DNA of 64,000 nucleotides from NCBI GenBank assembly GCA_040220235.1, contig JAVJTO010000063.1. One strand, given 5' to 3'. The notes beneath the pieces are model-generated. The model saw only the letters and a list, made by a program, of their open reading frames with translations. It was not told the DNA's origin and ran no database searches. Each line of letters starts with the position of its first letter. The first letter of the stretch is position 1. Both the position numbers and the translations under genes were made by a program. Source of the DNA: Coleofasciculus sp. B1-GNL1-01. GTDB taxonomy: Bacteria > Cyanobacteriota > Cyanobacteriia > Cyanobacteriales > Coleofasciculaceae. This document shows, in pieces, positions 1 through 64,000 of this stretch.

Positions 1-407
1 CAGTTGGCGGATGCAATCGCATGGATACGACGGTAATCAGTGATGCGGTGAATTTGGCGTCTCGTGTGGAAGGATTGACGAAAGAGTATGGCGTGTCGTT
101 GTTAATTTCCCATCATACGTTCTTAGGATTACAGCATCCCACTGACTATGCGATTCGTTTAATTGGTCAGGTACAGGTTAAGGGAAAAGCGGAATTAGTC
201 ACAGTTTATGAAGTCTTTGATGCGGATTCTCCGGAGATAAAAGCGGGGAAGTTGGCAACATTGCAACTGTTTACTGAGGCGTTATCGTTCTATCATCTCC
301 AGGTTTTTGAGCAAGCCGCACAAGGGTTTGAAGAGGTTTTACGGTTGAGTCCTAGGGATAGAGTGGCTCAACTTTATCTGAATCGGATTCGGGGGTGTGG
401 GGTTTAA
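1..407 (+). CDS. Class III adenylate/guanylate cyclase, C-terminal part (gene starts upstream of the window)
   Basis: Frame is open from the window edge (VGGCNRMDTTVISDAVNLASRVEGLTK...VKGK). DAVNLASR and VKGK are class III cyclase motifs, followed by a TPR-like tail. Confidence 0.88.
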   Translation, partial: VGGCNRMDTTVISDAVNLASRVEGLTKEYGVSLLISHHTFLGLQHPTDYAIRLIGQVQVKGKAELVTVYEVFDADSPEIKAGKLATLQLFTEALSFYHLQVFEQAAQGFEEVLRLSPRDRVAQLYLNRIRGCGV

Positions 408-410
408 ATA

Positions 411-654
411 GGGCTTGCTGCACAAGTCGAAAACCCTTATATTTAATAAAGGACTCTCAGGAGTTTTCCGGCTGAGGGAGTGCAAGAAAATAAGATAAGA
501 TTTGTGAAAAACCTAGCATCATAGCGAGCGAGACGCAAAGCCTGCGGCATGGCTTCGCTTAACGCACTACCGTTTTGTTCTTTCCTCCTGAACTCCTGAA
601 CTCCTGAACTCCTGAACTCCTGAACTCCTACTCAAATACTTATTCAGCAGACCC
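411..654. mobile_element. MITE with imperfect TIRs (GGGCTTGCTGCACAAGT / ACTTATTCAGCAGACCC) and a 6-bp target duplication TAAATA
   Basis: TAAATA at 405-410 and 655-660 flanks inverted ends. It contains an 8-bp tandem (GAACTCCT)n and a nested small repeat. The same termini occur at 28427-28639 and 32516-32727. Confidence 0.75.
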
Positions 655-745
655 TAAATAAAGGGCGGGTTTTACATAAAGGGCGCACATCATTGAATAA
701 AGGGCGCACGTCGGTGCGCCCCTACGGTAAAATACATTATTAAAA

Positions 746-3700
746 TCACCGCTCCATCGGTGTCCAATCTCCCGATAAAATAAACGCCGCCCAATAATAA
801 GGATGTTGATACGCTTCAGAGTTTAACATCTCTAATTGTGACTGACGCAACGCCTCAGTCCGTCCCTGATTGTCCTGCAATTTCTGATAATACTTCACCA
901 TTAAATCGACGGTCGCCGCATCCGATATTTTCCATAAACTGGTGACTTGACTTTCTGAACCTGCTAAAACTAACGCCCGCCGAAATCCATAGATTCCTTC
1001 TCCGGTTTCGATATGTCCTAATCCGGTATCGACAGCCGATAAAACGACCAGTTTTGTCCCCATCAAATTTAATAGTGACATTTCCTGGGCGGTGAGAATC
1101 CCATCTTCGTCGCCACTCCCACCCACGCGGAAGCCAGCAAGCACTAATCCCGATAGCAGTAAGGGATAATTTTCTCGGAGAGTTTGTACGGTTTCACTTT
1201 CAGGATTTGTTTCCAAGAAACCATGAGTGGCAATATGTAAAATAGAGGGACGATTTACCTGTTTTACAACGTTTTCTGTTGCCAGAGAACCTGTGAGTGG
1301 AGTAACCTCTAATAATTGACCAATTGCCTCAACTTCCTCGGCGGTTCCAGGGAGGGGAGTAAAGGTTTTTTGGGATAAGTCAATTAAGGGAATCATCTCA
1401 GATAGCGGCGTCATTGCTTTACCGCGAGGCTGAATCACTTCACCGGGACGCTGAAAATAGGGGTCAGCAATTAACACAGGTGGCTGTTGACTGGGAAAGG
1501 AGGTTTGTAGTCGGAGTAAATCTCGTCCAGAGGTTAAATAAGAGAATGAATAGGTTTCAATTAAATAGCGGTTATTTTCATCAACGAGAACTTCAAACGG
1601 AATTAAATTAAGCGTCCCATCGGGAGCAATGAGGATATGGCGATTGTTACCCATTCGTTCTCGCACGGGTTCCATGAGAACAGTATCCAATGCACGGGCA
1701 GATTGTTTAATTAGGGGAATCGGAATTTGGTTACCATTTTGGAAAAGTTGGCGAAAATCTGCAACTTTTTGATCAATTATCGCCGCTGCGCCTAAGTCAA
1801 TGGCTTCAGGGGTTCCTTGGGAGGATAGAATGTAAGCTGCATAGCGGGGTTCACCTTGATGATAATAGCGTACCAGTTCCACTAATACGGTATCTTCAGG
1901 GATTAATTGTTGAATAGTTTCGATGGTGACGGGTTGGGATTCAATCCGGAATTGTTCACTTTGACGAGAGAGTTGATTTTCCAATTGTTGCGCTTGTTGT
2001 TCTAGGGAGGCGAGTTGAATGCGGTAGTCTTCTGGAGGTAAAGTTATATCGTTTTCTGATGTTTTATAAATTAGGTTCGTCAGTTGTCGATAGGTATCCG
2101 CAAGTTCAGCTAATAACGCCTGATTTTCTGGGGTCAGGTTTTGACGTAGGCGTTGCAGGGTATTCGTTGATACATCTAAGATGCGTCCTTTGCGTCGGAA
2201 GATCGTCGTTAGGGCTAAGTTAGCGGCTTGGGGATTATTCGGGGCAGAATTGAGATGAAAGGAAGGAGCAAAATTGGTGCTTCCAGAAAGCGTTTGTAAG
2301 TAATCTCGTTTCTGGCGATTAGAACCAGCGGCGAGATTAGCAGTGAGGTTATATTCTTCGATATTTAATCCTTCTTGGAGGACAGTGAGGGTATTATCAA
2401 TGTCACCGAGTTGAGAGTAGAGAACAGCTAGATTATATAAGCTCATGGCGACACGAGGATGATCCTCCCCCATGAGGCGTTTTATTATCTCTAAAGATTG
2501 GCGAAATAGGGGTTCGGCTTCTGTGTAGCGTCCTTGATTTCGGTACAATAATGCCAGATTATTCAGGGAAGTTGCCACATCAGGATGATCCTGTCCCAGG
2601 AGACGTTTAAACATCTCTAAGGCTTGGCGATAGAGAGATTCAGCTTCAGAGTAGCGTCCTTGATTTCGGTACAATGCTGCTAGACTAGCCAGGGAAGTTG
2701 CCACATCAGGATGATCCTGTCCCAGGAGACGTTTAAACATCTCTAAGGCTTGGCGATAGAGAGATTCGGCTTCACTGTAGCGTCCTTGAGTATCGTACAA
2801 TACTGCCAGATTATGTAGGGATTGTGCTACATCAGGATGTTCTTGTCCCAGGAGACGTTTTCTCATCTCTAAGGCTTGGCGATAGAGAGGTTCGGCTTCA
2901 CTGTAGCGTCCTTGATTTCGGTACAATGCTGCCAGATTATTCAGGGAAGTTGCTACATCAGGATGATTCTGTCCCAAGAGGCGTTTTCTCATCGCTAAAG
3001 CTTGGCGAAACAAAGGTTCAGCTTCCGAGTAGCGTCCTTGATTTTGGTACAATAATGCCAGATTATTCAGGGAGGTTGCCACCCAAGGATGATCCTCTCC
3101 TAGGAGGCGTTTTTTCATCTCTAAAGCTTGACGAAAGAGGGGTTCAGCTTCACTGTAGCGTCCTTGATTTTGGTACAATAATGCCAGATTATTCAGGGAA
3201 GTTGCCACATCAGGATGATTCTGTCCCAGGAGGCGTTTTCTCATCTCTAAGGCTTGGCGATAGAGAGGTTCGGCTTCACTGTAGCGTCCTTGATTTTGGT
3301 ACAATAATGCCAGATTATTTAGGGAGGTTGCCACATCAGGATGATTCTGTCCCAGGAGGCGTTTTCTCATCTCTAAAGCTTGGCGAAAGAGGGGTTCGGC
3401 TTCCGAGTAGCGTCCTTGATTTTGGTAGAGTAATGCTAGATGATTCAAGCTAGTGGCAATCTGAGGATGTTCCTCTCCTAAGAGTCTTTTTCTCATTGCT
3501 AAAGCTTGGCGAAACAAGGGTTCAGCTTCCGAGTAGCGTCCTTGATTTTGGTAGAGTAATGCCAGATTATTTAAGCTAGTGGCGATATCAGGATGTTCCT
3601 CTCCATAGAGACGTTTTATCATCACTAAGACTTGGCGAAACAAGGGTTCAGCTTCCGAGTAGCGTCCTTGACTTCGATACAGAATTCCTAAATACGTTAA

Positions 3701-4108
3701 ACTATCAGCAATATCAGGATGTTCCTCTCCATAGAGGTTCTGATAAAGGGTTAGCATCCGTTCGGCTAAGGGAATCGCTTCACTATATTGACCTTGATGG
3801 TAAAGTTGTTCAACCTGTTGCTTGAGTCGTTCGGCTTCGGCTAAGTCATCGGCTTCATTGGCGATAAGGGATGGAGGATGAGGGATAGGAGACGGAGGCG
3901 GTGATTGACTCAGGGCGATTGTAGGGATAGATAGGGATAAGGTAGCTAGTGCAAGAAGGCAGGAGGCAGAAGGCAGAAGGCAGGAGGGCAGAAAGCTTAT
4001 ACCGTAAGATTTTGCACCTTTTTTAACTGGAGAGTTACTTCCGCTGCGCTGGTCTAGAGATAGTTCTACCATGAAGAGTAGAGTAGGTCGAGTATCCCGG
4101 TTTAGCAT
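746..4108 (-). CDS. TPR-repeat + CHAT domain protein (catalytic Cys replaced by Val)
   Basis: About 11 near-identical 42-aa TPR repeats (HPDVATSLNNLALLYQNQGRYSEAEPL). C-terminal CHAT motifs: LIAPDG, LHIATHG, LVVLSAVDTG, SLWKISD, HPYYWAAF. The start codon is uncertain. Confidence 0.92.
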   Translation of the reverse strand: MLNRDTRPTLLFMVELSLDQRSGSNSPVKKGAKSYGISFLPSCLLPSASCLLALATLSLSIPTIALSQSPPPSPIPHPPSLIANEADDLAEAERLKQQVEQLYHQGQYSEAIPLAERMLTLYQNLYGEEHPDIADSLTYLGILYRSQGRYSEAEPLFRQVLVMIKRLYGEEHPDIATSLNNLALLYQNQGRYSEAEPLFRQALAMRKRLLGEEHPQIATSLNHLALLYQNQGRYSEAEPLFRQALEMRKRLLGQNHPDVATSLNNLALLYQNQGRYSEAEPLYRQALEMRKRLLGQNHPDVATSLNNLALLYQNQGRYSEAEPLFRQALEMKKRLLGEDHPWVATSLNNLALLYQNQGRYSEAEPLFRQALAMRKRLLGQNHPDVATSLNNLAALYRNQGRYSEAEPLYRQALEMRKRLLGQEHPDVAQSLHNLAVLYDTQGRYSEAESLYRQALEMFKRLLGQDHPDVATSLASLAALYRNQGRYSEAESLYRQALEMFKRLLGQDHPDVATSLNNLALLYRNQGRYTEAEPLFRQSLEIIKRLMGEDHPRVAMSLYNLAVLYSQLGDIDNTLTVLQEGLNIEEYNLTANLAAGSNRQKRDYLQTLSGSTNFAPSFHLNSAPNNPQAANLALTTIFRRKGRILDVSTNTLQRLRQNLTPENQALLAELADTYRQLTNLIYKTSENDITLPPEDYRIQLASLEQQAQQLENQLSRQSEQFRIESQPVTIETIQQLIPEDTVLVELVRYYHQGEPRYAAYILSSQGTPEAIDLGAAAIIDQKVADFRQLFQNGNQIPIPLIKQSARALDTVLMEPVRERMGNNRHILIAPDGTLNLIPFEVLVDENNRYLIETYSFSYLTSGRDLLRLQTSFPSQQPPVLIADPYFQRPGEVIQPRGKAMTPLSEMIPLIDLSQKTFTPLPGTAEEVEAIGQLLEVTPLTGSLATENVVKQVNRPSILHIATHGFLETNPESETVQTLRENYPLLLSGLVLAGFRVGGSGDEDGILTAQEMSLLNLMGTKLVVLSAVDTGLGHIETGEGIYGFRRALVLAGSESQVTSLWKISDAATVDLMVKYYQKLQDNQGRTEALRQSQLEMLNSEAYQHPYYWAAFILSGDWTPMER
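2460..3760 (-). repeat. Tandem 126-bp (42-codon) TPR-coding repeats
   Basis: The unit gtagcgtccttgatttt/cggtacaat...gccagattatt recurs with a 126-bp period inside the CHAT gene. Confidence 0.9.
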
Positions 4109-4189
4109 CCTAGTCGTCTCCCTTGTTCAATCCAGTACAAAGTCGAGATGATTCATTCAGTTTATCTCTAGAAATGATAAAACAAAATC

Positions 4190-5005
4190 CACGTAGGGGC
4201 GCACCGACGTGCGCCCTAATTGCCAACGTGTGTCCTGATGTTTATCCTGGAAACAATTATCAACCGCGTAGGGTGGGTTAGGCGGGCTTTCAAACTGAAA
4301 CAGAAACCATTTAATCATCTGTCCGCCGTAACCCACCGATGTTCTGAGGCGAATAACTAATCATCCGGCAAAAAATGGCTTAAAAAAGGGCGCACGTCAT
4401 TAAATAAAGGGCGCACATCATTAAATAAAGGGCGCACTGAGGTTATGCGTTTTCAGTTAAAGAAACCCCTCACCCCCAACCCCTCTCCCACTCTGGGGAG
4501 AGGGGAGCAAGAATGTAGGGGCGGGTTTAGGGACTAAATTGGGTGGCTTAACGATAACTGAACAACAAAACCCGCCCTTTATTTAATGGCGCTTTTGAAC
4601 TCAATTTGTTCAAGGAATCTGTAATTTAAGCAAAGATAGGCTCGCATCCCTTACGACAAACTACAAACTTTTAAAAATTCCTCACCTGAACATCGGTGGG
4701 TTAGGTTGGACACTTAATTGAATGGTTATTCGCTTCTATTAAATGCCGCCTAACCCACCCTACGGCACTAATGTAAAAAATATCCATCTATTGTAGGGGC
4801 GGGTTTAGAGACTAAATTGGGTGGCTTAACAATAACTGAACAACAAAACCCGCCCTTGATTTAATGGCGCTTTTGAACTCAATTTGCCCGTGCAGACGTG
4901 CATTGGTGTCAACGTAAAGAAAACTCAAGGTATTGCGTTCTGGCAAGAGCTTAAGTTGACACCAATGGTGGGGGTGTAGAGACGCGCCATGGCGCGTCTG
5001 GGAAC
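4190..5005. repeat. Mosaic cluster of GTAG-type REP-like palindromes, including a 95-bp direct repeat (4514-4608 / 4792-4886)
   Basis: Contains GTAGGGGCGCACCGACGTGCGCCCT, GTAGGGTGGGTTAGG...(with an inverted copy near 4690-4763), GTAGGGGCGGGTTTAG...AAAACCCGCCCT twice, and GTAGAGACGCGCCATGGCGCGTCT. Confidence 0.85.
4901..4967. mobile_element. 67-bp mini-MITE with perfect 13-bp TIR CATTGGTGTCAAC and 3-bp target duplication GTG
   Basis: gtg|CATTGGTGTCAAC...GTTGACACCAATG|gtg. A related right end occurs at about 27125-27167. Confidence 0.75.
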
Positions 5006-5015
5006 GAGAGCCGGA

Positions 5016-5387
5016 CTATTCCCAGGCGTCGAGGTCTATGGCTTTTGAGCCACCTCGTTCTAGCTGTCCTAAAAGTTTACCCAACTGATACCACACTAAC
5101 CAGCCAATGAATAGAGTTAGGGGTAGGGAAATGGTGTAAGCCAGGAATGTGGGAAAGCTAAAAATTTCTAGCCCAGCCGCCAGAAATACACAAATTCCGG
5201 CGGAAATTCCTAGGAATGGGATGAATAATGGCAATCCTTGCATTTGAGCCAGACTGCGAGAGGAACGGTTTTTTGACCATTCCTGTACCTTTTGTTTCAG
5301 TGTGGCTTCAAACGCCGCACCACAGGTAATCCCAGCCAATAAACCCATCACTAACAATAAATAAGGCGGTTCGTGAAGATAATACAC
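5016..5387 (-). CDS. Small membrane protein of unknown function (about 3 TM helices)
   Basis: 123-aa hydrophobic ORF in a co-oriented three-gene run. Confidence 0.7.
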   Translation of the reverse strand: MYYLHEPPYLLLVMGLLAGITCGAAFEATLKQKVQEWSKNRSSRSLAQMQGLPLFIPFLGISAGICVFLAAGLEIFSFPTFLAYTISLPLTLFIGWLVWYQLGKLLGQLERGGSKAIDLDAWE

Positions 5388-5469
5388 AAAGCACTCCCAG
5401 CATATAAGTCCGATACAGCCAGATTGTACACTGTCCAGCCTTGAAGCGGTGACGTATTGAGTTATTGAG

Positions 5470-5874
5470 TTATGATTTACTTTGGCGATGTGACCGACGT
5501 GAGTAGACCCAAGCCGATCGCATCCAGGTCCAACCCAGGAAACTGCCGATAAAATAAGCGGGGAAATCTGACCAGGTAAAGGTATTCCCCAAGATAACCC
5601 GACCCAGTAACGTGGCTCGAATGGCTTGCAAAAATGGAGGTTGCCATAGTTGCAGAACCTCCAGCAGACAAGTAACTATACAGACGCCTACCGCTGTCCA
5701 CAGGGGAGACGCTTGGGGAAAGAAAAGTCCAACCAAGAGAATCCAGAAAATCTCATAAGCAAAGCTACCCAGTCGGTCATTCAGCCATTCCGGTGCAGGT
5801 GCGTAAAACCGCACCGCATACCCCAAAGGAGCAATGAGGATAATGCTGATGAGCAGGATAATGCGATATTTCAA
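5470..5874 (-). CDS. DUF2809-family membrane protein
   Basis: E..QLW.P..L..IR.T.LG...LG..F.W.D...Y..G pattern. Confidence 0.75.
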   Translation of the reverse strand: MKYRIILLISIILIAPLGYAVRFYAPAPEWLNDRLGSFAYEIFWILLVGLFFPQASPLWTAVGVCIVTCLLEVLQLWQPPFLQAIRATLLGRVILGNTFTWSDFPAYFIGSFLGWTWMRSAWVYSRRSHRQSKS

Positions 5875-5896
5875 AATAGGATAGTGGTCAACCTCT

Positions 5897-6424
5897 CTAC
5901 ACCCATGGCTTTAACTCAGGATTAGCACTCAACTCTAATTCTGGAAACGCATAAACGACAACGCCTGTATCGGGGTCATTGTCAATATTCACATACCCGG
6001 ACTTGACCAAATCGTTCAACGTCGCTTCTACTTCCGCAAACCCTCGTCCCGTATCGACAACCCCCTGAGTCACGGACAATTTACCGCCTCTCGCTTCAGC
6101 CGCTTTCACTAATTGAACAACAAAGGAGTCATGGTTTAAAGTAGCAGGAGCATGATAAGGCTGGACTAATGTGGGTGAACCAGAAACCGTTGCTTCTCCA
6201 GCGATGCGATCGCGCTTCCCATATTTGAGATAATGTTCTTCTACCATGCCGGGAATTAGAAACAGGTCAATGAATTGACCAACCCCAAATAATCCCCCCG
6301 TACAAAACCACAACAAACCTGTGCCAATCTTACCATTGTAGAAACGGTGCAATCCGGCAAATCCAAACAGAAAGCCGAACCACAACAAATAACTCCCCTC
6401 ACGTCTATTTATCTCCATTGCCAA
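5897..6424 (-). CDS. TM2/NINE domain membrane protein with a C-terminal winged-helix-like domain
   Basis: [47 protein letters not shown] is the TM2 signature. Confidence 0.85.
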
Positions 6425-6660
6425 TCCTCCTCTTGGTTTGGTTTAGCTAAAGCGCTCTTTCCCGGTCACAGGCTGCATCGGCTTAAACTCCAGCGTGATT
6501 AACGTAAAGCCAGCCACTGTAAGTTGTCCTGTGGTTCTTTACACGCTTTCTTTCATTATCGCCAAACTTTGAGCGAAACGTTTTAAGTATTGACAAATGT
6601 AGGGACGGGTTTCACTATATCGGGGTTGCTGAACAAGTGTTGTGGTGAGGAGAGGGAACA

Positions 6661-6750
6661 CCTCGACTTACCTCGACTTACTTCGGACTTCGGCGTGAGC
6701 GCTCAGTCGAACGCTTCGCTCAGTAACACGCTCGGTAACACGCTCGGTGT
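6661..6750. repeat. Nested very small dispersed repeats
   Basis: cctcgactta cctcgactta cttcg[gacttcggcgtgagcgctcagtcgaac]gcttcgctcagtaaca cgctcggtaaca cgctcggtgt: repeated left halves, then repeated right halves. Confidence 0.65.
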
Positions 6751-7031
6751 GTCACAGGGAACAGGGAACAGTTAAGGTAGAGTTTTCAGTTCACTTACCC
6801 ATCTCCCTCATCTCCCCCATCTCCTGATAACAGATAAGCTGTCATGCATTTAAATTGGGTATTAGTAGCGAGCAAGATGCTCGCACTACAAGGTTTTCGC
6901 CGTTATTGATATTAAAGTTTAAACGACGAATGACGAATGACGAATGACGATCTCCACCGTTAACTTTAATTGTCCCCACCTACTTAACTGCTCACTGATA
7001 ACTGATTAACTCCCCCAGCTTCCCTAAATCC

Positions 7032-8681
7032 CTATTCCCACTCAATGGTTCCCGGTGGCTTAGAGGTAATATCGTAAGCCACCCGATTCACGCCCTTAAC
7101 TTCATTCACAATCCGATTAGAAATGAGTTCGAGTAAATCGTAAGGAACTCGCGACCAATCCGCCGTCATCCCATCTTCACTACTGACCAAACGCAGTACA
7201 ATCGGATAGGCATACGTGCGCTGATCCCCCATTACCCCAACACTGCGAATCGGGAGTAAAACAGCAAACGCTTGCCAAAGTTCTTTATAAAGTCCGTGGC
7301 GATTAATTTCCTGGCGAACAATCAAATCCGCATCGCGCAGAATATTCAGTCGTTCTGCGGTGACTTCGCCAATAATCCGAATCGCTAATCCGGGTCCGGG
7401 GAAGGGATGACGTCGAACAATTTCTTCGGGTAAACCAATGGAACGTCCCACTTTGCGAACTTCATCTTTGAAGAGTTTCCGTAAGGGTTCAACCAGCTTA
7501 AAACGCAAGTCTTTAGGTAAACCCCCGACATTATGATGACTCTTAATTTTCACCGCCACCCGTTCCCCGGTTTTGGGATCAACATTAGTATCCGCCGACT
7601 CAATCACATCGGGGTAAAGCGTACCCTGAGCCAAATAGTCAAAAGGACCCAGGATTTTGGATTGTTCTTCAAAGACACGAATAAACTCATGACCAATCCG
7701 GCGACGCTTTTCTTCGGGATCAGTCACCCCTTCCAGACGAGCTAGGAAGCGATCGCGGGCGTTAACATATTCTACAGGAATATGAAATTCATCCTGAAAC
7801 AGCTTCAGCAACCGTTCTGGCTCCAGTTTTCGCATGAAGCCTTGGTCAATAAACATACAGGTCAATTGGTCGCCAATCGCCTTATGTAATAAGAAGGCTA
7901 GGGTTGAGGAATCCACACCTCCAGACAGAGCCAGCAATACTCGTTTATCTCCCACCTTGGCGCGAATTTCGCGAATGGCTTCCTCGACAAAGGCTTCCGT
8001 CGTCCAAGTGGGTTCGCAGTCGCAGATGTGATAAACAAAATTGCGAATTAACGCGATACCCCCAACCGAATGCACGACTTCCGGGTGAAACTGCACCCCA
8101 TAGAGCTGCTTCTGGTGATCCGCGATCGCGGCGCAAGGAGTATTATCGGTATGGGCTAGGACTTCAAAGCCGTCTGGCAATTCCTGACAGGAATCTGCAT
8201 GACTCATCCACATAGTTGAGTTTTCTTCCACGTTCGTCAACAAGTCCGTGGGATCATCGATATGCAGCGAGGCTTTGCCATACTCTCCCCGTTGAGAGCG
8301 AGTTACTTTCCCACCTAGTTGCTGTACCATTAACTGCATCCCATAGCAAACCCCCAAGATAGGGATACCTAGATGCAAAATTTCGGGATCACACTGAGGC
8401 GCCGCCTCATCGTAGACGGAATTCGGACCTCCCGATAGAATAATTCCTTTGGGACTCAGTTGTCGGAGTTTTTCAGCGCTGGTGCGATAGGAGATAACTT
8501 CCGAATAAACCTGAGTTTCGCGGATACGACGAGCGATGAGTTCTGAATATTGAGAGCCAAAATCCAGAATCACAATCATCTGGCGATGTAACTGGTTTTG
8601 TAGAGTGGTTGTGGGTAATATCTCTACTGGTTGAGATGCGTTTCCTGTTGGTCTAGTCACTGCTTTGTCCTGTAAGCGCAA
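7032..8681 (-). CDS. guaA: GMP synthase (glutamine-hydrolysing)
   Basis: [35 protein letters not shown] and the [10 protein letters not shown]-terminus. The true start is probably a few codons downstream (GTG near 8660). Confidence 0.98.
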
Positions 8682-8786
8682 TTTGAGTAAGATAAGGATA
8701 TATCTCGCTGAGCAAGTCTGCTACTGATCAGCGAGAATCTATTGGTTTAACCGATGGAGCCAAGCTTTATAGATATTCTTACCAAC

Positions 8787-9899
8787 TTAACATAATTGCG
8801 ACAGTAATGTGGCTCCCGTGGGGCTAGTGACGATGACTTGGCGGTTGCGATCAAATAACAGGGAACCGACTCGTACTTCTTGCTGGCTATGCTTATAAAT
8901 ATAGTCTTGGCTACGTTTATCTATCGTAGACGCGATCGCCCTATAAATCTGATTCACCCAATCACTCCCCTCCTTAGCATCCAATTGCCGCAAATAGGTT
9001 AGCGCGGCTTCGGTGGTGGGACTGGTAAAAACTGCCTGTAAAATCGGCGTGGGTAATCCCACTTGAGCGCCATGAGCGGTGAGAATTTCTAAGCGTCCAT
9101 CGGCTAAGTGATGATGGGTGTGAAAAATGCCTCCCGCTAACTTAATCAGCTTACCATGATACCCGAATAATAAAAGTCCGGGGATTTCCTGCAATCCCGC
9201 CGCCACTAATAAGGGACCGAGCCAATTTGCCGTTTTAACTAATTGTTCGGGATTAATTCCCATCTGTCGCGCCAAACTTAACCCATTTTCTCCCACACAG
9301 AAGACTAAACAATCAAAACAGAGGGCTTTAATTTGCAGTTGTTCGCGATAAGCTTGCAGTTGATCAGGAGCGCTTAACGGTTGAGAAATACCTGTCGTTC
9401 CCAACAATGATAATCCTTCTAGCACACCAAATGCAGCATTCGATGTCCGTTCTGCCAGTTTGCGTCCTTCGGGTAAAATAATTGTCACCTGAATTTTCTC
9501 ATCGGGAGCAAGTAAGCGACTGAGATTCTTTTCTAATAACGTCTCAGCATAGCCATAAATTGCCGCTTTTCCTGCGGCATTTAATTGTCGCCCAATTCCT
9601 TCACCGCCGACTATCTGTACCCGTTCGCTTTGCTCAGATTGTCCCCATTCCACAACTGCCCAAATCGGAGTATTTCGGGTTAGATCAATGTTATCCCCCG
9701 GATCACTGCGGGTAATTGCCAACGCCATTCCTGGGTGAATTCCGGCGACTTGCTCAATCGGAATTTCTGCCGTTTCTTGAGGTTCAATTAAATCTACAGA
9801 TACGGTATCTAGGGGTTTAGCTTGGCGCAACCACTGCAACGCCGCAATAGCGGAAGCACAAGCAAAGACGGGTAGAGTATATCCAGATCTTATTGACAT
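8787..9899 (-). CDS. cbiD: Cobalt-precorrin-5B C1-methyltransferase
   Basis: RSGYTLPVFACA, SDPGD.DLT, GGEGIG, RTSNAAFGVLEGLSLLGTTG, GYHGKLIKLAGGIFHTH. Confidence 0.95.
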   Translation of the reverse strand: MSIRSGYTLPVFACASAIAALQWLRQAKPLDTVSVDLIEPQETAEIPIEQVAGIHPGMALAITRSDPGDNIDLTRNTPIWAVVEWGQSEQSERVQIVGGEGIGRQLNAAGKAAIYGYAETLLEKNLSRLLAPDEKIQVTIILPEGRKLAERTSNAAFGVLEGLSLLGTTGISQPLSAPDQLQAYREQLQIKALCFDCLVFCVGENGLSLARQMGINPEQLVKTANWLGPLLVAAGLQEIPGLLLFGYHGKLIKLAGGIFHTHHHLADGRLEILTAHGAQVGLPTPILQAVFTSPTTEAALTYLRQLDAKEGSDWVNQIYRAIASTIDKRSQDYIYKHSQQEVRVGSLLFDRNRQVIVTSPTGATLLSQLC

Positions 9900-9941
9900 G
9901 GTAGATCATTAGATTCTGCACTTGGAGCCTTAAATAAGACG

Positions 9942-10415
9942 CTAAACCCAGCCAATAACATCCCGAATCTGAGACTTGGCATACTCGCAGTCAATATGCT
10001 GCTGTGCTTTAGATAACGCGGTTTCCGGTCGCTTGTACCAGCGTTGCGATCGAATACAAAGACCATCTCGTCGAGTGGCTTCCCAGGAATAACGGGCGCG
10101 GTCTACTACCAACCACACTTTATAACCCCGATGCTGTTGTTGGGGGAATTTCAAAAGACCAATCTCAGCTAGCACGCTTAAGCGCATCCGGGAACGAGCT
10201 AACCGTTTCATCAACTCTAGAAAGCAAACAGCAGCGCGTTTAGCATCATCATGAGAAGGGTAGCGGTAGCGATCTCTGGGTTCAAACTTAAAATCAGATC
10301 CAATCAGTGAAAACCGGAACTTCCCGGACGCTTCCTCAACGAATGTGACTCGCCAGGAGGTTTTAGGATACCGAACGCAGAAGCCAGAAGGCTGAATTTT
10401 GACCGTCGCTGTCAT
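9942..10415 (-). CDS. Hypothetical protein with two YegP/DUF1508-like repeats
   Basis: Two internal units: GKFRFSLI...RYPSHDDAKRAA and YSWEAT...WYKRPETALSKA. Confidence 0.55.
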   Translation of the reverse strand: MTATVKIQPSGFCVRYPKTSWRVTFVEEASGKFRFSLIGSDFKFEPRDRYRYPSHDDAKRAAVCFLELMKRLARSRMRLSVLAEIGLLKFPQQQHRGYKVWLVVDRARYSWEATRRDGLCIRSQRWYKRPETALSKAQQHIDCEYAKSQIRDVIGWV

Positions 10416-10788
10416 CTGAAGTATGAAATATAAAGGATGAAAGACATCGAGAGAAGGTAGAAATCACCATCAAAATTTTCAGGCGTCTCACTGGATGTCG
10501 GAATCGTTACCACGCCAAAATCCATCATAGCTTTTTCCATGAGGCATCTGCCTCAGCAAATAGTCCCATGTTCTACGAAAAAAGTCGATGCTGATCTACC
10601 TATCTCAGGCTGGGAAATGTTAAGGTGAATGGCAGCTAACTGAAGCCTTTTAAGATCGCCGAAACCATTGATATACCCTAGGGTGGGTTTCGACTTCGCT
10701 CAACCCACCACCATGCCAGTCAGTACCATTCATGTTAAGGTAGCGAAGCTAACCACTTGGAAAATTCATCCCATCGAGGAGTGAGGAA

Positions 10789-11436
10789 ATGTCAGGAGTA
10801 TTTCCACGCCGAGGACACAATAAACACAAGACAACCGTAAAACGGTTTCTCCTGTTCGCTGGACTAAGTTTAATCAGTTTTATCCTCTGGGGAGTCATCA
10901 CCCAACACCGAGTTACCGCCTCAGAGGTTATTCCTACTCAGATAACGACCAACACCAACACCTATTGGCAAGGAGGTTCGTTTCCCGTTGAGAATTTTCA
11001 GGCTTATACCTCTCCCTACGGCTACCGTCGTTCTCCCCGTGGATCAGGTACAGAATTTCATCGCGGCTTAGACATCGCCGCACCCGAAGGCAGTTACATT
11101 CGCAACTGGTGGGCAGGTCAGGTGGTATCCCTGTCCGATAATACCGCCTGTGGCACCTCTATCACCATCCAATCCGGTGAGTGGAAGCATATCTACTGTC
11201 ACCTCAAAGGTCATGTGGAAACAGATAACCAAGGTATGTATTTGAGCGATCGCAGTGGCGGGATTCAAATCTGGAAAGGTCAACAGATACCCACTGGCGC
11301 CCGAATTGGTCGTGTAGGAATGACCGGGCGCACCACGGGTCCTCATTTGCATTGGGGATTAAAGTACGCCGACAACTATATCGACCCCGCCTTAGTTCTC
11401 CGGGAAATGTACCGACGGCAAACAGCATCAAAATAA
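10789..11436 (+). CDS. M23 family metallopeptidase (exported)
   Basis: HRGLDIAA (HxxxD), YCHL and GRTTGPHLHW (HxH) motifs; N-terminal hydrophobic anchor. Confidence 0.93.
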   Translation: MSGVFPRRGHNKHKTTVKRFLLFAGLSLISFILWGVITQHRVTASEVIPTQITTNTNTYWQGGSFPVENFQAYTSPYGYRRSPRGSGTEFHRGLDIAAPEGSYIRNWWAGQVVSLSDNTACGTSITIQSGEWKHIYCHLKGHVETDNQGMYLSDRSGGIQIWKGQQIPTGARIGRVGMTGRTTGPHLHWGLKYADNYIDPALVLREMYRRQTASK

Positions 11437-11916
11437 GGAGCGTTATTGCTGTAGTGGACTTTAACTGTTCGGGCAATTCGCTGATATCTGCCTTCAAAAG
11501 CTGAATTCCCTAATGTAACCCACTCGTAACTATTTCATCTTTAGCTCGCATATAAAGTACAGTAGATCAAAGTCCCCCTTTTTAAGGGGGATTTAGGGGG
11601 ATCGACAATGTACCGCCTAGCAGAGCAAACTGCTGTAAATCTTCGCAAGGAGAGTATATACTCCTCAATTACTGTTTCTTTAAAAGATATTCAAGAGTTT
11701 AATTTTTCGGATTTTTTGCCTTTATACAGGTATGTAGTTTTTTGTGCTTCAAGTTGAAGTGCGAAGTCTGGGTAATACCAGTAGAGACGATTCATGAATC
11801 GCCCCGACGATAGATTCTAGACTGTGTGTAACAGAAATTGCTGTAGGGGCGGGTTTAGCCTATCAATGTAGATACTCACCAATAACCTAGCAACAAAACC
11901 CGCCCTGACCCAAAAT

Positions 11917-13401
11917 TTACCCCTTCAACTTTTTACCTAAAAGCTGATTCGTTAATTTTGGATTTGCCCGTCCATTGGTTTCCTTCATCACCTGTCCGAC
12001 AAAAAAACCTTGCAGCTTGGTTTTACCATTGCGATACTGTTCCAATTTCTTGGGATTCGCAGCAATCACTTCATCAATGATGGCTTCGAGTTGGCTGACA
12101 TCCGAGATTTGAATCAGTCCGCGACTTTCAGCTATTTCCTTGGCTGAACCGCCTTTCGATAGCAGTTCCGGGAGGATTTCTTTAGCGATTTTGCCGCTAA
12201 TCGTATCATCTTCAATCAACTGAATTAGTTCTGCCAACACTAACGGTTTCAGCGCAATTTCTGTAATCGCGAGTTTCTCAGTATTCAGATAAGCAGCAAT
12301 ATCTCCCATTACCCAGTTTGCCACTTGTTTGGGATTGGCATTTGCAGATACGGCAGCTTCAAAGTATTCCGCCACCAGTTTATCTTCAGTTAAGACACGG
12401 GTATCATAAGCCGAAAGCCCGAATTTCTCTTCATAATGATGCCGTTTCTGGGCGGGAAGTTCGGGAAGCTCACTGCGCCATTGTTCTAATTGTTCTTTAG
12501 AAACTTCAATTGGGGGTAAGTCGGGTTCGGGGAAGTAGCGGTAATCGCTAGACCCTTCTTTGACGCGCATACTAATCGTGCGTTGACTTCCTTCTTCCCA
12601 GAGGCGGGTTTCTTGGACAATCGGTTCCCCAGTTTCAATAGCTTCAATTTGTCGTTCGATTTCGTAGTCAATGGCTTTTTGAATGGCGCTAAAGGAGTTC
12701 ATGTTTTTGATCTCAACTTTCACACCAAACTCTTTTTGACCGACAGGACGCACGGAGATATTCACATCACAGCGCAAGGAACCTTCCTGCATATTGCCAT
12801 CGCTGATACCCAGGTAACGCATAATCCGGCGCAATTCTTGGGCATATTCTGCGGCTTCTTTGCCAGAACGCAAGTCGGGTTCTGAGACAATTTCCAGGAG
12901 GGGGACACCTGCACGGTTGAAATCGACGAGGGAGTAGGTGGAACCGGAAAGTCTATCACTTCCCGCATGGACGAGCTTTCCAGCGTCTTCTTCCATGTGC
13001 AGGCGGGTGATGCCGATTTTTTTATCGATGGGGTTTCCATCGTCATCGATGAGTTCGATTTCTAACCAGCCATGTTCGGCGATGGGGAGGTCATATTGAG
13101 AGATTTGATAATTTTTGGGGAGGTCGGGATAAAAGTACTGTTTGCGGTCAAATTTACTATAGGGGGCGATTTGGCAGTTGAGGGCTAATCCGGCTTTGAC
13201 GGCGGATTCCAGGACTTTTTGGTTGAGAACCGGTAGCACGCCGGGGAGTCCCATGCATATCGGGTCAATGTTGGTGTTGGGGGGAGTACCAAATTCTGTG
13301 GAGGAGTAGGAGAATATTTTGGTGGCGGTGTTGAGTTGACAGTGGGTTTCTAGACCGATTATGGCTTCGTACTTCGTTTTTGCAGGTGCTGCGGTGGTCA
13401 T
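11917..13401 (-). CDS. gatB: Asp-tRNA(Asn)/Glu-tRNA(Gln) amidotransferase subunit B
   Basis: [57 protein letters not shown]. Confidence 0.98.
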
Positions 13402-13748
13402 AGGTGTTTCGTTGCTGTCGTTGTAAGAGTTTTGGTCTATTTTAGCGTGGGGGTTGGTCGTTCGTAGTAGGCACGAAGCGTGCCAATCTCACCAACCGCC
13501 TCGGGTTCAAACCCAAGACTAAAAGCGAAAGTCAGCTTTAGCTGACTGAATAAAAGTTTTAGACCATTGTTAATAAAGTTGACCTAAATCAAGAAGAGTT
13601 TGAACTCCGGGCAGGTTTTCCATTTTGTGTAGTGGACTGACACACCTTATTTGATGAATTAGATTCGGCTTGTAAGTAGGTGGGGACAATTAAAGTTAAC
13701 GGTGGCAGATGGCTTGGGTGGGCATTGCCCACCCGCCTCCTTGTTCAA

Positions 13749-14687
13749 TTACATTGACTCCATAGGTTGCACGGGTTGAAACTGAGAGGTTAACCATTCA
13801 TACCAACTCTCTAGCCCAACGCCTGTTTTTGCCGAAACCTGAAATACCTGCATCTGAGGATTCACGGTTCGTGCATACTCAATACAGCGTTCCACATCAA
13901 AGTCTACATAAGGCAACAGGTCAATTTTCGTCAGAATCATCACTTGGCTAGCACGGAAGATATGAGGATATTTAATCGGCTTATCATCGCCCTCAGTTAC
14001 CGATAAAATCGCCACCTTTGCCTGTTCCCCCAAATCAAATAAAGCGGGACAAACCAGATTTCCCACATTCTCAATCATCACCACAGAATTGAGGGGAGGA
14101 TTCAGTTGAGTACAACCCCGTTCCACCATCGCTGCTTCTAGATGACACCCGGTTCCAGTATTAATTTGGACAACCTTACACCCGGTTGCTTGAATTTTCT
14201 GGGCATCATTCGCCGTCGCTTGATCCCCTTCAATTACATTAATCGGTAATTGTGCCTGTAAATCCTGAATCGTGCGAGTCAATAACGTTGTTTTACCCGC
14301 CCCCGGAGAACTCACGAGATTTAGCGCCAAAATATTACGCCCTCTAAACCATCCCCGATTTTGGGCAGCAATTAGGTTATTTTTTGCCAGGATATTCTCT
14401 TCCAGAGAGATTTTTGTACCGTGAACCTGGGCGTGAACTTGAGAGGCTTGATCATGGTGATTTTCCGACGAGTCGTGAGTGTGAGTGTGGGTGATGACTC
14501 GACCATCGGGTAAGGTGTGAGTATGGGAGTGGCTAGATGAGGAGGAGTGCGCGATCGCAGTCCCATCGGGTAGAGTATGGGTATGACTCTGGTCATGATT
14601 GGAGTTAGCCATGGCAACAACCTCCCCCGTTTCCGGGTTGGTAAAAGTCATGTCAGCGCCATCAGAACAGCCGCAGGTTACACACAT
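13749..14687 (-). CDS. hypB: Hydrogenase nickel-incorporation GTPase HypB
   Basis: N-terminal CVTCGC, His-rich linker, SSPGAGKTT, TGTGCHL, ENVGNLVCPA, KPIKYP, TKIDL. Confidence 0.97.
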   Translation of the reverse strand: MCVTCGCSDGADMTFTNPETGEVVAMANSNHDQSHTHTLPDGTAIAHSSSSSHSHTHTLPDGRVITHTHTHDSSENHHDQASQVHAQVHGTKISLEENILAKNNLIAAQNRGWFRGRNILALNLVSSPGAGKTTLLTRTIQDLQAQLPINVIEGDQATANDAQKIQATGCKVVQINTGTGCHLEAAMVERGCTQLNPPLNSVVMIENVGNLVCPALFDLGEQAKVAILSVTEGDDKPIKYPHIFRASQVMILTKIDLLPYVDFDVERCIEYARTVNPQMQVFQVSAKTGVGLESWYEWLTSQFQPVQPMESM

Positions 14688-15016
14688 GGTTCGACCTCCA
14701 TTTCCTTAATTTTCAGTTCTTGACCCGATATTATATCCAGTTCTACACTACCGCATTCACAGAGACCAAAAGGTTGATCGAGGGGAATTTGGGCATCACA
14801 GTGACGACAGCGACCAATACCCGGAATTTCAATAATATCCAGGGTTGCCCCTTCTAAGGGAGTGTCTTTGCTGCAAACATCAAAACAAAATAGTACCGCA
14901 TCGGGCATTATCGCCGCTAACTGACCAATTTCTAGGCAGACTCGTCGCACTTTTGCCCCTTTAGCGTGTTCGGCAACGATATCAACGATATTTTGTGTGA
15001 TTCCCAGTTCGTGCAA
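14678..15016 (-). CDS. hypA: Hydrogenase maturation nickel metallochaperone HypA
   Basis: MHELGI start, CRHC...CECGS zinc motif; overlaps hypB. Confidence 0.96.
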   Translation of the reverse strand: MHELGITQNIVDIVAEHAKGAKVRRVCLEIGQLAAIMPDAVLFCFDVCSKDTPLEGATLDIIEIPGIGRCRHCDAQIPLDQPFGLCECGSVELDIISGQELKIKEMEVEPCV

Positions 15017-15275
15017 TGGTCTATTCCGTTACATTACAGAGGATATCCGATTTAATTTTATCTCGTTTTTAGGTAAGAGCGTATGTCATTTGTCATACCA
15101 AATCTGGGTTAGCTACCCCCGTTATAAGCCAGTCCGCGCAGGCGGACTTTGTTTGTGTAGCAGCGATTTCAATCGCCTCGTCAAAAGGGGGGTAATAAAG
15201 GCTTTCTACAACCATTTCCTGTTCCCTGTTCCCTGTTTCCTATCCTCACTACAACCCTTATTCAACAAACCCTAT

Positions 15276-16136
15276 TTACAGTGTTTCCGGTTCAAATTGA
15301 GTTAATCCAGGAAATAGTGGCGCTTGCTGTTTATGGTATTTTGCCAAATAATCCCGGAATGATGTTCCCCCAGTTCCGACCTCTACACCCACAAGTTTAA
15401 GTTGTTGTACCGCCAGTGATAGATGGAATTGATGAAAGCGGATTTGTAAATTATCGTAAGTTCGCATATTCTTTAAAATTGGATTGGCATGAGGGTGATT
15501 AAAGAGATAGGAAATCTGTTCCGCTGTCGTGTTTCCAGGACTTCGTTGTAGTAGGGTGTCGTAATAATAGGCGAGATTATGATTATGATAGCGCTCAAAC
15601 CATTGGGCGATATCACTCCCATAGCGGCGGTCAAACTCGGTTTCTGCAATGTGAGGATTGCCCTGGGTGTCTTTAGTTCCTCCTTGCCAATAGTTTCGCA
15701 CCCCGCTCATAATTTCTAAATGGCGAAACTGGAACGACTGAAACCCACTGGTTGGACCAATAGTTGTCCGAAACTCGGCAAATGCCCGCATTGTCTTGAG
15801 AATGGGCATGGTTGTCAATACAACGTCATAAAGGCGCAGAATTCGGGGGAAAAAGTAACAGGCTTCGCTAGTATCTCCGATAATCGGATCAGTATTATCA
15901 GTAATGGCTTGCGCTAATGCCGCTAAAACTCGCTCCATATCCAGAATCATTTGATGGAACGCGAGTTCACAAATTTGATGAACGGCAATAAATAAGTCTT
16001 CGTCTTGGGACGCGGTGAGCGGATGCTTGCAACTGAGTAGCGCCTCTAGATTATGATACGTCCAATAGTGATTTTGAGTAACATCTAAACTGGGATCAAG
16101 GGGAGGTAAGGGTTGAGTATGATCAGATTCAGGCAT
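15276..16136 (-). CDS. Tryptophan 2,3-dioxygenase family protein
   Basis: Y..Y..L..LL, DE.LFI.VHQ..EL.F, F..FR..IGP.SGFQS.QFR.LE, GTGGTS. The likely start is the ATG at 16136; the ORF track extends to 16217. Confidence 0.85.
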   Translation of the reverse strand: MPESDHTQPLPPLDPSLDVTQNHYWTYHNLEALLSCKHPLTASQDEDLFIAVHQICELAFHQMILDMERVLAALAQAITDNTDPIIGDTSEACYFFPRILRLYDVVLTTMPILKTMRAFAEFRTTIGPTSGFQSFQFRHLEIMSGVRNYWQGGTKDTQGNPHIAETEFDRRYGSDIAQWFERYHNHNLAYYYDTLLQRSPGNTTAEQISYLFNHPHANPILKNMRTYDNLQIRFHQFHLSLAVQQLKLVGVEVGTGGTSFRDYLAKYHKQQAPLFPGLTQFEPETL

Positions 16137-16413
16137 AGTCGAGATAGAGTGCGATCGCGCTAGAGCTAGAACACCTGTAAGGACACGGCACTGCCTTGCC
16201 CTTAGGACAATTGTCACTCTGAAAAACAGGCTCTGATAGTACTGATTAAGGTGCGTTACGCTTCGCTAACACACCCTACATATAGAGCTTTTGCGTAAGT
16301 CCTAACAATTAGTCTTTCCAAACAAAATCCTAACATAAATGCCTTTCCAGACAAATAATAAGCTGGGTGTCAAGAAATCAGTCTTTTTTCATTTTCCTAT
16401 CTGCCATTCTCTA

Positions 16414-17466
16414 TCAAGGATTAACCACATACTCAGAGGTTACGGCATCTGCTTTCCCAGCTTCAACTAACGCCTGATAAACCATCGCCGCTACCTCAGC
16501 GCGAGTTGCATCTTGAGTCGGATTTAGAGACTCAGTATTCGGATAATTCACCACAATACCCGCTTCTGTCGCCGCACTGACTTTTTCACGCGCATACTCT
16601 GGAATCTGATTTGAATCCTGATAGGTTTGTAACACCTCCTGAGGAGATTGATTTGCTTCTAACCCCAAGCCACTCGCTAGTGCCACTAAAACTTGTACTT
16701 TAGGAATCGGTTGCTTGGGTTGAAAGGTATTATTAGGATAGCCACGCAAAAAATTGGTTTTGCTGGTTTCCTGAATCGCCGACCATGCCCAAAAGTCTGA
16801 GGATACATCCTTAAAGTTGGGTGTCTCTAAGGTGGGTTGTTGCTCAAAAGCGCTTCTTAGCAACGCCGCAAATTCTGCCCGAGTGATCGAACTATTCGGT
16901 TTAAACGTATTATCTTCTGGAAAGCCGCTCATAATATCTCGCTGCACTAGAGCGGTAATATAAGGACTTGCCCAATAGTCATCTGGAACATCGGCAAACT
17001 TCACGGCTACATCAGGCGTTTCCGTTGGGGTTGGTGTTGGTGTTGCTTCCGGGGTTTCCGTGGGTGTTTCTGCTTCTGTTTCTGTTCTGGAAGCTGAGAC
17101 AATCGGAGCAAGAGGAACGGCTCTCGCTATTTCCGGAAACGCCTCCTCTTCCTCTGGGGATTCGGGTACAGTAGCTTCGGCTGGAGAGGGTGAAGGGGAA
17201 TCTGTTGCCAAAGGAGCGCTGCTGACGCTTTCGCGAGTGGGAATCTCCTCAGCTATCGGAGAAGTCACTTTTGCCTCTTCTGGTGCTTCCGTTGTTGGTT
17301 CAGAGGTGAGTGAGCCAACCCACTGCTTCAGGTTAAATCCCTTTTGCCGTTGACCCAAAACTCCAATCAAAATCCCACCGATAGTGGCAATGGCGATAAT
17401 TATACCAATCCATTCCTCCAAACCTAGTCGAGAGGAATCCGAATCGGGTGGCGGTAGATTTCTCAT
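16414..17466 (-). CDS. S-layer homology (SLH) domain protein with N-terminal TM and Pro/Thr-rich linker
   Basis: Three SLH repeats (FADVPDDYWA...ITRAEFA; FKDVSSDFWA; ATRAEVAAMVYQAL). Confidence 0.92.
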   Translation of the reverse strand: MRNLPPPDSDSSRLGLEEWIGIIIAIATIGGILIGVLGQRQKGFNLKQWVGSLTSEPTTEAPEEAKVTSPIAEEIPTRESVSSAPLATDSPSPSPAEATVPESPEEEEAFPEIARAVPLAPIVSASRTETEAETPTETPEATPTPTPTETPDVAVKFADVPDDYWASPYITALVQRDIMSGFPEDNTFKPNSSITRAEFAALLRSAFEQQPTLETPNFKDVSSDFWAWSAIQETSKTNFLRGYPNNTFQPKQPIPKVQVLVALASGLGLEANQSPQEVLQTYQDSNQIPEYAREKVSAATEAGIVVNYPNTESLNPTQDATRAEVAAMVYQALVEAGKADAVTSEYVVNP

Positions 17467-17561
17467 TATGCACCTGGCTTATTCGCGACAACACTAATCG
17501 GCAAGGGAAATCGGAGAATTTTGGTCAGTTTTTTCAATGTTTGACCCCCCAATCCCCAGTG

Positions 17562-18185
17562 TTAGCCTCCACAATTGACGGTAGAGCGTTGGGATAAACA
17601 TGCCTCTGGCTTTAGTTTACTGCCAAAGTGCTTATCCACTAGCGTCGGTACGTCTTCGGGAGCCACCTTATTGTACCGGGCTTTGTCTGGCATCACTACC
17701 ATGCAGGGACCTTTTTTACACTGCTTCATACAGCCTGTGTCTTTAATCGCTACTTGGTCATCAAGATTGCGATCGCGCAAGGTGTCATTCATGGCTTGAT
17801 GGACTTTTGCCGCACCGCGCTTGCGACAGGATGACTTTTTACACATCATGACGCTGGCTTTGGTTTTCTTGGGAGACGGTTGCAAAAGTTTCTCATATTG
17901 CTGGGATGCTGACGGGGTTTTCAATGTCACCCGCTCGGCTTTGAGTTTCAATTCCCCACGTTTGGGTTTGTACTTCTGTTTGCCACAGACTTCTATCGGA
18001 TCTCCGGGTTTGAGGATTTCAGGTAGAGATTCCCGTAAGGGTTTAGCCAGCTTGATATACCGTTCACCTGCTTCTGTATTGATCCACAGCAGCTTGGGTT
18101 TTTTGCCAGCTTTACCCAGAAATTTGACAAACTGTCCCTCTAGCTTGAAGGGGCTGACTTGTTTCTTTTTATCTGATTTACCCAT
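17562..18185 (-). CDS. Thioredoxin-like [2Fe-2S] ferredoxin domain protein
   Basis: CKKSSC...GCMKQCKKGP.MVVMP. Confidence 0.82.
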   Translation of the reverse strand: MGKSDKKKQVSPFKLEGQFVKFLGKAGKKPKLLWINTEAGERYIKLAKPLRESLPEILKPGDPIEVCGKQKYKPKRGELKLKAERVTLKTPSASQQYEKLLQPSPKKTKASVMMCKKSSCRKRGAAKVHQAMNDTLRDRNLDDQVAIKDTGCMKQCKKGPCMVVMPDKARYNKVAPEDVPTLVDKHFGSKLKPEACLSQRSTVNCGG

Positions 18186-18387
18186 GAAAGTACTCCAATG
18201 TCTCCCCCTAACCGTAGCGCTAATTGATAAAACATGTCATCTATTTTTCGTAAGAGTTCTTCATACGCCGTTACAAATTGGGGGAGCAGAGGGAGCAGAG
18301 GGAGCAGGGGAAGCAGAGGGAGCAGGAGGAGCTTACTATCAATCGCAAAACAAAAGTCCCGAAATCCGCCCCTACAGACTCAACACG

Positions 18388-19956
18388 TCAATTTTCCTGC
18401 TGATCCATGGGATTGTGCATCAGGGTTTCGAGTTGTCTGTCGAGATGGTGTAAGAGTTGGTTCAGGGTTGGTAGGGTTTCCACCGGAGGAAGGGAATAGC
18501 GATAAGAGCGATCGCGGATTTCATTGAGCTTGTGTTGGAGTTGTCCAGCGAGTTTAATCGCATCCTGACCCAATCGTTCCACCTTTTGTTGTTGATAGAA
18601 GTTTAAAGGCGCTCCTCGCAAGAGTTGTAGCGTTGCCTCTTCCCCATGAATACCGGGTACTAGCCGCAAACACAATAGGAGGGATTCTTGCTGGTAAAGT
18701 CGCTCACTTTCGATCTGTTTGGGCTGGGTAATGGGCTGCAACGGCAGGTCAACTAAGCGCTTAAGCTCAATAATGATATCTTCAAAAACAGATACGCTTA
18801 ATTTATCCAAGACAGACTGGGAAGAGCTATCCTGGCGCAAAACAACGCGACCCCGCTCAGATTGTCGCTGAAAATACAGCCGACCAATTCCCCCCTGCAA
18901 CAGACGCCCTAACAACTCTTCTACAATTTGATGGGGGGCTAAGGTTGCCAAAAATGCGATCGGACGAGATAAATAGAGAGGGTTTACATCCAAAGGTAGA
19001 AGAGCCTTAGTCGGGAGTGACCTTTGGAAAACTGGCGTCAGCGCCGTCTGAGCCGATACCGTTTTGCCAGAAGGATGCGGTGGTTGGGCTGGGGAATGAT
19101 TAGACGATTGTGGCATCGGTTGAGGCGTTGCCGCCGATGGCTGGCTATCCTCTGGGTTAGGCACATCAGAGGATTGGTTTAATTCGTCCTGGAGTTGACG
19201 GATATCATCGATAATCAGTGTTGGTTGAGATTCGCTAGCAGGAGAATTATTATTGGTTTTCGCCGCCGCTTCTGATTCCTCAGGCTGCACCGCCTCATTT
19301 TCAGTGTGGCTCACCTCATGGCTGGTTGGAAATTGAGAGGCTGTCGGTGGAGGATTATCAGTTGTCGCTGCATTAGAGGTTGATGGCTGGGGTTCAGTTG
19401 TTTCATCCTCCGTTAAATGGTCAGCATCACTTGGTTGCGGTTGAGACCCTCCTGGGGTAAAGTTGTGTTTCTGTGCCGCCGCTTGAGGAGAAGGGGTTGG
19501 TGGCTCAGGCGGATTCGCCTCATCTTCAGCTAAACTGGCATCATCAATAATTAGCGTTGCTTGTTCCGACCGAGGAATGGACTGTTGGCGCTCAGAGCGT
19601 TGCCTTTTCGGTGCTGTTTCACGATGACCTTGATTTAAATAAGCAGACAACATCGCTGTATGAGTGTTGGCGCTAATCTGTTCGACTTTGAGGGAACAGT
19701 TCATAAACGCCAGAATGCGACGGACATAATCAAGAGCCGTGGAGTCGTGGGTATCCACTATACCCAGCTTAAGGTACTTGCCTTCCAGAGACAGGGGCAA
19801 GAATTGATGAAATAGACAGGCTTCAAAAGGCAGAATACTATCAATCAGCCGAAACATTTGCTCAGTATCCACGCCAGAGAGTTCTGACGCTTGAGAGGAT
19901 GATTTAGACTGAACAGGAGTGTCCGCTCGTTCTGGGTCCTGTGGTGAGGGTAACAT
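18388..19956 (-). CDS. GspE/PilB N-terminal-like protein lacking the ATPase domain
   Basis: LPFEACLFHQFLPLSLEGKYLKLGIVD resembles the T2SSE N-domain. A long low-complexity linker leads to an N2D-like region (IVEELL..LLQGGIGRLYF...LRLVPGIHGEEATLQLL). No Walker A motif. Confidence 0.7.
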   Translation of the reverse strand: MLPSPQDPERADTPVQSKSSSQASELSGVDTEQMFRLIDSILPFEACLFHQFLPLSLEGKYLKLGIVDTHDSTALDYVRRILAFMNCSLKVEQISANTHTAMLSAYLNQGHRETAPKRQRSERQQSIPRSEQATLIIDDASLAEDEANPPEPPTPSPQAAAQKHNFTPGGSQPQPSDADHLTEDETTEPQPSTSNAATTDNPPPTASQFPTSHEVSHTENEAVQPEESEAAAKTNNNSPASESQPTLIIDDIRQLQDELNQSSDVPNPEDSQPSAATPQPMPQSSNHSPAQPPHPSGKTVSAQTALTPVFQRSLPTKALLPLDVNPLYLSRPIAFLATLAPHQIVEELLGRLLQGGIGRLYFQRQSERGRVVLRQDSSSQSVLDKLSVSVFEDIIIELKRLVDLPLQPITQPKQIESERLYQQESLLLCLRLVPGIHGEEATLQLLRGAPLNFYQQQKVERLGQDAIKLAGQLQHKLNEIRDRSYRYSLPPVETLPTLNQLLHHLDRQLETLMHNPMDQQEN

Positions 19957-20122
19957 AATAATTAATTTCTCCAGCCTGAGTATCAATCGGTTCAGATGCC
20001 CCAGGAGTCATAAGATATAGACTTTCCGGTTTGGGATTGGCAAAAAGGTTAGCTGTTAACCCTACTTCAATTTTTAACAACTTTGGTTAGGGAAGACACG
20101 GAATTGGCAAACGATCAATGTT

Positions 20123-21295
20123 CTAGGAAGAGCTACGGATGTCTTGAGCGGCTAAGTAGAGCTTACTCCATTCGCCCAGTGCCTGGTTATACTTCCAATT
20201 TAGATCCTTGGCAATGACATCTAGCGTTTTACCAGTTCTCAATTGTTGGAGTAGCTGGCGCTGTTGGTCGGTGAGACTTTGCCAATAATCTTGCCACTGT
20301 ATGGGGGTTAACCCTAAGTTATGCTCTTTTAAGGATACCTCTAGCCAACTGGCAACTAATTCCGGCTTAACTTTCAGGGAAAAGACGCGAATGGCATGGT
20401 AACTGATTTTTTCTCGCAAGCGATAAACCTTTTGGATCGGCAAGCCTAACGTCTTAGCGATCTCCTCTTGAGATTTCCCTTGCAGATACAGCCGTAACCA
20501 TTGGGCGGCTTGGGCACCAACGTTTTGGTCGAGGTAGGTTTCAAATTCTTGGCGTACTGATAGACGCAGCGCTTGTTGCTCTTGCCAGACTTGAGTCTCT
20601 TGATAATCCGCGATCGCTTGATTATCTAATAAACTCACCGGAGCATCAGTATCATCGGAGGTAATCGACTCAGAGACAAATCGCACATTTTCCCCGCCAG
20701 GTAGATGCGTCATTCCACCGCGTCCCGATCGCTTGAGAAAATTGACAAATCGATAGACAACCAACGGCTGATTGCGGATCGGACGCATACAATATTCTTC
20801 AAGGGTGGTGAGTAAGAGGGCGTCACGTAAATGAATATCTTCACTACATTGAGCAATCCAACCAATCTGCCCTTGGATATAGCGATCGCTGTTTAATAAT
20901 TCCTGAATCACTTCTTGTAAGACATCCACCACAGCGCGTTGGCGATCGCGACTCAGAGACACCCACGTCCGGATTTTATTCCGTAACGTCATTAAACTCG
21001 CTAACCGACTGGTCAAATTGCGATAGGCTTGCTCTGGAGTAACCCCCAAATAGCGCTGGCGTAAAATCCGATAGCGATAGTCCATCGCTTGGCAGACAAT
21101 CTTGAGTTTGTCGGGTAGTAAGTGGTTTAACCGTTCCCTGTTTTCTCCCAGTAACCAGTGGACAATGCTGGTTCTGATCGCTGGGCAATAGCCTGGATAG
21201 TCATTGGCTAAACGCTGTTGCCACTCTTGTTCGAGTTGATCTGCCAACCTTTCCATCAGATGGCACTCCTCTAACCCCTGTTTTAATGTTTGCAT
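20123..21295 (-). CDS. HetZ-related protein (two HTH-like regions)
   Basis: SIVHWLLG, YR.LRQRYL, WLRLYLQGKSQEEIAKTLGLPIQKVYRLREK; resembles the HetZ-related family of filamentous cyanobacteria. Confidence 0.75.
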   Translation of the reverse strand: MQTLKQGLEECHLMERLADQLEQEWQQRLANDYPGYCPAIRTSIVHWLLGENRERLNHLLPDKLKIVCQAMDYRYRILRQRYLGVTPEQAYRNLTSRLASLMTLRNKIRTWVSLSRDRQRAVVDVLQEVIQELLNSDRYIQGQIGWIAQCSEDIHLRDALLLTTLEEYCMRPIRNQPLVVYRFVNFLKRSGRGGMTHLPGGENVRFVSESITSDDTDAPVSLLDNQAIADYQETQVWQEQQALRLSVRQEFETYLDQNVGAQAAQWLRLYLQGKSQEEIAKTLGLPIQKVYRLREKISYHAIRVFSLKVKPELVASWLEVSLKEHNLGLTPIQWQDYWQSLTDQQRQLLQQLRTGKTLDVIAKDLNWKYNQALGEWSKLYLAAQDIRSSS

Positions 21296-21850
21296 AACAA
21301 CTCCCCTTTCGTTGCACTGACTGTTTTGATAGACTCTGCTGTTCTAATTTCATCATTTCTATCCTGAAATAGAAGTGATCGCCCTCCTGTGTTGCTTACA
21401 AGACAGTCACATCAGTATTTTGACCCAGAGTACGCCCTCGATGAGACTCGGATCTACCTTGAACGTGTTTTGGATCACAAGCCCCTAAAAATGTGTTCTC
21501 CCGGCTTAACGATTGCATTTTGTGAACTCAATGCGGGGCAACCGTTGGTATCGATCAGGTATAGGTTAAAACTCTCCAGATCAGGCTAGCATTTATCGAT
21601 CAGTGACCCTCACGCGCCACTCAATCAAACCGAAGGAAGCAGCAGATGGCACAACCCCTACAACAATGACCAGAAAAACAACAGCTTTAAAGCCCTGTGG
21701 ACACAATCACCCTGTTCATTCCACCCTCATGGGGTTGATCTTGTTTCATCCTATCGCGATCTCTGGAACAGGATAATATCTGTTAACCTGATCAACATTA
21801 TTATTTTGATACACTCGTACCACACAACGAACCTGAACTGACCTACACCT

Positions 21851-24800
21851 ATGGTGCATGTTAAGCGCCTGGAACTCACTAATTTTAAATCCTTCGGCGG
21901 CACGACTCAAATTCCGATGTTGCCCGGATTTACTGTGGTTTCCGGACCTAATGGGTCAGGAAAATCCAATATCCTCGATGCTCTCCTCTTTTGTCTAGGG
22001 CTATCCAGTTCCAAGGGAATGCGGGCTGAACGTCTACCTGATCTGGTTAATCATAATAAAGAACGACGGAGTACGGTTGAAGCTAGGGTTACGGTGACAT
22101 TTGACCTATCTGACGCACCCGATATTCTAGTGGTAGAAGAGATACCGGAAAACTCGGAATCAGATGCAGATGAGGAAGCCGAGGCAGAGGAAACAGAGGA
22201 ATCAGAGGAAGACAATCCCAACTCCCAACCCTCAACTCCCCAATCAACAGAATGGACTGTGACAAGGCGGCTGCGGGTGACTAAGCAAAACACCTACACC
22301 TCGACCTACTATATTAACGGTGAATCCTGCACGCTGACTCAACTGCACGAACAGCTCAACCGCCTGCGAGTCTATCCCGAAGGCTATAATGTGGTGTTAC
22401 AAGGGGATGTTACCAGCATCATCTCCATGAACTCGCGAGAACGGCGGGAGATTATTGATGAATTAGCCGGAGTCGCCGCCTTTGACCGCAAAATTACCCA
22501 GACGAAAGATACCCTGAATGAGGTGAAAGAACGGGAAGATCGCTGTCGGATTATTGAAAAAGAACTGATCACGCAACGCGATCGCTTGGCGGCGGATCGG
22601 ATTAAAGCAGAGAAATACAAAAAGCTGCGGGCGGAACTCCAGGAAAAACAACAATGGGAACTCGTCCTCAAATGGCGATCGCTTCAACAACAGGTGGCGC
22701 ATCTTACCTCTCTGATGGAGAAAGGAGAACAGGATGAACGCCAATTAACCCAGCAATTGCATACCATAGAATCAGATATTCGTCAAGGGACAAAACAACT
22801 CGAAACCCTCAACGCCCGTGTCAAAGCCTTGGGTGAAGAAGAACAAGTCGCCGTATCCGCCACCCTAGCCAGCCAAGACGCCGAACGCCGCCAGTTACAA
22901 CGCCGCCAACAGGAACTGATCCAAAACCTAGCGGATACCGAGGCGAACCAACAAAACACCCAAAACGAGATTCAGCAACAGGAACAACGCCTGCAACAGC
23001 TTCAGGCTGAACGCCACCATCTCGACACCCAAATTATCGCCTCACGCCGCCAAGAACGGGATGCGGCTCAAACCGCCCTGAACGCCAGCCGAGAACAAGC
23101 GGATGCGATCGCCTCAGCTTCAGAGGCTTGGGTGCAGCACCAAAACACCCTCACCCGCCAAATTGAAACTCGGCTGCAAACCCTGAATCCCCAGCGCACT
23201 GAACAAGCCCAACTCCAAGAACGGCATAACCAACTTAGCCGCCAAATTGACGAACAAACCCAGCTTTTAGAACGCATCGCCCCCGAACTTGCCAGCAAAC
23301 AGACCCAAGCGGCAGAATTAGAGGGGCAATTAAACGCCGTCTCGCAACAGATTCAAACCCTTGCCCAAACCTTAGCCGCTACGGAACAAGAGTTACAAAC
23401 CCAACGGCAAACCCAAACCCGCCTCCTGTCCGAACAACGGGATAAACAGCGTCAACTGGATAAGTTAGAAGCCCAAGCACAGGCACAGCAAGAAGCCCAA
23501 GGCACTTATGCGACTAAAATTGTTCTTCAGGCGGATATCCCCGGCGTTCATGGTTTAGTCGCCCAACTCGGTCGCGTCGAACCCCACTACCAACTTGCCC
23601 TGGAAACCGCCGCAGGTGGGCGTTTGGGGCATGTCGTGGTCGAAGATGATGCAGTAGCGGCGGTGGGGATCGAACTGCTCAAACAAAAACGTGCAGGGAG
23701 AGCGACATTTTTACCCTTAAATAAAATTAAGCCGCCTCGATTTTCCCCGATTGTGGCACTGCGCCATGCTCAAGGGTTTATTGACTACGCCGTACATTTA
23801 ATCGATTGTGAGCCTCGATACCAAACCATTTTTGCCTATGTGTTTGGCTCAACCGTAGTGTTTGAAACCCTGAGTACGGCGCGTCCCTATTTAGGTCAAT
23901 GCCGAATTGTCACATTGGACGGGGAACTTTTAGAAAGTAGTGGGGCGATGACCGGAGGAAGTAGTAGTTATCGGTCTGGATTACATTTTGGGATCAGTGA
24001 TACCAGTGAATCAGCAGAGATGATGGCGTTGAGATCTCGTCTCCAAGATATTGAAGCCATGTTAAAGCGCTGTGACGAATGGCTGGAACGGGAATCAGTG
24101 ACGGCTAAACAATTGACGCAAACCCTCACAGATGCCAGGGAAACCCGCTCCCAAACCCAATTACGCCTAGAGCAATCCCGCAAAGACATCCAAGGGCTAA
24201 CGGAACAACAAACTCAAGTGCGATCGCTCCTAGCTAAAAATACCCAGGAAGTCCAGACGGCGGCGGAACGGTTGCAGCAATTAAATCAGGATCTTCCCGC
24301 CCAAGAACACCAACTTCAAGCCTTACGTGAACAACTGGCGCAACTGGAAGCCGAGCAAACCCCCCAGGAATGGCAACAGATTCAGAGTCAAATTAAAACC
24401 CAGGAAGCCGTATTAGGCGATCGCGAACAGGCATTGCGAGAGGCGGAAAGACAACTGCAAGCCTTAGAGAATCAGCAGCAGCGAACGAATGAGAAGCTGG
24501 CGACAAGTTATCAACGGATTGCCGAATATCAAACCCAACAGCAATCGATCCAAGACCAGCAAACCGAGATTAATCGTCAGCTTCAGGCAATAGATATTCA
24601 AATTGGACAAACCCAAGCCCGATTAACCCAGCTAGAGGAACGGTTAGGGGAAGCCAAACAAGAACGCGATCGCGTCGAGGCTATCCTGCGAAACCAGCAC
24701 CTAAACCAGCAAAAGCTGTCTTGGCAACGGCAAAAACTCCAGGAAACCCAGGTGACAAGGCAGGAAAAACTGGCTACCCTAAAAACTCAACTGGACATTC

Positions 24801-25702
24801 AACAGGCTGAATTACCTGAGCCGTTGCCAGAGGTTCCCCTGATGGTAAAGACAGGAGATAAGGAAGATAAGGAAGATAAGGAAGATAGTAGAGACGTTCC
24901 GGTGGAACGTCTGACTCCGGCGGAACCTCTGGAAGATGAGGGAGTTAATCAACAGGATAGCGAGGCGGGTTTAGTTCCATCTGGGAGCCAAGAAAACGAT
25001 AGTGGTGAAACCCGCCCCTACACAATTGCCCAAATCACCGTTCAATTGGAGAAGCTGCAACGGGATATCCGCAATGGTCAAAAACGACTTGAGGCAATGG
25101 AACCCGTGAATATGTTAGCCTTGGAAGAATACGATCACACCCAAGCCCGCCTACAGGAACTGTCAGAAAAACTGGCAACCCTAGAAGCAGAGCGAACGGA
25201 GCTATTGCTGCGAATTGAAAACTTTACCACCCTACGATTGAGAGCATTCAAAGAATCCTTTGACGCGATTAATCAAAACTTCCAAGCCATTTTTGCCGAA
25301 CTCTCTGAGGGCGACGGGCATCTGCAACTGGATGACGCCGATGATCCCTTTAACGGCGGACTGAACTTGGTGGCTCACCCCAAGGGCAAGCCAGTCCAAC
25401 GATTGGCATCAATGTCCGGCGGCGAAAAATCTCTCACCGCCCTGAGTTTTATTTTCGCCCTACAACGGTATCGACCGTCACCATTCTATGCCTTTGACGA
25501 AGTTGACATGTTTCTCGATGGGGCAAATGTCGAGCGATTAGCTAGAATGATCAAACAACAGGCTAAACTTGCCCAATTTATCGTTGTTAGTTTGCGCCGA
25601 CCTATGATTGAATCTGCCGAGCGCACCATTGGTGTTACCCAAGCGAGAGGAGCGTATACTCAAGTCCTAGGATTGAAATTAGGGTCTGCCAAACGGGACT
25701 GA
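21851..25702 (+). CDS. smc: Chromosome segregation protein SMC
   Basis: NFKSF, GPNGSGKSN, hinge GRATFLPL, MSGGEKS, FDEVD, long coiled coils. Confidence 0.98.
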   Translation: MVHVKRLELTNFKSFGGTTQIPMLPGFTVVSGPNGSGKSNILDALLFCLGLSSSKGMRAERLPDLVNHNKERRSTVEARVTVTFDLSDAPDILVVEEIPENSESDADEEAEAEETEESEEDNPNSQPSTPQSTEWTVTRRLRVTKQNTYTSTYYINGESCTLTQLHEQLNRLRVYPEGYNVVLQGDVTSIISMNSRERREIIDELAGVAAFDRKITQTKDTLNEVKEREDRCRIIEKELITQRDRLAADRIKAEKYKKLRAELQEKQQWELVLKWRSLQQQVAHLTSLMEKGEQDERQLTQQLHTIESDIRQGTKQLETLNARVKALGEEEQVAVSATLASQDAERRQLQRRQQELIQNLADTEANQQNTQNEIQQQEQRLQQLQAERHHLDTQIIASRRQERDAAQTALNASREQADAIASASEAWVQHQNTLTRQIETRLQTLNPQRTEQAQLQERHNQLSRQIDEQTQLLERIAPELASKQTQAAELEGQLNAVSQQIQTLAQTLAATEQELQTQRQTQTRLLSEQRDKQRQLDKLEAQAQAQQEAQGTYATKIVLQADIPGVHGLVAQLGRVEPHYQLALETAAGGRLGHVVVEDDAVAAVGIELLKQKRAGRATFLPLNKIKPPRFSPIVALRHAQGFIDYAVHLIDCEPRYQTIFAYVFGSTVVFETLSTARPYLGQCRIVTLDGELLESSGAMTGGSSSYRSGLHFGISDTSESAEMMALRSRLQDIEAMLKRCDEWLERESVTAKQLTQTLTDARETRSQTQLRLEQSRKDIQGLTEQQTQVRSLLAKNTQEVQTAAERLQQLNQDLPAQEHQLQALREQLAQLEAEQTPQEWQQIQSQIKTQEAVLGDREQALREAERQLQALENQQQRTNEKLATSYQRIAEYQTQQQSIQDQQTEINRQLQAIDIQIGQTQARLTQLEERLGEAKQERDRVEAILRNQHLNQQKLSWQRQKLQETQVTRQEKLATLKTQLDIQQAELPEPLPEVPLMVKTGDKEDKEDKEDSRDVPVERLTPAEPLEDEGVNQQDSEAGLVPSGSQENDSGETRPYTIAQITVQLEKLQRDIRNGQKRLEAMEPVNMLALEEYDHTQARLQELSEKLATLEAERTELLLRIENFTTLRLRAFKESFDAINQNFQAIFAELSEGDGHLQLDDADDPFNGGLNLVAHPKGKPVQRLASMSGGEKSLTALSFIFALQRYRPSPFYAFDEVDMFLDGANVERLARMIKQQAKLAQFIVVSLRRPMIESAERTIGVTQARGAYTQVLGLKLGSAKRD

Positions 25703-25783
25703 TGTAGATTATATGTGATTATTAGCCTTGATACTATTGATAACTATTCCAGCAGGAGTCGAGATTCAGGATTGCAAGACATA

Positions 25784-26779
25784 ATGACAACTGAACTAAT
25801 TCGTCAGCGCTCCGATTTTTTAAATACTCAGGTGATTACTCGCAATAACGGTAAGCGCCTCGGAGTCGTCAAGGAGCTGCTCGTAGATATTGATCGGCGC
25901 GAAGTTGTGGCATTAGGGTTACGAGACAACCTGCTCTCGCTGGCTGGAATGCCACAGTATATGCTCCTCAGTAGCATTCAACAAGTGGGTGATGTCATCC
26001 TGGTTGAGGATGAGGATGTGGTTGAGGATGTTGACGTTGATGCCTACAGTACGCTGATCAATAGCGAAGTGATTACCGAAACCGGGGAACTCTTAGGTCG
26101 GGTTCGAGGGTTCAAGTTTAGCGTAGAAGATGGCAAGGTGGCGTCTTTGATTATTGCCTCCTTGGGATTACCCCAAATCCCGGATCAGGTGATTAGTACT
26201 TATGAATTACCGATTGAGGAAATTGTCAGCAGTGGTCCAGACCGCCTCATTGTCTTTGAAGGTGCTCAAGAACGGCTGATTCAGCTAACCGTGGGTATTC
26301 TAGAGCGGATGGGGATTGGTAATCCGCCTTGGGAACGGGAAGAAGAGGAAGGCTACTACGCCCCCACCACCCGACCAGAAAATCAATTGGGGACAGGAAT
26401 ACCCGTTCGCACTCCCATTTCTCAACCCATCCAGACGGCGACACCCGTCGAGGAACGGTGGGATGAGGATTGGCAAGAACCAGAACCGGAGCCGATACGC
26501 CAACAACGGGCAGAGCCAATTTATGCCGAAGCCCAACTGGAAGAGGATAATTGGGGGGATGAATGGGAAGATTCCTCGCAATCAGCGCGTCGGTATGAAG
26601 AACCCCTTTATGCAGAACCTGAACCTTATGAGCCGCCGCACAAAGATGAGTACGCGGATTATGAGGTAGAAGGGGATGCTTGGGAGGATAAAGTAGAGCC
26701 TGAACCCTATCAAGCGCCGCCCCTTAATATTCCCGAAAAGACGAAAACCCCAGAATATGAGGAAGAGGCGGGTTATTAG
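25784..26779 (+). CDS. PRC-barrel domain protein with acidic C-terminal tail
   Basis: Two PRC barrels (LNTQVITRNNGKRLGVV; LINSEVITETGELLGRV), directly downstream of smc. Confidence 0.88.
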   Translation: MTTELIRQRSDFLNTQVITRNNGKRLGVVKELLVDIDRREVVALGLRDNLLSLAGMPQYMLLSSIQQVGDVILVEDEDVVEDVDVDAYSTLINSEVITETGELLGRVRGFKFSVEDGKVASLIIASLGLPQIPDQVISTYELPIEEIVSSGPDRLIVFEGAQERLIQLTVGILERMGIGNPPWEREEEEGYYAPTTRPENQLGTGIPVRTPISQPIQTATPVEERWDEDWQEPEPEPIRQQRAEPIYAEAQLEEDNWGDEWEDSSQSARRYEEPLYAEPEPYEPPHKDEYADYEVEGDAWEDKVEPEPYQAPPLNIPEKTKTPEYEEEAGY

Positions 26780-27218
26780 CTTATCGGCAATTCATCGGTT
26801 CGGACTTCGGCGTGAACACTCAGTCGAACTACCCAAAACTTGTCTGGGGGAGAGTGCCATAGCTCAACTAGATTTGTGGCGATCGCACCGCCTTTAACCA
26901 ACCGCTAAAAACTCTCCTGGGAACAAGTTACATCGGTTAAGCCAAGTTGCTGAAGTCCCATTGATGCTGGCGATGGCTGCTACAGCATTTTCAGACTCGA
27001 TGTGAGTAATGCATAGCTGGCTAAGGGGGGAAATTAAAGCCATTTGAGTTCTTCGTTCCCTCCTTACCCCCTGTTTCCTCCCGGTTCCCTCCCCTTGATA
27101 AGGGGAGGGTTAGGGTGGGGTAGAGTCAAGGTATTACTTTCGTTTTAAGCTTAAGTTGACACCAATGCTGTCAAACCCGCCCCTACACCTCGGCTTCCCG
27201 AAGTCAACTAACTAAATC

Positions 27219-28427
27219 ATGCAGTTTGCTCAACGTTTACAACCCCTGCAAGCCAATGTGTTTGCTGATATGGATCAGGCGAAGGCAAAAGCTAAAGCCT
27301 TGGGTCAAGATATTATTGACCTGTCATTAGGTTCCTCTGATTTATCAGCATCTGATCACGTCGTTGCTGCGATTGAAACCTCGCTGCATGACCCTAGCAC
27401 TCATGGTTACTTGCTGTTTCATGGGACGCAAGGGTTTCGTCAGGCTGTAGCTAAGGTGTATACTCAACGATTTGGTGTTCCGGTTGACCCAGAAACGGAG
27501 GTTCTGCCTCTGATTGGTTCTCAAGAGGGAACGGCACATTTACCCTTAGCGATTCTCAACCCTGGTGATTTTGCCTTGTTGCTTGATCCAGGGTATCCGT
27601 CTCATGTCGGTGGGGTGTATTTGGCAGGGGGTCAAATCTATGCCATGCCGCTGTTGGCAGAAAATCAGTTTTTACCTGTTTTTGAAGAGATTCCTGCCTC
27701 TGTGCTTGCCCAAGCTAGGATGATGGTGCTGAACTATCCTCATAATCCCACCAGCGCGATCGCACCGTTATCGTTTTTCCAGAAAGCGGTGGCTTTTTGT
27801 CGTCAGCATGACGTGGTTCTGGTTCACGATTTCCCCTATGCTGATTTGGTATTTTCCCCAGATGGTACAGCACCCGCCAATCTTAAAGCCCTAGCGCCCT
27901 CAGTTTTACAAGCTGATCCCGATAAAGACATCTCGATTGAATTTTTTACCTTTTCTAAATCCTATAATATGGGCGGCTTTCGCATTGGGTATGCGATTGG
28001 AAATGCTCAACTGATTAAGGCACTGCGCCAAATCAAGGCGGTGGTGGATTTTAACCAGTATCGCGGAATTTTAAATGGTGCGATCGCGGCACTACAGGGA
28101 AATCAAGATGGTGTGCAAGCGATGGTGACTACGTTTCAGAAACGGCGGGATGCGTTTGTGCAGGCGTTAAATCGTATCGGTTGGCAGGTGTCACTTCCCC
28201 AAGCGACGATGTATGTCTGGGCAAAATTACCCCAACCTTGGGATCACAATTCGATTCAATTTTGCACCCAGTTAGTTGAGGAAACCGGAGTGGCGGCATC
28301 ACCAGGGGCAGGGTTTGGCAAAGCTGGGGAAGGATATGTCCGCTTTGCTTTGGTGCATGAACCTGAGGTGTTAGAAACAGCCGTGCAGCGAATAGCGGGA
28401 TTTTTGCGATCGCATAAGCATAAGTAG
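27219..28427 (+). CDS. PLP-dependent class I/II aminotransferase (LL-diaminopimelate aminotransferase-like)
   Basis: IGSQEG, DPGYP, NYPHNPT, HDFPY, FTFSKSYNMGGFRIG, GEGYVRFAL. Confidence 0.9.
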   Translation: MQFAQRLQPLQANVFADMDQAKAKAKALGQDIIDLSLGSSDLSASDHVVAAIETSLHDPSTHGYLLFHGTQGFRQAVAKVYTQRFGVPVDPETEVLPLIGSQEGTAHLPLAILNPGDFALLLDPGYPSHVGGVYLAGGQIYAMPLLAENQFLPVFEEIPASVLAQARMMVLNYPHNPTSAIAPLSFFQKAVAFCRQHDVVLVHDFPYADLVFSPDGTAPANLKALAPSVLQADPDKDISIEFFTFSKSYNMGGFRIGYAIGNAQLIKALRQIKAVVDFNQYRGILNGAIAALQGNQDGVQAMVTTFQKRRDAFVQALNRIGWQVSLPQATMYVWAKLPQPWDHNSIQFCTQLVEETGVAASPGAGFGKAGEGYVRFALVHEPEVLETAVQRIAGFLRSHKHK

Positions 28428-28639
28428 GGTTTGCTGAATAAGTGTTGTGGTGAGGGGGAGCTGGGGGAGCTGGGGGAGCTGGGGAAGCTGGGGGAGCTGG
28501 GGGAGCAAGGGTACATTTGCCCTGAGCCAGGTGATGCCATACTTATGAAGGATGCTACCCCATTTCCTTGCACTTTATCCACTGTCAATATGGCTCAAAG
28601 CATTGCTTGATATGGGTTTCGGATTTTTGCAGCCAGCCA
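28427..28639 (+). mobile_element. MITE (about 213 bp) with 6-bp target duplication TAAGTA
   Basis: taagta|GGGTTTGCTGAATAAGTGTTGTGGTGAGGG...TTTTGCAGCCAGCCA|taagta, with an internal GGGGGAGCT tandem. Homologous to 32516-32727. Confidence 0.8.
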
Positions 28640-28665
28640 TAAGTAACGGTGGAGCTACTCTCTGC

Positions 28666-31600
28666 TTAACGGCGAGTTCTTGAGCCTTTAGCTTGACAAA
28701 TATCACGAGATAGGGTAGTTCCCGGATGCGGACGTTCAAAAACGGGATGATTTTCGAGGCGATCGCACGCCACCCGCAGCCCAGTTTGCCAATCTTGCGG
28801 TTCTGGTAAAATCCGCACATCCCACAAGCGTACTGTTTTATCCTGGCTACCACTGGCAAGTCTCTCACCATCCGGACTAAACGCCAACGATCGCACCGCA
28901 CCTTGATGTCCCCGTAACGGTTTACCCCGTAACTGACCCTGAGAATTCCATAAGCGAATTGTACCATTCCCACTACCACTGGCGATCGTTTTCCCATCCG
29001 GACTAAACGCCACCGCAAAAACGACTCCCTGATGTCCTCGCCAAGGTTCACCGATCAACTCACCTTGACGATTCCATAAGCGTACTGTCCCATCTCGTCC
29101 CCCACTGACAATCCTCTCACCATTGGGACTAAACGCCAGGTCAAAAACCACACCCTCATGTCCCCGAAACGGTTGACCCAAGGGTTGACCCTGACGATTC
29201 CATACGCGAATTGTACCATCCCCACTACCACTAGCAATGGTTTCTCCATCCGGACTAAACGCCACTGTAAAAACGACTCCCTGATGTCCCATGAACGGTT
29301 GACTGATGGGATTACCTTGGCGATTCCACACCTGAACGGTTCCATCTTTACCGCCACTAACCAGAAATTGACCGTCTGGACTCCAAGCTATTGAGGTGAT
29401 CCAATCTTGTCCAAAAAACGGCTGACCCAGAGGTTGACCTGGAACCGTCCACAAGCGAATTTTACCATCCTGGCTACTACTAGCAATCACCTGTCCCTGG
29501 GGACTAAAAGCGACTCCTGTCACCTCATCTTTATGTCCGGGTAAGGATTGACGAATTAAATTATCCTGTCGCGTCCACAGATGAACTAAACCATCCTCCG
29601 TTCCACTGACCAAGATTTGATTATCAGGATGAAAAGCGACCGCATTAACCGCTGATTCGTGGTCTAAGCGATCGCGTTCTCTAGCTACCTCAATTGCCTG
29701 CCAAAGACTAGACGCAATCCGCTGATCGACGTGCTGAAATTTAGCATAACTTTGACCCGTTGTTTCAATTGCTAGTAATAATCCCTTAATTGGTTCCACC
29801 GGGAGCAAATTTTGGACAGTAGCGGCATTTTTATACAAGTGTTCCCGTTGAGCCATCTGTGCCGTTTTATACCATCGGCTCATTCCCATCCCTGTGGTCA
29901 GACTCAATAGCGCGATCGCGAAAATTAATCCTCCCCCAGCCAATCCCCGTCGCCTTCGTTTGTGCTGGAGACTCTGCTGAATTAGGTCTTGTCCTAATGT
30001 AGATAAATGGAGATGATCTCGATAATACTCTGCCTCAGTTAGGGTTAAGTCCGATAAAATTCGGTTCGGTTTTCCTTGAGTTTGCCACTCAATCGCCGCC
30101 GCTTCAATTTGGCGCTGGAGTCTCATCCCGTGGCGTTTTTCTTCGACCCATTGCTGGAGTTTTGACCAATGCTGAATTAGGGCTTCGTGAGCAATCGTTA
30201 CCAAGGTTTGGTTCCATTTTCCGGAGTGAGTAACGATTAAGCCAGCATCGATTAATTTTTGCATTACGGCTGTTACCGCTTTCGTGGAATGGCGATCGCC
30301 AATGAAATTGTTTACCGCATTTGTTGGTGAAGAAGTGTTGAGTGTTGACCCTTCACGACCTTCGAGGGCATAGTTTTGATTGTGTAGGAACGGGTTTAGT
30401 AACTTTCGTTTCGCTATTGATAGTAACGTCGGTGCAAAACCAACCCTAACTGAGGGTTGAGTGTTGCCCCTTCGCGACTTTCGAGGGGATGGTTTTGAGT
30501 TAACGACTGAACTGTGTCCCGCTGTGCTAACCTTTTCCTCTTGTTTCCCTGATTCTGTGTTCCCAGACCTAGTAGGAGACGTGCCATGGCACGTCTCTAC
30601 AGATTTGAATCGGTTTCTAGATTTTACTTGAAAACTCAGGATCAACTCAGACGGGTCTACTTGTCGCGCCGTAACTTGACCGTTTTCATTTAATTGGATT
30701 AACGCAAAAAAAATGCCTTTGGCAATTTGTTTCTCATTAGCCGACAACGATTGATAAACGCGGTTGGCGTGTTTTTCGATCGCTCCTTGCAGCTTACCCC
30801 AACGATAATATTCGGCTACCATTAACCGATCCACTGGACGTCGTTGCCACAGTTGAGTTAACATAAACTGGAGTAACGGCAAACTGGCAGCATCCTCTAC
30901 ATCTAAGAGTAGTTGAGTAACTAAATCTGACTCAATCTCTACACCCACTTGCTGGGCGGGTTTAATAATAGCGGTTTTCAATCCTTCCCTGGTCATTGGC
31001 GTTACTGTCACCATCAGCGCCTGAATCTTTTGTACCAATTCTGGATAATTTGCACAATGACTTAAAAAATCCGTTCGCATCCCGATAACCAGACAAAGTT
31101 GATTATTGGTACGTTCTAGTCCACCCAACAAACAATCAAAAAACTGTTGTCGTTCGGTTTCATCCTGACAACAAGTAAACACCTGTTCAAATTGATCGAC
31201 TACCAGCACTAACCGCTGCTCTTCAGCCATTGTCCGCACCACAATTCCTAATCCTACCGCCCCCATTTGGAGCAGTTTCATGGTTTGGGCAAACTGATAG
31301 TCGCGTTCTGGGTTATGGGGATTGATAAAGGATCGGGCTAAATTCTGGAGAGGATGTTCACCGGGTTGAAAAATTAAAGTTAGCCATTCCTGAGTTCCTG
31401 ATAAGCGTTGACCCCGTTGAAGTTGATGCAAAAGTCCGGCGCGAATTAGCGAAGATTTGCCACTACCACAGGTTCCAATTACCGCCAAAAAATTGTTGGT
31501 GCGGATATGTTCGAGGAGTTCATCTGTTAACGTCTCTCGCCCATAAAAATACTGGGGGTCTTCATTTTTGTAGTCAAAATAGGCTAAACCTTTATAAGGA

Positions 31601-32415
31601 CAAAATCGTTCAGGTGCGCTGGGGGGTAAAGCGGGTAATGATTCTGGATTAGTTTCACGGTTACGGATTAACAAAATCGGATTTCCGGCGTTAGCAAAAA
31701 TTAGGGGTGGGGACAATTGATGAATCAAATCGGTCAGGGTATAGTTCGTCACCCAGCCAGGGAGATGGTTTCTGGAATCGAGTCCTAATAATAGAATGGA
31801 CGCCAACTGACTATATTTATCCGATTCAGTCGGATTCAGTTGTCGTGTTTGCAGGTTATCCTTGTCTCCCCATTTTCCCCTCTCCCCATCCCTTTGTGAC
31901 TGACAGGTGGCGATAAAACAACGACTGTATCCCTGACCCCGATATCCCGGATCAGCTTGGGTGAGGTCAACTCCTTCATCGTTACAATAGCAATCTAACC
32001 AAATAATTTGCTCTCGAACTGGACTTTGTTGCAACAAATCACGCAGCCATGACAGAGATAATCCCCAGTTACCGCGATTAGGGTTAATATCGCTGGTGGC
32101 TAAAAAACTGGTTGGTCTATCTTGGTGTTTGCAGAGTCCATAGCCAGAGAAATACAGCAGAACCGTATCGGGAATTGTGTTTCCTTCTGGTAACAAGAGT
32201 TGGACGAGTGCGGCTTCAAGTTGAGTCAGGGTAACTCGAATCGGGGTGGTTGAATCAACAGGAGTGTTAAAAGCCGGAATCCGCCTGACTTGGACATTAC
32301 CACGATCAATCAGGAGTTGCGCGATCGCCTCAGCATCTTTTGCTGGTGATGTCAAGTTTTTCAGGTGCTGAGTATCGTAAGTATTAATCCCAACGATCAA
32401 AGCCTGTCGATTCAT
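28666..32415 (-). CDS. Pseudo-orthocaspase + STAND (nSTAND1-type) NTPase + TM + WD40 repeat protein
   Basis: ALIVGINTY...DAEAIA caspase-like N-terminus with FSGYG / LDCYC; CPYKGL, GTCGSGKSS, LVVDQFEQ, LPLLQF; one TM helix; about 7 WD40 repeats. Confidence 0.9.
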   Translation of the reverse strand: MNRQALIVGINTYDTQHLKNLTSPAKDAEAIAQLLIDRGNVQVRRIPAFNTPVDSTTPIRVTLTQLEAALVQLLLPEGNTIPDTVLLYFSGYGLCKHQDRPTSFLATSDINPNRGNWGLSLSWLRDLLQQSPVREQIIWLDCYCNDEGVDLTQADPGYRGQGYSRCFIATCQSQRDGERGKWGDKDNLQTRQLNPTESDKYSQLASILLLGLDSRNHLPGWVTNYTLTDLIHQLSPPLIFANAGNPILLIRNRETNPESLPALPPSAPERFCPYKGLAYFDYKNEDPQYFYGRETLTDELLEHIRTNNFLAVIGTCGSGKSSLIRAGLLHQLQRGQRLSGTQEWLTLIFQPGEHPLQNLARSFINPHNPERDYQFAQTMKLLQMGAVGLGIVVRTMAEEQRLVLVVDQFEQVFTCCQDETERQQFFDCLLGGLERTNNQLCLVIGMRTDFLSHCANYPELVQKIQALMVTVTPMTREGLKTAIIKPAQQVGVEIESDLVTQLLLDVEDAASLPLLQFMLTQLWQRRPVDRLMVAEYYRWGKLQGAIEKHANRVYQSLSANEKQIAKGIFFALIQLNENGQVTARQVDPSELILSFQVKSRNRFKSVETCHGTSPTRSGNTESGKQEEKVSTAGHSSVVNSKPSPRKSRRGNTQPSVRVGFAPTLLSIAKRKLLNPFLHNQNYALEGREGSTLNTSSPTNAVNNFIGDRHSTKAVTAVMQKLIDAGLIVTHSGKWNQTLVTIAHEALIQHWSKLQQWVEEKRHGMRLQRQIEAAAIEWQTQGKPNRILSDLTLTEAEYYRDHLHLSTLGQDLIQQSLQHKRRRRGLAGGGLIFAIALLSLTTGMGMSRWYKTAQMAQREHLYKNAATVQNLLPVEPIKGLLLAIETTGQSYAKFQHVDQRIASSLWQAIEVARERDRLDHESAVNAVAFHPDNQILVSGTEDGLVHLWTRQDNLIRQSLPGHKDEVTGVAFSPQGQVIASSSQDGKIRLWTVPGQPLGQPFFGQDWITSIAWSPDGQFLVSGGKDGTVQVWNRQGNPISQPFMGHQGVVFTVAFSPDGETIASGSGDGTIRVWNRQGQPLGQPFRGHEGVVFDLAFSPNGERIVSGGRDGTVRLWNRQGELIGEPWRGHQGVVFAVAFSPDGKTIASGSGNGTIRLWNSQGQLRGKPLRGHQGAVRSLAFSPDGERLASGSQDKTVRLWDVRILPEPQDWQTGLRVACDRLENHPVFERPHPGTTLSRDICQAKGSRTRR

Positions 32416-32515
32416 AAGGAGTCGTCAATCCCTGTCAGCAGCATCCCGTTTTCCGGGCGTATTTAACTGATTCAGAGATTTTGCTCCTAGTCAGGACAAT
32501 TAGGGGAGTTACTTA

Positions 32516-32727
32516 GGGGCTGCTGAATAAGTGTTGTGGTGAGGGGGAGCGGGGGAGCGGGGGAAGCTGGGGAAGCTAGGGGAGCTAGAGGAGCTATGGT
32601 ACATTTTCCCTGAGCAAGGTGATGCCATACTTATGAAGGATGCTACCCCATTTCCTTGAAGAAAACCCTCTGTAAATAAAGCTCAAAGTATTGATATCTA
32701 AGGATTTTGGCTTTGTGCAGCAAGCTC
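32516..32727 (+). mobile_element. MITE, second copy of the 28427-28639 element
   Basis: Same ends and the identical internal stretch GGTGATGCCATACTTATGAAGGATGCTACCCCATTTCCTTG. Confidence 0.8.
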
Positions 32728-32829
32728 TAAGTAGGTCGGGCTGAAAACACTCAACTATGTAAAGATAGGTAAACAAGAGTTGCTGTTCTGTATGAGGTGC
32801 TGAGTTATTTTACTTTTTTTACGTTATTC

Positions 32830-33756
32830 ATGTCACTCCATCAAACTTCGGGTCGCTGGCGCTTGGGATTAGTGCTATCTTTAATTACTGTATTGATGTG
32901 GGGGATTCTCCCCCTAGCGCTAACCATAACTCTTCAGGTGTTGGATGTTTATACAATCACCTGGTTTCGTTTTCTTATGGCTTTTGGATTGCTGGCGCTT
33001 TTTTTAGCAACAAGACAAGAGTTTCCGTCATTACAGCAACTGCGGTCAGCGTCTCTGGGACTATTAGCGATCGCGACTCTTTTTTTAGGAGGTAATTACC
33101 TGCTATTTTTGCAAGGGTTAGGGCAAACGTCTCCCACAAATGCCCAAGTGCTGATTCAGTTAGCCCCCATGTTTTTAGGTTTGGGTGCTTTAGTTGTGTT
33201 TAAAGAACGCTATACTCTGCGTCAATGGATTGGTGTGGGTATTCTGGTGTTAGGATTTACTCTATTTTTCCATGATCGATTTCAAGTCGTCCTCACCTCA
33301 CGCTCGACCTATCTATTGGGTAATATGATTATTGTCTTAGCTGCTGTAACTTGGGCGATTTACGCTTTGGCACAGAAACAGCTTTTGCATAAATTACCCT
33401 CGACGACGATAATGCTGGTGATTTATGGCGGCTGTGCTGTATTATTCACGCCGCTAACCACACCGCAATCCCTTCTCAGTTTGAGTCCGTTACACCTGAG
33501 TTTACTCCTCTTTTGTGGGTTAAATACCCTGATTGCGTATGGGGCGTTTGCAGAAGCCTTGGAACATTGGCAAGCCTCGCGGGTGAGTGCGGTCTTGGCG
33601 CTGACGCCGTTGGTGACATTAAGTTCAGTTTGGATTGCTTCACGCTTTATCCCTAGATGGGTTGCACCAGAACAGTGGACAGGTTTAGGGTTATTGGGAG
33701 CAATGTTAGTCGTGTCAGGTTCAATTGCGATCGCATTAGGGCGTCGATTACCTTGA
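32830..33756 (+). CDS. DMT/EamA family transporter
   Basis: About ten TM helices in two EamA repeats (WGILP, TWFRF, KER, WAIYALAQK, AYGAFAEAL). Confidence 0.92.
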   Translation: MSLHQTSGRWRLGLVLSLITVLMWGILPLALTITLQVLDVYTITWFRFLMAFGLLALFLATRQEFPSLQQLRSASLGLLAIATLFLGGNYLLFLQGLGQTSPTNAQVLIQLAPMFLGLGALVVFKERYTLRQWIGVGILVLGFTLFFHDRFQVVLTSRSTYLLGNMIIVLAAVTWAIYALAQKQLLHKLPSTTIMLVIYGGCAVLFTPLTTPQSLLSLSPLHLSLLLFCGLNTLIAYGAFAEALEHWQASRVSAVLALTPLVTLSSVWIASRFIPRWVAPEQWTGLGLLGAMLVVSGSIAIALGRRLP

Positions 33757-34425
33757 AACACCGTTGGTCTTCCTGTAGGGGCAACCCGCTTGCATTCATT
33801 CACAACGCCAGTCCGGATAATTGGCTTGGGTCGCCCTTGGCTTAATTAAGTTTCATTACGGTAACTTCTGGGTGATAAATCAGGCTCATCAACTGCTTCA
33901 TCCTACGCCAGGACTGGTTTTCAGAGAAAACTTTAACCGGACGCGATCGCACGATTTGATGTTCAATATCACAATTATCCTGTGACGGAAATCTCTGGAT
34001 CATTACGGGCGTCATCGCTTAGGATGCAATAGTTCATCTCAAACCTATCGTGGTTTAAAGGAAGGGGCATTATGAACACCTCTTGGATTCGCACCGCAAC
34101 CATTACCGTCATTGATGTGGCTTTGCTTTGCACCGCCCCTCTATTAATTCAACTCTTTTCCCACTTGCCATAACTGGATTGACCGTTTCTCTGGGCGCTT
34201 GTGTAGATATTTTGCTTAGTCTCTAAGTAGGTGGACACAATTAAAGTGAACGGTTGAGATTAGGGAACAGGGAACAGGGAACAGGGAATAGGCAATAGGC
34301 AATAGGGTAATGGGCTATAGAAATTTTGTCTCCCATCTTCCCCAGCTTCCCCATCTTCCCTATCTCCCCATCACCCCATCACCCCCTCACCCCCTCACCA
34401 CAAAACGTTATTCAGTAAACCCTAC

Positions 34426-36057
34426 CTACATCGCCACCTTTGAGTTCAGCAACGGATAGCGCAGAATTAGCGTGTCAGAGGCAAGCTCATGCTCCTGGAT
34501 AAACTGAGTCACCTCTGTCTCCAGATCGGGTTGCGCCACCGCCACAAAACGCTGCACCATTGAGGCAACCGCGCAAACGACAATCAGATGAACTAATTCC
34601 TCGGCTGAATAAAGCTCTACTGCCGATTGCACAAACCGCCGAGGCGTTGTTAGTGGCGTCTGTGCTGAAATCCAGGCGAGTTGCAACGCTGCTTGCTCCC
34701 GCTGATCAAATAAGTCTGGGCGAGTTTCCTGCCCTGTGGCTACGGCAAAACAATGGCGAATTCGCTCCACTGATTGGGCTTTGTTTGTTGTCTGATGGTG
34801 AGCCATAAAGCCTTCAATGGCGGCTAGATAAGCATGATCTTTGGCAATAGCAGATACCCTTGCCATGAGGTGCTTGAGTTCTGCACTCAGGAGCGTATGA
34901 TCGCGATCGCCCATTAACTCCCCATACAAATAGGCATGGCGTTTTCGTAGGGGTTGGGGCCAACGTTGCATCCAATTGGGAAACACCCCAAATTCACGCT
35001 CAGTATAGGCGGTCAAATCCTCAATTTCCCCATCGTATTTAGCGAGCATCTGCTCGATTGAGGGTCCTCCGCTGGGTAGCTGATAATCCAGATTAGAAGG
35101 GTTTGCCAACTGAGCGGTGTGTCGCCCTGCCTCAATACCGCTTTGAGTGCTAGCCTGCTCTGCCCATTGCCCTTCTAGCTCTAGCCCTGTGAGATCATTG
35201 AAAACATTGAGAAACCCGAAGGCGGATACCATCATTTCTACACCTTCTATATAAGTCTGGGTGGTTTTCGGATCGCCTGCTAGGGTTTGGAGCTGGCTGA
35301 TCTGAGAATCCGTGACTTGGTTGCGCGTCGCCTCGGCTGCCAGATCCGCGATCGCTAATTCTAATGATCCAAAGGGATTATTTTCAGTCTTTTCTCCATC
35401 CCGGGCTTGCTTAAATTGCTGTACAATTTTGAGCGAATTTTCACCGCCTGTTGCCGCACTATGAACTTGGCAGTAAGAGCAACCGTGGGCATTGGATGTT
35501 GCATAACCAACCGAGAACATATTAATCGGTCCGAGTCCCTGTTTGCCGTAGCCTACAGCCGAAAAATTATGGCAATAGACAAACAGCTTGTAAGCTTGAG
35601 TCCAATGGTATAGATAAGCAAACGTATTGGGCCAAAAGCCAAAGAATTGCTTATAAAAGTGCAGAATTGGCCACGTTTCTGGATCATCGCTCCGAAAACC
35701 ATCACTTTGAGGAATGACGTCACGCAGCACCCAATCTTCTGCCCCTTGGTGCAGGGTTTCATCGGAAATTGAGTCCAAGGGCAGGGTGGAACCTGCGGCA
35801 TTGAGCAGATCGTCTAGTTGTCCGCTAGCCTGTAAACGCTCTAAGTCCTCTGCACCGTTAATATGGTAGTCACCAATAAAAATTTGCGGCACGGTGGCGC
35901 TACCACTGAAGTAAACGGCGGCATCCGCATGGCGTGAGTTGGCTTTAATGTCGTACTCTTGATAGTCATGAATGCCCCTTTGTTTCAGGACGGCTTTTGC
36001 CCTGGCGCAATAGTTGCAATTTGGCTTAGTGAATAGGGTAATTTGAGCATTGCTCAT
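34426..36057 (-). CDS. Glutaredoxin fused to tandem AhpD/carboxymuconolactone-decarboxylase-like domains
   Basis: N-terminal CNYC, TVPQIFIG and ING.EDL (glutaredoxin). SNAHGCSYCQVH is an AhpD-type CxxCxxH. A second CMD-like repeat (LSAELKHLMARVSA...REQAALQLA) lacks CxxC. Confidence 0.75.
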   Translation of the reverse strand: MSNAQITLFTKPNCNYCARAKAVLKQRGIHDYQEYDIKANSRHADAAVYFSGSATVPQIFIGDYHINGAEDLERLQASGQLDDLLNAAGSTLPLDSISDETLHQGAEDWVLRDVIPQSDGFRSDDPETWPILHFYKQFFGFWPNTFAYLYHWTQAYKLFVYCHNFSAVGYGKQGLGPINMFSVGYATSNAHGCSYCQVHSAATGGENSLKIVQQFKQARDGEKTENNPFGSLELAIADLAAEATRNQVTDSQISQLQTLAGDPKTTQTYIEGVEMMVSAFGFLNVFNDLTGLELEGQWAEQASTQSGIEAGRHTAQLANPSNLDYQLPSGGPSIEQMLAKYDGEIEDLTAYTEREFGVFPNWMQRWPQPLRKRHAYLYGELMGDRDHTLLSAELKHLMARVSAIAKDHAYLAAIEGFMAHHQTTNKAQSVERIRHCFAVATGQETRPDLFDQREQAALQLAWISAQTPLTTPRRFVQSAVELYSAEELVHLIVVCAVASMVQRFVAVAQPDLETEVTQFIQEHELASDTLILRYPLLNSKVAM

Positions 36058-36225
36058 GATAATTCTCCAGTAATTTGAATTGTGGTAGTCTTTTTTTCAG
36101 AGCAGATCGGAGCAGCGGCGCATGGGGGAGGGCGTGCTGCCAGCATGGTGATATTCATCAGTTGGTCAGTGTTCTAGGTGATCGACAGACGATGCTCAGG
36201 CGATCGCACAGACACAATGCATGAT

Positions 36226-38211
36226 TTACTGGATTTGGGGTCGCCGTAGCCAAGCTACGCCAGCAGTAATGCAGAACAGAACAATGGCGGGTACTGGGCT
36301 ACCGCCAACCAGGAACAGATGGGTAAAGACGCCACCGAGCATAATGCAAGCCAGCAGCAAGCCACCTAAAAATGCCGTGCGTGGCAGCAAAATCAGCCCG
36401 GCACCGATCACTTCCAATACGCCCGTTAAGTAGCGGAACCATTGACCCCAACCAATGTCAGCAAATAGGGACACCATCTTTTCGACTCCTGCAAACTTTG
36501 AACCACCTGCCAGAAAGAAGGCGATCGCAGCGGCAATTTGTAATACCCAAACTAAAATTTGTTTCCATCGAGTCGGTTGGGTTGTGCTTGTGTCCTGATT
36601 TTGTTTCTCAGTCCTGAGATCGCTTTTTTCGATTGTCGTCGTTTTCCACTGCGGCAATTGCTGTTTAAAGGCATCAGCATTGAGAGTGGTAAGATCGCAG
36701 GCAACATAAGCATCTGGACGCACCAGAATCACGCGACCCGTTTGCGAACCAAGCTTCGTCTCGAAATCACCGCGATAATCAACCAGCATGTTGGCGTTAA
36801 AATCATGAAACTCTGGCAAACCGTTGTTGAGAATGACATGAGGCTTCAGCATCTCGTCAGCCTGTTCCACAATCTGGGCGATCGCCTCTCGTGCCTCTTG
36901 TGCTTGGTTGGGATCGATGAACAGGAGAAGCGTGTAGCCAGGAAAGCTTAGGAGTTCATAAAGGCGCACTCGTTCATTTTCAGCACTCATCAGTTCCATA
37001 TCCGGTATCCGTGCGCCAGTCATTTCCCCGTTTCCCGACTCATAGCGAATGCCCAAGCCCGACAGATTCAGGGCAAGGTTTCGCTGTATCGGCGGCAGGG
37101 GAATGAATATGCGAAACAGCGCTTTACGCAGATATCGCCACAAGGGTTGGCGCAACAGTAGACTACGCAACAGAATATCGCTCGTCCATAACACACGCTT
37201 GCCAACTGTGTGCCGCTCCTGATTGTAGGTTTCTAGTAGTGCCTGCGGTGCTACGCCCTTGACAAAGAACGCCAACTTCCAACCGAGATTAAAGGCATCT
37301 TGAATGCCCGTATTCATCCCCTGACCGCCAGCCGGACTGTGGGTATGGGTCGCGTCACCGCCGAGGAAGACACGACCAACATGATAACAAGAGGCAAGGC
37401 GCAACGAAGAACCCCAGCGCGTCAGCCATTTGGGTTCACTCAACTGCACAGGTTTTTCCAGAATCGCGCTAATCGACTCTTGTAACTCTTCGAGCTTCAA
37501 CTCTCGTGTTTTGCGATCGCTCTGATACTTACTATCAATGGTGACAATTCGGTGGGAACCGTCTTTAAAGGGGACGATAAAGGCAAGCCCGCGATCGTTG
37601 GAATGTTGCTCGGTTCCTCCTTCAGCAGCATGTCCGTCCAGGTGAACATCACCGAGAAAGGCAGTCCAGTCATAGGACGATCCTTCAAAGGGCAGATTAA
37701 GCGTTTTTCGCACGGTGCTATGCGCTCCATCCGCACCAACGAGGTAGTGGGTTTCAATTTCGACGGTTCCTCCCTCGGCACATTCAACCGTACCGCGCAC
37801 GCCATCCTCCGTTTCGGTAAAGTTGGTCAGTGTACGCCCACGCTCAATTTCCACACCCAGTTCATTCAGGCGGCGTTCCATAATCGCTTCTGTATCAGCT
37901 TGGGGCAGAATCAGGATATAGGGAAACCGCGTGTCCAGCCCGTACATATTGGCTCGCAGTGGAGTTTTGGCGTTGGCGCTGAAGTCAATGCCGGGTGAGG
38001 TATAGCCGCGACGAACCATCTCGTCAGCAACACCGAGAATATCCATGAACTCCAATGTGCGGGCATGAACGACCAGTGCCTTACTGCGCGTGGATGGCTC
38101 AGTGCGACGTTCAATGATTCGCACCCTGATGTTGCGTCGGGCAAGTTCAATGGCGACAGTCATTCCCGTTGGACCAGCGCCTACAACTAGAACATCTATA
38201 GTTTGTGACAT
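36226..38211 (-). CDS. FAD-dependent (class A) monooxygenase with C-terminal DoxX-like membrane domain
   Basis: VVGAGPTG, GADGAHS, GDATHTHSPAGGQGMNTGIQDA, LVRPD; then a 4-TM tail (FFLAGGSKF...LTGVLEVIGAGLILLP...H). Confidence 0.88.
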   Translation of the reverse strand: MSQTIDVLVVGAGPTGMTVAIELARRNIRVRIIERRTEPSTRSKALVVHARTLEFMDILGVADEMVRRGYTSPGIDFSANAKTPLRANMYGLDTRFPYILILPQADTEAIMERRLNELGVEIERGRTLTNFTETEDGVRGTVECAEGGTVEIETHYLVGADGAHSTVRKTLNLPFEGSSYDWTAFLGDVHLDGHAAEGGTEQHSNDRGLAFIVPFKDGSHRIVTIDSKYQSDRKTRELKLEELQESISAILEKPVQLSEPKWLTRWGSSLRLASCYHVGRVFLGGDATHTHSPAGGQGMNTGIQDAFNLGWKLAFFVKGVAPQALLETYNQERHTVGKRVLWTSDILLRSLLLRQPLWRYLRKALFRIFIPLPPIQRNLALNLSGLGIRYESGNGEMTGARIPDMELMSAENERVRLYELLSFPGYTLLLFIDPNQAQEAREAIAQIVEQADEMLKPHVILNNGLPEFHDFNANMLVDYRGDFETKLGSQTGRVILVRPDAYVACDLTTLNADAFKQQLPQWKTTTIEKSDLRTEKQNQDTSTTQPTRWKQILVWVLQIAAAIAFFLAGGSKFAGVEKMVSLFADIGWGQWFRYLTGVLEVIGAGLILLPRTAFLGGLLLACIMLGGVFTHLFLVGGSPVPAIVLFCITAGVAWLRRPQIQ

Positions 38212-38249
38212 GAGAAATCTCCTGATTTGTTATTTGTCATTCGTATTGA

Positions 38250-41200
38250 TTAATTTTGTAGAGATAGAGTCCTTGGCTTTGATTGGTGTTCACGTCGATG
38301 TAGCAACAAATAAGCCGCCGGAGTGAAGTACAATGCTAGGATGGGTGAACCCCCGATCCCCCCCGCGATCGCAATGGCTAAGGGTTGCCAGAAGGAACCG
38401 CCACTAATCAGTAAGGGAATAAATCCAACCATTGTGGTAATTGTGGTCGTTAGGACGTGGCGCGTGGCTTTAATCACCACCTCTACAACCGCTTGGCGAT
38501 CGCCCTGACTCGCCCGTTCATCTTCATTAAAGGCAGACAGCACGATAATCGCCCCATTAATCGCAATTCCGACCAAACCCATCGTGCCGACAATCGCCAT
38601 GAAGCCCATCAGCGAACCGAATGCCCAGAGGGAAAACTGCGCCATGCCGATGGAACCCATCGCTACAACCGCGATAATTCCAGCCTGTCGAAATGAACCT
38701 AGGGACAACACCAGCGCTGTCATCATTACCAGTACCAATAAGGGAACATACAACAGCAAATTCCCAACCGCCTGGTTGCGTTCGGCATATTCACCGCCAA
38801 ACTCGTATCGGTATCCTGGTGGTAGTTCAACGTTCCTAGCTTTTAATTGGTGTTGCAAGTCACTCAGGACAGTTGCTGGTAAGACACCCGCCGTGATAAA
38901 CGCTTGCACCGTGTTCACTCGCTGTTCCTCCCGACGGGCAATGTTTGCCAACTCCGGCAGCAGGTTAAACTCACCTAGAGCAGAGGTGGGACGAAAATCC
39001 CGGTCATTTGCCTGTTCTGGACGCAAATCCAACGAGGCAATTTGACTTAAATCAGCGCGATCGGTATTCGTTAACCGTACCCGCACAGGTAGACTTTCCG
39101 TCGCCTCCAGAATCGAACCCCCAACCGCGCCCTCCAAATACGCTTCCAGTTGTTGCGCGATCGCGGTATTATTTAAACCCGCCTGTTTTGCCTGTTCGTC
39201 ATCCACATAAAGACCTAGTTTAGGCAGGGCTTCACTCAAATCATCGCGGACATGAATCACATCCGGGACTTCCGCTAAAATTCGCCGCACTTCCATCCCC
39301 AACCGCCTCAACTCCTGCAAAGAGGCTCCATAGATTCGCATCTCAACCGGAGCATTGTAGGGAGGTCCCTGTTGAAGCTGTTGGACGAGGATACGAGCTG
39401 AAGGAAATTCTCGATCTAATTCCTGTTGCAGTTGGTGAATTAACGATTGCGCTCCTTGGGCTGAATTCAGTTGCACCATCGCCTGAGCATAATGGGACTG
39501 ATTCTGCCGTGATCCGGTAAAGTTGTAATAGAATTTAGGCGCACTTTCGCCAATAAACCAGTGAACGTCTTCTACATTGGTATGTGCCAGGATAATCTCC
39601 CTGGCTTGGAGCATCTGGGTTTGGGTGTGAGCGATCGCGGTTTGGGGAGCAAATTCGACTTCAATTTGAAATTGATCGCGATCAACGAGGGGGAAAAACT
39701 GCTCATCCAGCGTTCTAGCCGTGATCAATCCGATCAGAGGCACCAGCATCGTCAGCGCAATCCCCAGTAACGGTTTAGCCGTGATCCGATTTAATGTCCA
39801 GCGATAGACACGCCCCAATCGTGGTGAGGAAAGTCCTTCATTCCACCAGGCTCCCGGCTGCATCAGAACCAGTAGCATCGATTGGAATACATTTCGTTGA
39901 GACTGACGTTGGTGTTCAAATTGGGCGGCTTTTGCCCGACTGTGAGCTAACATGCGCCCAGCTAAAGCAGCAATGATCGTCAGCGAGAGCGCCAGTGAGG
40001 AAATCAAGGATAGAATTACACTCAGGGCAATCGAACCCACAAATTCCCCGGCTGGACCCGGTAATAGGTAAATCGGTAGAAACGTGAGTACGGTGGTTAC
40101 GGTGGACGCCAGCAAAGGCACCTTCAAGTAGTTAACGGCTTTGGTGACGGCTGAGAGGGGGTTTTCCCCGGCTTGCATCTCAACCTGAATTTCATCGACA
40201 ACCACTACAGCATTATCAATCAGCAATCCCAAGGCAATGATCAGCCCCGTCACCGACATCTGCTGAATCGGAACCCCAACGACAGTCATCCAGCCAAACA
40301 CGGCAAACACAGTAAGCGGTAGCGCTGCTCCGACAACGAGGGCTGAGCGCCAACCCATACCCACCAGCGCCACGGCGACAACCAGCAGGGCACCAAATAT
40401 CAGGTTAGACAGCAGGCTGCCAATTCGCTGCTCCACATATTCACTTTGGTCAAAAATTAGGTCTAGACGAATTCCTTGAGGTAAGCGATCGCTAAATGCG
40501 TCCAGTTGCTGGCGAACATCCGTTGCCCAGTGGTCAATTCGTAATCCAGACTTCATCAGGATACCCAGCACAACGGCTGGCTTGCCACTAACCAAGGCTA
40601 AGTCAGTGGGGGGTTGCCGAATACCGCGATTGACTTGGGCGATATCACTCAGACGGGTAAACTGACCATTAGTGCTGGTTTGAATCGGAATTTGACGGAT
40701 TTGCTCCAGCGTCTCTAACTCACTTTCCACCTCAATCGTCAGATTTTGTTCAGGGCTACGAAGTTGACCAGCAGTTACTTTGGCGTCACTTAAATTAACC
40801 TGATTTGCCAACTGCTGAGGCGAAAGTCCCACTGCTACCAAATCAGGTGCATTGACTTCCACAACAATTTCTTCATTCGGATCACCGAAGAGTTCCACCT
40901 CTTGAGTCCCTTCAACGCCCCGCATAAGTACGGCTAATGCTTCGGCATAGCGGCGCAAGACAGCATAGTTGGGTTCATCAGATTGGTTCCAGGTGATAGA
41001 GGCGATAATCGTGTAAGCTTTGATTTTCGCCTCATCTAACTCTGGAACTCCCGCCCCCGCAGGAAACTGGGCAGAGGCATCATCGAGTTCGTCTCGCACC
41101 TTCGACCAAATTGGCTGGGTATTGGTGACTTGATCGACTAGCTCAACGGATACCGTGGAAAATCCGACCCGAGAGTTGGATTCTAGGGTTTTAATTTCTT

Positions 41201-41417
41201 CAATTTCCGACAGTTCCGTTTCTAAGACTTCCGTAACCAAGGCTTCAACCCGTTGAGCATTGGCACCAGGATAGGCAGTTTTAACCACGGCGGTGCGCGA
41301 AATGAGTTCTGGATCTTCTTGCCGGGGTAGGGATTGAAAGGACGAGATGCCCCAGGCAATAATCATGATAATCGTGAGAATGAGTAAGCGAATATTGCGA
41401 TAAAATGGGCGAACCAT
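38250..41417 (-). CDS. RND efflux transporter permease subunit (AcrB/AcrD/AcrF family)
   Basis: LPRQEDP, YPGA, GLIIALGLLIDNAVVV, LTTTITTMVGFIPL. The likely start is the ATG at 41417; the upstream extension comes from tandem repeats. Confidence 0.95.
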   Translation of the reverse strand: MVRPFYRNIRLLILTIIMIIAWGISSFQSLPRQEDPELISRTAVVKTAYPGANAQRVEALVTEVLETELSEIEEIKTLESNSRVGFSTVSVELVDQVTNTQPIWSKVRDELDDASAQFPAGAGVPELDEAKIKAYTIIASITWNQSDEPNYAVLRRYAEALAVLMRGVEGTQEVELFGDPNEEIVVEVNAPDLVAVGLSPQQLANQVNLSDAKVTAGQLRSPEQNLTIEVESELETLEQIRQIPIQTSTNGQFTRLSDIAQVNRGIRQPPTDLALVSGKPAVVLGILMKSGLRIDHWATDVRQQLDAFSDRLPQGIRLDLIFDQSEYVEQRIGSLLSNLIFGALLVVAVALVGMGWRSALVVGAALPLTVFAVFGWMTVVGVPIQQMSVTGLIIALGLLIDNAVVVVDEIQVEMQAGENPLSAVTKAVNYLKVPLLASTVTTVLTFLPIYLLPGPAGEFVGSIALSVILSLISSLALSLTIIAALAGRMLAHSRAKAAQFEHQRQSQRNVFQSMLLVLMQPGAWWNEGLSSPRLGRVYRWTLNRITAKPLLGIALTMLVPLIGLITARTLDEQFFPLVDRDQFQIEVEFAPQTAIAHTQTQMLQAREIILAHTNVEDVHWFIGESAPKFYYNFTGSRQNQSHYAQAMVQLNSAQGAQSLIHQLQQELDREFPSARILVQQLQQGPPYNAPVEMRIYGASLQELRRLGMEVRRILAEVPDVIHVRDDLSEALPKLGLYVDDEQAKQAGLNNTAIAQQLEAYLEGAVGGSILEATESLPVRVRLTNTDRADLSQIASLDLRPEQANDRDFRPTSALGEFNLLPELANIARREEQRVNTVQAFITAGVLPATVLSDLQHQLKARNVELPPGYRYEFGGEYAERNQAVGNLLLYVPLLVLVMMTALVLSLGSFRQAGIIAVVAMGSIGMAQFSLWAFGSLMGFMAIVGTMGLVGIAINGAIIVLSAFNEDERASQGDRQAVVEVVIKATRHVLTTTITTMVGFIPLLISGGSFWQPLAIAIAGGIGGSPILALYFTPAAYLLLHRREHQSKPRTLSLQN

Positions 41418-41470
41418 GTTGGTAATTAGGGAACAGGGAACAGGGAATAGGGAATAGGGAAATTTTCTCC

Positions 41471-42871
41471 TCAACCCTGGATAACACCGATGGGACGAAC
41501 CTTTTGCCCAGGTACGAGTCGATGAGTCCCATTAGCCACAATGCGATCGCCAGCTTGCAATGTGCCTCGGACTAACACGCGATCGCTCTGTTGATGCAGA
41601 ATCTCGACGGATTGCTGTTGGATTTCGTAGAGTCCTGGCTCTGTATTCTCAGATTGAGTTAATACATAACAGATCCATAGTCCCCGAATTCCTTGACTGA
41701 GCGCTTCTGTGGGTAGCCAATATCCCTGTGTGGGAATGGTTTCAATTAAATCCACCCGCACGGTTTGTCCCGGATTAATCTGAGAAATCGCCGAACGCTC
41801 TAAATCCAACACGACGACTTGAGTGCGAGTGTCTGGGTTGACTTTTGGCAAGATGGAGGAAACCGTCGCCGTGTACCTCTCAGAACCAATCTGTACGGTT
41901 TGAGAACTCCCGATTGGTAACGAGTTCGCCATCCCTTTGGGCATACCGATACGAGCTTCGGGAGCGGCATTTTCGACCAAATTAATCACCGACTGTCCCG
42001 CTCTCACCACTGTCCCTTCATCAACGTGGCGGGTTGCCACAATTCCGGCAAACGGTGCTTTAAGGGTACTTTTGGCGATGGTTATGTCTAAATCGGCAAT
42101 TCTGGCATCAAGCTGATGCACGGCGGCTTGTTGAGCGGCAATTTGTTCCCAACGGGTGCCATTGAGCAATTCTTCGAGGTTACTGCGGGCTTGTTCTAAC
42201 CGCGCCTCTAATGCTTGGGCGCCATAGGTATATTCATCGAGTTCTTCTTTCGAGATTGCCCCCTCACGATACAAAAACTCCCGCCGCTGGCGCTGCACTT
42301 GTTGCAGTTTGAGTTGCTCTTCTAAATCGCGCACGGCGGCGCGGGCGGCATTAATATCTTCTGGGCGAGGACCGGCTTTGAGTTCCACCAGTTGAGCTTG
42401 AGCGCGGGCTTTTTCGGCGTTAAGCTGTTGACGCTGGGTTTGTAGATTACGGGTATCAAGGCGAGCCAGGGGTTGTCCGGTTGCCACGCGATCGCCTTCT
42501 TTGACTAAGACTTGGACGAGTTCCCCACTACGCTCAAAGCCCAAATCGCTGGCTCGTAGTGCCGCAATTTCCCCGGTATAGGTGCGGGATACCTGATAGC
42601 TATCGACAGGTTGAACCGTGAGTGTTTCTACGGGTAAAATCTGCGACGCCCTAGATTCCACGGTTTGCGGTGCTTGATTCGTTAGACGCCAAGTGGCAAT
42701 TGATATCCCAGCCAGCAATAACACGCCTGTCGCTCCTAATATGACGAGCAAACGGGGATGCTGACGGCGAAACCGTCTCCAGGTATTAAATGAGCCAGAA
42801 GAGTCAGCCGCAGATGGGTCAGGCGATAGGAAGTGTGAAGTCATAGTATCTAACATAGGTCTATAAATCAT
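41471..42871 (-). CDS. RND efflux periplasmic adaptor (MFP) subunit
   Basis: N-terminal TM, lipoyl halves (VLVKEGDRV; LKAPFAG), alpha-hairpin, G.H.LVPGQ.V. Confidence 0.93.
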   Translation of the reverse strand: MIYRPMLDTMTSHFLSPDPSAADSSGSFNTWRRFRRQHPRLLVILGATGVLLLAGISIATWRLTNQAPQTVESRASQILPVETLTVQPVDSYQVSRTYTGEIAALRASDLGFERSGELVQVLVKEGDRVATGQPLARLDTRNLQTQRQQLNAEKARAQAQLVELKAGPRPEDINAARAAVRDLEEQLKLQQVQRQRREFLYREGAISKEELDEYTYGAQALEARLEQARSNLEELLNGTRWEQIAAQQAAVHQLDARIADLDITIAKSTLKAPFAGIVATRHVDEGTVVRAGQSVINLVENAAPEARIGMPKGMANSLPIGSSQTVQIGSERYTATVSSILPKVNPDTRTQVVVLDLERSAISQINPGQTVRVDLIETIPTQGYWLPTEALSQGIRGLWICYVLTQSENTEPGLYEIQQQSVEILHQQSDRVLVRGTLQAGDRIVANGTHRLVPGQKVRPIGVIQG

Positions 42872-43101
42872 TCAAACGTTTGTTTTAATTAAGCCCAATA
42901 TATCTAAATAACCGTTGCTAGCCGTGGCTGTCTCCACTAAGACTTGTAAATGGCTGATGATTGGCTCAACTAGAATGCCTTCAGGGTTTCTTATCAGCCC
43001 ACACTGACTTAGGGTTCAACATAGGGGGCTAACCTTGAGAGGGAACAAGCCAGTACCTTTGATTCAAACGTTCGTTTGATAATATTAAAACGTATGTTTG
43101 A
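42872..43101. promoter_or_regulatory. Three TetR (PsrA-box-like) operators TCAAAC-N4-GTTTGA in the divergent promoter region
   Basis: 43064-43079 TCAAACGTTCGTTTGA (perfect arms); 43086-43101 TAAAACGTATGTTTGA; 42872-42887 TCAAACGTTTGTTTTA. Confidence 0.75.
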
Positions 43102-43313
43102 AACAATTGCAAGAGTAAGGATAAAAAATCTGCTCTAGCCCTTATTGAACGGGACTTCTAGGAAAAATAGTCCTTTAGGCTAGATCGAGTCATAGGTTTA
43201 GTCGAATATGATATCATGTCCGTCATTGGCTTCTACCTGGCTCTTTCCCTTCTGTCCTCTGCCCTCTGCCTTCTGCCTTGTTTTCACCGAGTCAATATTT
43301 AACCGGACAGACT

Positions 43314-43958
43314 ATGAATCCCCCCATTCAGACCGATACAAAAGAACAGATTCTCAATGTGGCAGAACGGTTATTCGCCAATCAGGGCTTTGCGGGGACT
43401 TCGCTTCGCTGTGTCATTCGTGAAGCAGGAGTCAACTTGGCGGCGGTTCACTATCACTTTGGCTCGAAAGAAGAATTATTTCGTGCTGTTGTATCTCGAA
43501 TAGCCAAACCCGTTGTCGCGGCTCAACTCGAACGACTTGCCCATTGCCAAGCCCAGAATGATCCACCCAGCGTTGAAGCGATTCTGGAAGCCTTACTCAC
43601 GCCTCCCCTGCAAATTGTGCTAAGTTGCAAAGAACACGGCATGAACCGCGCTCAGTTTATGGGGCGTTGTCGCACTGAACCTGAACCCATTCAAACGATC
43701 GCACGGCAGGAATTTCAAGCAAGTCATCAAGTTTTTCTCGACACACTCCAGCGATCGCTACCTGATCAGTCTCGAACCGAACTCTCCTGGAAATTCGATC
43801 TGGCGATCGCCGCATTAATTCGAGTGGCGACTGAGGCGGGAAAACCCAATGCTCTTCTCCAAGGTGATTCACCTAAACATATTCACCTGACTGTTTCACG
43901 GTTGGTTCATTTTTTGACGCCAGGAATACGCGCTGATTCTACTCATAGGAGGATCTAA
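43314..43958 (+). CDS. TetR/AcrR family regulator, PsrA-like
   Basis: TKEQILNVAERLFANQGFAGTSLR..IREAGVNLAAVHYHFGSKEEL; divergent from the RND operon. Confidence 0.92.
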   Translation: MNPPIQTDTKEQILNVAERLFANQGFAGTSLRCVIREAGVNLAAVHYHFGSKEELFRAVVSRIAKPVVAAQLERLAHCQAQNDPPSVEAILEALLTPPLQIVLSCKEHGMNRAQFMGRCRTEPEPIQTIARQEFQASHQVFLDTLQRSLPDQSRTELSWKFDLAIAALIRVATEAGKPNALLQGDSPKHIHLTVSRLVHFLTPGIRADSTHRRI

Positions 43959-44265
43959 ATTCAAAAAATTAGAAGCTGAGGTATAGGATTCTTCTTGAAG
44001 ACCCAGTTGCAGTCTAATGTAGAACTTTCTTTTTCACCAATCTCCCCATCTCCCTCTCACCCCCTCACCCTCTCACCCCATCTACTCTATCTGCTATCTT
44101 TGAACGCAGCTTGGTATTAGTAGCGAGCAAGATGCAAAGCCTGCGGCATGGCTTCGCTAAACGCACTACAAGGATTACGCAATTCTTGACTGACATTAAG
44201 GTTTAAATGCCAAATAGCTTACGGCAATGCTGTAACCCTACTCTAACCCAACGAGAAATAAAGCA

Positions 44266-47200
44266 CTAATTCACCCGTTGTATATTGGTTCGCTTCGGGT
44301 CAAGAATTTTCTGCCCTAAACTGGGGAATTTAACCGCAATACTCACTTTATTTCCCGAACCAAAAACATGGGTCACTTCTCCGACGCCAAAGGTGTCATG
44401 ACGCAGTAAATCACCTTTTTTCCACTCTTTCGAGTTTGCCGTTGAACTCGAGGATTTTGACGGATTTACAGTTGAGGCAGAAGGCGTTTGCTGTTTCACT
44501 TTCACCAAGGTACTGCTAATTAAGTCTTCAGGTAACTCATCTAAAAACTGAGACCGAACCGCTGGTTCACGATACCCATAGAGGCGACGTTCCCGGGCGT
44601 GGGCAAGAAAGAGTTGTTCTTGGGCGCGAGTAATTCCTACATAACAGAGACGGCGTTCTTCTTCTAAAGCAACCGGGTCATCTATCGTCCGGTTATGAGG
44701 GAAAAGTCCCTGTTCTAAACCCACCAGAAACACAACCGGAAATTCTAATCCTTTAGCCGAGTGCAGCGTCATTAACGATACCGCTTGTTGTCCATCTTCC
44801 AAATTATCTAAATCAGACGCCAGAGACGCATTTGCCAGAAATCCTTCTAGGCTGGTATCATCATTTTCTTCCTGAAATTGAACGACAGCATTATAGAGTT
44901 CATTGATATTTTCCAATCGGTTTTCCGCTTCGTCTGTGCCTTGGTTTTTTAGGTCATCAATATATCCCGATTCCTCCATGATAAACTTAATAATTTCTGC
45001 GGCTTCTAAGTTTTCTGTATTCTCTTGGCACTGCTTAATCAATTGGGCAAACCGATTAACCGCTTTAGCCGAACGTCCCGCAATTGTATTGACCGAGGTT
45101 TCATCCCGGATAATTTCCCAGAGGGGAGTTCCCAATTCTTGAGCCGCCAGCACTAAATTATCAATTGTGGCTTTACCAATACCCCGTCGTGGTGTATTGA
45201 TAATTCGCAATAAACTGACAGTATCACTGGGATTGGCAATCGTTCTTAGATAGGCTAAGGCATCTTTAACCTCTTTGCGATCGTAGAACTTCAATCCCCC
45301 GATAATCACATAACGCACTCGACCGCGCAGCGCATCTTCTAACGGACGAGATTGGGCATTCGTCCGATAAAGAATAGCAAAACTGCCCCAGCCTAGTTCT
45401 GGGTTTTGTTGATTCAGTTTCAGAATTTGTTGAACAACAAAATGAGCCTCTTCTAACTCATCCTCGGCGTGATGACAGTAAATGGCTTCCCCAAAACCGC
45501 GTGTGGGCTTTAGGATTTTGTCAATTCTCTGGGTATTTTGTTCAATTAAATAGTTAGCGGCTTGGAGAATATTTTCGCGCGAGCGATAGTTTTCCTCTAA
45601 TTTAACCATGGTGCGGGTCGTTTCATCAGGCAACCCATCACCAAAGTCTTGCTGAAATCCCAATAAGATGGTGAAATCTGCCATCCTAAAGGAATAAATT
45701 GAGTTATGGACTAGCATACGATTCGCTATATAAGTATGAGCCACATCGACTTCTAGGTCATACACGTCTCCCTCATACTCATCTTGCCAAACTTGCTCAA
45801 TTTCCACCTCTGTTAAGGTATCATCCACCTCGACTAGCACTTTCATTCCGGGGTGGAGATGAGATAAAGGCATAAAATAATAACTTGTGCCACTAATTAA
45901 GGCTTTGCGTTGAATTTCCAGTTGACCTGCATCTGCAATAGAATGCGCCATAGTTACCGCTTCTTTGTAGGAAACTCTCGCGGTTTCAACTCGATACCCC
46001 CGGCTATTTTTCCCAGAACGAATGGAAAAGCCAGCCGCTTCTAAGTTGGTTGCAATATCACGACGATTAGAACACCATTGAATGCGGTGATAACTCGCCG
46101 ATTTTTTATTGTCTAATCGAGGTGTACCAAACATAACCAGATTCAATGTCTGTCGGCGCAAACCATTCTGAGGACGGTAGTGGGGAAAGTCGGGATGCAG
46201 CCAGAGATCCTGCATTAATCGGTGAGCGTTGGTGATGGTATCAATTTCTTGGTATAGGCGAAAAATCCACTCATCATTCAGGCGCATGCGCCGACCTTTA
46301 CCATGAAATACTAGCGTTGGCAACCCATATTTAGCCGCATAATAGGCTTCATAGTAAGCCGCTTCTTCATAAGACGTCGTGGTTTTCAGTACCCAAAGCT
46401 TATCCCCATTTTCTTGGGCAATACGAACTTTAAAGCCGAGTTCATCGCATCGATAATCATTGTGACGTGAACTTTTAGTGATGCCGATGCGATAGCCGCG
46501 ATCGGCTCGGTACATCAGATATACATAATAATGTCCTTCAATGGGTGTCATTCTGGCAAGAACAATATGATGAGGTGTTCCCCGTAATACCTGTTCACCT
46601 GCCCGAATTGACCAGAGAGTTCCACAAAAGTATCCTTTTTGGATATGAGTGATTTGATGCGGGTAAAGTTGTTTTTGTCCGGTTGGTGATAGAACTTGGT
46701 CTCCCACGTTCAAGGTTTCAATGGGTTTCTCTCCGGCGGGGGTCAAAACCTTAGTTCCGGGTGGAAAACACTGATCGGCATCACCGACGACGAATACGGA
46801 GCGATCGCGCCAATCCCATTGGGTTTTTTCTGGTTCGCCGTTTGTGGTTAATAGGTGTACCAGTTCGTACTGAATCCGGTTGGTATCTTGATACTCATCC
46901 ACGAGAATATGGCGAAATTGATTGTGCCAATATCCCAGGACGGATTCGTTTTGTTGGAAGAGTTTTACGGGGACTAAAATTAGATCATCGAAGTCCAGAG
47001 CGTTATTCGCCGCTAACTGGTCTTGATAATGATGATAAACTTCAGCCGTAACTCGACCTCTATAATTCGATTGTTCTTTTTCAAAGGCTTGGGGCGATAA
47101 GCCTAAGTTTTTGGCATTGCTAATCGCGTAGCGAATGGTTCGGGGGTTAAATTTTTTATCGTCTAGGTTTAATTGTTTGGTGACGATGGTTTTAACCAGC

Positions 47201-47670
47201 GTTTGGGCATCGGATTCGTCAAAGATGGAAAAATTACGCTTCCATTGGCGTCCTTTTTCATCGGTATATTTATTGATGTCATAGCGGAGAATCCGGGCAA
47301 ACAGGCTATGAAACGTACCAATCCACAAGGGTTTAATGTATTTTTTATAGACACGCGATCGCAATTGGGTTTGTTCAAGTTCTGGAAGTAACTCCAAACG
47401 CTGACCCCGTGTTTGGGCGGCGAGTTGCTGGGCGAATAGGGTTTCAATCCGGGATTTCATCTCCCGTGCGGCTTTATTGGTAAAGGTAACCGCTAAAATG
47501 TTTTCGGGATCGACTTTATGGGTGAGAATCAGATTGGCGATGCGGTAGGTTAACGCCCTCGTCTTACCCGAACCCGCCCCCGCCACAACCAGCAAGGGAC
47601 CGCAGAAATGTTCGACGGCGCGACGTTGAGAGGGATTGAGGTGCGTCAGAAAGTCAGTTGATTGAGTCAT
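44266..47670 (-). CDS. pcrA: ATP-dependent DNA helicase PcrA/UvrD, intein-containing
   Basis: AGAGSGKT, TFTNKAA, DEYQDTN, GDADQ|intein|SIYSFR, LEENYRS, TLHSAKGLEF, EERRLCYVGITRA, C-terminal Tudor-like domain. Confidence 0.95.
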   Translation of the reverse strand: MTQSTDFLTHLNPSQRRAVEHFCGPLLVVAGAGSGKTRALTYRIANLILTHKVDPENILAVTFTNKAAREMKSRIETLFAQQLAAQTRGQRLELLPELEQTQLRSRVYKKYIKPLWIGTFHSLFARILRYDINKYTDEKGRQWKRNFSIFDESDAQTLVKTIVTKQLNLDDKKFNPRTIRYAISNAKNLGLSPQAFEKEQSNYRGRVTAEVYHHYQDQLAANNALDFDDLILVPVKLFQQNESVLGYWHNQFRHILVDEYQDTNRIQYELVHLLTTNGEPEKTQWDWRDRSVFVVGDADQCFPPGTKVLTPAGEKPIETLNVGDQVLSPTGQKQLYPHQITHIQKGYFCGTLWSIRAGEQVLRGTPHHIVLARMTPIEGHYYVYLMYRADRGYRIGITKSSRHNDYRCDELGFKVRIAQENGDKLWVLKTTTSYEEAAYYEAYYAAKYGLPTLVFHGKGRRMRLNDEWIFRLYQEIDTITNAHRLMQDLWLHPDFPHYRPQNGLRRQTLNLVMFGTPRLDNKKSASYHRIQWCSNRRDIATNLEAAGFSIRSGKNSRGYRVETARVSYKEAVTMAHSIADAGQLEIQRKALISGTSYYFMPLSHLHPGMKVLVEVDDTLTEVEIEQVWQDEYEGDVYDLEVDVAHTYIANRMLVHNSIYSFRMADFTILLGFQQDFGDGLPDETTRTMVKLEENYRSRENILQAANYLIEQNTQRIDKILKPTRGFGEAIYCHHAEDELEEAHFVVQQILKLNQQNPELGWGSFAILYRTNAQSRPLEDALRGRVRYVIIGGLKFYDRKEVKDALAYLRTIANPSDTVSLLRIINTPRRGIGKATIDNLVLAAQELGTPLWEIIRDETSVNTIAGRSAKAVNRFAQLIKQCQENTENLEAAEIIKFIMEESGYIDDLKNQGTDEAENRLENINELYNAVVQFQEENDDTSLEGFLANASLASDLDNLEDGQQAVSLMTLHSAKGLEFPVVFLVGLEQGLFPHNRTIDDPVALEEERRLCYVGITRAQEQLFLAHARERRLYGYREPAVRSQFLDELPEDLISSTLVKVKQQTPSASTVNPSKSSSSTANSKEWKKGDLLRHDTFGVGEVTHVFGSGNKVSIAVKFPSLGQKILDPKRTNIQRVN
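45703..46770 (-). mobile_element. Intein (356 aa) in helicase motif III
   Basis: Starts CFPPGTKVLT, has block B T.HH, block F VYDLEV and ends LVHN, followed by Ser. Removing it restores GDADQ-SIYSFR. Confidence 0.95.
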
Positions 47671-47797
47671 GGCTAGCTGAGGCAGAAGGGTAAGAGTTTG
47701 GCTATGTTAGTACAGGGTATCTTATCTTGAGGCAAGACTGTATCGGGGAGAAGCCACCCGACAATTATGATACTGTTGGTAATTCCTGTAGTTCTCT

Positions 47798-48457
47798 ATG
47801 ACCAGCCATACCCCAGCGCCGAATACAACCCCTAGTCTCATTTCCCCAGCAGTTACTCCCAAACCTGCCCCAGAAACGCCTCCTGTCAAACTAGGAATTA
47901 TGGTATCGGGAAGTGGTAGCAACTTTGAAGCCATCGCCCAAGCGATCGCAGATGGGCAACTCCATGCTCAAATTCAAGTGATGATCTACAATAATCCTGG
48001 GATCAAAGCCCTCGCCAGAGCCGAAAAATTCGGTATTCCCACCGTTCTCCATAATCACCGGGATTACAAAAAACGGGAAGCCCTCGATGCTCAAATTGTT
48101 GAGACATTGAGACAGTATCAAGTTGAACTCGTGGTTATGGCAGGTTGGATGAGAATTGTCACGCCAGTCTTGATTGATGCATTTCGCGATCGCATCCTCA
48201 ACCTTCATCCTAGTCTACTACCCAGTTTCAAAGGCATTCACGCCGAAGAAGAAGCCTTAGCCGCTGGGGTGAAAATTACCGGATGTACCGTTCACTTAGT
48301 TAGCCCAGAAGTCGATAGTGGACCCATTTTAATTCAAGCCGCCGTTCCCGTGCTTCCTGACGACACACCAGAGACGCTACACGCCCGAATTCAAGTCCAG
48401 GAACATCGTATTTTACCCCAAGCGATCGCCCAGCTCGTAGTTGCGCTTCAGCGCTAA
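47798..48457 (+). CDS. purN: Phosphoribosylglycinamide formyltransferase
   Basis: SGSGSNFEAI, AGWMRIV, NLHPSLLP, GCTVHLV, VDSGPI. Confidence 0.97.
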   Translation: MTSHTPAPNTTPSLISPAVTPKPAPETPPVKLGIMVSGSGSNFEAIAQAIADGQLHAQIQVMIYNNPGIKALARAEKFGIPTVLHNHRDYKKREALDAQIVETLRQYQVELVVMAGWMRIVTPVLIDAFRDRILNLHPSLLPSFKGIHAEEEALAAGVKITGCTVHLVSPEVDSGPILIQAAVPVLPDDTPETLHARIQVQEHRILPQAIAQLVVALQR

Positions 48458-48635
48458 AAATCCTAGCATCGCCTACTATAAACCTTGATCGGAGCGGGTT
48501 TATTGCCATCGTATTAGCAAAACCCGATTATTGGGAAACCCGCCCCTACCAGCTAACTGGAGTTTAGACTAAAAGGAAGGGGAAAACGATTACCTGTGAC
48601 AATTGCGTAAGTCCTGAGAGTGAACTTGGGTACAC

Positions 48636-48923
48636 TTAAAACAACGATTCTAAATCCCGATACCCACTCACCACCCGCACAATTTCCACGCCATCCTCAA
48701 TCACTCGATAAAGAATGATGTAACCTAAGAGAGGAACACCCCGTAACGACGGTTCAATGTCAGCATAAGAACGCCCTATATTAGGAAACTTCACCAAGTT
48801 CTTACATTTCTGCTCAAACCCATTTACAAACCGTTCACCAGCCGCTAGACTCCGACTCAAAAAATAATCAGAAATCTCATCTAAATCCTGACTCGCTTCT
48901 GGAGAAATAATGTAACGGCTCAT
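48636..48923 (-). CDS. parE: Type II toxin, ParE/RelE family
   Basis: YIISPEASQDLDEI...FPNIGR...YIILYRV....VEIVRVVSGYRDL; overlaps the antitoxin stop. Confidence 0.9.
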   Translation of the reverse strand: MSRYIISPEASQDLDEISDYFLSRSLAAGERFVNGFEQKCKNLVKFPNIGRSYADIEPSLRGVPLLGYIILYRVIEDGVEIVRVVSGYRDLESLF

Positions 48924-49195
48924 TCTTGATTTTCACCCGCTTTGTGAAGCTTCTCCCGCAACCTAGCAATCACCACCTCCCCATCAATTCCTTCTCCTCT
49001 ATCAAGTTGTGCAATACCAACCGCTACTTTCCCCCGCGTTTCTTGCAGCCATTTTTGATACTGATTATCGCGTTCTTCAAGTAATCGCAACGCCTCAACA
49101 ATCACCTCATAAGCGCTTCCATACTTGCCACTTTTGAGCCTTTCTTGAATCAACTGCTCCTCTTCTGGTTTAAATGTAATATTCATCCTCTCCAA
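48920..49195 (-). CDS. parD: Type II antitoxin, ParD (RHH) family
   Basis: MNITF...I...LKSGKYGSAYEVIVEALRLLEE...GIAQLDRGE. Confidence 0.88.
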   Translation of the reverse strand: MERMNITFKPEEEQLIQERLKSGKYGSAYEVIVEALRLLEERDNQYQKWLQETRGKVAVGIAQLDRGEGIDGEVVIARLREKLHKAGENQE

Positions 49196-49351
49196 CCCCC
49201 TAAAATCATTAACTTTATTGTACTAACTGCTCAAAAATTCAAAATTTGTGCTAAATTCTCAGCAATTCTCTCCTCCAACTCCCGCGCTCTCTTATCAAAG
49301 CTAATCGAAAAATTAAAATGGCTTCAAAAAGTCGGGGATCTATCCAAGGAT

Positions 49352-49945
49352 CTACGCTTCAACCTCTCGATGTCCTAACTTCCAGAGGAAACTAGACAGC
49401 CAATTGGTCGCCACATGAGCCACAATCGGAACCAGCAAATTCCCTGTACCGACAGCACTAATCCCCAGTAACACTCCCACAATCGTTGCCCAAACCACAT
49501 AGGGCCACTGTTGGGAACCACTCAAATGTAAAACGCCAAATACCAAGCTAGAAATAATCACACCCACGGCATTCAAACCAATGGCGGGTAACATCACTCC
49601 CCGAAATAACAACTCTTCACTCATACCTGGAAGTAACCCCAACCAAATCAAATCCGGTAATACCAACGGCTTTAAAACCAAGTTGAGGTAAACGTCAGCA
49701 CTTTTACGGTAGCCTGACCAGAGGCGATAGACTACGCTGCTCATCGCGGTAATTCCCACGCCTATACCTAATCCGATGAGTAATCCTTCTACAGTAAAGT
49801 CTAGGGATAACAGTGTCACCGACCCAAATCTCAGCCAGAGTTTAGCCACGACGAGTAAAACAACCGCCGTTATCCCCATGGCAACTAATACTTGGGTGCG
49901 GGTGAGGGAGTCAAAGTCAGGGTTATCGGGAAGCTGTTTAGTCAC
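49352..49945 (-). CDS. CPBP (Abi/CAAX) intramembrane metalloprotease
   Basis: EELLFRG, FGVLH, AHVATN motifs. Confidence 0.92.
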   Translation of the reverse strand: MTKQLPDNPDFDSLTRTQVLVAMGITAVVLLVVAKLWLRFGSVTLLSLDFTVEGLLIGLGIGVGITAMSSVVYRLWSGYRKSADVYLNLVLKPLVLPDLIWLGLLPGMSEELLFRGVMLPAIGLNAVGVIISSLVFGVLHLSGSQQWPYVVWATIVGVLLGISAVGTGNLLVPIVAHVATNWLSSFLWKLGHREVEA

Positions 49946-50997
49946 TAATATATAGATAAGTTATGCATAGACGACAGGGAGGGACTCAGAGCATCGGCAC
50001 TAATTCCAGCGCGATGGATCACTAACCTACCCAGTGCCTCTAAATACGAGTGTACTCGCACCGCTTTGATTGCCAAAGGTTCTGGAGGCACTTGCATTGA
50101 GGTTTGGTTATCCTCAACGGCAATAATTTGAGTCCGTAACTGACTTAAGCTTAACAAGGCACTACCACCACAGGCACTAGCAGGAATCACTACCGCATCC
50201 ACATCCTCTGCCCAAATTGCTCCCGGTTGACGCGGTGTCACCTGAAATTGCGGAGCGCGACTTAATCCCACCAGCACACAGGGTAGAAATGTATAGCCTA
50301 ATTCCTCGGCTGCCGATCGCGGCGACAAGGTGGGTTCTAGGGGAAGAGGCATTAAAGCTGGGGCGTGGGCGCAGGGGATTTGGAAGGTTCGCACAATCAG
50401 GTGACTAATCACGGCTTCTGCACCTGCCAAAGGATCGACTCCTTGTCCCTGTCGGTATGCTTCTAGGGCTTCGCTTCCGAGATCATCGGGAAAACGAGCC
50501 ACTACTGCGATCGCGTCAGCCTTTGCCTGTTGAATCAGCACTTCAGCCGATCGCAACAAACTATCGGGATTGCCAATCGTACCCCAACTCGCCCCCGATG
50601 GCGCTGTCCGCAGTTCCACATTCAGGGGTGCGTCGGTGATTACGTAGTCGGTCAGATTCAGTCCCAGGGTGGCTCTGGTGGCATCAGCCGCTTGCAGATG
50701 GCGCAAACGCAGATCCGGTTCAATCCCCTGGTCGAGAATTAATCCCACCCGATTTTGATGCACAGGTTGTAATCCCCAGCATCCAGCGGCAAATTTGTCA
50801 AGCCCATAGCCTTCGACATAGAGGGCGTTGGGTAAATTCCAATAGAGTTGAGCGCCATTGAGGACATTGGGGTGAGTAATTAGGCGATCGCAGACTTGAG
50901 CGATCGCTCTGGCGACGGGTAAAGCGTCTCCCGCATAGCCACCAATGGATGCGCCAATTCCTGTGGGAATGATTAAAACAACGGTGTATGGACGCAC
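49945..50997 (-). CDS. DUF3326 domain protein
   Basis: IPTGIGASIGGYAGDA, ITHPNVLNGA, GVDPLAGAEAVISH, AAEELGYTFLPCVL. Confidence 0.88.
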   Translation of the reverse strand: MRPYTVVLIIPTGIGASIGGYAGDALPVARAIAQVCDRLITHPNVLNGAQLYWNLPNALYVEGYGLDKFAAGCWGLQPVHQNRVGLILDQGIEPDLRLRHLQAADATRATLGLNLTDYVITDAPLNVELRTAPSGASWGTIGNPDSLLRSAEVLIQQAKADAIAVVARFPDDLGSEALEAYRQGQGVDPLAGAEAVISHLIVRTFQIPCAHAPALMPLPLEPTLSPRSAAEELGYTFLPCVLVGLSRAPQFQVTPRQPGAIWAEDVDAVVIPASACGGSALLSLSQLRTQIIAVEDNQTSMQVPPEPLAIKAVRVHSYLEALGRLVIHRAGISADALSPSLSSMHNLSIY

Positions 50998-51002
50998 AAT
51001 AA

Positions 51003-51197
51003 TTAAGGGGTGGACGGTTGAGAATTAGTCTTGGTGACAATTGCTTCAACCTGAGCCTTTTGCTCCTGAGTATCCACAGATGTAACCGCCCAACGCAGGG
51101 GTTCTCCCTGTTTTTGCAGTTCTGTCTCAATGGCTTGATGGAGTTGTTTGGGTGACTCCTGGAGGTCAATTTCAGCAGTAATGAAGTGAGTTGTCAT
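51003..51197 (-). CDS. Small conserved cyanobacterial protein
   Basis: 64 aa with GEPLRWAVT, inside the ferredoxin-DUF3326-CPBP operon. Confidence 0.7.
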   Translation of the reverse strand: MTTHFITAEIDLQESPKQLHQAIETELQKQGEPLRWAVTSVDTQEQKAQVEAIVTKTNSQPSTP

Positions 51198-51227
51198 TTT
51201 CTTTGTGGGGTAAATTACAATGAATGA

Positions 51228-51548
51228 TTAAGACGGTTGACCGAATTGCCGATCATACACCTCGTCTTCCTTACCGGATTCAACTTTCAGGTTAGAGCGC
51301 GGTAAGGCGATACAAAGCAAGACATACCCTTCCTCTTGCAATTCCGGTCCAAGTCCCATCCCTTCGCTTTGATCAACAGAACCCTCAATGATTTTAGCGG
51401 CACAGGTTGTACAAACGCCAGCATTGCAGGAATTGGGTAAATCTATCCCTTGTTCCTCCGCAGCCTGAAGAATTTTTTTGTCCTCTGGGACTTCTATCGT
51501 GTGGGTTGTACCTTGGTGATTGATTTCGACGGTGTAAGTCTTGGACAT
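51228..51548 (-). CDS. Plant-type [2Fe-2S] ferredoxin (minor Fed3-like type with EDEVYxRQFG tail)
   Basis: CNAGVCTTC...LLC cluster motif. Confidence 0.92.
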   Translation of the reverse strand: MSKTYTVEINHQGTTHTIEVPEDKKILQAAEEQGIDLPNSCNAGVCTTCAAKIIEGSVDQSEGMGLGPELQEEGYVLLCIALPRSNLKVESGKEDEVYDRQFGQPS

Positions 51549-51680
51549 TGTACCTCTTAGCGGCTTTCCAGGTTAACTTTCCCGGTTCGGGAAAAAATAT
51601 TGACCGGGATTATTTTAACGTTTGTTGTCGGATTCCAGGCTATCCTAAAGTTTATTACGAGACCGACACTCTAGATTTTC

Positions 51681-51944
51681 ATGGTTGATCCGATCGCATC
51701 CTCTCGTACCCACCCGGCTGACCCCTCCCTCCCGCCTTCCTGGAACTATGAGGCGACAGTGGCTCAGGTGGAAACGATTATCGAGCAAATCGAGCGAGGG
51801 GAACTGGAATTAGCCGAGGTATTTGACCAATTTGCCTCGGCTGTCGAGTATTTGCGTCAATGTGAAGCGTTTTTGCAACAGCGACAACAGCAAATGGATT
51901 TGTTGATTGAGACATTAACAGATGAGTCAGATTCCCCGACTTGA
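51681..51944 (+). CDS. xseB: Exodeoxyribonuclease VII small subunit
   Basis: [36 protein letters not shown]. Confidence 0.88.
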
Positions 51945-52188
51945 TCTCTAACTTTTTACCCATCTGTTCGATAACAAATTACCTTGTTCAATCTAGCGTT
52001 TTACAGTTGGGTGATGTACATTATCAAGGGCGCAAGCCTTGCGCCCCTACAGATTTCATGTAGGGTGGGCAAGATTGATAATCCTTGAAATTTGTTATAT
52101 CTTGCAGATGGTGATTAGAAATTATCGCTTTTAATTGTATTAATTATTAAGGTTTATTTATGATTAGTTGATGCAAAAAAATGTCTAA

Positions 52189-52836
52189 TCACCCCCAAGG
52201 GAGAGAAGGGCTTGATGCATCAGGATGTTGTTCTGGAACTTGAATTCCAGGAACCCAAATTCGTAATCTGTCCCATATATGACGCAGTGTCATATACACT
52301 TCTGTAATATCAGTAATCTCAGTTTGAGCATCAATTTTATCTACCTGAGCTTCTGCTTGCTCACACATCTGCTTAAGCTGCTCAATAACCCTCTGCCTAT
52401 CTTGTGAAGATCTTGCTCCCTGAAAATTATCTCGAATGAAGATAAAAATTTCAGTAAAAATTGGAATCACGGACGATGAATCAATAGCACATGAAATTGT
52501 GTCCGAATATCCCCACCAAATAGCTCCTATGTCTGCCGCTGATCTACCGAGTTCATTTGCCGTATGACAAGCAAAAGCATAAACGGTACGTTGACTTAGC
52601 AGTTGTACATCACCACAGGACAAAGCCACATCACCATTGTGACCTTTCAAGGCATTACGAACACCATGACACATGGCAAAGACAGGCAAAACATCAGCTT
52701 TAGACAATACGGCGATAAGTTCTTTACGTGTTGCTTTCTTTTCAAAAAGTGTGACACAATCCTCTGTTATAATTAGCTTGGCAATAGCGATATTTGCTTG
52801 AGTCGATGCGTCATAAGCGGGGACAAATACGATCAT
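52189..52836 (-). CDS. Putative clan CD (caspase/gingipain/CHAT-like) cysteine protease, single domain
   Basis: ATRKELIAVL helix, VFAMCHG (His57), VYAFACHT (Cys90), GAIWWGY; helical C-terminal half. Confidence 0.6.
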   Translation of the reverse strand: MIVFVPAYDASTQANIAIAKLIITEDCVTLFEKKATRKELIAVLSKADVLPVFAMCHGVRNALKGHNGDVALSCGDVQLLSQRTVYAFACHTANELGRSAADIGAIWWGYSDTISCAIDSSSVIPIFTEIFIFIRDNFQGARSSQDRQRVIEQLKQMCEQAEAQVDKIDAQTEITDITEVYMTLRHIWDRLRIWVPGIQVPEQHPDASSPSLPWG

Positions 52837-53609
52837 TCAGATTCTCTCCGATTCGCTTTTCGCTTCATAAAATCTCGTGCTACTCTAAGTACATCCGATG
52901 CATATTGCTGCCCAATTTCTGTACCTTCTTCAATTTGCTTTCGGAGTTCTTCTGCTGTAAACATCTCTCCTGTTGCCGTTTTCCAAATGACCGTAGTTGC
53001 CGGAATGATTTCACGAATAAGCCCAGCAAAAACATCCCGACTAATATTACGGGAAACACTTTCAAAATGAGGTGTTGGTTGTGCAGCTAATAAGCGATCA
53101 AGACCTTGTAAAAAGTTCCGCAGTGAAGGTGATCTTGCCTCCGCTCTATCAATATTGATATTTTTCACAAATTGCCAAGAACTAATAGTCTTGCCAAAAG
53201 CTAGTTCTGCATGACTTTTTGGACTTTTAATGTCTTCGGGTAACGGCAGTGCAGGTGAGACTTCAATTCCCCATTGAGTTTTGGCGTTTTCTATAGCTGT
53301 AATCTCATCGGCGAACAGCCAAGCCTCAACTTCTGGAATAGCACAAAAGACTCGTACAGAAGGATATCCTAACCGTCTGTGAGCCTTGTCTAAAGCCTCT
53401 GGAATACTTGCTGCATCACAGTTAACTAAAACAGCACAACTTCTTGTAATACCGGGAGGTAATCCTTGCAAGAAAGTTTTGAGGTTACTTTTAGCAACTG
53501 CATTTATTTTAATCTTATCTAGAGGATAATTAGCCGCTTCTAGAATCCAAGATATAATCTGAATGTGATTTTTATTTTCAACAATAAGTTGAATTGATCC
53601 ATCTTGCAT
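52833..53609 (-). CDS. DUF4276/TOPRIM-like protein with C-terminal extension
   Basis: LIVE (TOPRIM Glu), VLVNCD (degenerate DxD), AIPEVEAWLFAD, RSPSLRNF, plus about 80 extra C-terminal residues. Confidence 0.62.
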   Translation of the reverse strand: MQDGSIQLIVENKNHIQIISWILEAANYPLDKIKINAVAKSNLKTFLQGLPPGITRSCAVLVNCDAASIPEALDKAHRRLGYPSVRVFCAIPEVEAWLFADEITAIENAKTQWGIEVSPALPLPEDIKSPKSHAELAFGKTISSWQFVKNINIDRAEARSPSLRNFLQGLDRLLAAQPTPHFESVSRNISRDVFAGLIREIIPATTVIWKTATGEMFTAEELRKQIEEGTEIGQQYASDVLRVARDFMKRKANRRESE

Positions 53610-53860
53610 AATATCATAATACCTTAAATTAAAAACTTAAATAATAACTAAATCATAGGTTTAGTTATTTTTCTCATAAGTTAAGCATAGCAAGATTGGT
53701 ATATCCTGATCAATAAGCGTGACGAATTAGACTTATCTGCTAATTAGCTGACAATACTCTATCTAGGGGTTTATGTCCTCAATTAGCGATCCCACCTACT
53801 ACATATAGGAATTCTCTCTATTTGATGAACAGGTCTAGTGCTAATTTGAACAATCGCTAC

Positions 53861-54430
53861 TCACGCCAACAAATCATCAATCGCCACACCAAACCCATCT
53901 AACACCTGCTGTGTCCTGACAATATCACCCTGATTAAATAAAACTTGTTGCTGTTGTGTAATCACCAAAACCCATTGACTCTCAGGAAACACTAACCAAA
54001 GTTCCTGACACCCCGATCGCAGATACTCTTTGACCTTACTAAAAACCTCTTCCGCCCCATCTGTCGGTGAAATAATCTCAGCAATTAAGGGAAAACTTTG
54101 GGATAAAACTGTAAATTCCCCAAATTGTTCCACCAGTTCCGGAGTGAGGTAAGATACATCAGGGCGACGCCCTCGTTCTCCTGTCCAACATGGCGTTTCC
54201 GTGTAAACATCTCCGCCTAGACTCTGCTCCTCTTTATAATTTCCCCAATATCGAGCTAATCGTGCTTGAATTCGACCATGTTTGGCTGTCATCCCTTGCT
54301 TCTCCACCAACTGACCATCTACCCATTCTGTATGGTCAGGGGGATTCAGCAAATAGTCTTGGACAGAGAAAATTGGAGACTCAACCTGAGAATCCTGGGA
54401 ATTCGCGATCGCGTATGCCATAGTTATCAA
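53861..54430 (-). CDS. Uma2 family PD-(D/E)XK endonuclease-like protein
   Basis: EWVDGQL, H..IQ, RRPDVSY, PLIAEIISP, KVKEYL..G..ELWLV.P. Confidence 0.92.
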   Translation of the reverse strand: MITMAYAIANSQDSQVESPIFSVQDYLLNPPDHTEWVDGQLVEKQGMTAKHGRIQARLARYWGNYKEEQSLGGDVYTETPCWTGERGRRPDVSYLTPELVEQFGEFTVLSQSFPLIAEIISPTDGAEEVFSKVKEYLRSGCQELWLVFPESQWVLVITQQQQVLFNQGDIVRTQQVLDGFGVAIDDLLA

Positions 54431-54634
54431 TCATCCGTATTTTCAGTCATCCTTAACAAAGGACAAATGATATTAATTCCGTATACATCTTCATCCTTTG
54501 TTAATAGATAACTAACCTGTCAGTGTAATCCGTGTGACTAATCCTTCATCCCCCTACTCCCATCTCTCCAATAAATCCGTGAAATCAGTGTTTTGACGAA
54601 TGACAAATGACGAATGACAAATGACAAATGACAA

Positions 54635-55603
54635 TTAAGCCAACATTTCCTGCGCCCGCTTAATATTTTTACGAACCGATTCGGCTGACGTATGCAGGGC
54701 GGCGAGTTCGGTATCCGTGAGGTTAAGTTCCACAACTTTTTCCACACCTCGACATCCTAACCGCGTTGGGACACCAATGAAAATATCTTTTAAACCATAC
54801 TCCCCATCTAGGTAGGATGACACGGGCAAAAGTCGCGACTGATTATGTAAAATGGCTTCCACCATCGCGCAAGTCGAGGATGCAGGCGCGGAATACGCCC
54901 CCCCAGTTTTCATCAGATTCACAATTTCTGCGCCACCATGACGAGTTCGATCCACTAAACGATCAACTGTTTCCTCATCCATCAGTTCAGTAATCGGAAT
55001 CCCTCGCACTGTGGAGTAGCGGGGTAAGGGTACCATTAAATCGCCATGACCCCCTAAGACTAACCCACTGACATCCGCAATCGATACCCCTAATTCCATC
55101 GCAATAAAGGTTTGGAAACGGGCAGAATCCAGCATTCCCGCCATTCCCATCACCCGTGACGCGGGTAATCCTAATATTTGCCAGACCAAGTAGGTCATCA
55201 CATCCAGAGGATTTGTGACAATAATATACAAGGCATCCGGCGATCGCGCGATCGCTTTTTCCGCCACCTCAACCGCAATCTTGGCATTAATTTTAAGTAA
55301 ATCATCTCGACTCATCCCCGGTTTACGGGGTAAACCCGCCGTGATGATCACCACATCCGATCCGGTGGTATCCATATAGTCATTGGTGCCAAGAATCTCG
55401 CGGTTGTGACAATCCATCCCCTGTGCCTGCATTAAATCCAGGGCAATGCCTTGGGGAATACCGGGAACAATATCTAAAAGTACCACATTTGCCAAATTGC
55501 GTTGGGCAATCCGGTGCGCCAAGGTGCTACCGACGTGACCCGCGCCAATCACGGTGACGCGGTGATCATTGCAAGCGATAGGTAAATTCGAGGAAGATGC
55601 CAT
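54635..55603 (-). CDS. mdh: Malate dehydrogenase (LDH-like)
   Basis: IGAGHVG, TAGLPRKPGMSRDDLL..N, NPLD, LDSARF, GGHGD. The likely start is the ATG at 55603. Confidence 0.95.
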   Translation of the reverse strand: MASSSNLPIACNDHRVTVIGAGHVGSTLAHRIAQRNLANVVLLDIVPGIPQGIALDLMQAQGMDCHNREILGTNDYMDTTGSDVVIITAGLPRKPGMSRDDLLKINAKIAVEVAEKAIARSPDALYIIVTNPLDVMTYLVWQILGLPASRVMGMAGMLDSARFQTFIAMELGVSIADVSGLVLGGHGDLMVPLPRYSTVRGIPITELMDEETVDRLVDRTRHGGAEIVNLMKTGGAYSAPASSTCAMVEAILHNQSRLLPVSSYLDGEYGLKDIFIGVPTRLGCRGVEKVVELNLTDTELAALHTSAESVRKNIKRAQEMLA

Positions 55604-55744
55604 GGCTATAGATCGATTCTGCGATCGCGACGATACAACTAACGTGGCACAGCTAACATGGCGCAATTTTACAGCTTTTTTTGGGCGCAAGCCTGGATTT
55701 TTGACCAGGCTAATGGATCAAATTAGGCGTGTCACGCTACTACT

Positions 55745-55963
55745 TTAGCTAGTGACTTCGAGTTGGTCGAGACGAAACCAAATGTTCGGGGTGGGTACAT
55801 AAAACTTGACAAAGGCATAGTCACCCCGGATATCGACCACTTCCCCATCACTTTCAAAAATATAAGGAGGAAAGCGAGTATCACTGGCTGTAGCTTCCAC
55901 ACTATTATCCAACGTTTCGCGATTTACGCGCACTAATGCGCCTTTTTTGAGTTTGCCTGCCAT
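55745..55963 (-). CDS. ndhO: NAD(P)H-quinone oxidoreductase subunit O
   Basis: [10 protein letters not shown]...NSVEA.ASD.R.P.YIFE..GEV...VPTPNIW.RLDQL. Confidence 0.93.
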
Positions 55964-56151
55964 TACTTATCCCTAATATCGATATGAGTAAACGCTTTCC
56001 AGCCATTATCCCTCATAATTAACCTCTGAGTGTAGTTGCGCTTGTAGTTGCGCTTGTAGTTGCGCTTTAGCGCCATAAACTGAACACAGCCACCATTAAC
56101 CCTATTTAAAATAATAGTTAAACCCGCACCCCCCCATAAAAATCCAGCGCC

Positions 56152-59100
56152 GTGAACCCCATCAACCTCGACCCAATCATCGCTGCAATCAGCGCGATCG
56201 CACGTCCAGCCGCCCCCCTACTCAAAAATAAGCTGGAACGGGACGAAACCGTCATCAAACTCCTGAAAAAATTTAATCTCGATCCCGAACATCCCCATCC
56301 TGACTTTACCAGCATTTATCAATACGCCTTTGTCGAATATGGTATCAGTAAACCCCAGCCAATTCTCGAACTGTTCCGCCAAAAAGAGATTCAACAGGCT
56401 TTTCGCCAAGCCTTCGATCGCAATGACCCCTCCATTCTCCTGCAACAAGGGGAAGCCTTTCTCGACGGATACGCCTTAGGGGATGAAATCCGAGAATTAA
56501 GAATTGACCCCAAGCGCGAATTTGCCGCCTTTGCTACCGTATTCATTCAAGTCGCCAAGCGATCGCGCACTCCAGCAGACGTTCTCACCAACCAGAAAAT
56601 CGACTCATTACACAAATCGATGAGAACCCTGCATGAACGGTTGGATAGACTCCCCACCTTAACCGGAATTCGTACCGAGATAGCGCGGTTGGCGGCACAG
56701 GAATCTCTATTATCAGCCGAGGAATCATCCACCGAAATCTCCTGTCGGGCGTTTGGTTTAGCCCAGCAGATGAAGGGTTGGTTTGAAACCCTGGGTTATG
56801 ACTTTGAACCCTATCAAATCTGGGATGATACACATTTTGAATGGATTGTCAACATTCCCGCCCGACGCGGATATGACCGGATTTTGGTCAGGGGAATTGA
56901 GGGAGAAGCGGGAATTCGGGATGTCACCGCCTTGCGAGAATCAGTGGATACTCAACGAACCGATGAAGGTTGGTTAGTCACCCAACGTCGCATCAGTCGC
57001 GCCGCCCGTGATGCGGTAGAAACGCGGGAAAATCGTGATTTATTTTGTTATACCTTTGATGAATTATTAGATGAATACGCAGATTTCCGGGACTATTTGG
57101 ACTGGTTAGAAACAGAGGTAAAATGGCGCGGGATTGATCAAAAGTATGTGCCGTTAGCTTGCAGCAAAGCAGAGATTGATCCGATGACTCAGCGTCAGAT
57201 TGCCGTGAGTCGTTACGATGAACGCGATGGCTGGATTGATGGGTATATTGACCTTTGGTTAGATGACCCAACAAAAGAGCATATTTCAATTTTAGGAGAA
57301 TTTGGTACAGGCAAAACCTGGTTTGCCTTCCACTATGCTTGGATAGCATTGCAACGGTATCAGGAAGCAAAAAAACGCGGTGTTTCTCGTCCTCGCTTAC
57401 CCTTAGTGATTACCCTGCGCGACTATGCCAAAGCTGTTGATGTGGAGAATGTTCTCGCGGGTTTCTTTTTTAGTCAGCATAATATTCGCCTGAATAGCAA
57501 AGTCTTTGATCAACTCAATCGCATGGGGAAATTGCTGCTAATTTTCGATGGCTTTGACGAAATGGCAGCCAAGGTTGATCGCCAGCAAATGATTAACAAC
57601 TTCTGGGAATTGGCGAAAGTAGTTGTACCCGGAAGCAAAGTTATTTTAACCTGTCGCACTGAACATTTTCCCGAAGCAAAAGAAGGACGAGCGTTGCTGA
57701 ATGCGGAATTGCAAGCCTCGACTGCGAATTTGACCGGGGAAACGCCTCAGTTTGAGGTGTTGGAATTGGAGAAGTTTGAGGATGACCAAATCCGTCAGGT
57801 TTTATCGTTTCAAGCTCAACCTGCCACAGTTGAAAAGGTGATGGAAAATCCTCAGTTATTGGATTTAGCCCGTCGTCCAGTTATGACGGATTTGATCTTA
57901 GAAGCATTGCCAGATATTGAAGCAGGTAAACCTGTGGATATGTCCAGGATTTATCTGTATGCGGTAAAGCGCAAGATGGAACGGGATATTAAAGCTGAAC
58001 GCACGTTTACATCGTTAGCTGATAAGCTTTATTTTCTGTGTGAGTTGGCGTGGGAGATGTTATCAACAGATCAGATGAGTCTCAATTATCGGCAATTTCC
58101 CGATCGCATTCGTCGGTTATTTGGTTCAGTAGTTCGGGAGGAAAAGGATTTAGACCATTGGCATTATGACATGATGGGGCAATCGATGCTGGTTCGGAAT
58201 GCGGATGGCGATTATACTCCAGCGCATCGTTCGCTATTGGAGTTTTTTGTCGCCTATAAATTTGCCGCCGAGTTGGGGGTATTGGCGGCTGATTTTACCA
58301 AATTGGCTCAAGCACAATCTTATATTGATGACAGTGCTACACCTGAGAATTATACCTGGTCATCCTATTTTAATTGCCAGATAGATAAGGCAGGAAAAAT
58401 CATGCAAATTGCGCCGTCAAAAGGATTTAAGAGTGAGTCACTAGCGCAATTACGCCAGACATTAGGACAAGCACCGTTGACAAAAGCGGTAATGGATTTA
58501 ATGATACCGATGCTTGATTTAGCTTCTCCAACTGCGGTTAAGAGTAAAGTAACCGAGGAATCTTGCTCCCCTCTCCTTGCAGGAGAGGGGCTGGGGGAGA
58601 GGTCAAAAAAATCGTCGCTTCTGGAAATTCTGGAAGCAACACGGGGTAAAAGTGAAGATGAAGTGGGATATGTTGGGGGGAACGCAGCGACCCTAATGGT
58701 GAAGGTTGATCAGGCGGGGTTAGAAGGTAAAGATCTCAGTCGCGCAGTTATTAAAGGCGCTGACTTTAGCAATGCCAGCCTACGCCATGTTAATTGTACT
58801 AATGCAAATCTGGCTAATTCTGTTTTTACAAAAGTATTTGGTTTTGTCTTATCAGTAGCATATAGCCCTAACGGTCAAGTTTTTGCGACAGGCGAGGCTA
58901 ATGGAAAAATTCGCTTGTGGCAAGTTGCTAATGGTCAACAAATATTAATTTTTCAAGGACATACTGATTGGGTAAGTTCAGTTGCTTTTAGCCCTGATGG
59001 GAAAATCCTAGCTAGTGCTAGTCATGATATGACAGTAAAGCTATGGGATACAAACAGTGGAAAATGCTTGAAAACTTTACATGGACATTCAAATCGGATA

Positions 59101-60699
59101 AGAACAGTAGCTATAAGTTTAGATGGGATGATCCTTGCCAGTGGAGGTGATGATCAGACAGTAAAATTATGGAATGCATCAACTGGAGAATGCTTAAACA
59201 CTTTAAAAGGACACCTTGGTAGAATATGGTCAATAGCTATAAATTGTGACAGTAAAATTTTAGCTAGCGGCGGTTCTGATCATACGGTTAAATTATGGGA
59301 CATTACCACGGGTAAATGCTTGAAAAATTTGCAGGGACATACTAGCCATGTACAGTCCATAGCTATTAGTTTAGACGGTGCAATTTTAGCGAGTGGAAAT
59401 GATGACGAAACTGTCAAGCTATGGAATATAAATACAGGTAAATGTTTTAAAACTTTGCAACAACATACAAGTCGAGTTCGGTCAGTTGCCATTAGTCCAG
59501 ATGGTAAAACATTAGCAAGTGGTGGAGGCGATACCCTAGTTAAAATCTGGAATATCGAAACTGGACAATGCACAAAAAATTTGCCCGGGCATACCCGCGA
59601 AATACTTTCATTAGCGTTCAGTCCTGATAGCAAAAGTGTAATTAGTAGTAGCCATGACCAGACATTAAAAATTTGGGATATTCACACGGAGAAATGTCTG
59701 AAGACATTACAGGGACATAAGCATTGGATAAATTCTGTAGCCATCAGTTCTGATAATACAACTCTTGTTAGTGGTAATGAAGATTCAACAGTGAAGCTCT
59801 GGAATCTTCGCACTGGAGAATGTTTGCAAACTTTATCTGATCATACAGATTGGATTGATTCAGTCACTCTTACCACTGACGGTAAAATTTTAGCGAGTGG
59901 TAGTGGGGATAAAACAGCAAAAATTTGGGATGTTTCTATGGGGAAGTGCTTAAAAACATTGCAAACAGATAATAGCCCAGTGTTTTCAATCGCAATTAGT
60001 CGTAATAGTAAGATTTTGGTAACTGGGGGTAATGACAAAAGAATTAAGTTATGGAATATTCTTACAGGAGATTGTGTGAACATCTTACAGGAGCATACAA
60101 ATGGAGTTAGGTCAGTGTTAATTAGTCGTGACGATACAACTGTATTTAGCTGCGATATTGATGGTATAATTAAATCATGGGATATAAAAACAGGTAAATG
60201 CATAAATACCTTTCAAGGGCATAATCATGCCGTATGGTCATTGGCTATTTGTTCTAACGGTAAAATTCTTGCCAGTGCAAGTAGCGACCAGACAATAAAG
60301 CTATGGGATACCACGACAGGAAAATGTCTCAAAACGCTCCAAGGGCATACTGATAAGGTGTCTTCAGTAGCCATTAATGTTGACAGTACAATACTAGCTA
60401 GTGGAAGTAGCGATCAAACCATAAAACTATGGAATATTCACAGTGGAGAATGTCTCAGAACCTTACAGGGTCATACAAATCGCGTACAGTCGGTAGCACT
60501 GAGTCCTGACGGTGAAATCTTAGCCAGTGGTAGTTATGACGAAACAATTAAAGTTTGGGATGTGAAATCGGGCAAGTGTATAAAAACTTTAGTAAACAAG
60601 CCCTATGTGAACATGAATATCACGGGTGTTACAGGTTTAACCGAAGCTGAGAAAACCGCACTTAAAACTTTAGGCGCAGTAGAACATAGAGCATCATAG
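56152..60699 (+). CDS. NLR-like protein: N-terminal helical domain, degenerate Mrr-like REase, NACHT NTPase, pentapeptide repeat, about 14 WD40 repeats
   Basis: [43 protein letters not shown], repeated GH...V.S.A.S.DG..LASGS.D.T.KLW. Confidence 0.92.
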
Positions 60700-61089
60700 A
60701 AAAACATTAAATTCCTTCCCCATAATCACAGCGATGAGAGAATAGCAACCGCCATAGCGGTTAGGACAGATCATTTGGTTCCAGACGTTCCGCCGGAACG
60801 TCTCTACAATGGTGCCGAAAGTCCTAATCGATGTGTCTACTGCTATATGTAATGGCGTGATCAACCTAATTTAATGAATTTAAATTACATCCAGAAACCG
60901 TAGGGGCGCACTGACGTGCGCCCGATTTAACCATCAAATCCATACCACAATTTTAGCTATGTCAGTCCAGTCCAGTAGCTTGAGTTCTTTAAACGTCAGT
61001 AAATCCTTCTCAAAGAGTAACCCAACGCTATAGTTAACCTGTTGCGACTAAAGACTAAATAGAGATTACTTTCTAGTAATTTATCATAG

Positions 61090-63228
61090 CTAGTCTAGAA
61101 GATGCAAAACTTCCCTAAACTCCTCATAACTAATTTGGCGATCGCGGTTGGTGTCGGCTAGCTTCAGCATTGCCTCAATTTCAGCGTGAGTAACTTGGGA
61201 ATTAATCTCTCGCAAACAAACTTCTAATTCTTCGCCACTAATGTAACCTGACTCATCCTTGTCCAAAAGCCGAAAATATGCCATTAGGCGATCGTCTTCG
61301 TCTAAATGTTTGAATGAATCAAAGCTATGGCTCATCATCCGCCACAACTGATGCGGATCAGTTTGTTTAATAATCTCGGCTTCCTCCGTTGTGGTAACCC
61401 CGTAATCTTGGCGAGCCTGCTCAATGCTTTTTGATTCACGTTTCGATAATTGCTTGAGTAACGTCTCCAAATCAGTCATCGGCTTTTTGCCATTAATCAC
61501 TTCAGCTAACTCGGTGACTAAGTGTTGCTCTGGATGATGCTGGGAAAACTCCAGAATGAGCGTCAAGATGGCTTCACGATAACTTTCTTGACGCCACCAA
61601 TCTTCACGACTCCTAGGGTTTTGCGGATCAAGCAGATTAGGATCTTCAACTCCAAGCTCTGTTAAAATCTCCTGATGTTCCGCCTCAGAAATATCGAGTT
61701 CCCGCCGCATTGGTTGAAGACTATTCAAACTGCTGGAAACGTTAGCATACCCTTCATTAAGAGCTTCTGTCAAAATTCCTTTATAAGCCTGAAGCCGTTT
61801 TTCTTTGGTAAAATTTGGCAAAACCTTAGCTAAAACATACACTTCATCGGCATTCAGAGAATCAAGCGATCGCCCTTCTAAAAAACGTGATATATCTAAG
61901 TTTAATTTACTGAGCTGTCGCCGCAGTCGGCTGGCTAGACTTTCTTGGCGGTAGCGGTGGGGATTGCGTTGCCATGTTCGGTAGAGCCATAGCGTACTAC
62001 AGATAGCAATAAGTAGTGGAAATAAATACTGTATCGGTGCAGGTAACAACCGGATAAAATTTCGTCCGGCAAAGACAAAGAATAGGTTAAAGACAAAGAA
62101 CGTGCAAAGGGTAAACATCCGGTGACGGATTAGTTCTTGACTTAGGGGTTGCTGCTGGCGTCGCTGAACCGCATTATAGCGTTTTTCTATACTAATTCCT
62201 ATGCTAGATCCGGCAAATGCAAATGCGGCTAATGTCAGCGGAACAGCGACTAACTTAGGCAGGGGAATGGGCTGATTTCCCAGATAAAATCCTGGACTCA
62301 TTAATGTAGCTAGCTGATTTTCTTGATGCGCCCAAACGCCAGAGAAATAGTAGTCCCAATTCCCGGCATAAAGATAATAATAAATGAAGTAACCCAAGAC
62401 CAATCCGACATAACCATAGTAGAGCCACTGCTGTTGCGGCTGCATAATCGTTTCCCAGTAGGAACGCTCCGCATCAATATCAATACAGGGACTCTGACAA
62501 GCCACACAAGCACTCTGTTCTTCGCCTTTTTTGTTTAGGGTGCGACACATCGATTGCGTAATCTTTTGGCGATCTTCCTCATGAGCTGTTCTCGTCAACA
62601 ATCCTCTAGGTTCAGCATAAATTTTTTGCACCGGAGCCATGGGACAGAAATACTGACACCAGGATTTACCCTCATAGAGGTAGCCCACTACAATTGCCCC
62701 GATAATGGTTGTTAATAAAAAAATTGCCAAGGCTGTGCGATCGGAATTGACGAACAAAATTCTGCTACATAATCCTAGATAAAACAGTCCAAATTGGAGA
62801 TGCAAATGATTCCGACCTAACCAGGAATTTTGAGTCACTTTTACTCCCTGATAGCGTACTTTCCCAGTTTGAGGGTGAACTCGTCGTTGTTTCCGTTGCC
62901 ATCCCAAAGCGCGAGGAATTTGGGACAGGAATGACAAGGGACATATCCGACGCCATAATTCATGTCCAAATACTAACAAAATGAAAATACTGGTGGGGAC
63001 GATAATGCCCCAGAAAATAGGCGCTCCCAAGGCATAAGGACTCTCTTCTATACAAGTTCCCTGAACATTTACACAAATAGCGGGGTCAATTCTTAAAGGA
63101 CTAATTGTATTGTCAGGAGTGGTTAATCCAGGAGAGAAAGGGTCATAGAACAACGAAAGAATTAGTAACAACCAACCAATGGTCAGCAGCCATCGAAATC
63201 GGTGCATTTGGCGTTCCGATATTTGCAT
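61090..63228 (-). CDS. Membrane 4Fe-4S-binding (NapH/NosR-like CP motif) protein with C-terminal EF-hand pair
   Basis: WRRICPL, WCQYFCPMAP, CVACQSPC, several TM helices; DKDESGYISGEE and DTNRDRQISYEE EF-hands. Confidence 0.82.
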   Translation of the reverse strand: MQISERQMHRFRWLLTIGWLLLILSLFYDPFSPGLTTPDNTISPLRIDPAICVNVQGTCIEESPYALGAPIFWGIIVPTSIFILLVFGHELWRRICPLSFLSQIPRALGWQRKQRRVHPQTGKVRYQGVKVTQNSWLGRNHLHLQFGLFYLGLCSRILFVNSDRTALAIFLLTTIIGAIVVGYLYEGKSWCQYFCPMAPVQKIYAEPRGLLTRTAHEEDRQKITQSMCRTLNKKGEEQSACVACQSPCIDIDAERSYWETIMQPQQQWLYYGYVGLVLGYFIYYYLYAGNWDYYFSGVWAHQENQLATLMSPGFYLGNQPIPLPKLVAVPLTLAAFAFAGSSIGISIEKRYNAVQRRQQQPLSQELIRHRMFTLCTFFVFNLFFVFAGRNFIRLLPAPIQYLFPLLIAICSTLWLYRTWQRNPHRYRQESLASRLRRQLSKLNLDISRFLEGRSLDSLNADEVYVLAKVLPNFTKEKRLQAYKGILTEALNEGYANVSSSLNSLQPMRRELDISEAEHQEILTELGVEDPNLLDPQNPRSREDWWRQESYREAILTLILEFSQHHPEQHLVTELAEVINGKKPMTDLETLLKQLSKRESKSIEQARQDYGVTTTEEAEIIKQTDPHQLWRMMSHSFDSFKHLDEDDRLMAYFRLLDKDESGYISGEELEVCLREINSQVTHAEIEAMLKLADTNRDRQISYEEFREVLHLLD

Positions 63229-63456
63229 ACTATTTGCTGACGACCTGACTTATACTTAGCTAGACAAAGAGTATAGTACCATAATCAGCCTGTAAATAGG
63301 GGGCTTTGCTGGCGAATGTTAAAAAAGAGCGTCAAATCCAATAAAATTGTTAGCTACTCTAACGTATTTCGGTCAATGCCTACCCGACTTTAGAAGGTGT
63401 AGCCAAATTGTAGTGGTGTGACGCAGCCAGTAGGTTGGGTTGAAACTTAAACACGC

Positions 63457-63862
63457 TCACACCCCAGCATTAAAGATTTGATTAGCTGTCAAATTTAACT
63501 CTGGAAAACTTGCTGACACAATCCGCTCATTTCCCCGAAACTGCGTCACCTGGTACACACCATCAACAAGTTGATACATCGAAAACGTCGGTTGCTTGGG
63601 ATTACCAATATAACGCCTACCCCCTAATCCCAGATAATCTACAATCCAATACTCAGGAATACCCATCGCCTCATAATCTTCCAACTTCAGGGCATAATCA
63701 TCACTCCAATTCGTGGAAACCACTTCTATAACCAAACGGATAGAAGTTCCCAATATAATGATAGATTCATTGTCCCAGCGAGGTTCGTCATTCGCCACAC
63801 CCACTTTATCTAAAACGACGACATCCGGTTCATAACTCGATTCGCGTGCAGGTTTAACCACA
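63457..63862 (-). pseudogene. Uma2 family endonuclease, 5' end interrupted by an insertion
   Basis: YEPDVVVLD, LVIEVVSTNW, K.EDY..MGIPEYWIVD. Upstream of VVKP the frame runs into hairpin DNA, and the Uma2 N-terminus is missing. Confidence 0.7.
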
Positions 63863-64000
63863 CGTAAACTACAGGAGCTTTTCCGCCCCGGTCTTTCAAG
63901 CCGGGGCGGAAAAGCGACATTGCGGCTTAAGCCGCCGTACTCTTTTTTTTTAGTGCCTTGTATGGTGTGGGTCATTGATGTACGCCATCACATGGGATGT
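63863..64000. mobile_element. Probable IS200/IS605-family element end (or derived MITE), continuing beyond the window
   Basis: Hairpin GCTTTTCCGCCCCGG-TCTTTCAAG-CCGGGGCGGAAAAGC, followed by the palindrome GCGGCTTAAGCCGC and a T-tract. The exact junction is uncertain. Confidence 0.6.

Follow-up and report, generated by a model that had tools for sequence, protein, structure and literature searches.

What does a TOPRIM protein do beside a caspase-like protease when the ATPase usually found with such proteins is missing? The question is raised by two overlapping genes in a 64,000-nucleotide stretch of DNA from Coleofasciculus sp. B1-GNL1-01 (hereafter the window), which an earlier note, made from the letters alone, had proposed as an undescribed defence or toxin module. 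Gene 1 (52833..53609, minus strand) encodes a 258-aa TOPRIM protein of OLD/DUF4276 type that also has a conserved C-terminal domain, and gene 2 (52189..52836, minus strand) encodes a 215-aa stand-alone clan CD (caspase/CHAT/gingipain-fold) cysteine protease without a sensor domain. The sequence features behind that proposal are present: both minus-strand open reading frames (258 and 215 aa); their ATGA overlap at 52833-52836; the LIVE, NCD, AIPEVEAWLFAD and RSPSLRNF motifs in the translation of gene 1; the HG and AC motifs in that of gene 2; and the gene 2 His and Cys codons at 52666-52668 and 52567-52569. Family matches confirmed xseB and a Uma2 gene as the flanking genes. Among named homologues, the nearest comes from Coleofasciculus (92% identity).

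Gene 2 encodes a stand-alone clan CD protease

The predicted structure of gene 2 (pLDDT 96.7, pTM 0.93) has SAVED-CHAT (8tl0) as its top structural match in VIA-align (Z 11.3, rmsd 3.4, 158 aligned), with DdvA (Z 10.4), separase (10.2) and gingipains R and K (10.1) also matching; the top 30 rows are all caspase-fold chains. Foldseek, with caspase-7 as its best match (E 9.5e-4), arrived at the same fold. A profile search returned 564 representatives at E<=0.001, including 120 at E<=1e-30. In an alignment of 140 near-full-length sequences with a mean column identity of 24%, only Asp9 (52810..52812, minus strand), His57 (52666..52668, minus strand), Gly58 and Cys90 (52567..52569, minus strand) are invariant (140/140). 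The accessible part of PMC4357240 locates the clan CD dyad behind strands 3 (His-Gly) and 4 (Cys), and gene 2 shows this placement: His57-Gly58 follows the strand at 52-55, and Cys90, the predicted catalytic nucleophile, follows the strand at 84-88. The two structural searches and the 140/140 residues bear out the clan CD fold and His-Cys dyad motif first proposed from the sequence.

Asp9 sits at the boundary of loop 1 and helix 1, an element that sets P1 preference in clan CD (PMC4357240, accessible part). By analogy it is possibly an S1-pocket residue or a helix cap, and its placement hints at a basic P1, though a cap would also explain it. Asp9 and Asn15, the latter present in 116/140 homologues, are candidate S1 residues only.

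Gene 2 had no match in Pfam, PADLOC or PHROGs, and it did not reach the Pfam cut-offs for CHAT, Peptidase C14 or C25; CHAT was touched by 3/140 homologues (best E 0.004). The gene 2 profile gave 0 matches among PDB sequences. One NCBIfam match, at E 0.031, was judged to be chance.

Gene 1 encodes a TOPRIM protein with an eroded catalytic site in cyanobacteria

Gene 1 falls slightly below the Pfam cut-off for DUF4276 (E 1e-6; 29.6 bits against 30.2) and matches PADLOC HEC-01B at E 6.5e-7. In its model (pLDDT 90.9), structural alignment and motif residues assign a TOPRIM plus helical domain to residues 1-176 (53082..53609, minus strand). Residues 2-175 align with the C-terminal region of BpOLD in VIA-align (Z 10.4, rmsd 4.1, 165 aligned), and the model also aligns with TsOLD (Z 9.0), GajA (8.2) and AriB (7.5), so the TOPRIM assignment of the earlier note holds on these alignments, the best being that to BpOLD. 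Foldseek of the same model against PDB and BFVD gave no match at E<=0.001.

Mapped by motif rather than by superposed coordinates, positions 11, 15, 63, 65, 95 and 131 of gene 1 correspond to E400, E404, D455, D457, E508 and K562, catalytic residues of BpOLD taken from the accessible part of PMC6755086. We found 126 homologues of gene 1 and aligned 104 sequences, the query and 103 of the 120 listed matches. The family has E, D, D, D, E and K at these positions: by motif mapping, all five OLD-type metal-binding acids are kept in 81/104 homologues, and position 131 is Lys or Arg in 96/104. The window copy reads E, H, N, D, E and K; two acids are replaced, by His15 and Asn63, and the full metal-binding set is absent. 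The sequence NCD does stand where DxD is expected, as the earlier note had seen, but that note overlooked that this is lineage-specific erosion, the family having DxD. In a tree of 46 sequences the six cyanobacterial copies form one clade (support 0.96), and 6/6 have lost at least one catalytic acid, each differently, with the protease dyad intact. BpOLD tolerates single substitutions; strong impairment was seen in a mutant with four residues changed over two sites (PMC6755086, accessible part). Because the nuclease site has eroded in the cyanobacterial lineage, the window copy, judged from its residues, may have lost catalysis or act as a weak nickase.

A flexible linker (residues ~177-189; 53043..53081, minus strand; pLDDT <50 at 181-188) follows and is a candidate cleavage region. 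It contains Arg187, which is present in 81/104 homologues and thus not universal; Arg191, just past the linker, is present in 99/104. The C-terminal domain (residues ~190-258; 52836..53042, minus strand) is modelled as a helix, a beta-hairpin and two helices. These ~70 aa are the best-conserved part of the module, with a mean identity over 25 loci of 0.51, against 0.40 for the TOPRIM part and 0.34 for the protease. Searches with 32 members found no Pfam family below E 0.005, and the Atlas clusters gave no usable match. The earlier note had suggested that the protease removes this region as an extension. Because the domain is the best conserved in the module, that idea has a serious rival: the domain may restrain the protease rather than be a cleaved extension.

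Comparison with L056, L002 and L005 gave dN/dS values of 0.17-0.19 (TOPRIM part), 0.08-0.16 (C-terminal domain) and 0.15-0.23 (protease); both genes are under purifying selection (0.08-0.23 overall). The near-identical L055 offered too few changes for judgement.

Two gene 1 homologues carry N-terminal extensions in which Pfam found no named family. The extension at L025:1139-3223 is ~440 aa long and holds an RxxxxH segment, which we take to be a HEPN-like motif; that of P0110 is ~100 aa long and winged-helix-like by eye.

The two genes are conserved as a pair

We found 45 metagenome loci with gene 1 and counted for pairing the 40 that reach its C-terminal end, excluding L048 and L049 (cut by contig ends) and L050-L052 (a partial TOPRIM without the C-terminal domain). 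The protease lies directly downstream of gene 1 in 31/40; the other nine comprise one locus with too little DNA, one with a broken protease start and seven orphans in three lineages. Clustering at 90% identity left 26 of 32 clusters paired. In loci found through the protease, gene 1 lies upstream in 6/6, all of them cyanobacterial; at one of these, L004, a frameshift interrupts gene 1 close to its start, beside an intact protease. Homologues of the two genes are thus co-located in both directions, as the reading of a two-gene module had required. Pairwise identities of the two genes correlate (Mantel rho 0.76, 0/2000 permutations), a result that shared descent would also give.

Two loci on short contigs keep all gene 1 catalytic residues: L022, an orphan with no protease start in the 204 downstream bases, and L028, in which the protease start is broken. 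Five orphans (L029, L030, L033, L037 and L038) form a clade in which gene 1, on its own, precedes a threonine-synthase-like gene (by eye) and Asn replaces the first aspartate of DxD.

The named homologues of gene 1 belong to Pseudomonas, Pantoea, Thermoanaerobaculia, Myxococcales and Parabeggiatoa, and conservation of the pair extends from cyanobacteria to Acidobacteria, Myxococcales and Pseudomonas. The cassette is rare, occurring in 1/401 genomes of the phylum and, within the genus, in 2/8 other genomes. Searches with each of the two genes and with divergent homologues gave no match in annotated phage, plasmid and E. coli collections (four queries for plasmids), and scans of viral contigs turned up one prophage contig and nothing else.

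The ATPase usual beside DUF4276-type proteins is indeed missing, as the earlier note had said: there is none in the window and none conserved beside the pair among 125 neighbour ORFs at 27 loci. The sole match to AriA, HEC-01A or mad3 models among these ORFs is a Ppl-like gene at L047, 3.3 kb away.

The pair lies in a variable segment of the genome

A DNA search of the genus and junction alignment place the pair in a variable segment at 51966..53740, which is replaced by 33 bases in the relative G420. Contigs of four RNA sequencing runs (X2, X3, X4 and X6) join 51965 to 53741, indicating relatives with an empty site, and G416, G418 and G420 each have the xseB-Uma2 site without the cassette on one contig. 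This indel among close relatives supports the proposed mobility of the pair.

The compositional signs of transfer fared less well. The pair is AT-rich as described, with a GC content of 40.6% against 45.5% for the genome, but the signal is weak, since 6.7% of 6004 equal-sized genome windows are equally low. HIP1 is missing from the pair, as described, but this is uninformative because only 1.15 sites are expected and P(0)=0.32 by chance. The palindrome at ~52028-52050 is a genome-wide repeat with 16 exact copies and 46 copies with <=2 mismatches; it is also present at the cassette-free G416 site and therefore lies outside the cassette. We accordingly rejected the HIP1 absence and the palindrome as evidence of transfer. 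No terminal repeats or target-site duplication were found at the cassette beyond chance-level 12-15-mers, and promoter-like sites are at chance level (7 vs 6.4).

Insertion sites are varied and lie beside housekeeping genes. Our neighbourhood scan covered the 125 ORFs, picked by hand, at 27 loci, many with short flanks. Thoeris and McrBC-like genes lie beside the pair at L042, type III R-M near it at L046, a type VI retron and the Ppl-like gene at L047, and a SIR2 protein and methyltransferase at L024; L040 and L015 have weaker AbiJ/SIR2/pAgo-like matches. In L043 the pair sits between prophage terminase and portal genes, with a GC of 0.48 against 0.62 for the locus; in L034 it follows a tail gene and a resolvase at a prophage site, and in L044 it is near an integrase. 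At most of the remaining loci, and in the window, the surroundings are housekeeping genes. Named defence systems, complete or nearly so, occur at 4/27 loci (6/27 with looser criteria), against 1/14 random windows of the host genome, a control drawn from that one genome. Some PADLOC match is present in 11/14 control windows, one of which has a full DISARM system. The strict count leaves out PADLOC matches at L026 (endonuclease-III-like by eye), L006 (AAA), L002 (Uma2-type PDC-S03) and L034 (candidate PDC-S12). From 4/27 against 1/14, no enrichment near defence genes is demonstrated. The defence role proposed earlier remains plausible, but it draws nothing from enrichment in defence islands; it is the domains, the mobility and individual loci that support it.

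Several other genes came to light in passing. At L042:4756-5634, a 292-aa ORF beside the pair and Thoeris is possibly caspase-like (hhalign 5%; PHROG 38219, E 3e-6). The host genome has a DISARM-like cluster (DrmE, A, B, C) with a PD-T4-6-like kinase at L098 (G000:C135:5490-16890). The window itself holds a UvrD/PcrA helicase with an intein-like insert of ~350 aa (44266-47670, minus strand), a ParD-ParE toxin-antitoxin pair (48636-49195, minus strand), a heptamer tandem array (54598-54640; the genome has 109 arrays of at least 3 units) and a bacterial NLR-like gene encoding a 1515-aa WD40 protein with NNH5 and NACHT-associated inactive restriction-endonuclease domains (56152-60699, plus strand).

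Related proteases are paired with a small protein instead of a TOPRIM protein

Distant relatives of gene 2 (E 5e-17 to 1e-7 against the 140-sequence profile) are preceded by no TOPRIM: at four loci a 109-118-aa protein stands there, and at L057 two other ORFs do. In this sister two-gene module (L058:996-2046, L079:1372-2360, L082:1495-2503 and L083:828-1842), the small protein, which belongs to no known family, overlaps or abuts the protease. Five loci were reached from an intact small gene; two of them have an intact protease and three lack one. Both sister genes are decayed in two further genomes.

The end of the small protein resembles the C-terminal domain of gene 1 in the expected register, a suggestive likeness at the sequence level that falls short of established homology. 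For L079, the match of this end to the C-terminal domain was beaten by 0/1000 shuffles and by 2/1500 real windows, the compared segment having been picked after inspection. Of eight small proteins compared with shuffles, one was clearly better, two were marginally better and five were not better in either profile. Profile comparison by hhalign gave a probability of 1.8% untrimmed and 4.1% with trimmed profiles, the latter beating 149/150 column shuffles, and a first HMM test of the C-terminal domain against the small sister proteins gave 3.6 bits, with shuffles reaching 6.4.

At L057:112-2127, a 160-aa ORF and a homing-endonuclease-like ORF (by eye) precede a protease that resembles gene 2 and carries a hydrophobic segment at its C terminus; the locus looks foreign to its cyanobacterial bin (7% contamination).

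Comparison with known systems

The comparisons below refer to the accessible parts of the cited texts. The pair shares with Canu, which is described together with the trypsin/MBL nuclease-protease pairs of Hachiman, AVAST and Lamassu (Tuck et al., PMC12799240), a clan CD protease gene adjoining that of a nuclease, with cleavage by the protease as the proposed means of activation and an antiphage logic; Canu and the MBL pairs are the precedent for protease-activated nucleases (PMC12799240, PMC12642450). If the protease does gate the nuclease here, the pair would work as they do. The parts differ. The Canu nuclease has an MBL fold gated by internal loops, whereas the nuclease here is a TOPRIM with a folded C-terminal domain; the Canu caspase carries Ig/TPR domains and comes with a third gene (CanB), whereas the protease here is a bare 215-aa domain. 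The nuclease lies downstream of the caspase in Canu and upstream here, which places the pair outside Canu. The accessible text of PMC12799240 has 0 occurrences of 'toprim'.

Gene 1 shares the TOPRIM-plus-helical nuclease fold of OLD, Gabija GajA, PARIS AriA-AriB, HEC-01, MADS Mad4 and Menshen DUF4276, and most members of its family keep the two-metal residues of these nucleases (ABC ATPase-TOPRIM systems: 10.1101/2024.01.29.577857, PMC10568477, PMC12065111). All of these systems need a fused or adjacent ABC ATPase, however, and the pair, having none, does not belong to them; where OLD, Gabija, PARIS and HEC-01 have the ATPase, it has a protease and an extra C-terminal domain. The arrangement in which a small gene lies upstream of one for a caspase-like or serine protease, with a latent effector, is shared with the MBL and alpha/beta-hydrolase modules and the Pepco and EACC1 modules (PMC12642450), but their proteases, unlike gene 2, are fused to sensor domains. 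A TOPRIM effector has 0 occurrences in the accessible text of that source.

The clan CD fold of gene 2 is also that of the type IV Thoeris effector, SAVED-CHAT/PCaspase and Craspase Csx29, which are precedents for giving a protease the executioner or initiator role. Those systems are activated by a nucleotide signal or CRISPR RNA via TIR, SAVED or TPR/Cas7-11 partners. Such partners are absent from the pair here.

Term searches found no such pair in the accessible text of PMC13069673, PMC10910872, 10.1101/2024.10.26.620412 and PMC13552941, and the relevant terms are absent from the DefensePredictor and Mordret preprints. Full-text literature searches returned no description of it in the text they reached, and it may be listed, unnamed, elsewhere. 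Within the searched libraries and literature the pair matches no described system, in keeping with the novelty first claimed for it. This coupling of a TOPRIM nuclease to a stand-alone clan CD protease is real and conserved, and apparently undescribed.

Discussion

What might the two proteins do together? We tentatively favour, with a little less than even confidence, the reading that the family is an ATPase-free, protease-gated TOPRIM nuclease module that acts in conflict, probably as an abortive antiphage system. We infer binding, cleavage and its site, the substrate, the trigger and the antiphage role along the following lines. The gene 1 product would be a latent OLD-type TOPRIM nuclease whose C-terminal domain keeps it inactive and serves as docking place for the clan CD protease translated with it. 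On a trigger, the His-Cys protease would cut the gene 1 product in or near the linker (residues ~177-191), and the nuclease set free in this way would attack DNA or tRNA, with proteolysis standing in for the ABC ATPase that gates the OLD, Gabija and PARIS nucleases. We favour this because the family has two intact active sites encoded in one operon, a linker, a conserved tail and no ATPase, and because of the L022 orphan, whose intact residues fit a self-inhibited pro-nuclease. A complex prediction of the pair scored 0.48, against 0.00 for the best control (the runs shared at least 85% of their contacts, with a partner pLDDT of 86 or more), and lends weak support to predicted binding of the two products: among passes, scores of at most 0.60 account for 18/157 solved complexes and for both passing mismatches of 215. 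Several observations speak against a gated nuclease. The cyanobacterial catalytic acids are lost while the protease dyad stays intact; the C-terminal domain exceeds the nuclease in conservation (0.51 vs 0.40), which would not be expected of a gating loop that can be discarded; and related proteases pair with a small TOPRIM-less protein. No conserved sensor gene was found, most loci have housekeeping surroundings and show no enrichment of defence systems (4/27 vs 1/14), and the linker arginines are not universal (Arg187 in 81/104).

The same observations bear on the main alternative, which we consider somewhat unlikely but serious: the protease would act as executioner, gene 1 would supply both its restraint and its sensor, and the C-terminal domain would bind the protease and inhibit or license it, much as an antitoxin does a toxin. 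The TOPRIM would then sense nucleic acid damage or bait phage inhibitors of OLD, Gabija and PARIS nucleases, and its engagement would release the protease to cut host proteins. The gene order fits, with the partner upstream, the enzyme downstream and an ATGA overlap, and type IV Thoeris, which uses a caspase-like effector (PMC13069673, accessible part), is a precedent. Gene 1 occurs without the protease in 7/40 loci of three lineages and the protease never without gene 1 (6 loci), although this protease-first sample is cyanobacterial only. The dyad is invariant against cyanobacterial TOPRIM sites that erode under continued purifying selection, and L004 keeps an intact protease beside a frameshifted gene 1; a pure decoy, however, would have no need of the full catalytic set kept in 81/104 homologues. 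The sister module, in which a related protease has only the 109-118-aa protein (L058, L079, L082, L083), and the likeness of that protein's end to the C-terminal domain (L079 shuffles, trimmed profiles) point the same way, but homology between the two is not established (hhalign 1.8% and 4.1%). A variant that we think unlikely takes this further: the C-terminal domain would be a portable caspase-partner module, found alone upstream of related proteases and fused to a TOPRIM here, that restrains a sensor-less protease, and the TOPRIM would be both latent nuclease and bait, so that phage inhibitors of OLD, Gabija and PARIS nucleases trip the protease.

The remaining two explanations change the purpose or the polarity of the pair. 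With the same biochemistry, it could be a selfish addiction or stress cassette that acts by post-segregational killing or dormancy and has no antiphage role. Its patchy spread (1/401 phylum genomes, 2/8 genus genomes), its varied insertion sites beside housekeeping genes and the lack of demonstrated defence enrichment (4/27 vs 1/14) would suit such a cassette, which we nonetheless regard as improbable: several unrelated loci lie in defence clusters or at prophage cargo positions, with GC below that of the phage in L043, and the plasmid collection gave no match to four queries. Least probable by our estimate is a constitutively toxic nuclease for which the protease is the antidote, cleaving it until infection stops protease synthesis or activity. 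Tight gene coupling and the invariant dyad agree with this, as does the loss of the first DxD aspartate in the L029, L030, L033, L037 and L038 orphans, expected once the antidote is gone; L022 and L028, however, keep their catalytic residues without an intact adjacent protease, on short contigs whose genomes could encode a protease elsewhere.

In the accessible literature, described TOPRIM defence nucleases are under ABC ATPase or retron control and described caspase-like defence proteases carry or adjoin a sensor; the pair here has none of these. If the protease gates the nuclease, as we tentatively prefer, the family would be a new effector class in protease-activated immunity, in which proteolysis can replace an ATPase switch. 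If gene 1 instead restrains the protease, its C-terminal domain would be a new caspase inhibitor or activator domain, and a portable partner module, if true, would bring both an ATPase-free class of TOPRIM immunity and a new mode of caspase regulation.
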